From an uncultured Planctomycetaceae bacterium (GTDB lineage Bacteria > Planctomycetota > Planctomycetia > Planctomycetales > Planctomycetaceae), in NCBI GenBank assembly GCA_963976765.1, contig CAXBME010000007.1, positions 248,001 to 290,825 on the forward strand: a DNA stretch of 42,825 nucleotides. Direction: 5' to 3'. Positions 1 through 42,825 of this stretch are shown piece by piece. Made by a program: the position numbers and the translations under genes. Position 1 is the stretch's first letter. Each line of letters starts with the position of its first letter. The notes beneath the pieces are model-generated. The model was not told the origin of the DNA and made no database searches. It worked only from the letters and a program-made list of their open reading frames with translations.

Positions 1-175
1 GACAGTTAATTCCCCCCAGTTATCTGCTGGCCGCTCTGGCCTACTCGATTGTCTACGGCGGAGCCGCAATTCTCCTTTCATTCATCCTTTTTGAAGACCG
101 GGATCTTGCCTGAGCAGACAGCCTGGTTGTTGGTTGCCTGACAATCGTGCTTTGCACGCGGCTGCCTGAAACCGG

Positions 176-2227
176 ATGGTTGAACGATCTGGAGGAGAGG
201 CGAGAGCTGCGGACTTCAGTGCGGAAAGCGGTTCCGTCGTGTCTAAGCAGTACCTTGATCTGCTGCGGCGAGTCTTTCCGATCCGGCGTCTGTTCCGTGG
301 ACACTCACTGCGAGCGTTCATCTGGTGCATTGTCGGGATGGCTGCTTTCGCGGCAGTCCTCGTCGGCACTTTCCTGATCGTCGCGTTGTTGAATTCCCGC
401 GGTGTGGTCACGATCGATTCGCACCACGTTGCCGAGTACGAGCGGCTCTTCCACAGCGGCGACGAAAACCTTTCGAACAGCGAGCCAGGCGAGCCGAATC
501 CGCCACCGCGTGTACTGACCGGACTCGGTCTGAAAGCAGTCGCCTGGGAGCTGCGGCACCGTTCCTGGGGCAGGTTGCTGGCCTGGTCCTGTCAGAAATT
601 CCCAGGTTTGCAAGCCACCGATTCTGCATTGACGTGGCTGCTCGCTCTCGGACTGGTGATGGGATTTCTCCACAGCGCGGCCATGACTCAGGTGGTAACG
701 CTGGCTTCGCGAGCGGCTGGGCATACAGCCGGACAACTTCGCCAGTCTCTGCACCGTCATTCGATTCGCATGGGCACCAGCGATCTTGTCGACGCTCGAA
801 CTGCCGAAGTCATGGAACTGTTTACAACGGAAGTTGAGACGGTCCGCGCCGGAATCGACAAGTGGATCCGAACAATTTTTCGCAGCCCGATGCAGTTGCT
901 GGTTCTGGTGACGCTGGCAGTCACCCTCAACTGGATGATGACGATCGAATGTCTATTGCCGCTTCTGGCGTGCTGGTATCTGGTTCGCCGTGAACGTCGA
1001 CACCTCGATCGAGAGCAGATTTTGAATCTCGACCGAGCGACGACGGATCTCAAACTGCTCGGCGAAGGGATCCGAAAGAGCCGGCTTGTTCGCGGTTACC
1101 AGTTGGAAGCCAACGAAGACCAGCGTTTCGAAAAGCACCTCGCGCGATACCAGGGAAGGCTGCACGAAATCGAACAACGGGAACGTCGCGCCTTCTGGCT
1201 GTCGCGCATGTTGGGACTGACGTGTTTCTCGCTCGTGCTGTTTCTGCTCGGTGCAAGAATGCAGGGGGTGCCCGATTCGCCGGAACATCTCACGCTCGCC
1301 GAAGGCCTGCTGCTGCTCTCGTGTTTTGCGCTTGGCCTGAAGCCGATCGAATCAATCGCGAACCTGAGACGAATTCAGAACGACGCCGGACTGGCAGCCG
1401 AACGAATTTACCGATACCTCAACACCATTCCTGAAGTCGGTCAGGCAGTCGGAGCAAAGTTCCTGCAACCGCTCGAAAAAATGATCGTGATGGAGAAAGT
1501 TGTTTACCGACTCGGAAAACGAAATTTGCTCAACAAAGTGTCGCTCAAGATTCCCGCATCGGGCACGACTGCCGTCGTCGCTTTTGACCCTCTCGAAGCG
1601 CGTGCTCTCATCTCTTTGCTGCCAAGGTTTATCGAACCTCATGCTGGCCGTGTTCTCATTGATGGAGAAGATATCAATTGGGCGACGCTGGAATCACTCC
1701 GTGCAGAAACGCTCCTCGTCGGCGGCAAAGAACCGTGGTTCACAGGCACAATTCTGGAGAACATTACCGGCGGCGAATCGCGATTTTCGCTGACTCAGGC
1801 GACTGAAGCAGCCAAGATGGTTCACGCGCACAACTTCATTCAGAAACTTCCGCAGGGCTACGAAACGACGATTGGAGAACACGGCGATCAGCTACGTGAC
1901 GTCCAGGGTTTTCTGTTAGCGCTGGCTCGAGCCGTGCTTCGCGACCCGGCGTTGCTGATCATCGAAGAACCGTTGCTTGAAATGACCGGCGATGAGAAAG
2001 CTCACATGGAAGACGCTGCTCGCCGTGCGTCCGCCAGTCGCACGACAATTATTCTGCCGTCAAGAATTTCAACGCTGCGCCGGGCTGATCGAATTGTCCT
2101 GTTGAACCGAGGCAAGGTTGAGGTCGTCGGCACGCACGATGTTCTACTGAAGAATTCGGCACTGTATCGCCACTGGGAATACATGAACTTCAACGAGTTT
2201 CGGCACGAAACCTCACCGATTCAATGA
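176..2227 (+). CDS. ABC exporter-like protein (TMD + NBD fusion) with degenerate ATPase motifs
   Basis: 683 aa. The N-terminal half has several hydrophobic helices. The C-terminal half has an MsbA-like NBD scaffold (GRVLIDG, FTGTILENI, AHNFIQKLPQGYETTIGEHG, LALARAVLRDPALLIIEE, ADRIVLLNRGKV), but Walker A, Q-loop, signature and H-switch are non-canonical. Confidence 0.85.
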   Translation: MVERSGGEARAADFSAESGSVVSKQYLDLLRRVFPIRRLFRGHSLRAFIWCIVGMAAFAAVLVGTFLIVALLNSRGVVTIDSHHVAEYERLFHSGDENLSNSEPGEPNPPPRVLTGLGLKAVAWELRHRSWGRLLAWSCQKFPGLQATDSALTWLLALGLVMGFLHSAAMTQVVTLASRAAGHTAGQLRQSLHRHSIRMGTSDLVDARTAEVMELFTTEVETVRAGIDKWIRTIFRSPMQLLVLVTLAVTLNWMMTIECLLPLLACWYLVRRERRHLDREQILNLDRATTDLKLLGEGIRKSRLVRGYQLEANEDQRFEKHLARYQGRLHEIEQRERRAFWLSRMLGLTCFSLVLFLLGARMQGVPDSPEHLTLAEGLLLLSCFALGLKPIESIANLRRIQNDAGLAAERIYRYLNTIPEVGQAVGAKFLQPLEKMIVMEKVVYRLGKRNLLNKVSLKIPASGTTAVVAFDPLEARALISLLPRFIEPHAGRVLIDGEDINWATLESLRAETLLVGGKEPWFTGTILENITGGESRFSLTQATEAAKMVHAHNFIQKLPQGYETTIGEHGDQLRDVQGFLLALARAVLRDPALLIIEEPLLEMTGDEKAHMEDAARRASASRTTIILPSRISTLRRADRIVLLNRGKVEVVGTHDVLLKNSALYRHWEYMNFNEFRHETSPIQ

Positions 2228-2251
2228 CGGACCTGTTCGAATGACGAAGCG

Positions 2252-2899
2252 ATGACCAGCTTTTCTACCGCCGAAAATCCGACAGTCGGCACTCGTTCGT
2301 TGTATTCAGCACTTGTAGAAAAGGCATTGCGAGTTGCGGTCGATGCGCATCGAGACCAGACTCGCAAGGCATCCGATCTGCCGTACTTTCAGCATCCGGC
2401 CAGCGTCGTTCTGATTCTTGCCCGCTGCGGTTTTGACGACGACGAGCTGCTGGCCGCCGCCGTGCTGCATGACACGATCGAAGATACCGACTTTACGGTC
2501 GAGTCTTTGATGGAGCTGTTTCCGGCAGCTGTGGTCCGTCTCGTCCAGGAATGTACGGAAGAGAAAACGGATCAAGCCGGAGAAAAGATCCCCTGGCGAG
2601 CCCGCAAGGAAGCTCACATCGCACTATTGCGAAACGCTTCAGTTGCCGGTCGCGCGATTGTGCTTGCGGACAAGCTTCACAATCTGGGGTCAATGGTTTT
2701 TGACTTCGAACACGGAGACGAATTCTGGAGTCACTTCAACGCCAGCCCCGACGACGTCATCTGGTATCACCGGGAAATCGTAGCCGCTGCGACGACATTT
2801 CCAGGCACACCTGAATTGCCGATCTCTGAGAAACTCAACCTGCTGGCCATCGAGTGCCAACGGTTGATCAACCGTCTGGCAGACTCGATTTCCAGTTAA
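2252..2899 (+). CDS. HD-domain protein, small alarmone hydrolase / MESH1-like ((p)ppGpp hydrolase family)
   Basis: Motifs AHRDQTRK..PY..HP, LHDTIEDT and LADKLHNL match the SpoT/MESH1 HD hydrolase domain. No synthetase domain. Confidence 0.85.
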   Translation: MTSFSTAENPTVGTRSLYSALVEKALRVAVDAHRDQTRKASDLPYFQHPASVVLILARCGFDDDELLAAAVLHDTIEDTDFTVESLMELFPAAVVRLVQECTEEKTDQAGEKIPWRARKEAHIALLRNASVAGRAIVLADKLHNLGSMVFDFEHGDEFWSHFNASPDDVIWYHREIVAAATTFPGTPELPISEKLNLLAIECQRLINRLADSISS

Positions 2900-3039
2900 C
2901 GGCAATGGAGTTTCAAGCACGGCTTGAGCGGCAATAACCAGCGTTCTGTGATTCTGTTTCAACCAGTGGCACCCCGGCGTGGCGGCGATTAACGTGGTGG
3001 CTCTCACCCGGTTCCACTCCTCGCAGTTGAGATTGAGTC

Positions 3040-4233
3040 ATGCCTTGCCGATCACACTCCGCGTTCTGTCTGCGTCCTGCATTTCTGCTCGTGCTGCTGA
3101 CGTTGCAAAGTCTGTCACTGACGCTGAGTAAAGGCGTTGCCGAAGATGCCGCCGAAGAAGGTTTCAAGCCGGCCTTCAACGGAAAGGATCTGACTGGATG
3201 GGTGGCCGTCAACACGGCTCCGTCCACCTGGAAGATGCAGGACGGGATGCTGATCTGCTCGGGAAAACCGATCGGTGAACTCCGCACCGACCGCATGTAC
3301 CAGAACTTTGTGATGGAGCTTGAGTGGCGACACATGGTGCCTCGTGGTAACGCCGGTGTCTTCGTCTGGGCGGATGACATCACCGCTCGCGGAGTTCCGT
3401 TTCATCGAGGCATTGAAGTTCAGGTTCTGGAGAACGCGTACGGCAATACGAAAAGTCACACGACGCACGGTGACATCTTTCCGATCCACGGCGCAAAGAT
3501 GACGCCGGTCAACGGTCGAGGCGGAAGTCGAGCGTTCCCGAGCGAAGAACGCTCCAACCCGAGCCCCGAGTGGAACCACTACCGCATTACCTGCCAGGAC
3601 GGAAACATCTCGCTCGCCGTGAACGGCAAAGTCGTCACCAGAGGAACCAACTGCAGCCCTCGCAAAGGTTACATCTGCCTGGAATCTGAAGGTGGAGTTG
3701 TCCACTACCGAAACGTGAAGATCAAAGAGCTGCCGGATTCGCCGATTGCTGACGAGCATGTTGCGATTGCCAATCGCGACTACCGCTGTCTCTACAACGG
3801 CATCGACTTTTCTGGCTGGCACGTTGGAGAAAACGTCACCGGCAACTGGAAAGCTAACGACTGGGTCTTCTCTTATGACGGCAAAGCTCCAGTTGGTGAG
3901 TCCGCCATCAAGACTGTCGACACGTTCGAGAACTTTGGCTTCGTCTTCGACGTTCGGCGAAAAGAAAACTCGGGTGTACTGCAGATTTCTCTTCGAGATT
4001 CCAGAGGAACGACCATCAACATTGATCCAGACAGCGAAGATTTGAAGAAGCACCTTGGCAGCGGCTGGAACCGATTCGAAGGAACTCTGGTCGGCAGCAT
4101 CCTGAACCTGTCAGTCAACGGTCAGTCTGCCATCACCGACCGAAAACTTGAAGATGCCCCGAAGTCAGGTTCACTGCGAATCGTCCCGGACGGCCCCGTC
4201 GACTTCTCCAACGTGTACGTTCGAAAGTTGTAG
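3040..4233 (+). CDS. DUF1080 (3-keto-disaccharide hydrolase family) protein, secreted, two domains
   Basis: Signal-peptide-like N-terminus. FNGKDLTGW, GNAGVF, GIEVQVL, WNHYRI and GYICLESEGGVVHYRNVKIKEL form the first domain. A second, shorter domain runs LYNGIDFSGW...WNRFE...VDFSNVYVRKL. Confidence 0.85.
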   Translation: MPCRSHSAFCLRPAFLLVLLTLQSLSLTLSKGVAEDAAEEGFKPAFNGKDLTGWVAVNTAPSTWKMQDGMLICSGKPIGELRTDRMYQNFVMELEWRHMVPRGNAGVFVWADDITARGVPFHRGIEVQVLENAYGNTKSHTTHGDIFPIHGAKMTPVNGRGGSRAFPSEERSNPSPEWNHYRITCQDGNISLAVNGKVVTRGTNCSPRKGYICLESEGGVVHYRNVKIKELPDSPIADEHVAIANRDYRCLYNGIDFSGWHVGENVTGNWKANDWVFSYDGKAPVGESAIKTVDTFENFGFVFDVRRKENSGVLQISLRDSRGTTINIDPDSEDLKKHLGSGWNRFEGTLVGSILNLSVNGQSAITDRKLEDAPKSGSLRIVPDGPVDFSNVYVRKL

Positions 4234-4327
4234 TTCACTCTTCGGCAATCCGTGGACCTGACGAATTGCAGCCGCCAGGATTGTCGGAACGACCAGTCAC
4301 TGATTCCCACTTCGGAGTTTTCTTCAC

Positions 4328-5686
4328 ATGCGACGATTTTCTCTGTGCTTCCTGGCTTTTGTGGCATTAACCATCACGTCGGGCATTTCCGCTGCCGATT
4401 CGCCAAACATCGTTCTGATTCTGTCCGACGATCAAGCCTGGACAGACTATGGCTTCATGGGACATCCGGATATCAAAACACCTCATCTGGATGAGTTGGC
4501 CAAAGAGAGCGTCGTCTTTCCACGAGGTTACGTGCCGACGGCTCTTTGTCGGCCTTCGTTGATGACGCTGATCACGGGACGCTATGCCAGCACTCATGGT
4601 GTCACGGGGAACGACCCTTCTCCGAAGTACGCGGCGCCCAATTCGGAACTTTATAACCAGCGCCGAGCGGCACTGATCGCCAACATCGATCGCTTCGACA
4701 CGGTGCCTGAAGCTCTTGGAAAGCGCGGTTACCTCAGCCACCAGAGCGGCAAGTGGTGGGAAGGTAATTTTACGCGAGGTGGCTTCACTCATGGCATGAC
4801 GCGAGGCTTTCCGCAACGCGGAGGGCGGCACGGTGATGACGGGTTGAAGATCGGTCGCGCAGGCATGGAACCTGTCACTTCGTTCGTCGACGAAGCTGTC
4901 AAACAGGACAAACCATTCTTTCTGTGGTACGCCCCGTTTCTGCCTCATACTCCTCACAATCCTCCCGAGAGAATTCTTGCCAGGTACAGAAAAGACGGTC
5001 GCCCAATCACCATCGCGAAGTACTACGCGATGTGCGAATGGTTCGACGAAACCTGCGGACAACTGATCGATCATCTGGAGGAGAAAGGCGTCCGGGAAAA
5101 CACGTTGATTGTTTACGTGTGCGATAACGGCTGGATTCAGAATCCCGAGGCGAACGGCTACGCACCACGGTCGAAACAGACTCCGTACGAAGGCGGGATC
5201 CGAACGCCGATCATGTACTCATGGCCGGGGCACCTTAAATCCGGCATCCGCGAAGAGGTCGTCAGCAGTATCGATATTGTTCCGACCATGCTGGCTGCTG
5301 GCGGTGCGGATATTCCTAAGGACCTGCCTGGGCTCAATCTTCTTTCAAATCTGGGAACCGGTACGAGGATCGATCGTGATGCGATCTTCGGAGAAAGCTT
5401 TGCCCACGACATTGCCGACATCGAAGATCCGGAAGCATCACTGCTCTTTCGATGGTGCATCCAGGGCCGCTGGAAACTGCTGCTGACCTACGACGGTGAA
5501 GTGAACCGCTACCAGTCGACTCATCCTCGAACTGAAAAGCGACCACAACTCTTTGATCTGCTGGCCGACCCGGCGGAAAAGAAAAACCTGGCGGCGGACA
5601 ACCCGGAAATCGTGGCTCGCCTGGCGGAAAAAATCAGCGACTGGTACCCGGTCAAAAAACGCAAAGTGCTGACGAAGTTCGAATAA
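4328..5686 (+). CDS. Sulfatase-family protein (S1/arylsulfatase-like), exported
   Basis: Signal peptide, PNIVLILSDDQ, TPHLDELA, LCRPSLMTLITG, GKWW, PHTPH, DNG and YEGGIRTP. Confidence 0.9.
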   Translation: MRRFSLCFLAFVALTITSGISAADSPNIVLILSDDQAWTDYGFMGHPDIKTPHLDELAKESVVFPRGYVPTALCRPSLMTLITGRYASTHGVTGNDPSPKYAAPNSELYNQRRAALIANIDRFDTVPEALGKRGYLSHQSGKWWEGNFTRGGFTHGMTRGFPQRGGRHGDDGLKIGRAGMEPVTSFVDEAVKQDKPFFLWYAPFLPHTPHNPPERILARYRKDGRPITIAKYYAMCEWFDETCGQLIDHLEEKGVRENTLIVYVCDNGWIQNPEANGYAPRSKQTPYEGGIRTPIMYSWPGHLKSGIREEVVSSIDIVPTMLAAGGADIPKDLPGLNLLSNLGTGTRIDRDAIFGESFAHDIADIEDPEASLLFRWCIQGRWKLLLTYDGEVNRYQSTHPRTEKRPQLFDLLADPAEKKNLAADNPEIVARLAEKISDWYPVKKRKVLTKFE

Positions 5687-5714
5687 TCGATTGAATTCTT
5701 AAGGCTGACAAATG

Positions 5715-5752
5715 AAAGCCGCGAACAGAAACGCTCTGGTCGCGGCTTTTTT
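5715..5752. terminator. Rho-independent terminator, possibly bidirectional
   Basis: Perfect 10-bp inverted repeat AAAGCCGCGA (5715-5724) / TCGCGGCTTT (5740-5749) followed by more Ts. It lies between the convergent sulfatase and ccsBA genes. Confidence 0.75.
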
Positions 5753-5827
5753 ATCGCTGGTTGTAACGTAGACGCACCACATGACCTTTTTCTCATCCCT
5801 CGGTGCGTCGAGATGAGCTCTGCATTT

Positions 5828-8800
5828 CTACGCGTCGTCCTGTTCAACCTGAGGTTCCGCCGCCGAAGCCGCAACGACCGAGGCGCTGATTTCGCTTCGC
5901 CAGAAGTTTGTTGGCAGCATGCCGATGCCGATAACGGCGGCCTGACTCACCCAGAACGCCCACAGAGTTGCCCAGACGCCCTCGGTAAATCCGTAAGCGT
6001 GTAGACCGACGCTGAGTTCGTTCACGCCGAACCATGACCAGCTGGTGATGATGTTCCCGCCGACGGCCAGCACTGCCAGTCCGCGAGGTCCAACCATTTT
6101 GTCCCAGTGAGCGTGCAGCAGAATTGCGTTCCACAGAACGATCAGCAGGGCACCGTTCTCTTTCGGATCCCAGCCCCAGAAGCGTCCCCAGGAATCGTCA
6201 GCCCACAGGCCTCCCAGAACCGTTCCAACAAAGCTGAAGAAGATGCCGAAGCAGACCGTTCCGTAAATCATGCGGGAAAGATCTTTGCTGGCTTCGGGGG
6301 TGACTCTTTTCGTCACGATACCGGCCAGCACGTAGTACAACCCTAACGCTCCGGCCAGGAAGGTTGTCGAGTATCCCAGCGTGATGCAGACAACGTGGGT
6401 CGCCAGCCAGAACTGAGTATCCAGCACCGCCTGCAGAACTTTGAACGTGTCGCCGTCGCCGGCCAGCAGGTGAGAAATTCCAAGAGTCGTCGCTCCCAGA
6501 GCGGCTCCAATGATATTTCCGATGCCGAGGCGATAGATCGACTCAAAGACCATTCCCAGAACAACGCATCCCCAGCCGATGAACACTGCTGACGAGTAGA
6601 GATTCGTGACCGGCGGTCGTCCCGAGATGTAAATTCGAGCCACGAGCGCGAACGTGTGGACAAAGAACGTCGCCAGGATAACGAGGAACGCCGTTCGATT
6701 CAGCGGCTTCGACCAGCCCAGCAGAGCGATCACTGCGAACACAAACGCGAACAGGTAGCTGAAGGCTGAGTAGTAGAACGGAGCAAAATTGTTGAAGAAG
6801 GTTTCGAAGTTGACCCGATCGACGTCTACTTCTTTCGGCGGATTCGTCGCCAGCCAGCGATGATAGTCTCTGACTTTCTCATTGAAGTCGTCGGCTTTCC
6901 CATTCGCGTGAGCGACCATGATCTCGGTCAGAAACTGCACCGGCTTGCTGGTGTTTGCCCCGAGTAGATTCACGCTGAAGTAAGACTTCGTCCAGCCGCG
7001 AGCGAACGTTTCCCATTCCTCACTGGCCGTGAAGTCACGGTCCCCTTCGCCCTTGATCGGAGGAATCGCGAGCGGCGGTTGGCGCTCATCGATCTGCTGC
7101 AGAACCCGCATCGCAGACTGCACCTGCATCCGCATTTCGTTCTGATCAAGACCGTCAATCTGGATGTCCGGTGGCTGGAAGGTCGTCACCAGTAAGTCGA
7201 ACTGGCCAAGCTTGCTCTGCAGTTCGACGAATTTCCGCTCGTCGGCTGTTCGCTCTTTGCTGTCTTTTTTCCGGGCGTCGCTCGCTGCTTCAAGGAGAAC
7301 AGGAATCTTTTCAAAAAAATCGTCCAGTGAATAAAGGTGCTTCTTGCGACGTTCCAGTTCCAGTTTCTGCAGAAGCTGTGGATGATCGATGCGGAACACT
7401 CGATGCTCGCGAGCCGCCGCCGGATTGGCGATGACATCGAGCAGCCAGCGGACTGCCGGTTGCGTTTCGTCGTTTTTGTCTTTGAAAGTTTCACGGTTGG
7501 AAAGCATTCTCAGGCTGTTTCGAGCCAGCGTGTCGAACGGTTTGACGCGTCCTTCATAGACAAGAGGAATTCGACCGAATTCGTGCAGGTTGGCTGCCGT
7601 CGATTCGTAACTCGGCATGCGTGATTTACTGACCAGCCAGCCGGCAAACAGTAGCATGACAAGCCACGGTGCCAGTTTCACGATGAGTGGTTCCGACAGG
7701 GCCTGGCCGAGTGATGTCGAGGTCGTATCTTCAGCTTTTGTTTTGACCGTGCCCGAATCTCGGCGGCGCAGGAACCGCATCATCACAATCCAGAAGTGGG
7801 CGAGCATGCCCGTCGCGACGATCATGCACGAGACATACGGGATCAGCCAGCCTGTGTTCGACACGACGGCCAGCGTTGTCGATTCTTTGCCGGTTGTCGG
7901 ATCCGGCGGTCCGTAGTTGCTCTGGTAGAAAGTTTCCCCGGCGTAGCGCAGCGGGTTGTTCATCCAGATGTGCTGCTCGAAATCGTCGCCGGTCTTGGGG
8001 TCAGTGATGTGAACGACCGAGCGATAATCACGAGGCGTGTTGGTGCCGACGTAGTCGGTCTTGCTGACATCTTTCAGCTCGACCGTGTACGGCTTGTAAT
8101 AACGTTTGAACCGGAGATAGACGTCCCAGGTTTCGCCGGCGACTTCGATCCGATTGGGAGTCCACTCTGACCTCTTTACCAGCTCGAAAAAGACGCCCGT
8201 CAGAAACGTGCCGAGTTCTTTGGCGGTTCCCTTTTCGGTCACTCGGACGTAGGCGGCGGTCAGGTCGACAGCTCCACCGGAATCCGTACCCGCTCCGGGG
8301 CGAACTTCTGAAACAATCATGGTTTCGCCGGGGCCGGTCGTCGCCGGGTTCCACTCTTCGAAGGCGTAATTGAGCACGTCGTCGATTGTGATCAGCTTCC
8401 TGCGAACCTCGTCAGTCAACGGCGTGCCAAGAGTCGTCTCAAGATCCTTGTAGACCTTTTCGACTTTGGCTGCGTCGGAACTCAGATCAGTCAGCTTGTC
8501 GGCAGTGTTAACCTGAAACGGCGGCACGCCGAGCGTCGACGCGATTTCAATCTGTAGCTGACGACGTTCGACCGGATTTGAGTTCTGCATGAACTGCACG
8601 ATCTCGACGTCAAACGGCATCTCGTCGTCCGTCAGTTTCTTCAGTTCTGGCGGAACTGTCGAATTCCCGGCGGCGACGATCATGGCTTTGGGAATGATGA
8701 TTTCTTCGTTTCTGTCCGCGCCTGCTCGATTGACAAAAACCAGTTCGAATTCACGGATGTCGTCTGCGTAGTTGACCGACTCGCCCTCGCTAATCCTCAT

Positions 8801-9655
8801 TTGAGTCTCAACGTGCGAGGTGTCGACGACGACCTCGTTGAGCATCATCAGGCCGACGCCAGCGTGAAGCAGGACAACTCCCGCCCGCTTGCGAAACAGC
8901 ATGATGCAGCCAGCCAGCATGATGATTGACGCTCCACAGCCTTTAACAAGCTGCCAGAGAATGCGCATTCCCGAATCGTCAATCAGTGCTTCTCGCGGGT
9001 TGAACAGAAGGTAAGCGGCGATAACCAGGCCGGCGAAGACTCCCGCCAGGCTGAACGCCTCGGTGCGGCTTTCGTTCCACTTGCTGATGACTCCCCAGGC
9101 CGTCACGAGTAACAGACTGACCGCCAGAAACTGAAGCAGACTCCATAGAGTGTCCCACCCGATCGTCGCCGACTGAACGGAGTTGCTGCCGTGTCCACTC
9201 TCAATGACGAGCCACGTCGCGACCGCACCGATCGCAGTCACAACCAACCCACCAGTCAGACGCGGCCCTTTGGCCTGAATCTTGAATTTCAGCGAATGAG
9301 CAGCGGCCAGGTTGAGCGCCATCAACGTACCGATCAGGTACCCGCCGGGAAACCACATTCCGACGCCGGTACTGATGCCGCTCAGGTCGAGATACGGAGC
9401 GAACAGTGGATGGAACGTGCGAACGGGTACCCAGGCGAACCAGCAGCGGAAGTAGTCGCGGACGACGTCCCAGATGTCGAGTTCAACCTGAGCCAGCGTT
9501 CCCGCCAGGATCAGAAAGATCGAAAATCCAAACAATGTGACCGTCAGCTTGAGCGACGCCAGCGGTTTGAGAGCTTTTCGAATGTCGCCGCCAAACGAGA
9601 TGTCTTTGGAACTGTCAGCGGAAAACGTCTCGTCAGGGGTAGCCTGGCTGGACAT
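5828..9655 (-). CDS. ccsA: System II cytochrome c biogenesis protein, ResB/CcsB-ResC/CcsA fusion (CcsBA)
   Basis: 1275 aa. ResB-like N-terminus (LASLKLTV...GTLAQ; MNNPLRYAGETFYQS). C-terminal WWD domain GGLWADDSWGRFWGWDPKEN with conserved His contexts LATHV, ILLHA and GLHAYG. Confidence 0.9.
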   Translation of the reverse strand: MSSQATPDETFSADSSKDISFGGDIRKALKPLASLKLTVTLFGFSIFLILAGTLAQVELDIWDVVRDYFRCWFAWVPVRTFHPLFAPYLDLSGISTGVGMWFPGGYLIGTLMALNLAAAHSLKFKIQAKGPRLTGGLVVTAIGAVATWLVIESGHGSNSVQSATIGWDTLWSLLQFLAVSLLLVTAWGVISKWNESRTEAFSLAGVFAGLVIAAYLLFNPREALIDDSGMRILWQLVKGCGASIIMLAGCIMLFRKRAGVVLLHAGVGLMMLNEVVVDTSHVETQMRISEGESVNYADDIREFELVFVNRAGADRNEEIIIPKAMIVAAGNSTVPPELKKLTDDEMPFDVEIVQFMQNSNPVERRQLQIEIASTLGVPPFQVNTADKLTDLSSDAAKVEKVYKDLETTLGTPLTDEVRRKLITIDDVLNYAFEEWNPATTGPGETMIVSEVRPGAGTDSGGAVDLTAAYVRVTEKGTAKELGTFLTGVFFELVKRSEWTPNRIEVAGETWDVYLRFKRYYKPYTVELKDVSKTDYVGTNTPRDYRSVVHITDPKTGDDFEQHIWMNNPLRYAGETFYQSNYGPPDPTTGKESTTLAVVSNTGWLIPYVSCMIVATGMLAHFWIVMMRFLRRRDSGTVKTKAEDTTSTSLGQALSEPLIVKLAPWLVMLLFAGWLVSKSRMPSYESTAANLHEFGRIPLVYEGRVKPFDTLARNSLRMLSNRETFKDKNDETQPAVRWLLDVIANPAAAREHRVFRIDHPQLLQKLELERRKKHLYSLDDFFEKIPVLLEAASDARKKDSKERTADERKFVELQSKLGQFDLLVTTFQPPDIQIDGLDQNEMRMQVQSAMRVLQQIDERQPPLAIPPIKGEGDRDFTASEEWETFARGWTKSYFSVNLLGANTSKPVQFLTEIMVAHANGKADDFNEKVRDYHRWLATNPPKEVDVDRVNFETFFNNFAPFYYSAFSYLFAFVFAVIALLGWSKPLNRTAFLVILATFFVHTFALVARIYISGRPPVTNLYSSAVFIGWGCVVLGMVFESIYRLGIGNIIGAALGATTLGISHLLAGDGDTFKVLQAVLDTQFWLATHVVCITLGYSTTFLAGALGLYYVLAGIVTKRVTPEASKDLSRMIYGTVCFGIFFSFVGTVLGGLWADDSWGRFWGWDPKENGALLIVLWNAILLHAHWDKMVGPRGLAVLAVGGNIITSWSWFGVNELSVGLHAYGFTEGVWATLWAFWVSQAAVIGIGMLPTNFWRSEISASVVAASAAEPQVEQDDA

Positions 9656-9871
9656 GCTTGACTCCGGCTGCCGCAGCAGCAGTGAGGAATGGTTCTGTTG
9701 AGTAACTTAAGCCGCAACGATTTCATTTGTGAGAGCCACTGGCTCCGCCAGTGCGATGATTACCGCACACTGCCGATTCAAATACTGGCAAAGCCAGTGG
9801 TATCCACGAAGTCGACAGGTAATGCTTCAAGCGGTGCGTCAGGACGCACTCTACGAGTCTGGACGTTGGCC

Positions 9872-11086
9872 TTACCGAAACTTGACTGACTTCAGGAAGG
9901 TTCGGACGTTAGCTTTTTCTCGGGAGACAACGTCCGGGTCGCCGACCAGTTTGAAGAACCAGCCGGTGTCGCCTTTGACGACGATCGCTCCGATGATCGA
10001 CTGCTTTTCTCCAGAAATGACGATCAGGCTGCCGGACTCGTCGCCAATCGAAATGTCTTCAACTTCGCTGGCCAGTTCCTCTTTGCTGAGACTTTTCAGA
10101 CCGGCCTGACCTCGCCAGCGGTTCACGTTCTGAGCCACGTCCGAACCGGCAGCGGCGAGCGACGAAACGTAGAACTCGGCAGTTTTCCCATCCTGATCGA
10201 TGTTCCACGAAATCTTTCGAAACGGCTTGAGACTGCCGGAAACCCAGCCGTCCGGAACGTCAAAACTCATTTCTGGAATCGATGTCGGCGAACCTTTGCC
10301 AGCGACATTCGGCGTTGACGCTTCGCCACCGGTTGGTGGATGCCCTGGCGGCAGCGTCGGACCAGCGGCGGACGAATTGCCCGGTCCTGCTGGTCGCCCC
10401 GCTGTCGATGTTCCGCTGCCTGGCGGCGCGGGAACCTTCCCCGACAGATTTACCCAGGTGATGGTCGTTCCGTCTTCCAGGTCGAACTGGTGGAAGTCGT
10501 CGCCAGCTTTCATCTCTTCAAGAGTTTGAGATGCGAGCCCTAACTGGCCTCGCCAGCGATTTACGTTCGGCAGGATGTATTCGTCAGAGGCCGGGGCGTC
10601 GTTTGGCAGCGCGATGACTGAGCACTCGACATCGTCTGCCGGATCCCCAATTACGAACGTTGCGGCCCGCATACCAGAGCCCCCCTGCTCGGTCCACCCG
10701 TCGGGTGTCTTCCAGACGGGCTTGCCATCCGCAATCTTCAACGACTTCAGCAGCGATTCAAATTTTTCGACCTGACCGACAACATCCGCTTCGATACCGG
10801 AAATCTTGAAGAACCACCCCTGGCCGCCAGCCGGGACGATGGCCGCCAGCATGCGGCCATCGACTTTTTCAGACGGCGTTGAAGAGGCGGGTCGATCAGA
10901 CGCTGACGGAACATCCGGAACGTCGCTCGATGCCGTCGACGGTTTCGGGACGAGCCGTCTGGTGATCTCGGGCTCTTCCGTGCAGCCAGCGACGAAAACC
11001 AGCACGATCGCCGCAGCGACGAACGAACTGGCGAAAGCTGGCGACGTGGCCGGTTTTGAGAACGATGTGTCCCGGCGTAAAGCCAT
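9872..11086 (-). CDS. Uncharacterised lipoprotein with two internal repeats, upstream of ccsBA
   Basis: Hydrophobic stretch ending in the lipobox VAGC. Motifs NVNRWRGQxGL, PDGW and GWFFK each occur twice. Pro/Gly linker contains LPPGHPP. Confidence 0.8.
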   Translation of the reverse strand: MALRRDTSFSKPATSPAFASSFVAAAIVLVFVAGCTEEPEITRRLVPKPSTASSDVPDVPSASDRPASSTPSEKVDGRMLAAIVPAGGQGWFFKISGIEADVVGQVEKFESLLKSLKIADGKPVWKTPDGWTEQGGSGMRAATFVIGDPADDVECSVIALPNDAPASDEYILPNVNRWRGQLGLASQTLEEMKAGDDFHQFDLEDGTTITWVNLSGKVPAPPGSGTSTAGRPAGPGNSSAAGPTLPPGHPPTGGEASTPNVAGKGSPTSIPEMSFDVPDGWVSGSLKPFRKISWNIDQDGKTAEFYVSSLAAAGSDVAQNVNRWRGQAGLKSLSKEELASEVEDISIGDESGSLIVISGEKQSIIGAIVVKGDTGWFFKLVGDPDVVSREKANVRTFLKSVKFR

Positions 11087-11340
11087 GGTGGGATCGCTTT
11101 CGAAAAGTCGCTCGCGAGCTGAGGGGCAGGAGACGGTGTTCGACGGCCTGAGGTCGGAACGCTGCCGCTGGGATCAGCGATTGAGCGATGGGAATGTGAA
11201 ATCAGCGAGGCAGGGTGAATCGGGCGGGGCTTTGGATCGTCGGCAGCGGGCAGCATTACTTTTGAGTCAGGCTCTGGCGGATGACTCAACTCCTGACACG
11301 ACAGTAGTTTCTGGCGAATCGGCCTGCGGCGGTAAACGGA

Positions 11341-11356
11341 CCACTATATCTAGTGA
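11341..11356. promoter_or_regulatory. Palindromic operator-like site resembling an NrdR box
   Basis: CCACTATATCTAGTGA (CACTA-N4-TAGTG) is an AT-rich site in a GC-rich divergent intergenic region. It matches the core of the NrdR consensus acaCwAtATaTwGtgt. Only one copy is present. Confidence 0.35.
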
Positions 11357-11697
11357 GCTGGCCGGCGAAAAGCACATGACGATTTCGACGATTTCTGTAA
11401 TTCTGTGGAAATTCCGTCGCCGAACGATCTCGCCGGCTGCAACTTTTCTGCCGGTTGCAGGTTTCAGGCTGGCGTTTGCGGTGCTCCGGTTCTGCGGCTA
11501 TTGCGGTTCGGGCAAACCACGTCGACGTGAATGCTGGCAGAAACCCTTCGGATTCATCTGGCCCATCGCGTGCCTGTTGTATGTTTGCCGGTTCGAACCT
11601 CGCTGGTTCCGGGCTGAGTTGGCGTATTCGCCGTCGGGCCAGTTCCAGCGGCGGCGTCTGTTATCCACCTCTGAGTCGACAGTCCAGGGCTCCCGAC

Positions 11698-12156
11698 ATG
11701 TCCCGATCCGATGCACTGCTTCGCCTTCATGAGCGTCTTGCCGCTCGCTGTGTCGAGCTTCGAAAAAAGCTATCGCTCGAAGATTCCCGCGATGAGGCGT
11801 CCGAGACATCGAGGATCAACGTTGGTGATCTGTGTGACGTCGCCAATGAGGGGGCCGTCAACGAGCTGAATTCTCAGCTGGCATCTATCGAGAACCGCGA
11901 GCTGTACCTGATTCAGCGGGCGATTGTGATGATCCGCGACGGACGATACGGCACGTGCGAGGGGTGCGACGGACCGATCCCTGTCGCCCGTTTGAAGGCG
12001 TTGCCTTACTCGGTGATGTGTGTTGAGTGCCAGCGGTCTCAGGAAGAGCTTGGCTCGGGCGAGGCAGAAGAAGTCGACTGGGACAAAGCCTGCGACTACG
12101 AAAACCGCCTGAGCGAACAGGAATTTACTTTTGACGACCTGAAGTTTGACCGCTGA
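11698..12156 (+). CDS. dksA: DksA/TraR family C4-type zinc finger protein
   Basis: Start reassigned to the ATG at 11698 (MSRSDALLRL). Coiled coil with DxxDxA (DLCDVA), then GRYGTCEGC...IPVARLKALP...CVECQ. Confidence 0.85.
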   Translation: MSRSDALLRLHERLAARCVELRKKLSLEDSRDEASETSRINVGDLCDVANEGAVNELNSQLASIENRELYLIQRAIVMIRDGRYGTCEGCDGPIPVARLKALPYSVMCVECQRSQEELGSGEAEEVDWDKACDYENRLSEQEFTFDDLKFDR

Positions 12157-12253
12157 CCAGAGAGTTCTGCTGAGCAGAGTTTTCGCACGGCCAGCGATCG
12201 CCAACTCACCTGACTGATTGATAATCGGGCCTGTTTATAAACGGAGCTGCAGG

Positions 12254-13396
12254 ATGAAAACGACTCGCTCGACGCTGTTGTGCTGCTGTGGCATCGCTCT
12301 GGGATTTGGTTTCGGAGCGGGCCTCAACTTTCACGGACCGGTCACGACGGTTCAGGCGGAATCTCTGACTTCTGGCGAGTCCGAAAAAATCTATCGTGAA
12401 CTCGATGTTGGCGGATCGTCGCTCACCGACACCAGTCAAGTGCTGTCAAAGATCGCTCGCGTTGTGATGCCCAGCGTTGTCCACATCAACAGCTTCCGCA
12501 AAGTGGCGGGGCGAGGTCGAGTTGAAGAAACCGGCTCCGGCGTCGTCATGACCAGTTCTAAACGCCCCGGTAAATACATCGTTACGAACCGGCATGTCAT
12601 CAACGATGCACTCCCGAATCTTGACTCGATCGCGATTCACCTTCCCGACGGTCGGGTTATCAATCCGCGTAAAGTCTGGAACGACCCGTACAGCGATATC
12701 GCCGTGATGGAAGTCGAAGCGAGCAATCTGGAACCGCTCCGCTGGGGCGATTCGGACCACCTCAACATTGGCAACATCGTACTGGCCTGCGGCAGCCCGT
12801 TCGGGCTCAGTCAATCCGTCACGATGGGCATCGTCAGTGCTCGCGGACGAAGTTCGCTGGGTATTGGAAATCGAAATGGCGTGCTCAATCAGGATTTCAT
12901 TCAGACCGACGCCGCCATCAACCCCGGCAACAGCGGTGGCCCGCTGATTGATCTGCAGGGCAAACTGATCGGTATCAACACGGCCATTGCGTCGACTCAC
13001 GGCGGTAACGAAGGCATCGGATTCAGTATTCCGAGTAACCTGGTCCGACGAGTCGTCAACCACCTGCTGGAATACGGAGCCGTTCGTCGAGCTTACCTTG
13101 GCGTCAAACTGGATGATAACTTTGACTACGAAGCAGCGGAGAAACTTCTTCTCTATCGAGTCCGCGGCGCCAGAATTCTGGAAGTCTACCCGAACACTCC
13201 GGCAGCCCAGGCTGACCTCCGGTACAACGACATCATCCTCGAATTCAACGGCAGGGAGATTCTGGATGAGAGCCACCTGATCAATCAGGTCAGTCTTTCG
13301 GACACCGGCGGCAAAGCTGAAGTTGTCGTCTGGCGAGGCGGTCGTGAGGTCACGATCCAGGTCGACTTGACTGACCGACCGGTTAACGAAAGTTAG
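12254..13396 (+). CDS. HtrA/DegP-like S1C serine protease with one PDZ domain
   Basis: ATG at 12254 preceded by GGAG. GSGVV, TNRH, SDIAV and IQTDAAINPGNSGGPL give the catalytic triad context. PDZ domain (AYLGVKL...NTPAAQADL). Confidence 0.9.
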   Translation: MKTTRSTLLCCCGIALGFGFGAGLNFHGPVTTVQAESLTSGESEKIYRELDVGGSSLTDTSQVLSKIARVVMPSVVHINSFRKVAGRGRVEETGSGVVMTSSKRPGKYIVTNRHVINDALPNLDSIAIHLPDGRVINPRKVWNDPYSDIAVMEVEASNLEPLRWGDSDHLNIGNIVLACGSPFGLSQSVTMGIVSARGRSSLGIGNRNGVLNQDFIQTDAAINPGNSGGPLIDLQGKLIGINTAIASTHGGNEGIGFSIPSNLVRRVVNHLLEYGAVRRAYLGVKLDDNFDYEAAEKLLLYRVRGARILEVYPNTPAAQADLRYNDIILEFNGREILDESHLINQVSLSDTGGKAEVVVWRGGREVTIQVDLTDRPVNES

Positions 13397-13520
13397 AGCT
13401 GTACGGCGTTCGCTGTTGAACCATGAGTAGCGACTGTCCGAGCCAGTGGCGTACCTTTTCAGAGGGTTGATAGACTTTGCGTTTTGCAGAGTTCAACTTT
13501 CGTCGAGGTATCAGGACGTC

Positions 13521-14741
13521 ATGCTGACCGTTACTCAGGCTCTGAATAAGATTGTGCACGAGGTTGTCGCGTTTGCGCCGGAGCAGGTTGCGCTGAGCGA
13601 AGCCCTGGGCTTGATCACGGCTGAGGATGTCATCAGCCGGGAAAACTCGCCGCCGTTCGACAAGTCGCTGATGGATGGTTACGCCGTTCTGAGTTCTGAC
13701 ATTTCCGGCGGCAGGCAGGAGCTGACGGTTGTGGATGAAGTCACTGCCGGGCGAACGCCGTCGTGCGACATTGTCTCCGGACAGGCGACTCGGATCATGA
13801 CCGGCGCGCCGACTCCGAAGAGTGCCGACGCCGTCGTGCCGGTCGAGATGACCGAGCTGATCGATGGAGAACCGATTCGCGTCAGAATTCAAATCGACGA
13901 GATCGCTCCTGAAAAAAACATTATCCGGCTGGGAACCAACAAACGGGTCGGCGAGCAAATTCTGTCGAGCGGTCGCCGGCTGCGAGCACAGGAACTGGCC
14001 GCTCTGGCGGAACTCGGTGTCGCGAAGGTGTCTGTCCGACGAAAACCGTCAGTCGCCGTGCTGGCGACCGGCGACGAACTGGTCACAACAGATCAAACGC
14101 CCGGACCGGGACAGATCCGAAATTCGAATGAGACCATGCTGTGCGGTCAGGTCTGCAACGCCGGTGGAGTTGCCGTCCCACTCGGAATCGCACGGGACAA
14201 CCGCGACGACCTGCGGCGGCACATTGAAGAAGGACTGAACGCCGACATTCTATTGCTTTCCGGCGGCGTTTCGGCGGGGAAACTGGATCTGGTCCCCAGC
14301 GAACTTGAGCGATCCGGAGTCGAGCAGGTCTTCCACAAAGTCCGCGTCAAACCTGGGAAACCCGTCTGGTTCGGAGTGCTCCGTCGTGGCAGCAACTCGT
14401 GTCTGGTATTCGGGTTGCCGGGAAATCCGGTCAGCAGTATGGTCTGTTTTGAACTGTTCGTGAGGACGGCAATTCGTCGCCTGACCGGCCAGTTTCCGGC
14501 GGTCCCACAATCGCTCACGGCACGGCTGGCGCATTCGCACTCCCATATGGATGATCGGGAGACGTACTTTCCGGCGGCGGTCGAGTGGATGGTGGACGGC
14601 CCGACGGTGCGATTGATGAACTGGCAAGGCTCCTCCGATCTCCAGTCGACGGTTGATGCCGACGCGATGGTCGTCTTCCCGCCGGAACCAAAAGAGTACG
14701 CGGAGAACGATCGAGTCGAAGTCGTCCTTTGGGATGCTTAA
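13521..14741 (+). CDS. moeA: Molybdopterin molybdotransferase MoeA (gephyrin-like), paralogue 1
   Basis: ATG at 13521. PPFDKSLMDGYAV, RIMTGAP, TGDEL, SGGVSAG, KPGKP and FGLPGNPVSS. Confidence 0.92.
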   Translation: MLTVTQALNKIVHEVVAFAPEQVALSEALGLITAEDVISRENSPPFDKSLMDGYAVLSSDISGGRQELTVVDEVTAGRTPSCDIVSGQATRIMTGAPTPKSADAVVPVEMTELIDGEPIRVRIQIDEIAPEKNIIRLGTNKRVGEQILSSGRRLRAQELAALAELGVAKVSVRRKPSVAVLATGDELVTTDQTPGPGQIRNSNETMLCGQVCNAGGVAVPLGIARDNRDDLRRHIEEGLNADILLLSGGVSAGKLDLVPSELERSGVEQVFHKVRVKPGKPVWFGVLRRGSNSCLVFGLPGNPVSSMVCFELFVRTAIRRLTGQFPAVPQSLTARLAHSHSHMDDRETYFPAAVEWMVDGPTVRLMNWQGSSDLQSTVDADAMVVFPPEPKEYAENDRVEVVLWDA

Positions 14742-14951
14742 TCTGCATTGATTGGCGTTGATTTTTAATCGCAGAAAACGCAGAGGAAAGAAACGCCGAG
14801 AACGGTGAGAATAAGCTGGGGCTTGATCCAGCAATTGAGTATTGAATAAAGCTGGGGCGAGACCCTGCCTGACTGACTGCGATTTCATTTTTCTAATTGC
14901 TGAACGAGTCAAACAACTGACACTCCGACTCGTTTTTCCCACGCTCCATGG

Positions 14952-16892
14952 ATGGATGCAATGGCCACGCAAATCCTGCCACAGACCTCGCCGACCGGAC
15001 AGTCCTCAACGATGAATCCCGAGTCTGCGAAACGGCATGAGCCAACGGTTCGAGAGATCATCGAAGCCGCTCGGTCCGCACCGGCTCCATTCCGAGGAGC
15101 GATTGCCTGCACGCTGACAACCGCCGTGCTGCTGTGGAGTAGTTTCACGCCGCTCGATTGGGGCTGGCTCGGCTGGATCGCTCTGTCGCCGATGCTGATG
15201 CTCGTCCGGCTCGAACGCCCCACGCGATTTATGTACCCGGTACTTTATGCTTCAGGCCTGGTCTGGTCGCTGGCAACTTTGCAATGGATGCGGCTTGGCG
15301 ACCCGGCGATGTACATCGCCTGGGGGGCGTTGTCGGTTTATGTGGCGATGTACTTTCCCATTTGCATCGCGATTTCGCGAGGAGCTGTGCATCGACTTGG
15401 CCTGCCGATGCTGGTCGCCGTGCCCGTCGTCTGGACGGGACTCGAATATCTGCGAGCCACGCTGATGACCGGCTTTGCCTGGTACTTCATCGGCCACACC
15501 CAGTACGCATGGCCGGAAATGATTCAAATCAGCGACCTGGTCGGGGCGTACGGAGTCAGTTTTGTCGTCATTCTGGTCGCGACGTGCGTCGCTGGGCTGG
15601 TGCCACTGGGCTGGCTCGAACGTCTGAAACTGTTTCCGCCTGTTGAGGTGCCGACCGACTTTGCTCACCTGCCCGCTGACGAAATCGTCGTTCAGAATTC
15701 AAGCCGCGCCGAGTTCTGTCGTCCCTGGTTGAACGTCGGAATCACGCTGGCTGTGGTCGTTGCGGCGTTCGGCTATGGAGTCGTTCGACGCGGCCAGGCT
15801 GACTTCAAACCAGGCCCGCGTGTTGCGCTGATTCAGGGGAATTTCCCTGTCCGACTGAAACATTCAGAAGACGAGTACGCAACGATCTTCCGCTATCACG
15901 ACGCACTGACCGGCATGGCGGTACAGCATCAGCCAGACCTGATCGTCTGGCCGGAAACCATGTTTCGCTGGCCGCTGAAGATTGTTGAATCCGGCGTCCA
16001 GGAAACGCAGTTGCGGGCGATGGCGCCACCCATCGACCTGACAGAACAGAATCGCTGGATTGATGACTGGAAAGATTCGACCGTTCGAGCAACGTTACGG
16101 GAAATGAGCGAACGAGCCAATGCGGCGATGATGATCGGAATTGACACCTGGGTTGCCGGGCAGGATCAGATCAGAAGATTCAACTCAGCCGTCATGGTCA
16201 CTCCTGACGGCGGTGTCGGAGATCGCTACGACAAAATGCACCGCGTGCTTTACGGCGAATACACACCTCTCAAAGAGGAGTTGCCGTTCCTGGCATCGTT
16301 GAGCCCACTTGGCGATAGCGGGGGGCTTTCAAAGGGTGAGTCTGGCAAAGTCTTCAAGTACGGCAACTGGAATTTCTCGCCGATCATCTGTTTCGAAGAC
16401 ACTGTCCCGCACCTGGTTCGCGACATCGCCAGAGGAGCTGAAGCATCCGACCAGAAAGTCGACGTCTTTGTGAATCAAACCAACGACGGCTGGTTTGTTT
16501 ACCTGGATGAAGGTGGCTCGTCCGAAGGTTCCAGCGAGCTGAATCAGCACCTCATTACGGCCTCGTTCCGCGCCGTGGAAACTCGTACGCCTCTTGTTCG
16601 CGCCGTCAATACCGGCATCTCGGCGGTGATCGATGGCGACGGCGTGTTGATTGAACCGAACGTCTTTATCAATGGCGACGCGGAAACTCGTGAAGAATCC
16701 ATCTCGACCATGCGTGACCCGGCGACGGGCAAACTTCGCAAATCGCTTAACGCGGCAGTCATCGCTGACGTGCCGCTTGATTCTCGCAGCAGCTTCTATG
16801 TCGCGCATGGCGACTGGTTTGCGCAGGGCTGCTGCGTCGGGGCGTTGTTCTTCAGTTTCGTCTGCCCGTTTCGCCGACGTCGGCAGGCCTGA
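14952..16892 (+). CDS. lnt: Apolipoprotein N-acyltransferase
   Basis: N-terminal transmembrane helices, IQGN, VWPET (E), YDKMH (K), ICFED (C), TNDGWF and RAVETRTPLVRAVNTGIS. The start could also be at 14961 or 15012. Confidence 0.9.
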   Translation: MDAMATQILPQTSPTGQSSTMNPESAKRHEPTVREIIEAARSAPAPFRGAIACTLTTAVLLWSSFTPLDWGWLGWIALSPMLMLVRLERPTRFMYPVLYASGLVWSLATLQWMRLGDPAMYIAWGALSVYVAMYFPICIAISRGAVHRLGLPMLVAVPVVWTGLEYLRATLMTGFAWYFIGHTQYAWPEMIQISDLVGAYGVSFVVILVATCVAGLVPLGWLERLKLFPPVEVPTDFAHLPADEIVVQNSSRAEFCRPWLNVGITLAVVVAAFGYGVVRRGQADFKPGPRVALIQGNFPVRLKHSEDEYATIFRYHDALTGMAVQHQPDLIVWPETMFRWPLKIVESGVQETQLRAMAPPIDLTEQNRWIDDWKDSTVRATLREMSERANAAMMIGIDTWVAGQDQIRRFNSAVMVTPDGGVGDRYDKMHRVLYGEYTPLKEELPFLASLSPLGDSGGLSKGESGKVFKYGNWNFSPIICFEDTVPHLVRDIARGAEASDQKVDVFVNQTNDGWFVYLDEGGSSEGSSELNQHLITASFRAVETRTPLVRAVNTGISAVIDGDGVLIEPNVFINGDAETREESISTMRDPATGKLRKSLNAAVIADVPLDSRSSFYVAHGDWFAQGCCVGALFFSFVCPFRRRRQA

Positions 16893-17224
16893 GGTCCTCA
16901 GCGTCAGCAGGACACCGCCCCGGTGATCGCCGGACGCGGCTCGAAATCGCTGGCTGTGCCGCGTAGAGAATCCGCAAAGACGGAACTCCGCTGCCCGCCG
17001 CGTTGCCGAAAACGTGTCGAGATCTCAAAAGTCCTCGGACCGAGGTCTTTCTGTAAGGCACATACCTCCTACACAGTTTGAGGGGAATGCCGCACGAGCC
17101 GGAAGAACCGGCCTCAGGCGAGAACAACCTTGTCGTTTTCGGGCCGCGCGACAACACCGGGTTCTTGACTGGCAACTAAGATTGACCAACACCGACGCGC
17201 TGAATCATTGGGGGATGAATTAAG

Positions 17225-17494
17225 ATGGTTGCACTGGTACACCAGCTGAAACAACAGACGGACCACGGGATTCTGGATGAGATCCAGAAGGCTCACTGCT
17301 ACTCACTGTTTGTCGAGCATCGAGGACGATGGATTCTCGGCAGCAGGAGTGCTTCGAAACGCGAAGCTCGTGAATCAGCGATCCTTGCGTTCAAACGATC
17401 GCGTCTGCCTGTCGAAATCCGTCTGGACGATGGCACTGTCGTCTTCGGTCTGCGGGCCGGCTATCCGGACGTGGTTAACGACCTGACCGAATAG
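17225..17494 (+). CDS. Small hypothetical protein (89 aa)
   Basis: ATG preceded by GGGGA. It fills an otherwise empty intergenic gap and is followed by a strong terminator. No recognised domain. Confidence 0.55.
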   Translation: MVALVHQLKQQTDHGILDEIQKAHCYSLFVEHRGRWILGSRSASKREARESAILAFKRSRLPVEIRLDDGTVVFGLRAGYPDVVNDLTE

Positions 17495-17526
17495 TTCTGA
17501 CATTAGCCGACGCTGAAAACTGGAAG

Positions 17527-17565
17527 AGCCTGCTCGATTTGCCTGTCTATCGAGCAGGCTTTTTT
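17527..17565 (+). terminator. Rho-independent terminator
   Basis: Perfect 12-bp stem AGCCTGCTCGAT (17527-17538) / ATCGAGCAGGCT (17549-17560) followed by TTTTT. Confidence 0.8.
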
Positions 17566-17736
17566 CGCGCGCCGTGGCGGTTTCAGACAGGTCAGGCTCC
17601 AACTGACAAAGTCTGAATCCGACGATCGCGATCATCCATCCAGGCCGCTGCTCACTCCTTCGATATTGCTGGATCAGCTACAGTCTCGCTTCGAATTATT
17701 GAGGCCCCAAGCGACCATCGACTGGAGAATCCGGAA

Positions 17737-18999
17737 ATGACAGGTTCACTCAAATTTCTTTGTGGCATGGCACTTGTTCTGGCTGTTGGTGACTTCGCCA
17801 ATGCTGAAGACTGGACGCGTTTTCGTGGTCCGAATGGTCAGGGGATTTCCAGCGAAACCAATCTGCCGGTCACCTGGTCAGCTGATGACAACATCGTCTG
17901 GAAGACGAGCATTCCAGGCAAAGGGTGGTCATCGCCGATCGTTTACAGGGATCAGATTTTTCTGACGACAGCCACAGAGGAAGGCGTTTCCTGCCGAATC
18001 ATTGGCGTTGACCGGAAGTCCGGAAAGATTGCCTGGAACACCGAAGTGCATCGTCAGATGACCGGCCCGATGCGACGGCAGAATTCGTTTGCAACGCCGA
18101 CTCCGGTGACAGACGGCAAACGCGTTTACGCCGTCTTTTATGACGGCACTGTGTGCGCCGTTGATCTTTCCGGCAAGCCAGTGTGGAAGAGTCAGGAAAT
18201 GAAGTTCTTCAGCCTGCATGGTCTCGGTGCGTCTCCGGTGCTGGCCGACGGGCAACTGATCATGCCGTTTGACGGGAGCAGCCAGGAGGAAAGCAAACTG
18301 GGCTGGAAGATTCCCTGGAAAGAGGCCGTCATCCTGTCTTTGGATGCCGAAACCGGCTCCGTCCGATGGAAGGGTAAACGTGGTGAATCCCGTGTCGGGC
18401 ATGTCACTCCGATTCTGGTCGAAGATGGAACGCAAGTCGTCACCGCGGGCGGCGATCGCGTTCAGGGGTTTGACGTGCGGACTGGAAAGAGAATCTGGTC
18501 GATCTACAGCCAGGGCGAAGGGGTGACTCCATCGCCGGTTGTCGGCGGCGGGCTGATCTTCACGTCGTCCGGTTTCGAAGCTCCGACGACCCGCGCGATT
18601 CGACTTGGAGGGAATGGTGAGATCACCAACTCACACATTGCCTGGGAACAGACAAAAGGTGTGTCAGCACTCGCGTCGCTGCTTTACGTCGCCCCGCACG
18701 TTTACTCGATCACGCGGGACAACATCCTGCATTGCCTCGACGCGTCGACAGGCGAGATCGTCTGGATGAAACGTCTGGAAGGCGTACATTCGGCGTCTCC
18801 AGTTTTCGCCGATGGAAAGATTTATGTTCTATCGGAAGAGGGTGTAACGCTGGTTTTGCGTCCGGGCGACAAGTACAGCGAAATCGCCAGCAACAAGCTC
18901 AACGAAACCTGCCTGGCTTCAATGGCTGTTTCAAGCGGGCACTTCTACATCCGTTCCGCCGAGCATCTCTTCAGCATCGGCCCGGCGTCCGACGAGTAG
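17737..18999 (+). CDS. PQQ-binding-like beta-propeller repeat protein (BamB-like planctomycete family)
   Basis: Signal peptide, EDWTRFRGPNGQG, GWSSPIV, ATPTPVTDG, and repeated xLDAxTGxxxW blades. GGAG upstream. Confidence 0.88.
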   Translation: MTGSLKFLCGMALVLAVGDFANAEDWTRFRGPNGQGISSETNLPVTWSADDNIVWKTSIPGKGWSSPIVYRDQIFLTTATEEGVSCRIIGVDRKSGKIAWNTEVHRQMTGPMRRQNSFATPTPVTDGKRVYAVFYDGTVCAVDLSGKPVWKSQEMKFFSLHGLGASPVLADGQLIMPFDGSSQEESKLGWKIPWKEAVILSLDAETGSVRWKGKRGESRVGHVTPILVEDGTQVVTAGGDRVQGFDVRTGKRIWSIYSQGEGVTPSPVVGGGLIFTSSGFEAPTTRAIRLGGNGEITNSHIAWEQTKGVSALASLLYVAPHVYSITRDNILHCLDASTGEIVWMKRLEGVHSASPVFADGKIYVLSEEGVTLVLRPGDKYSEIASNKLNETCLASMAVSSGHFYIRSAEHLFSIGPASDE

Positions 19000-19190
19000 T
19001 GTCGGGACATCTTTCCAAAACGGCAAAGTCGCAATCAGAAACGAAATCGCTCAAAGACGCGAAGACAAAAAGTCGCGCCGCCGAGTCTTTGCGCCGCTAC
19101 GTGGGATTCGAAAGTGCAGAAGCGGCGGAGTTTTCTCAGAGGAACAGGGAAACTCAACGGTGAGCTCTGCGTGACTGGTCTCTTAGTCGT

Positions 19191-20489
19191 TCAGTCTCTT
19201 TCGGCCTGTGCGACAGCCGTGCCAGGCGAAGGAGCTCGGAGGGCTTTCAGGAAGGCGATGAGATTCTCACGGTCGGAGCTGCTGATGCCTTCGAGATATT
19301 TCTCGCGAGTGTGTTTGGCGTCGCCGCCATGTTTTTCGATGGCGTCTTCGAGCGTCGGTGACGAGCCGTCGTGCAGGTACGGAGCCGAATCGGCGACGCC
19401 CCACAGCGGTGGCGTTTTCCAGTCAGCGAGTCCCGGCACGTTTGGTGGCATCGGCACTTCAGGTTCGCGGACGTAGCCATTGTGGTCCGGGTCGGAAATG
19501 TTGTGCAGACACAGGTCGCTGTAGAGACCTTTCACGCCGCCGAGGTCGGGCGTGTGGCACTCAACGCAGCCTATTTCTGAAAAGACCTGCCGGCCGCGAA
19601 CAACTGCTGAGTGTTCTTTCGAGTTTCGCGGCATCACCAGCTCCGGACGTTCCAGCGTCAGGCAGAATGTGGTGAGGCTGTCGAGCTGGTGGCTGGTCAT
19701 GTCGAATTCGGCGTTCTCGTCTGCTGTAAATTTGCCCGGTTGATCCTGCCGCCGGTACGAGTTGGACAATCCAATTTCGACGGCGCAGGCGGTCGCGACA
19801 AACTCTTCGATCGTGGCGAACTGAGCCTTCCAGCCGAATTTGCCAACGCGACCGTCTGGCAGCACTCGGACCTTGCCCATCGTCGCGTCGAAGTCGCCCT
19901 GAAACTCTTTCCCCAACGCTGTCAGGCTTTGTCCCCAGGCATTCTTCCGGATCGACCAGTCAGAGATGCCGTCGATCAGGCCGGCACCAAACAGAGCTGG
20001 AGTGTTGATCGCTTCAAACTCGACCGGGTTGAAATCTTCCAGCCGGACCTGGCAGTTGCCGATCACGGTTACACCGCCAGGGATGATCGGGAACTGCTGC
20101 TGAACCTGCTCGTCGGTTTCCAGCAGATGCTCGGCTGTCGCGTTGGCATGAACGACTCCGCCATACATGCGGGAATCGTTCCGGTTCGGCAACACCGAGA
20201 ACGCTCTCACATTGTGTTTGTTTTCGCCGGCCCCGCCCGTGCCACCTTGCGAATGACAGGCCACGCAGGAGTTTGCATTGAACACCGGTCCAAGCCCGTC
20301 GCCTTCTCCGGACAGGGGATCGTTCGGCTTCCATTCATGAATAAACAGTTCCCGGCCTTCCGCCGTCAGCTCCTGTTTCGACGGAGCGATCAACCAGGCA
20401 AAGCCCTGAGTGATTCCCCAAAGCATGACCAGGGCACCGGCGACGCAAAACACTTGCCGCCGTCGATCCAATGTTTGCCAGAGTTTCAT
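19191..20489 (-). CDS. Di-heme oxidoreductase family protein (DUF1111/DHOR-like c-type cytochrome)
   Basis: GDGLGPVFNANSCVACH, PALFGAGLI, GKFGWKAQ, GCVECHTP and WKTPPLWGV...PYLHDG. The ATG at 20489 has GGAG upstream. N-terminal transmembrane anchor. Confidence 0.88.
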   Translation of the reverse strand: MKLWQTLDRRRQVFCVAGALVMLWGITQGFAWLIAPSKQELTAEGRELFIHEWKPNDPLSGEGDGLGPVFNANSCVACHSQGGTGGAGENKHNVRAFSVLPNRNDSRMYGGVVHANATAEHLLETDEQVQQQFPIIPGGVTVIGNCQVRLEDFNPVEFEAINTPALFGAGLIDGISDWSIRKNAWGQSLTALGKEFQGDFDATMGKVRVLPDGRVGKFGWKAQFATIEEFVATACAVEIGLSNSYRRQDQPGKFTADENAEFDMTSHQLDSLTTFCLTLERPELVMPRNSKEHSAVVRGRQVFSEIGCVECHTPDLGGVKGLYSDLCLHNISDPDHNGYVREPEVPMPPNVPGLADWKTPPLWGVADSAPYLHDGSSPTLEDAIEKHGGDAKHTREKYLEGISSSDRENLIAFLKALRAPSPGTAVAQAERD

Positions 20490-20679
20490 GGGCAAGCTCC
20501 AAACTCGATCGAAAAGATGCGTCCCTGATTCTGCAGCGGAGTCGTATGATGCCGGGCAGGCAGCGTGAGATCCAGCTCTGAATTGTTTCGCAGGTACGGT
20601 CGAAAGTTATTTCGGATCCTGCCTGAGAAACATCGTCAACGGAATTGATCGTCGACTTTCAACAATTGTCGGCAGAGTT

Positions 20680-21282
20680 TTAAGACGTGCTGCCCTGGAA
20701 AAGGCCCCGCGACTGGATGAATTCCTCGACAGCTCGCGGCACCAGGTAGCGGATCGATTTTTCTTCAGAGACACGTCTGCGAAGGTCCGTTGCCGAAATT
20801 GAAATTCCAGGCATCGTGACCAGTCGCACTCTGCTGGCCAGTTCTGAATTCAAGTCGGCGGTCAGTTCTTCGAGCGAAGCTTCACCTCGATTGACCGCGA
20901 TGACCGATGCCAGTTCGGCAATAGCTTCCGGTTCCTTCCAGGTGGGAAAGTCGCGTAGCGAATCAGCTCCGATCAGCAGAAAGAATTCGTCGTCGGGGCG
21001 TTCGTCGTGCAGTTGTCGCAGCGTGTCGACCGTCCAGGAAACGTCCTCCCGCCGGAGTTCAATTTCCGACACGACAAACTCCGGACGTCCGGCTGTCGCC
21101 AGTTTCAGCATCTCAACACGGTCATCATCCGGTGAGAGCGAGCCGACATCTTTGTGTGGTGGAATCTTCGTTGGGATAAACCAGACTTCGTCGAGCTGAC
21201 ACTGCTCGCGGCACTGTTCAGCCAGCAGCAGGTGCCCGTTGTGGACCGGATCGAATGCTCCGCCGAAGATCCCAAGACGCAT
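20680..21282 (-). CDS. nadD: Nicotinate-nucleotide adenylyltransferase
   Basis: GIFGGAFDPVHNGH, PPHK, LIGADSL and ISATDLRRRV...SIRYLVP. Confidence 0.93.
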   Translation of the reverse strand: MRLGIFGGAFDPVHNGHLLLAEQCREQCQLDEVWFIPTKIPPHKDVGSLSPDDDRVEMLKLATAGRPEFVVSEIELRREDVSWTVDTLRQLHDERPDDEFFLLIGADSLRDFPTWKEPEAIAELASVIAVNRGEASLEELTADLNSELASRVRLVTMPGISISATDLRRRVSEEKSIRYLVPRAVEEFIQSRGLFQGSTS

Positions 21283-21308
21283 AATGATTCCACAATCTTT
21301 GACACGTT

Positions 21309-22751
21309 CTACGCGATTAAGTCTTCGACGACGTGGCCGTGGACGTCGGTCAGGCGGAAGTCTCGACCGGCATAACGGTACGTGAATTTTTCGTGGTCGA
21401 AGCCGAGCAGTTTGAGCATCGTCGCGTGCAGATCGTGGACGTGGACTTTGTCCTCAACGGCTTTGAAACCAAACTCGTCGGTCGCTCCGTGAACGTGCCC
21501 GCCTTTTACGCCACCGCCCGCCATCCACGTCGTGAAGCCCCAGTGGTTGTGATCGCGACCGTTGATCTTGCCGGCGTTTGACCCCTTCTTGGGAAGTTCG
21601 ACGACCGGCGTTCGACCGAACTCTCCGCCGCAGATTACCAGCGTGTCGTCCAGCAGACCTCGTTCCTTCAGGTCTTTGAGCAGCGCTCCGATCGCCTGGT
21701 CACATTGCTTCGCCAGCCGCCGATGATTCTTCTCGATGTCGTCGTGGTTGTCCCAGGGCTGACCGGCGCCATGCCAGAGCTGAACCATGCGAACACCACG
21801 TTCGATCAGCCGTCGCGCGATCAGAATTTGTCGAGCCTGGACGCCCGGACCGTAAGCGTCCTGAATGTGTTTCGGCTCGCGAGACACATCGAAGGCGTCT
21901 TCCGCGTCTCGCTGCATACGGTAAGAAAGTTCGAACGACTGGATCCGGGATTCGAGCTGTGGATCGTGGCCGCGCTGTTCGAGATGCCGCTGGTTGAACT
22001 CCTGCAACAGATCAAGCTGCCGCCGCTGGCTGGTTCTCGAAACCGATCCGTTGCGGATATTTTCAATCAGCTTGTCGAGTTCCGTGTTGTTAGTGTCGAG
22101 GTGTGTGCCCTGGTAAACGCCGGGCAGAAAGCCTGCCTGCCAGTTCTGCGACTCCTGAATCGGATACCCGCCGGGACACATCGCAATGAAACCGGGCAGG
22201 TTCTGATTCTCGCTGCCAAGCCCGTACGTCAGCCACGACCCGACACTCGGTCGCACCAGTCGAGCTTCGCCACAATTCATCAACAGAAGCGACGGCTCGT
22301 GATTCGGCACGTCGGCGTGCATCGACCGCACGACGCAGATGTCGTCTATCGACTGAGCTGTGTGATGAAACAGCTCGCTGACTTCGATACCGCTTTCTCC
22401 ATACCGGCGAAACGAGTACGGCGACTTGAACGCCGCGCCGGTTGGACGCTCGGTCTTCAGGTTCGGGATCGGCAGTTCTTTGCCGTGCCACTTCGTCAAC
22501 TCGGGCTTTGGATCGAACGTGTCAACGTGCGAGCAGCCTCCGTTCAAAAAGATGTGGATAACCCGCTTTGCTTTGGCCGGAAAGTGCGGCTGCTTTGGAG
22601 CCAGCGGGTTGATCGGTTCTCCGTCGGCGCGAGCTTTCGAAGACAACATGCCGCTGTCATCAAGCAGGCTCGCCAGACCAAGCGACCCGAAACCGAGTCC
22701 GCTGCGTGACAAAAGTTCGCGACGACTGATTGGAGAAAAGTTGCTGTTCAT
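21309..22751 (-). CDS. DUF1501 domain protein with Tat signal
   Basis: SRRELL twin-arginine motif. PAKAKRVIHIFLNGGCSHVDTFDPKP, WDNH, GEFGRTP, GRDH and HDLHATML...RDFRLTDVHG. Confidence 0.9.
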   Translation of the reverse strand: MNSNFSPISRRELLSRSGLGFGSLGLASLLDDSGMLSSKARADGEPINPLAPKQPHFPAKAKRVIHIFLNGGCSHVDTFDPKPELTKWHGKELPIPNLKTERPTGAAFKSPYSFRRYGESGIEVSELFHHTAQSIDDICVVRSMHADVPNHEPSLLLMNCGEARLVRPSVGSWLTYGLGSENQNLPGFIAMCPGGYPIQESQNWQAGFLPGVYQGTHLDTNNTELDKLIENIRNGSVSRTSQRRQLDLLQEFNQRHLEQRGHDPQLESRIQSFELSYRMQRDAEDAFDVSREPKHIQDAYGPGVQARQILIARRLIERGVRMVQLWHGAGQPWDNHDDIEKNHRRLAKQCDQAIGALLKDLKERGLLDDTLVICGGEFGRTPVVELPKKGSNAGKINGRDHNHWGFTTWMAGGGVKGGHVHGATDEFGFKAVEDKVHVHDLHATMLKLLGFDHEKFTYRYAGRDFRLTDVHGHVVEDLIA

Positions 22752-23051
22752 TGTTGAGCGATCCGGGAAGGAGGGATCAGGGAGGCAGGCAAATCAATGG
22801 AGGAACCAGGATTATCGTCAGAATTCAGGCTGGACGCGAGGCATGAAGTTATTCAGAAGAAGTTTTGAACGCAGAGAAACAGGAGATCACTCGTTTTCTC
22901 TGCGAGTCATCGGCGAACTCTGCATTCCATTCTTGACAGGTTTAACACTGTCGACCTGTCGAAAAACGGGTGCTTTGTGCGAATTGCAGAAGCACCATAC
23001 AACTTGCCACCTCATAGTGTCAGACCTTAATTGCCTTGCTGATCCGTCGAA

Positions 23052-23672
23052 ATGAACACGCAAACAGAAACAACGGTCGGAGGAATCATCCTGTGCGGAG
23101 GGCATAGCCGTCGTATGGGCCGACCGAAGTTCTCGCTTCAGTTTGGGGACGAGGTGCTGTTGCAACGTGTCTGCCGGCTTCTCGCCGAAGTTGTGTCGCC
23201 GATCGTTGTTGTCGCGGCGGAAGGGCAGGAATTGCCGGCGCTACCTGACGAAGTGCTCATTATTCGGGACGAGTACGATTCGCTCGGTCCGCTGGCCGGG
23301 ATCGCGACCGGGCTGGACGCTCTTCCCAAGGAAGTCGATGCGGCGTTTGTGACTTCGTGCGATGCTCCATTGCTTCGACCGGAGTTCGTCCGACGGTTAA
23401 TTGAGCTGCTCGGCGACCACGATGTGGCGGCTCCGACCGACGGGCAATACGATCACGTCCTCGCGGCGGTTTATAGAACGAAGCTGGCCGACCACGCGCG
23501 ACGATTGCTGGCGGAAGAGCGGCGGAGGCCGTTGTTCCTTGTCGACGAGACAGACTCGTTGAGAGTCCACGTGGACGAACTTCGCGGCGTCGATCCGAAC
23601 CTTGACTCTCTTCGAAACATGAACACGCCGGAAGACTACAACGACATCCTTCAACTCGTCTGCCTCAACTGA
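23052..23672 (+). CDS. mobA: Molybdenum cofactor guanylyltransferase
   Basis: ILCGGHSRRMGRPK, GPLAGI, TSCDAP and NMNTPEDY. Confidence 0.9.
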   Translation: MNTQTETTVGGIILCGGHSRRMGRPKFSLQFGDEVLLQRVCRLLAEVVSPIVVVAAEGQELPALPDEVLIIRDEYDSLGPLAGIATGLDALPKEVDAAFVTSCDAPLLRPEFVRRLIELLGDHDVAAPTDGQYDHVLAAVYRTKLADHARRLLAEERRRPLFLVDETDSLRVHVDELRGVDPNLDSLRNMNTPEDYNDILQLVCLN

Positions 23673-23675
23673 AAC

Positions 23676-24926
23676 ATGACTCATTCAGAAGTCACATCCG
23701 GGAAACACGACGTCCGCATGCGAGGATTCCGCTCGCGAACGACTGTCGAAAATGCGCTGAGCTGGATCGACGCGACTGTTCCGTCGCTGGACGCAGTGGT
23801 CGTAGACCTCGCCGACGCACACGGGCGAGTGCTTGCGTCAGGCGTCGCGTCGCCGATCAACGTACCGGCGTTTGACCGCTCGGCAATGGACGGCTTTGCG
23901 TTGACGTCTGCTGAGACGGTAGGGGCCGGCGACTACAACCCGCTTTCGTTTCGGGTCGTCGGAGCGTCGATGCCGGGGCAGCCGTACTTGGGCAACGTGG
24001 GAACGGGCGAGGCGGTCAGAATCATGACGGGGGCTCCGATTCCCAGTGGGGTCGATGCTGTCGTGCCGGCTGAGTTCGCGACGGTTCGCGGCGACCTGGT
24101 CGAAGTCACGACCACTGTCGCTTCGCAGAAGCACATCGGTCGGATGGCTGAAGATGTTGCTGCTGGAGCAACCGTCCTGGAAGCTGGGCATCGATTGAGA
24201 CCACAGGACGTCGGGTTAATTGCATCGTTGGGGCTTTCAGTAGTCGCGGTCGTGCGGCAACCTCGCGTACGAATTGTCGTGACCGGAAACGAACTTGCCG
24301 AACCCGGCTCCGAACGCAGCCCGTTTCAAATCTACGAAGCGAATTCGTACATCATCGCAGGACTGGTGCCGCGAGACGGGGGAGTTCTTTTCGAACGGGT
24401 CCGTTGTCAGGACGACCGTGAATCTATTCTCGCTGCGGTGACGAAATCAGGTGCCGACGTTGTGTTGATTTCCGGAGGCTCCAGTGTCGGCACCGAAGAC
24501 CACGCTCCGAACATCATTCGCGAAGCTGGCGAACTGCCGATTCACGGCATCGCGATGCGACCATCCAGTCCGGCAGGCATTGGTCGGGTCGGTCAGACGC
24601 TGATTTTTCTGTTGCCCGGCAATCCTGTTTCCTGCCTGTGTGCTTACGATTTTTTTGCCGGGCGAGCTATCCGTCGACTCGCCGGCTTGAATCCCGACTG
24701 GCCGCATCGCGCTGAAACCGGGACACTGAAATCGAAAATCGTCTCTCAGGTTGGGCGAGTCGATTACTGCCGCGTCCTCATCAACGATGGCCAGATTGAA
24801 CCGGTTGCTCTGAGCGGTGCATCGATCCTGTCGTCGACAACCCGAGCCAACGGTTTCGTCATTGTCCCGTCGGCTCTGGAAGGATACGCATCCGGTACTC
24901 AGGTCGAAGTCCTACTTTATGCCTGA
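23676..24926 (+). CDS. moeA: Molybdopterin molybdotransferase MoeA, paralogue 2
   Basis: PAFDRSAMDGFA, RIMTGAPIP, TGNEL, SGGSSVG and LPGNPVS. Starts 3 bp after mobA, suggesting an operon. Confidence 0.9.
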   Translation: MTHSEVTSGKHDVRMRGFRSRTTVENALSWIDATVPSLDAVVVDLADAHGRVLASGVASPINVPAFDRSAMDGFALTSAETVGAGDYNPLSFRVVGASMPGQPYLGNVGTGEAVRIMTGAPIPSGVDAVVPAEFATVRGDLVEVTTTVASQKHIGRMAEDVAAGATVLEAGHRLRPQDVGLIASLGLSVVAVVRQPRVRIVVTGNELAEPGSERSPFQIYEANSYIIAGLVPRDGGVLFERVRCQDDRESILAAVTKSGADVVLISGGSSVGTEDHAPNIIREAGELPIHGIAMRPSSPAGIGRVGQTLIFLLPGNPVSCLCAYDFFAGRAIRRLAGLNPDWPHRAETGTLKSKIVSQVGRVDYCRVLINDGQIEPVALSGASILSSTTRANGFVIVPSALEGYASGTQVEVLLYA

Positions 24927-25054
24927 CCGAATTCAGACCAACCAACTGGCAGACATGAATCTGCTTTCTGCGACGTAAATAATCGACTCACTTTGTTCAA
25001 TATTTCCTGACTTCATCCAGACTTAAAGAACCATAGGCCGAAAGTTCGTGACGA

Positions 25055-26131
25055 ATGTCTGCTGACGTAACGGGGATCGACGACCTTGACACTTACTCGT
25101 ACGAGCTTCCCGAAGAACTCATCGCCAAAGAGCCGCCCGAACAGCGTGACGGTGCGAAACTGCTGGTTCTGAATCGTGCCGAGCAGTCAATCGAACATCG
25201 AACGATCCGTGACCTGCCGAGTCTGCTCAGAAAAGGCGACCGGCTTGTTCTGAACGATACCCGAGTCGTGCCGGCTCGAATTATTGGTCATCGAACGGCG
25301 ACGGGTGGCAAGTGGGAAGGTCTCTTTCTGAGGCGTGGTGAAGGTCGTGACTGGCATTTCATCAGTCAGACTCGCGGTCGACTCCTGGCAGGCGAAACGG
25401 TCACCCTGACATCAATCCACGACCCTGGCAACACACCGCCGCTCGACGTGAAGCTCGTCGAACGTGACGCCGATGGCGTCTGGCGAGCACTACCGGATTC
25501 CGACGACGACGTTTTCGAACTTCTGCATCGCTACGGCACCGTTCCGTTGCCGCCGTACATGCAGCGAAAGGTTGCGGCGGATTCAGACTGGGAACGCTAT
25601 CAGACAACTTTTGCCGCGACTCCGGGATCGGTCGCGGCTCCAACTGCCGGGCTGCACTTTACTCCGGAGCTGCTGAACGAGTGTCGCGAACGAGGCATCG
25701 ACCGTTCACAAGTGACGCTGCACGTTGGCATCGGAACGTTCCGCCCGATTTCCGTTGATCGATTGTCGGACCACGACATGCACTCTGAGTGGTGCGAGCT
25801 TTCTGATTCAACGGCAGCAGATCTTCGTCAAACAAAAGCCGACGGCGGGCGAATCGTCTCCGTTGGAACGACCTCCGTGCGGACTCTTGAAACGGCAGGG
25901 CGGACAGGGGCGATCGAGTCCTGGTCCGGCGAAACAAATCTATTCATCCGACCTCCCTACGAGTTCCAGGCAATCGACTGCCTGCTGACCAACTTTCATC
26001 TTCCGAAGTCAACACTGCTCGTACTGGTGTCGGCGCTCGCCGGAACCGACTTTGTCAAAGAGGCGTACCGGATCGCGGTCGAACATCGGTACCGATTCTT
26101 CAGCTACGGCGACGCAATGCTGATTCTGTGA
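25055..26131 (+). CDS. queA: S-adenosylmethionine:tRNA ribosyltransferase-isomerase
   Basis: YELPEELIA, NDTRVVPAR, PLPPY, YQT...GSVAAPTAGLHF, LHVGIGTF, VGTTSVRTLE, TNFHLPKSTLL and YRFFSYGDAM. Confidence 0.96.
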   Translation: MSADVTGIDDLDTYSYELPEELIAKEPPEQRDGAKLLVLNRAEQSIEHRTIRDLPSLLRKGDRLVLNDTRVVPARIIGHRTATGGKWEGLFLRRGEGRDWHFISQTRGRLLAGETVTLTSIHDPGNTPPLDVKLVERDADGVWRALPDSDDDVFELLHRYGTVPLPPYMQRKVAADSDWERYQTTFAATPGSVAAPTAGLHFTPELLNECRERGIDRSQVTLHVGIGTFRPISVDRLSDHDMHSEWCELSDSTAADLRQTKADGGRIVSVGTTSVRTLETAGRTGAIESWSGETNLFIRPPYEFQAIDCLLTNFHLPKSTLLVLVSALAGTDFVKEAYRIAVEHRYRFFSYGDAMLIL

Positions 26132-26158
26132 TTGAATTCTCGCGCGAAGACGCGAATC

Positions 26159-26189
26159 TGCAGAGTGTGTCTCGACGCACTCTGCATTT
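26159..26189. terminator. Hairpin between convergent queA and tsaB, probable terminator
   Basis: Inverted repeat TGCAGAGTGTGTC / GACGCACTCTGCA (one G-U pair) followed by TTT. Confidence 0.5.
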
Positions 26190-26241
26190 CCCACGTTTCT
26201 GTGCTGAGTGTAGGAAATAGTTGGGAGAATCGAGTTTCCCG

Positions 26242-26979
26242 TCAGTTCTGACCGTTGGCTTCGGCTGTGAGTTTTGCTTCTCGTTTTTCTTCGGCAGAAC
26301 TCTTCCGCAGATAGAACGGTTCGAGGTCGAACGCGTCAGCGAATTTGCCTTTCGCGGCGAGCCGTCCCGCGATGGCGGCAACGTTTGCGGCACGCGGTGT
26401 CCAGCATTCTTCCGGCAGGCGAATTACGGACTCCGAGAGTTCATCTGCGACTTTCACCAGTCCAGGACCGGAGACTGAGAACTTCAGGCCTGCCAGTTCG
26501 GCGGCCTGATTCTGCCATGCTTCGCAATCCACAATGGAGATCGGGCCAGTGGATTGCCAGAAACCGCCCGGAGTTCGATGAAAATCAGACACGAATAATT
26601 GTTCGCGCTGAGCATCAGACACAACTTGCAGCCTGGTGATCTCAGGGAAATTGTCGCCGGTTGCGGCCTCGGCGACAGCCTGCAGGGTGTCGACTGCCAC
26701 GATCGAACAGCCAGTCGCGTAGGCAAACGTTTTTGCGAAGACAATTCCGACTCTCAGGCCGGTGAAACTTCCAGGGCCGTGACTGACCGCGACGATTCCG
26801 ACTCTTGACGAGGCGAGGCGATGAGTTCGCAGCAGCTCCTGAACCTCGCTGATCAGCGTTTGAGCGTGACGGCGGCGGGATTGCTCCAGCTCACGTTCTT
26901 CCAGGAGTTCGCCATCGCGTTTCAACGCGATCGTGCCGCACATTCCTGAGGTGTCAACGGCGAGAATGACAGGTGACAT
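26242..26979 (-). CDS. tsaB: tRNA threonylcarbamoyladenosine biosynthesis protein TsaB
   Basis: ILAVDTS, RHAQTL, GPGSFTGLRVG, DAQR and LEPFYLRKSSAE. Confidence 0.93.
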   Translation of the reverse strand: MSPVILAVDTSGMCGTIALKRDGELLEERELEQSRRRHAQTLISEVQELLRTHRLASSRVGIVAVSHGPGSFTGLRVGIVFAKTFAYATGCSIVAVDTLQAVAEAATGDNFPEITRLQVVSDAQREQLFVSDFHRTPGGFWQSTGPISIVDCEAWQNQAAELAGLKFSVSGPGLVKVADELSESVIRLPEECWTPRAANVAAIAGRLAAKGKFADAFDLEPFYLRKSSAEEKREAKLTAEANGQN

Positions 26980-27228
26980 AATTCGGCACGGACTCTCTCA
27001 AAAATACAGTCAGACAAGCGGGTTCACAGAGTTGCAATGCAGAGTCGCTCGCCCCTATCGTTCCCAGCCTCGCTGAGATCGAAGAAGGCGTGGCGAAATC
27101 ATCGCCGCGGTGCTCTGTCTTCGGTCGTTTCCTGCCCTTTGCCGGGTCGCTCTGATGAGAGCACTTCCGGCATTCCCACCGCGTCTGGCGACTTCGTTCA
27201 GAGCGGGCTCGCACGTTAGCAGCACCGC

Positions 27229-29082
27229 ATGTCGGCTGCCACACTTCACAATCTGATCCGCGGATTCGATCTGAAATCGACCGGAAAGTGGTTCCTGCTG
27301 GCTTCACTGGTGGGGGCGGCGTCGGGGCTCGGCGCGATCCTGTTTCAGGTCCTGGGGCAGGTTGTCGTTCAATATTCGCTGGTCCAGTTTGCCGGATTTG
27401 TCCCCGGAGAAGCCAGAGGCGAGCAAGCGTTGTTTCCCCATGCTGAGCACACATTGTCGCTCGGGATGGTGATCGTCGTTATGGGGCTGGGGGGACTTCT
27501 CTCGGGCTTCATCGTCTTCAAGTGGGCTCCGGAAGCTGAAGGCCACGGCACAGACGCCGCCATCGACGCCTTCCATCAGGGCCGTGGTCTGATTCGCGCG
27601 AGAGTACCCATCGTCAAGACGATCACCTCGGCTATCACGATCGGCACCGGAGGTTCGGCTGGCCGTGAAGGCCCGATCGCTCAGATCGGCGCCGGGTTTG
27701 GCTCCTACCTTGCGACCAGACTGCACCTTTCTGATCGAGACCGCCGGATCATGCTGGCATCCGGAATGGCTGGCGGCGTGGGAGCCATCTTTCGTGCACC
27801 GCTCGCAGGCGCACTCTTTGCCGGTGAAATTCTTTATCGCGAAGGAGACATCGAGTCAGACGTCGTTGTTCCGGCGGCGATTTCGTCAATTGTCAGCTAC
27901 AGCGTTTACAGCCTGTTTATGCCAGCCGACGCGGCGTTTCTGCCGCTGTTCGGAAACGGCCTGCACTATCAAATTTCATCTCTGGCCGAATTGCTGCCGA
28001 TGGCGTTGATGTCGATCGTGCTGGTACTGGCTGCTGTCGTTTACATCAGAACGTTCTATGGCCTTCATAAAATCTGCAAGCAGATCACGGTCGTTCCGAA
28101 TTTCGTGAAGCCAGCCATCGGAGCTGTTCTTGCGGGACTGGTCGGCGTCGGCCTCCATCTGACTTTTGATCAGGGCGACAGCCGAGCCACTCTGGCCGTT
28201 CTCTCAACCGGCTACGGATCGCTGCAGACAGCTCTGGAAGATCCAGCGAAACTCGGCATCGGTACGCTGCTGCTGATCGCTGGCGGAAAAGTGCTGACTA
28301 CCTCACTGACAATCAGCACTGGTGGATCGGGTGGAGTGTTTGGACCGTCGATGGTTATCGGCGGCTGCGTCGGAGCGGCACTTGGATTGTGGTTTCAGGA
28401 TCTGTTTGGCATCCAGACGCATCCTGGAGCGTATGCCATTATCGGCATGGCCGGCTTCTTTGCCGGAGCGGCTCATGCGCCGATCTCGACGATCATCATG
28501 GTTTCCGAGATGACCGGCGACTACAAGCTGCTGCTGCCCACAATGTGGGTGTCGACGCTTTGTTTTCTGCTGTGTCGACGCTGGACTCTATACGTCAAAC
28601 AGGTTCCGACAAGACTGGAATCGCCAGCGCACAAGGGTGACTTTATCGTCGACGTGCTGGAAGGACATCGTGTCAAAGACGTCTTCCAGAAACGCGACAA
28701 CATTCGCCGCGTTCCGGAATCAACGTCGCTCGACGACATCGTTCACATTCTGGCAGAAACTCACCAGCACTACTTCCCGGTCGTTGACGACAACGGAAAA
28801 ATGGTCGGCATTTTCTCCGACGATGACGTGCGAGCCTACCTGTTTGACGAGACGATCTGGCGTCTGGCGGTTGCAAGAGACGTCATGACGACGAAGCTGG
28901 TCAGTGTCTCGCCAGAGGACGACCTCAACACCGCCTTGAGATACTTCACCGCCATGAATCTCGACGAGCTGCCCGTCCTGGACGCAGACAATCCCGGTGA
29001 ACTTCTGGGCATGCTGACTCGTCGAGAAACCATCGCCTTCTACAACCGTCGAGTGATGGAACACAAACAGGCGGCTGAGTAA
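27229..29082 (+). CDS. ClC family chloride channel/transporter with C-terminal CBS pair
   Basis: PEAEGHGTD, GGSAGREGP, FRAPLAG, GSGGVFGP and APISTIIMVSEMTG. CBS domains (FPVVDDNGKMVGIFS; LPVLD...LLGMLT). Confidence 0.92.
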   Translation: MSAATLHNLIRGFDLKSTGKWFLLASLVGAASGLGAILFQVLGQVVVQYSLVQFAGFVPGEARGEQALFPHAEHTLSLGMVIVVMGLGGLLSGFIVFKWAPEAEGHGTDAAIDAFHQGRGLIRARVPIVKTITSAITIGTGGSAGREGPIAQIGAGFGSYLATRLHLSDRDRRIMLASGMAGGVGAIFRAPLAGALFAGEILYREGDIESDVVVPAAISSIVSYSVYSLFMPADAAFLPLFGNGLHYQISSLAELLPMALMSIVLVLAAVVYIRTFYGLHKICKQITVVPNFVKPAIGAVLAGLVGVGLHLTFDQGDSRATLAVLSTGYGSLQTALEDPAKLGIGTLLLIAGGKVLTTSLTISTGGSGGVFGPSMVIGGCVGAALGLWFQDLFGIQTHPGAYAIIGMAGFFAGAAHAPISTIIMVSEMTGDYKLLLPTMWVSTLCFLLCRRWTLYVKQVPTRLESPAHKGDFIVDVLEGHRVKDVFQKRDNIRRVPESTSLDDIVHILAETHQHYFPVVDDNGKMVGIFSDDDVRAYLFDETIWRLAVARDVMTTKLVSVSPEDDLNTALRYFTAMNLDELPVLDADNPGELLGMLTRRETIAFYNRRVMEHKQAAE

Positions 29083-29096
29083 GACACTGTCGATTC

Positions 29097-32000
29097 TTAA
29101 ACCTGAGTGTCGATCAGCATGTCGAGGATGTCGTTCGAGAGTGTAAACGTCTCGTCGATTTCCGAAGCCTGATTGCCAATCAGCAGGTCGTCGCCCTCGT
29201 TGCCCGCGACGGTGTCGGAGTTCGAGCCGCTTCCGGAAACACGATCGTCACCGTCGCCGCCGAGCACGATGTCCGCACCAGCTCCGCCGATCATCGAGTC
29301 GTCGCCATCCTCGCCCAGCAGGGTGTCGTTACCGGCTTCGCCATTGATATTATCGCTGCCTTCGCCACCACTGATCAGGTCGTGACCGGTGCCACCTCTC
29401 AGGGAATCGTTGCCGTCGCCGCCGTTGATCACATCGTTGCCGGCTTCGCCTCGAATCGTGTCGTTGCCGCCGCCGCCGAAGAGCGTATCCAGGCCGCTTT
29501 GTCCTTTGATGCTGTCGGAACCCGACCCGCCTCGGGCCAGGTCGTTACCAGAACCGCCCAGTAGAGTGTCGTTTCCGAGTTCTCCTTCGAGCGTGTCGTG
29601 TCCCGAATTTCCATTCAGGCGGTCGTCATCGTTGCCGCCTCGCAGGAGGTCGTTGCCGATTCCGCCGAAGAGCGAATCCGCTCCGTCACCGCCGAATAAC
29701 TGATCGTCGCCGAGTTCCCCAGACAGAGTGTCGTTCCCCGCTCCGCCTCGAATGGAATCTTCCCCGCGGTCGCCGGAGATCACATCGTCGCCGTCGCCAC
29801 CGTCGAGGATGTCGTCATTGAGCGTTCCCGAAATAGTATCATCGCCGCCTTCTCCGAGTACCTGGATCGGCAGTCTGTTTGAGAGGCTCGACTGACCGTT
29901 AAACGTGTCTGCCCCGTCGCCAAGTCTCACCTGAAGTGCCAGCGGACGAGTATTATTGATGTTGCCCATCGTGACCGTGTCGTTGCCGTCCATCCCGAGG
30001 ATCGTCACGGTATGGACGCTGTTCGAAACGGTGATTGACGCGTTCGGAGTCGACACCCGCAACAGCCCCCCCACCTGAGAAATCACAAACGTGTCGGCAC
30101 CAGCCGTGCCCCGAATCTCGACAGCATCGGCCCCGCCGGTATCGATGGAAGTATTCGCCCCATTCGCAAACGGTTCGAGAATCAGCACATCGCTGCCGTT
30201 TCCGCCGCCAAGCGTGTTGTTGCCCTGACCGCCGTCGACCGAGTCATCGCCAAACCCGCCGTTGATGGTGTCATTTCCTTCGCCACCCTGAAGCGTATCC
30301 ATCCCGCCGCCGCCGATCAGTGTGTCATTGCCAGCTTGCCCGTCAATCAGATCATTGCCGCCAGACCCGATCAACGTGTCATTTCCGTCACCGCCGAGAA
30401 TTGTGTCGTTCTGCCCTATTGTCGGTGGAACGGGTGGCGGTGGTGGCAGCGGTGGCTGAGTTGGCGGAACGGCTCCCAGAGATGCGATATAGGCCGTTGT
30501 ATCGAAAATTGAGTCAGCGAAATCGGCAATGATGAACGTGATTCTGTTTCCCGTCGCTCCGTTACCGATCTGAGCCTGAAAGGTCTGAGTGGGATTCCCA
30601 CCCGTATTCAGAACGCCATTAAGTTCCGTTCCCGGTACTGCCGCGAAGTCCGGGTGAGAAATATTCACAGGCTGGCCGGCAACGAATGCGATATTGTCGG
30701 TTGGAGCTGTTCCATTCAAAAAGATCCCGAAGCCGTCAAAGATCGAATTTACGAAGACGGGAAACTCTTCCGAACCGAAGACTACGTTGAAAAAGAGTGT
30801 GTCAAATCCGGGCAGAAGGTCGAAATCGATATCGAGGCGGGTTACGTCAAAGTGCCCAATCAGCCCACCGGTAATCGGGTCGAGCAACACGTCCTGCGAC
30901 GTGTCCTGCACGGGATCAAAGGATGTCGTTTGCGATGTAGAATTGTTCGGCCCACTGCCGTAGTCAGCAACGTCGCCGGTGCTCAGCACGATTCCGTCGC
31001 CAAAAATCCCGTACGGTGCCACGCCGCCAGCAGAATAGATCCCGGTCGAAACAGCAGCACCCGCTGCCGGAGGCGCAGTCAGAGAAACGTTCGTCACAAC
31101 AATTCCTGGCGCTGTACCGACGAGCGTGTTTACTAAATTCTGGGCGTTTGTTTCGCGAGAAACGATAAGTCCAAAATCGTCATCATCAATAATTCGCCCT
31201 TCGCCAGAACCATCAAGAATTGCAACATTGGTTGCGTTGCTCAGCGTGATGAAAAAGGTCTCTTCGATCTCGTCCAGTGTATCCCCCAATATACTCACTG
31301 GGATCTGCTTACTTGTTTCGCCCGGCTGGAACGTCACCACCCCGACAGGAACGCCCACAAAGTCAACTCCCTCCGTTGCCGTTCCACCGGTGATCGTGCC
31401 ATCAGAACCAATCTGGTATTGAACCGTGACGATGTCTTCGGATGTCGACGAAAGCGAGACTGTGAAGTTGACGATCGTCGTCACGCCGGCACCACCCTCT
31501 GGATCAATTCGGATATCGTCGACTGTGAGAGCCAGGTCATTAGTAGACACCGCATCGTCACCAGCACCGCCATCAATAAAGTCTGCGCCACTTCCGCCAA
31601 AGATTGTGTCGTTACCAATGTGCCCCAGAATCCGGTCGTTGCCGGTCAGTTCCAATTGTGTCTGATCTCCATCGCCGAAGAGCAAATCATGGCCGCTACC
31701 GCCCAGAAGAGTATCGTCATCAGAACCACCAAGGACCGTATCGTTTCCGCTGTTGCCGTTGACGATGTCGTTTCCGTTTTCACCGTTCAGTGAGTCATTG
31801 CCCGTACCACCGAAGACCAGATCGTCATCGTCGCCGCCGAAGAGTGAATCGTTACCGGCGTCTCCATTCAGAGTGTCATTACCAACGCCGCCAAGAATGG
31901 AATCCAGCTCGGATCCGCCTGAGACAGAGTCATCGCCAAGGGCGCCGTCAAGTGTGTCGTTGCCACTGCCACCGTCGATCACGTCGTCGTCGGTGTCTCC

Positions 32001-32705
32001 GGTGATCGTGTCGGCGCCGCTCTGGCCGTTGAGCGTGTCAGCTCCGGAACCGCCGTTGATCGTGTCACCGCTTGAGCCGCCGTTTACAAGGTCATCACCG
32101 ACTTCACCATTGATGATGTCGCCGCCGTCTCCACCGTTGAGCGTGTCGTTGCCGTCTCCACCGTTGAGCAGATCCTGCCCGTTGCCGCCGTTCAGCAGGT
32201 CGGCTCGCGTTCCCCCGAACAGCACGTCAGTACCATCGCCACCGTTCAACGTCGAGGCGATGTCCAGGCTGCCTCGGATAAAGTCGTCGCCGTCACCACC
32301 ATCGACGATGATTTCAAGGTTCGGATTGAAAAATGTCCCGGTGACAGCAGTCAGGTCGACGACGTTGTTTCCGTCGTCACCGGAGATTGTCAGCCGGGCC
32401 AGCGTCGCGGGATCAATCGCAGGAATGCCGAGGACTGGCGAACCATTTTCAAGAACCTCAACAACTGTTGAAGTCGAAATGGCAGCTCGAACAGAGATGT
32501 TGTCGCCTGAATTCGTCGTGATGAATAACTCAGTACCGAGCCCCGACACGATCTGCGTTACCTGCACGGTCAGCATGGTGCGCTGTTCAAGATGCTCAAT
32601 TCGCTGTGGCGAGAATTCGATCCGACGCGGCTGACGAGAGCCTGCTCGTTTGCGGGGAGAACGAATTCGGTTCTGAACGCTGGAGAGCCAGTTGTTAAAT
32701 CGCAC
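29097..32705 (-). CDS. Large extracellular RTX/hemolysin-type Ca-binding repeat protein with planctomycete leader, Calx-beta and choice-of-anchor-L-like domains
   Basis: GTG start with GAGG upstream. Basic leader ending in IEHLEQRTML. Dozens of GGxGxDxL nonapeptides. Calx-beta (FTVSLS...TFQPGETSKQIPVSILGD...ETFFITLSN). GIVLSTG...FGSEEFP...ADFADSIFDT segment resembles choice-of-anchor L. Confidence 0.88.
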   Translation of the reverse strand: MRFNNWLSSVQNRIRSPRKRAGSRQPRRIEFSPQRIEHLEQRTMLTVQVTQIVSGLGTELFITTNSGDNISVRAAISTSTVVEVLENGSPVLGIPAIDPATLARLTISGDDGNNVVDLTAVTGTFFNPNLEIIVDGGDGDDFIRGSLDIASTLNGGDGTDVLFGGTRADLLNGGNGQDLLNGGDGNDTLNGGDGGDIINGEVGDDLVNGGSSGDTINGGSGADTLNGQSGADTITGDTDDDVIDGGSGNDTLDGALGDDSVSGGSELDSILGGVGNDTLNGDAGNDSLFGGDDDDLVFGGTGNDSLNGENGNDIVNGNSGNDTVLGGSDDDTLLGGSGHDLLFGDGDQTQLELTGNDRILGHIGNDTIFGGSGADFIDGGAGDDAVSTNDLALTVDDIRIDPEGGAGVTTIVNFTVSLSSTSEDIVTVQYQIGSDGTITGGTATEGVDFVGVPVGVVTFQPGETSKQIPVSILGDTLDEIEETFFITLSNATNVAILDGSGEGRIIDDDDFGLIVSRETNAQNLVNTLVGTAPGIVVTNVSLTAPPAAGAAVSTGIYSAGGVAPYGIFGDGIVLSTGDVADYGSGPNNSTSQTTSFDPVQDTSQDVLLDPITGGLIGHFDVTRLDIDFDLLPGFDTLFFNVVFGSEEFPVFVNSIFDGFGIFLNGTAPTDNIAFVAGQPVNISHPDFAAVPGTELNGVLNTGGNPTQTFQAQIGNGATGNRITFIIADFADSIFDTTAYIASLGAVPPTQPPLPPPPPVPPTIGQNDTILGGDGNDTLIGSGGNDLIDGQAGNDTLIGGGGMDTLQGGEGNDTINGGFGDDSVDGGQGNNTLGGGNGSDVLILEPFANGANTSIDTGGADAVEIRGTAGADTFVISQVGGLLRVSTPNASITVSNSVHTVTILGMDGNDTVTMGNINNTRPLALQVRLGDGADTFNGQSSLSNRLPIQVLGEGGDDTISGTLNDDILDGGDGDDVISGDRGEDSIRGGAGNDTLSGELGDDQLFGGDGADSLFGGIGNDLLRGGNDDDRLNGNSGHDTLEGELGNDTLLGGSGNDLARGGSGSDSIKGQSGLDTLFGGGGNDTIRGEAGNDVINGGDGNDSLRGGTGHDLISGGEGSDNINGEAGNDTLLGEDGDDSMIGGAGADIVLGGDGDDRVSGSGSNSDTVAGNEGDDLLIGNQASEIDETFTLSNDILDMLIDTQV

Positions 32706-33102
32706 AGGAATACCTCGTCAGACTATTCTTAAAGGACGACATGCGCGGCAGTCGGCAGGTGGCGGATCAAACGTCGATCCGACCAGAGACTTCCGTCACG
32801 CCAGACTTCCTCGGAAATGGTCGACGAGCAAGGAGTGGTTCGACAACTACGCAACGAAGTGCGGAATTGGCACGCCTGGTGATCGAATCGAACGATCCGT
32901 TGTTTTCCCGCATCAGATGATGCCGCCGTTCAACAGATCCGCACGACCTGTCATACCTGAACTGCGTGACTCGGCTGTCTGACGATGACCTGTCCCGCTT
33001 GAGCGATGATTCGGTATTCAAGTCGCCACCCAGCGACGACACTCCGCAGCGGCTTTGACTTCCGAGTCAGATACTTCGTCACACTCCTCAGGACTCAGGC
33101 AG

Positions 33103-33777
33103 ATGACAACGCGGACGGTTGTAATTTTCTCAGGCGGTCTGGATTCGACGACTCTGCTGTACGACCTGAAAGCGTCGGGGCATGAGGTAGTCGCGCTTTC
33201 AATACACTATGGCCAGAGGCACAGTCGCGAACTTCATTCCGCTCAGGAAATCTGCCAGGCGATCGACGTTGAACTGACGATGCTCGACCTCTCCGGGCTG
33301 GCTCAGATCTTTGGCAGCAACAGCCTGTCTGATGCCAGCGTCGCGGTTCCGGAAGGCAGGTATGAAGAAAAATCCATGCAGCAGACGACGGTTCCAAATC
33401 GAAACATGATCCTGCTGTCAATCGCGGTCGGCTGGGCCATTTCAAATGACTGCCAGGCCGTCGCATTCGGAGCTCACTCCGGAGAGTACACCCCTTATCC
33501 CGACTGTCGCCCGGAATTCGCAGCAGCAATGGATAACGTCGCACAAATCTGCGACTGGCAGCCGATTCGCATTCTTGCACCGTTCGTCACGTGGACGAAG
33601 TCGGATATCGTGCGGCGCGGAGCAGAGCTGGCCGTTCCGTTTCAGTTAACATGGTCCTGCTACGTCGGCGGCGAGAAACAATGCGGTCGCTGCGGCACCT
33701 GTCTTGATCGAAAAACCGCCTTCGAAAAAAGCGGCATCGACGACCCGACCGATTACGAAACGGATGGACCTGGCTGA
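33103..33777 (+). CDS. queC: 7-cyano-7-deazaguanine synthase
   Basis: ATG at 33103. SGGLDS, YGQRH, VPNRNMILLS, YPDCRPEF and TWSCY...CGRCGTC. Confidence 0.93.
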   Translation: MTTRTVVIFSGGLDSTTLLYDLKASGHEVVALSIHYGQRHSRELHSAQEICQAIDVELTMLDLSGLAQIFGSNSLSDASVAVPEGRYEEKSMQQTTVPNRNMILLSIAVGWAISNDCQAVAFGAHSGEYTPYPDCRPEFAAAMDNVAQICDWQPIRILAPFVTWTKSDIVRRGAELAVPFQLTWSCYVGGEKQCGRCGTCLDRKTAFEKSGIDDPTDYETDGPG

Positions 33778-33786
33778 GGCGAACGG

Positions 33787-36054
33787 TCAGAGGCGGAAGT
33801 GAAACGTCTGATTGATGTACCGCCACAGCCATTGTCCGGCGGTTCGTTCTTCGACTCGGAATCGAGCCAGACCTCGCATTCCGGATCTGAGCAGTTCGGT
33901 GTCCTGTTCCAGTTCGACCGTTGCCTGATAAACGCTGCTCAACAGACGTTCGCGTCCCTGACTGTCGGTGACCGTCGGCAGGTCTCCACCCAGTTTGTTC
34001 GAAAGCTGCTCAGGTACGTACTCAAGAGGGTTCTTCGAGACTTCCTGAATGTGGCCTTCGTAGGTTCGCGATGGAAGATGGTCGAACTTCAACTGAATGA
34101 GCTGACGTTTCTTTTCGGAATCTTCCAGACGTGCGACCAGCTCGGCCTGGCTGAGTTCGTTAATGTCGCCCTGGTCGATCAACACAACCGCCTGAAAGAG
34201 GCTCGACGGGGCAACACTCAGCAGATGAGTCCGTTCGTCGATTGTGGCGCCAATATTCTTCGGATGAAGCGGCGTTCCGTTCCAGGTGGAAAGCTGCTTT
34301 CGCGCGGTTTCGATGGGGGGTTCAGGGACCCGTGGCGGTTCGACAATCGTTCCGGCGATTTCCGCCTTTATCGTCAGGGCGGCAAGCTGCTGCTGAACAT
34401 CTTTAAGCTGGTCAGTCAGGGCGGCGATCTGGTTGTCGGCAAGGCTCATGCGCCCTTCGTTGCCAACGATTCGCTGTGTGTCCCTTTCGAGTTTCTGGAT
34501 CTCGATCTTGTTGAGCAGATCACGTTTCTGGTCTTCCAGATCCGGGTTTCGCATTTGAACCACGACCTGATCGCCGCCGACCGAATCTCCAGCCTTGACC
34601 ATCACGTCGGTCAACTCGCCAGGCGTTTGCGTGTAGATGTGTTTAACGTTGAGCGGCTCGATGATGTAGGTTGCTTCAATGTGCAGAGGCATCGGAATGG
34701 AGAGCACCGCATAGCTAACGCAAAACAGAATCGTGAGAGTGAATGCGATTTTCGGTTTGCTCATCGGTTCAATCCTCGGTGCCGTGATCATCTTGTAGAG
34801 GTTGCTGATCATGCTGTACATGATCGTCGAAATCGACACGACGGCCAGTGTCGCCCCGATACTCTGTAATCCATAGGGTTTCAGAACGGTGTAGAGAAAC
34901 ACCGTAATCGCGATCACGATAAACCAGCGGTAGATACCTGCCGCGATGGCGAAGGTAACAAACCACGCCTTGCCGGTTTCTGGCATAAACGGATCGGGTT
35001 TGGATTCGATCCCCAGGCAGTACCAGGCGAAAGACTCCCGCAGCAGCTTGTCGGCTTTCGGGCGGAGATTCGGAATCTCCAGAAAGTCAGACATCATGTA
35101 GTAACCATCAAAACGCATCAGCGGATTGGCGTTGAAGATGACTGTCGTGATCGTCGTAACGAAGAAAATATTCAACGCGAGATTGTGCAGCAGTCCCTGG
35201 TCGGTGTACCGCCAGATGAAGATCGCGAGTGCGGACAGGAAGACTTCAATATACATCCCCGCCGCACCGATCATGATGCGCGGCCACTTGCTGCGAAGCA
35301 TCCATGAGTCGGAAACATCGCAATACAGGCACGGGCTGAACACCAGCAGCATGACACCCATTTCGTGACATTCGCCGCCGAAATGTTTGCAACTTAAACC
35401 GTGACCGAATTCGTGGATAATCTTCGAGATGCTCAGCGTGATCCACAGATAAAGCAGGTTCGGCCAACCGAAGAACTGCTGAAACTTCGGCAGCTCGGAG
35501 CGAAAAGTTTCGAACTGAACAGCCAGCAGAGCCCACGACGACAGCACGACGGCGAACCAGACGAAGACTCCGAACCTGGAAAAGAACAGGAGTCGACAAA
35601 CCGGATAGATTGCCGTGAGTGTGGTTTCCGGATCCCAACCGGGCAGTCTGAGGTACAGCAGACTTTTCAGGGTGTTGAAGAACTTTTTCTTTTTCTCGTC
35701 GCGCTGCTTCTTGATCAGCGACGCTCCCTGGCCCGATCGTTGACTGCTAACCAGACCTTTTTCGTGCAGGTCGGTAATCAGGTGCTGGATGTCGGAAAGC
35801 TGCAGCCGAACAGTCGGCATGATTTTCAGCATTTCCTCGCGAAGCTGTTCCAGGCTGCGTTCGCCGTTCAGCAGGTTCAGGACGTGGTACTGTTCCTGTT
35901 GAAGTCGGAAGTACTTCAGGCCAGCAGGATCTTTGACAACCCAGTAACCGACTCCCAGGTAATCAATCCGTTTGATCACCAGATCGGCTCGAACCGCCAG
36001 CGGAATTGGTCGCTGCGTCGAGGGAATCATTTCGGAGTTTTGCTGGGTAATCAT
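33787..36054 (-). CDS. PqqD/RRE-like - M50 (site-2) metallopeptidase - HlyD-type membrane fusion protein
   Basis: HEFGH and FNANPLMRFDGYY are M50 zinc motifs. N-terminal YWVVKDP...YFRL...LNGERSL...LHEKGLV resembles a PqqD fold. C-terminal lipoyl half-motifs, coiled coil and beta-barrel (TPGELTDVMVKAGDSV; IKAEIAGTIV; LRSGMRG). Confidence 0.85.
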   Translation of the reverse strand: MITQQNSEMIPSTQRPIPLAVRADLVIKRIDYLGVGYWVVKDPAGLKYFRLQQEQYHVLNLLNGERSLEQLREEMLKIMPTVRLQLSDIQHLITDLHEKGLVSSQRSGQGASLIKKQRDEKKKKFFNTLKSLLYLRLPGWDPETTLTAIYPVCRLLFFSRFGVFVWFAVVLSSWALLAVQFETFRSELPKFQQFFGWPNLLYLWITLSISKIIHEFGHGLSCKHFGGECHEMGVMLLVFSPCLYCDVSDSWMLRSKWPRIMIGAAGMYIEVFLSALAIFIWRYTDQGLLHNLALNIFFVTTITTVIFNANPLMRFDGYYMMSDFLEIPNLRPKADKLLRESFAWYCLGIESKPDPFMPETGKAWFVTFAIAAGIYRWFIVIAITVFLYTVLKPYGLQSIGATLAVVSISTIMYSMISNLYKMITAPRIEPMSKPKIAFTLTILFCVSYAVLSIPMPLHIEATYIIEPLNVKHIYTQTPGELTDVMVKAGDSVGGDQVVVQMRNPDLEDQKRDLLNKIEIQKLERDTQRIVGNEGRMSLADNQIAALTDQLKDVQQQLAALTIKAEIAGTIVEPPRVPEPPIETARKQLSTWNGTPLHPKNIGATIDERTHLLSVAPSSLFQAVVLIDQGDINELSQAELVARLEDSEKKRQLIQLKFDHLPSRTYEGHIQEVSKNPLEYVPEQLSNKLGGDLPTVTDSQGRERLLSSVYQATVELEQDTELLRSGMRGLARFRVEERTAGQWLWRYINQTFHFRL

Positions 36055-36121
36055 CGCATCACCGGTGCGTCAATCGGGGTGAGTCTGATTCATGCCGTTC
36101 AGGAATCAAAAGACGTGAAGG

Positions 36122-37036
36122 TTATCGTCGAAGACCGATTGCCGCATTGGCGGGAGCCGGAGTGATGGCCATTTTGGCGTTCAGACCCGGGCGAAGAATC
36201 CGATTGGGATTCGGAATTTCTGCGATCACTTTCACACTGCCAATAATTGGTGAGAAGGTCGTGTCGACCATTTTCACTTTCCCAACGAGAATCTCGTCCT
36301 TGAAAGGGATATTCAGTTCGCCGGCATCCAGTTGAACCCGGACGGTATCGCCTGTCTTCACATGGAACGCGTCGGGAATGCTGATATATCCTTCGATTTT
36401 GACTCGATCGATGCTCAGAACTTCCAGAATTGGAGTTCCCTGTTGAACGGCTTCGCCCTTTCGCTGATAGACCTTTGAAACAATGCCGCTGAAAGGGGCG
36501 GTCACTTTGTAGGTCTTCAGCGCTTCCTCGTTTTCGGTAACGGTCAGCTGTGCAATTCTTTGCTCAAACTGAGCCTGCTCAATCTGAAGTGTCGCTTTTT
36601 CAACAGCCAGTTTCTGTTTTGCGAGTTCAGCTTCAGGAACGGTGCCGGGAACTTTGTTGTTCGCCGCGTTCGACATGGCGAGGTCAGCATCTGCGAACTC
36701 GGATGACTTTACGGCATAGCGGACGTGAACATCGTTCGTGGACTTCTCAAGTTCTTTTTCGTACGTCGCTTTCGCCACCCCGTCCTTCAAACCGGCAACG
36801 ATCTGGCCGGCCTGGACGACTGTGCCTTCTTCGGGCGTGTCGTTTTCGAGAATACCTGGCCGTTCGGCAGCCAGAGTGACGACGTCGATCAACTGAATCG
36901 TACAGTCGTACGCGGTAACCACGTCAGGTTTTCCCTGTTGAGCTTCGACGTGCTGACTACTGATTGCCCAAATGGCGAGCAAGGTGACAACCACTGCGCC
37001 AGTCGAACCAAAAGCCCAGGCTGCAAGACGCTTCAT
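36122..37036 (-). CDS. HlyD/RND-type periplasmic adaptor (membrane fusion protein)
   Basis: ATG at 37036 with GGAG upstream. N-terminal anchor, LAAERPGIL...EGTVVQAGQ, helical hairpin, VTAPFSGIV...GEAVQQG and LRPGLNAKM. Confidence 0.88.
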   Translation of the reverse strand: MKRLAAWAFGSTGAVVVTLLAIWAISSQHVEAQQGKPDVVTAYDCTIQLIDVVTLAAERPGILENDTPEEGTVVQAGQIVAGLKDGVAKATYEKELEKSTNDVHVRYAVKSSEFADADLAMSNAANNKVPGTVPEAELAKQKLAVEKATLQIEQAQFEQRIAQLTVTENEEALKTYKVTAPFSGIVSKVYQRKGEAVQQGTPILEVLSIDRVKIEGYISIPDAFHVKTGDTVRVQLDAGELNIPFKDEILVGKVKMVDTTFSPIIGSVKVIAEIPNPNRILRPGLNAKMAITPAPANAAIGLRR

Positions 37037-37401
37037 GACGAGACTCCCAAAAACTTTCAAAGCCTATTGTGCTGAATCCAGCTCTGCCGATCCGAAACAA
37101 CGAGTTTATTGCACCGTCCGACTGTATCGAACTTCGGAACTTCTTTGATCGCCGATGATCTGAAGCAGAGGGCTGACGTAGACAGTTTGTTCAATCCGGC
37201 AGCGAACGAGTTCGCGACATTTTCGGATGCACCGAGGATCGTACCTGGACCCGCCTGACACAACCAGATCGATTCTGACGGACATATCTGGCTGTGAAAG
37301 TGCAGAAGATACGCAGAACGGTAGGATTCATCGCACGCTGAGAGAGAGGCCTTCAGGCAAAGGCCGTACCCCTTCTTTCCTTTGTTTTTGAGGACACCCC
37401 G

Positions 37402-38187
37402 ATGAGTGACTCAAAGTCGGCAGGACAGACGACATCCGACGTTTCAGATCGAACACTGATTCCCGCAAGCTGGGAAGTTCCTGCGTCTTTTAGAAATCGG
37501 CTTGGAAATCGGGTCGGACGTCAGCGGGCGATGGTCGCTGACGGGCATCTGTTACTGATTCTGCACAGCCCTCCAGAGCCGGACCAGAATGATCGCCAGG
37601 GGCGACTGTTCTGGCGACAGCCTGATGGCACCTGGAAAGTCAACTGCCTCGATTCGTCCGTCGGGAGTCTGCACGGTCACCTGAAAGACTACCGGCAACG
37701 AATTGAGAAACTTGAAGAGAAAGAAGAGTCTGCAAAAACGTCCGACGAGTATTTCAAAGTGGTTTCAGACCTCTTGCCGCTTCACCGAACCGCGCGAAAC
37801 ATGCACGCAGCAATTCAAACAGCCCGGCAGGAAATCAAAGACGCGAAAGACATCATCAACTTTCGCGACGAGGCGTACGAGATCGAGCGACTGTCGGAAC
37901 TGCTCAATGCTGACGCAAAGAACGAACTTGACTTCCTCATCGTTTGCCGAGCTGAAGAACAAGCCAGGATAAGTTACGAGATGGGAATCTCGTCACATCG
38001 GCTGAACCTGCTGGTCGCATTCTTCTTTCCGATCGCGACGCTGTCGTCGATCTTCGGCACGAACCTGCTCCACGGGTTCGAGGACAGGTACTCGCCCAAA
38101 CTATTTCTGGCGATGCTCGTGACCGGATTGTTCTTTGGCCTGTTTCTGACCCTGGCAATTACCCGCAAAGGCAGTTCGAGAAGTTAA
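37402..38187 (+). CDS. CorA-like membrane protein (truncated, divergent)
   Basis: Helical/coiled-coil body and two C-terminal transmembrane helices with LNLLVAFFFPIATLSSIFGTNL, a CorA TM1-like segment with GMN replaced by GTN. GAGGA upstream. Confidence 0.6.
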   Translation: MSDSKSAGQTTSDVSDRTLIPASWEVPASFRNRLGNRVGRQRAMVADGHLLLILHSPPEPDQNDRQGRLFWRQPDGTWKVNCLDSSVGSLHGHLKDYRQRIEKLEEKEESAKTSDEYFKVVSDLLPLHRTARNMHAAIQTARQEIKDAKDIINFRDEAYEIERLSELLNADAKNELDFLIVCRAEEQARISYEMGISSHRLNLLVAFFFPIATLSSIFGTNLLHGFEDRYSPKLFLAMLVTGLFFGLFLTLAITRKGSSRS

Positions 38188-38212
38188 TGAACCAGCTCAC
38201 CGGCAATTTCCA

Positions 38213-39688
38213 CTACTCAAGGCATCGGACGATGATCGCGGACATGTCGTCGGCGATGTCTCTTGAGCCGACGTACCTGCAAACCTCAGCACGTAGCTCT
38301 TCGATGATCTGTGCGCCAGGCAGGTGACGCCGATCCCTGACGAATTCCAGCGTCCGTGCGAGACCGAAAAGTTCGTTCTCCACGGTGTGAGCTTCCTGAA
38401 ACCCGTCGGTCGGAACAAACAGGATGTCTCCAGGTTCGAACACGACGCGAAAACTGGTGTTGATGATAGTGTCGGGAATCAGGCCAAGCGGCAGCCCGGT
38501 ACTCTTCAACGTTTCAGTGACGCCATTTGCCTTCAGCAGGTATCCATTGTGACCAGCCGATGCGAACGTGAAGCTTCGGTCAGCCGGATCGACTCTCGTA
38601 AAAAACAAAGTGACGAATCGTTGTTCTTCGAGGTCGCCCGACAGAAACCGATTGGCCAGCATGAGAATTTCGCCCGAATGAGGACGTGTCGATGCGACAG
38701 CTCGCAAGTACGCGCGCAGTTCCGCCATCAGCAGCGCGGGGCCAAGTCCATGCCCGGTGACGTCTCCCACGACGATGCCCCAGCATCCGTTTTCCATCTG
38801 GATAAAATCGAAGTAGTCGCCGGCCGTTTCTTCGGCAGCATAGACGGCGCCGGCAATGTCGAAGCCAGGAACGTTCGGCGAGTTGCGAGGAAACAGAGCC
38901 TGCTGAACATGCCTCGCCGCGTCGAGTTCGTCCTGCATCCGCTTCTGAGTGCTGACGTCGAGTGAAACACCAATGGTGCCCATGATATTTCCGGCCGAGT
39001 CGAGCAATGGCTCAACATGAATGGACAATGATTTTCCTCGCCAGAAGAACTCGATTGAAACCGGCGCCCCTTGCGCAGCGCTTCGGTGAGCCGCGATCGG
39101 TGGAAATCGATCGTCGTCAGTCTCGAAAAATTCTTTCAGCGTTAGTCCAACCGGCGATTTCCCTTCGCTCTCTTTGATCAGAAACTCGGTCGACGGCGGA
39201 GTGATGCAAAGGTCGACGTCGGTTGTCCAGAGTACGGCGGGCAATTGCTCGGTGATCAGCCTCATGCGTTCGTCGCTCTGACGCTGCATGTCCGCAGCTC
39301 GTTGACGTTCGATCGAATAGCGAATCGACCGAGCGAGCACGTTGCCACTGATTTCGCCTTTGACGAGATAGTCCTGCGCTCCGACCTGCATCGCCTCAAG
39401 AGCCTTCTCTTCATCGGCCAGGCCCGTCAGCACGATAATTGGAACTGACGGATCGGCATTATGAAGCTTGCGGCAGGTGTCGATGCCGAAACTGTCGGGA
39501 AGATTCAAATCGGCAAGAACAATGTCGACAGGACGGCTTTTCAGGGCGGTGACGCCGTCTGCAAGGGTCTCGGCGAGATGAATCTGGTAGTCCGCAGAAC
39601 GCACCTGTTCGAGATAAATCTCAAACAGCTCGGCATCCGACTGACTGTCTTCGACCAGTAAAACACGGATGCAAGGAAGGTTCTGCAT
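38213..39688 (-). CDS. Response regulator receiver - PAS - SpoIIE/PP2C phosphatase (RsbU/RsbP-like)
   Basis: Receiver domain (VLLVEDS, DLNLPD, GAQDYLVK). PAS-like segment (LWTTD...GTIGVSLDVS). PP2C motifs AGDYFD, GDVTGHG, TDGFQE and DDMS. Confidence 0.9.
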   Translation of the reverse strand: MQNLPCIRVLLVEDSQSDAELFEIYLEQVRSADYQIHLAETLADGVTALKSRPVDIVLADLNLPDSFGIDTCRKLHNADPSVPIIVLTGLADEEKALEAMQVGAQDYLVKGEISGNVLARSIRYSIERQRAADMQRQSDERMRLITEQLPAVLWTTDVDLCITPPSTEFLIKESEGKSPVGLTLKEFFETDDDRFPPIAAHRSAAQGAPVSIEFFWRGKSLSIHVEPLLDSAGNIMGTIGVSLDVSTQKRMQDELDAARHVQQALFPRNSPNVPGFDIAGAVYAAEETAGDYFDFIQMENGCWGIVVGDVTGHGLGPALLMAELRAYLRAVASTRPHSGEILMLANRFLSGDLEEQRFVTLFFTRVDPADRSFTFASAGHNGYLLKANGVTETLKSTGLPLGLIPDTIINTSFRVVFEPGDILFVPTDGFQEAHTVENELFGLARTLEFVRDRRHLPGAQIIEELRAEVCRYVGSRDIADDMSAIIVRCLE

Positions 39689-39986
39689 GGATTGGCCCGT
39701 CGTCCTTTACGTCGCTCAAATTACTTCCACAGCGAACAACTGCCCTGGCAGGAAGTTACTTACGACAACTCTGAAGAACAGATCGGCTCGATGGTGATCG
39801 CCGGCAGCGTTTACGTTATTCGGATTCGTTATGTGTATCAGCCTGAACGAACAGGCTACCCGTCGCGTCGGCGTTTCGCTACGAGTACGTTTGCTACTGC
39901 CGGAAAGATTCGGTCAACTCCAGTATGCGAGTTGACAACTTCCCTCGCCAATTCAGAAGACTCGGCCTCACATGCAGGCTGAGTGG

Positions 39987-41516
39987 CTACTGGCGAAGCT
40001 GGCCGACAGCTCGGACGCCGGCGCCTTGAACATTGAGCCGACTGTCGCCGAGTTCGGCACGGACTTCGTCTCCATACTTCTGCAGCCGAGCGACGACTTC
40101 CGGAAACCTTGCGGCAACATCCGTCGATTCTCGAATGTCGGCTTCCAGATCGTAGAGTTCCAGGCCGGTGCGTTTCTGCGTGTACGGACCAGGCAGACCG
40201 TCATGTCCCGGCTCACTTCTCAGAGAGCGGTATCCGTGCGGGAAGTGCAGTTTCCATTTTCCACTTCGAACCGCCTGAAGCTCGCGCCCGTAGTACATCG
40301 CGTAGTATTCGTGAGGCGACTTCGCACCAGCCTGACCGGACAGCAACGGCCAGATGTCTTTGCCATCGATCGTGTGTTCGGGCAGCGGTGCTCCCGCCAA
40401 CTGAGCCAGCGTGGGCAGGATGTCGATCGTGGCGGCGACTTCGCTGCACTCAAGCCCGGCTGGGATTTTCCCTGGCCAGCGAGCGATAAATGGTTCGCGA
40501 CAGCCACCATCCCACATCGTCCCTTTGCCTTCTCGCAGAGGTAGTGCGGACCCGCCGTGATTTCCGTACGACAACCACGGACCGTTGTCAGAGGTAAAGA
40601 TAACCATCGTGTTTTCGTCGAGGCCGTTCTTCTTCAATGTTTCCAGAATCTGCCCGACCGACCAGTCGATCTCCATGATCACGTCGCCGTACAGGCCGCG
40701 TTTCGATTTTCCTTTGAACTTATCGCTCACATAAAGTGGTACGTGTGGCATCGAATGAGGCACGTAGAGAAAGAACGGTTGCTCTTTGTTTTTCTCGATG
40801 AACGAGACCGCCCGTTCGGTGTACCAGGTTGTCAGGTGAGTCTGATCTTCCGGCGAGACTTTCGGGTTAATGATCTTCTCGCCGTCGATCAGCGGCAGAT
40901 TCGGCCACCTCTTCAACCGTTCTTCCATCGGCAAATGCAGCACGTTCGGATGGTACGGCCACATGTCGTTTGAGTAGGGCAGCCCGAAGTAATCATCGAA
41001 CCCGTGTCGAGTCGGCAGAAATTGAGGGTGATGTCCCAGGTGCCACTTTCCATAAATTGCCGTTGCGTAGCCCTTTTGCTTGAGCACTTCGGCAATGGTC
41101 ATTTCGGCATCACTGATGCCGACGTTTGACTGCGGCCCCAATGCTCCCAGGATGCCGACTCGAACGTTGTAGCACCCGGTCATCAACGCACTGCGCGACG
41201 CCGAACACACAGCCTGCGAAACGTAGAAGTCCGTGAATCTCGCCCCTTCAGCCGCCATGCGATCGAGATTTGGAGTCTCAATATCCGGCGACCCGAAAAT
41301 GCCGATGTCCTGGTAGCCCTGATCGTCGGTAAAGACTACGACAAAGTTCGGCGGGCGATTCTCCTTCGCAGCAGTTGGCGAAGTGTTGAACTGGAGAAAC
41401 ACAACGAGCGTCGCAACAACGCTTGCCGCCGCTCTCAACCATTTCGACGAGACATCCCGGCAGGCATTGCTCGAAGAGTTTTCGGATTGCAGATTCGGGG
41501 TCTGAAACGCGTGCAT
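39987..41516 (-). CDS. Arylsulfatase (S1 family sulfatase)
   Basis: [40 protein letters not shown] and [12 protein letters not shown]. The exact start is uncertain. Confidence 0.92.
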
Positions 41517-41875
41517 ATCAAGTCTTCCAGTCGCGAAACGTAAAACTCACCAGGTAAAACGACATCGCCAGAAACAAAAAACGTAGCCAGTCCGGCAGCA
41601 TTTCCATACTGAAAAGCCGTGCGAACACGGACGCCGCTCGGCGATTGTTGCCAGCCTCACTCGTCAGGTCAATTTGGTGAGTCCGCACAAGTCTCCTGGT
41701 AGCGGCGACTCAAGTAAAACGCGCATCGCGAATGCCAGCATCCCGCTCGAAACTATTCCTGGCGTGTCATATCTTGAACTGCAAAGAGTCATCAGAGTGT
41801 AGTTGCGGGCAAAAGTCGAATGATGCCTGAGTGCGGCAGGACAGCGGACTGCAATTCTTTTGAAAGCGTGTCTTA

Positions 41876-42448
41876 GTGGCGAAAGAGCCGGTGAAACTCA
41901 AAAAACGTCAATCGGAATTACGAGCGTGGCGTCCGAAGTGGATACTCGCAATGTCCGCGTACCTTGGCCTTTGCTGGTACGCAATGATGGCCGTTCACGA
42001 AGGCGGACATGTCATCGGTGCATGGCTGACTGGCGGTATCGTTGAACGAGTCGTCCTCCACCCACTGGCGATCTCCCGAACCGATCTCTCCGTAAATCCG
42101 CACCCGCTTCCAGTTGTGTGGTGCGGCCCGGTTTTCGGGTGTGTCATTCCCATCTTGAACTGGCTGATGACGCAACAACTCCTGCCGAAAGCCGCACACC
42201 TGGCCCGATTCTTCGCCGGATTCTGTTGCGTCGCTAACGGAGCGTACCTCGGAATCGGCTCGTTCGAATCGGTCGGTGATGCCGGCGACCTGCTCAAACA
42301 CAATTGCCCGATCGGCTACCTTTGGCTGTTCGGCATCGCAATGATTCCTGCCGGATTCGCACTCTGGAACGGCCTCGGACCGTCGTTCGGATTGGCCAAC
42401 TCACGAATTCGAGACGTGAATCAAAACTCAACTTCATCGCACAGTTGA
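41876..42448 (+). CDS. Small integral membrane protein with HExxH motif (M50B-like peptidase family)
   Basis: GTG start, AVHEGGHV motif, several transmembrane helices, and a GDAGDLL segment that could supply an acidic ligand. Confidence 0.65.
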   Translation: MAKEPVKLKKRQSELRAWRPKWILAMSAYLGLCWYAMMAVHEGGHVIGAWLTGGIVERVVLHPLAISRTDLSVNPHPLPVVWCGPVFGCVIPILNWLMTQQLLPKAAHLARFFAGFCCVANGAYLGIGSFESVGDAGDLLKHNCPIGYLWLFGIAMIPAGFALWNGLGPSFGLANSRIRDVNQNSTSSHS

Positions 42449-42553
42449 TGAGCCTGATTAGTGGCGATGGGCGACGGTTGCCTGAAGAATCAGGTAGCCG
42501 GGGCGTGACCATCAGAGAAAAATGAGAGTGATGTAGACTGCGGCCATGTCGAA

Positions 42554-42781
42554 TTACCAGAAGCCGTCGTCGTTACGTGCGATGGTTTGCTGAAGACAGT
42601 ACTCGGCGATTCTGCGAATCAGCACTTCCGGCAACGCTTCGTGGTAGGGAAACTTGATCAGACCTTTGGTTGTCTGCTGTTTCGCCAGTTCTTCACGAAA
42701 TGCCTCCATCGCCGACGCAATGGGTGCGAGGCTGCAATGTGTCTTGTGAGCGGAGAAAGCAAACAGGAATCTAGTGCTTCG
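42554..42781 (-). pseudogene. 3' remnant of a DUF1801/YdhG-like gene, cut off by an in-frame TGA
   Basis: The minus strand reads RSTRFLFAFSAHKTHCSLAPIASAMEAFREELAKQQTTKGLIKFPYHEALPEVLIRRIAEYCLQQTIARNDDGFW*, resembling DUF1801 C-termini. It is preceded by an in-frame TGA at 42784-42782. The segment is absent from the ORF track. Confidence 0.55.
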
Positions 42782-42825
42782 TCAGAGGGCAAAGTTCGGG
42801 TTCCACGGAATGGATGAATCTGAGT

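Follow-up and report, generated by a model that had tools for sequence, protein, structure and literature searches.

An acyl-carrier-protein-derived domain inserted in the optional periplasmic barrel of a Planctomycetaceae cytochrome c synthase

Fused CcsBA synthases and the Planctomycetaceae protein

The closest described systems are the fused CcsBA proteins of H. hepaticus (7S9Y/7S9Z) and B. thetaiotaomicron (25VK; the available sections of PMC13645880), which have in common with the Planctomycetaceae protein the ResB + CcsA fusion, four heme histidines, the WWD motif, the beta-cap loop (as defined in the available text of PMC10663686) and two periplasmic domains. The extra part of CcsB is a beta-barrel that is found in some CcsB proteins only, and its role is stated as undetermined in section 11 of PMC13645880, the section that describes it. 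This optional barrel is common to the H. hepaticus and Planctomycetaceae proteins. However, the Planctomycetaceae CcsBA differs from both described synthases in its length (1275 aa), its extra membrane helices, an acyl carrier protein (ACP)-fold domain within its barrel and a lipoprotein gene that is conserved upstream of it. A preliminary description of the locus, which had pointed out the ACP-like segment, knew of no report of such an architecture; likewise, no description of an ACP-like domain in CcsBA was found in the literature covered, outside which most subscription papers and supplements lie, and the text consulted of PMC4222556, on anammox System II, leaves an ACP insert untouched. 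What is confirmed as real, and was not found in print, is an ACP-derived domain that lacks carrier features, is restricted to one lineage and sits in the optional CcsBA barrel.

The window, i.e., the whole 42,825-nucleotide stretch of DNA that was analysed, contains the host gene and its main elements at the following positions:

5828..9655, minus strand: ccsBA, fused System II cytochrome c synthase of 1275 aa (Pfam PF05140 and PF01578)
6170..6205, minus strand: WWD heme-handling motif, aa 1151-1162, intact (alignment to 7S9Y)
7850..8818, minus strand: periplasmic domain 1, aa 280-602, from the His264 helix to the next membrane helix (predicted model and topology)
8051..8068, minus strand: start of the beta-cap loop, V530-Y535, equivalent to H. 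hepaticus F240-Y245 and outside the insert-bearing barrel (alignment)
8093..8770 (approximate), minus strand: optional distal beta-barrel carrying the insert, part of periplasmic domain 1, aa ~296-521 (alignment)
8864..8866, minus strand: His264, equivalent to H. hepaticus His83 (alignment)

ResB (PF05140) and Cytochrom_C_asm (PF01578) are matched in one chain of the 1275-aa ORF, and the CcsBA profile matches 7S9Y at E 4e-59. The heme histidines H264, H1087, H1181 and H1219 are intact and align to H. hepaticus H83, H761, H858 and H897; together with the WWD motif, they are invariant across 20 close homologues. We take His264, like H. hepaticus His83, to be a heme ligand in the membrane. Y535 aligns with H. 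hepaticus Y245, and the beta cap is thus present in periplasmic domain 1. As far as sequence can tell, the protein would attach heme in the manner of other CcsBA proteins.

It should be noted that ccsBA is a single-copy gene and that no other gene of its type was found in the genome. In a second gene matching PF01578, no WWD-like motif is seen, and a search of the genome for CcmE found nothing. A synthase dedicated to a particular substrate was rejected on these three grounds; being the sole CcsBA of its type in the genome, the insert-bearing protein is unlikely to have such a role. A DHOR-family (di-heme oxidoreductase) cytochrome c encoded at window 19191-20495 (minus strand) is a likely client. 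Elsewhere in the window, at 29097-37060 (minus strand), lies a 1202-aa RTX-repeat/Calx-beta protein, upstream of which a peptidase-M50/HlyD protein and then an HlyD protein are encoded; queC is located on the opposite strand, between genes of this group.

The region of aa 280-602 contains no hydrophobic segment, and the helix that follows it spans aa 608-626. It is predicted to be periplasmic because basic residues (Lys/Arg) lie beyond both flanking helices, on their far side, and because it matches H. hepaticus residues 99-305 (model against 7S9Z: Z 13.8, rmsd 6.0 A over 200 residues). In the profile alignment, B. thetaiotaomicron CcsBA jumps from residue 112 to residue 128 where H. hepaticus has ~100 extra residues and the Planctomycetaceae protein ~226. 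The barrel is therefore the part skipped by the B. thetaiotaomicron protein, and the insert is nested in this optional barrel, outside the beta-cap loop.

The insert and its relation to acyl carrier proteins

Two features define the inserted domain:

8351..8578, minus strand: inserted loop, aa 360-435, with the ACP-fold helices at aa 364-435 (insertion, ACP homology and predicted fold)
8471..8473, minus strand: Ala395, at the ACP phosphopantetheine Ser position (HMMER alignment)

The preliminary description had proposed that an ACP fold was captured by the periplasmic, ResB-type region of CcsBA. Homology, predicted fold, topology and the genome survey agree with this proposal, for one lineage only, and aa 360-435 is confirmed as an ACP-derived domain inserted in CcsBA. 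The segment on which the proposal was based (window 8354-8569, minus strand) translates exactly as quoted, as residues 363-434 of ORF 5828-9655; however, although the quoted residues lie inside the insert, the true inserted loop extends from 360 to 435. Loop parsing confirms that, as suggested, it is an extra stretch inserted after the NS motif and before NPAT, and not an ordinary part of ResB. Alignments to other planctomycetes break near residue 360 and resume near 435, and among 173 rows (proteins and locus ORFs, duplicates included), the loop between the flanking motifs is a 73-77-aa insert in 32, a 9-18-aa loop in 137 and a longer, different segment in four; the CcsBA homologues were taken from the best 120 of 744. 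An artefact was rejected, as the insert is in frame in 22 distinct variants and has a GC content of 54%, compared with 57% for the rest of the gene.

The likeness to ACPs is beyond chance. A phmmer search of the PDB with the single sequence returned 38 matches at E<=10, 35 of which are named acyl carrier protein (best E 9e-4), whereas a profile of 19 inserts reached E 2e-7, with ACPs or ACP-type chains making up 59 of the 60 matches listed. NCBIfam acyl carrier protein models were matched by 16 of the 19 inserts (best 1.4e-6). PP-binding (PF00550), the family named for a check, is matched by six of the 19 inserts at E<=1 (best 1.3e-4) but not by the window's own copy, which also falls far below the TIGR00517 cut-off (16.6 vs. 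70.45 bits). In the ESM Atlas, the segment pointed to a PP-binding cluster at 0.90, which is no more than a lead, and the JGI automatic name of a relative (P0022) already includes 'acyl carrier protein'.

Structure prediction gave the same picture. The model of periplasmic domain 1 (aa 280-602) was built from 92 rows, of which 22 have the insert and none is an ACP sequence. In this predicted model (pLDDT 93, pTM 0.88), the insert consists of four helices that follow one another as in an ACP and are flanked by host beta-strands; a single-sequence fold of aa 326-462 (pLDDT 43) was set aside. Foldseek with the model placed 7S9Y and 7S9Z at the top, followed mostly by ACPs (rmsd 1.5-2.4 A, E 4e-3 and weaker, TM to ACP targets ~0.8). 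In a wide structural search, the insert was aligned with AcpP (4IHF chain G) at Z 11.5 and rmsd 2.1 A over 75 residues; Z values below ~13 can be common for helical bundles, and the sequence evidence agrees independently. The similarity to the ACP helical bundle that the preliminary description had anticipated is therefore found in the predicted fold.

The insert resembles AcpP (TIGR00517, PF00550; 4IHF_G, 8JFI_G, 2EHS) in sequence homology and in its predicted four-helix fold. However, it lies below all curated cut-offs, has mostly lost the Ser, has a variable helix II and is less acidic; moreover, it is embedded and periplasmic, and its pattern of constraint is inverted. Other structural matches (Z 7.4-9.5) are chains in which the ACP fold likewise serves as a building block, i.e., mitoribosomal chains (3J6B_8, 4V1A_m) and ACP subunits of complex I, EmbAB and MmpS5L5; these chains are subunits of their own, located in the cytoplasm or matrix, whereas the insert is an internal domain outside the membrane. 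Most ACP-fold structural subunits keep the cofactor. The ribosomal chains 3J6B_8 and 4V1A_m are presumably mL50.

When the genome is searched with the insert profile, its own AcpP comes out best after the insert itself (E 2e-4), with 12-19 identical residues over 52-64 aligned; the AcpP gene adjoins a fabF-like gene (neighbour named by eye). Among proteins of 40-135 aa, a search for a free-standing sister gave 10 matches at E 0.4-9, all with PF00550, and no sister family. Because no closer free-standing sister protein was found, a copy of acpP is the likely origin of the insert. A 10-row insert profile run against 1.84 billion representatives gave five matches, namely the CcsBA carrier P0014, three apparent repeat artefacts and P0126. 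The last was rejected as a donor: its summed score is no higher than two ordinary ACP matches would add up to, and its relatives (in four of 301 phylum genomes) match via the N-terminal part only.

Distribution of the insert and the permissive loop

Whether the segment marks particular clades had been raised in the preliminary description; in the family survey, the insert was found in two genera, and most homologues have the short loop of 9-18 aa. The insert profile matched eight of 398 family genomes (two of 92 genera), whereas the downstream flank was matched in 356. In the window's genus, the region was found in six genomes, each of which carries the insert; two further genomes of that genus match neither insert nor flank, one being 59% complete and the other having the gene cut by a contig end. 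In genus g48 (G074-G085), none of the 12 genomes, several of them >90% complete, matches the periplasmic-domain-1 query; this genus may use another maturation system. In L038 (G018), ccsBA is split over several reading frames, by frameshifts or assembly errors.

P0026 has, instead of the insert, an ancestral-looking 10-residue loop. In trees from which the loop was left out (59 and 20 selected rows), P0026 and the main carrier group are nevertheless fully supported sisters; a clade of carriers only was rejected (p-AU 3e-5, 20 selected rows). The trees require two changes of insert state, and support is weak for the node that unites the two groups of carriers (85 in the 59-row tree, open in the 20-row tree). 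Because the inserts share signature residues across carriers, one capture, followed by loss or lateral transfer, is likely. A sliding comparison of P0026, used as a mosaic test, showed even identity to carriers along the protein and no long foreign tract.

The same loop has accepted other domains, among them copies of a domain of the lipoprotein encoded upstream of ccsBA:

9872..11086, minus strand: predicted lipoprotein of 404 aa with two ~135-aa PsbP/DcrB-like domains (ESM Atlas look-alikes)
L046:1929-5699, minus strand: RRM with a nested lipoprotein-type domain, aa 260-471

In L046, the loop contains an RRM (PF00076, E 7e-6) in which a circularly permuted copy of the domain of the upstream lipoprotein is nested, and in P0085, an unpermuted lipoprotein-type domain occupies the same loop (aa 359-495). 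A third lineage carries the lipoprotein domain fused into CcsBA at a different place, periplasmic domain 2 (L039:3516-7772, plus strand, aa 718-860). It appears that one barrel loop has independently taken up whole domains, i.e., an ACP, an RRM and the domain of the upstream lipoprotein. The RRM of L046 is the second cytoplasmic fold captured at the insert site. A scan for added domains in 36 selected long proteins also revealed PDZ and EF-hand domains in other planctomycete CcsBA proteins (P0032 aa 731-821, P0042 aa 728-807, P0045 aa 760-827). P0038-P0040 have ~170 extra residues before the loop, and in L074:2060-3982 and L083:1137-2771 (both plus strand), a long segment at the insert site resembles, by eye, an extra copy of the barrel module. 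L074 is labelled Klebsiella yet has a PVC-type gene pair; it may be misbinned.

In all 55 loci that include DNA upstream of ccsBA, the gene immediately before it encodes the lipoprotein (57 loci examined, some duplicated; homologues in L031-L087). The homologues have one to three PsbP/DcrB-like domains, the first of which is circularly permuted in most Planctomycetia loci, and two shorter paralogues are encoded elsewhere in the genome (C28, C3). No solved structure was matched in sequence by the lipoprotein profile. A complex prediction for CcsBA aa 281-950 with the lipoprotein, run without controls, scored 0.00 and speaks neither for nor against an interaction. The lipoprotein is a candidate System II accessory of CcsBA.

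Constraint within the insert and possible roles

The part of the insert under the strongest constraint is the following:

8501..8578, minus strand: aa 360-385, comprising the junction strand, helix I and loop 1 with VPPFQ (dN/dS)

In six genomes of the same genus, dN/dS is 0.055 for aa 360-385, 0.21 for aa 386-435 and 0.039 for AcpP, whereas across 36 pairs of nine sequences, the whole insert has the highest value of five regions (0.18 vs. 0.11, 0.08, 0.06 and 0.05); the ratios were obtained by simple counting with dS near 1, close to saturation, and are rough, and the kin compared are not independent. The constraint on helix I/loop 1 is about equal to that on the catalytic part (0.055 vs. 0.047). 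Eleven of the 26 positions of aa 360-385 are invariant in the eight carriers, with the first four residues of this stretch belonging to the junction strand. Where the aligned ACPs have small or acidic residues, the insert has conserved hydrophobic ones at I369, F380 and F432, and D394, K397 and R418 are invariant in all 22 variants, unlike in AcpP. Helix II has gone the opposite way: in the eight carrier genomes, all of which have an intact AcpP, three of 17 helix II positions are invariant in the insert compared with 16 of 17 in AcpP. In these genomes, constraint has moved from the recognition helix II of ACP to helix I/loop 1 on the opposite face.

The reading that we consider probable is that a domesticated ACP copy no longer carries anything and sits packed against the barrel, a passive cap that the enzyme can do without. 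A copy of acpP would have inserted in a surface loop of the optional periplasmic barrel. This loop probably points away from the membrane active site, and whole domains would be tolerated there for that reason. The two ends of an ACP lie close together, which makes this fold suited to a loop. I369, F380 and F432 likely form a new hydrophobic face seated on the host barrel, a packing with which the pTM of 0.88 and the residue pattern agree. Because misfolding would damage the cell's only CcsBA of its type, selection would keep the domain folded and seated, while heme would be exported and attached just as by other CcsBA proteins. In favour of a cap are the presence of the insert in only eight genomes of the 356 with periplasmic domain 1 (398 searched), its absence from the nested P0026, the absence of the host barrel itself from B. 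thetaiotaomicron, and the permissiveness of the site, as evident from the RRM in L046 and the lipoprotein-domain copies in L046 and P0085. Conversely, helix I/loop 1 is about as constrained as the catalytic part, the invariant D394, K397 and R418 could be a functional surface, and the insert is present in all six same-genus genomes with the region found. Co-adaptation of the host is also slight: a scan of the host flanks for co-variation with the insert was weak, with nine positions passing the filter and P0026 differing at three of them (I326, V353, F489).

Continued ACP-like function, in which the insert would be phosphopantetheinylated or hold a lipid chain, e.g., of lipid-anchored apocytochromes, is most improbable, even though the fold is kept in the predicted model. 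The replacement of the phosphopantetheine Ser by Ala noted earlier holds for the window's copy but not universally, since Ser is retained, correctly placed, in three of the 22 distinct inserts, and the preceding Asp is invariant. However, Ser is missing in the other 19, the next residue (Leu in AcpP) is Leu in none, net charges range from -2 to -12 compared with -15 for the genome's AcpP, and Phe or Tyr occupies in all 22 the position of a helix II Val of AcpP that we take to line the acyl pocket. Moreover, PPTases and CoA are cytoplasmic, whereas the insert is predicted to be periplasmic. To go by these substitutions, the insert is probably not a working acyl carrier, and lipid binding is unlikely; the proposed hydrophobic-ligand module agrees poorly with a helix II that is now polar and variable, and nothing links the insert to the lipid-anchored or large apocytochromes suggested as clients; the genome yielded no other CcsBA of this type. 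The neutral insertion that the preliminary description also allowed for, here understood as a flexibly tethered passenger kept because exact excision is rare, would explain the highest dN/dS of the protein, the narrow range and the absence from P0026, but it fits poorly with a contrast inside the insert, where one face is kept at 0.055 and has gained conserved hydrophobic residues and the remaining helices drift at 0.21. The pTM of the whole domain would also fit a fixed orientation. We consider such a passenger improbable.

A docking module is a tentative alternative to the passive cap. Its binding surface would be the helix I/loop 1 face (VPPFQ) together with D394, K397 and R418, and its partner would be periplasmic, for example the upstream lipoprotein, a thiol reductase or an unfolded apocytochrome near the chamber. 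The docking half of the earlier idea of a docking or hydrophobic-ligand module is thus conceivable on this face, whereas the ligand half is unsupported, helix II being degraded. Docking would account for the low dN/dS of the helix I/loop 1 face, for the invariant charged residues that AcpP does not have and for an insert length held at 73-77 aa over two genera; furthermore, the uptake of the lipoprotein's domain by the same loop in two other lineages suggests that this partner works nearby. However, the lipoprotein gene is upstream with or without the insert, and the carriers therefore had no absent partner to recruit. In addition, no insert match was found in 348 of the 356 family genomes with periplasmic domain 1, P0026 does without it, and an unrelated RRM fills the same loop elsewhere. 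A broader version, which we regard as doubtful, holds that a cytoplasmic ACP became a periplasmic docking module via the face opposite its old recognition helix, marking the barrel loop as a place where accessory factors work, among them the PsbP-like lipoprotein as a further System II component in Planctomycetota and Verrucomicrobiota.

Within the context of domain evolution, the insert is a clean case of domestication, in which constraint has flipped from the ACP recognition helix to the opposite face within the same genomes. If the cap is passive, its value is evolutionary and modest; if the insert does dock a partner, it would be a part added to cytochrome c maturation. Having taken up whole domains independently, the loop is a natural tagging site and a place at which to probe the role of the barrel. 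P0126, a protein of 324 aa in which a leader-like N-terminus and a twin-arginine-like stretch (both by eye) precede two ACP-like domains that lack the Ser, is possibly an independent case of exported degenerate ACP folds.
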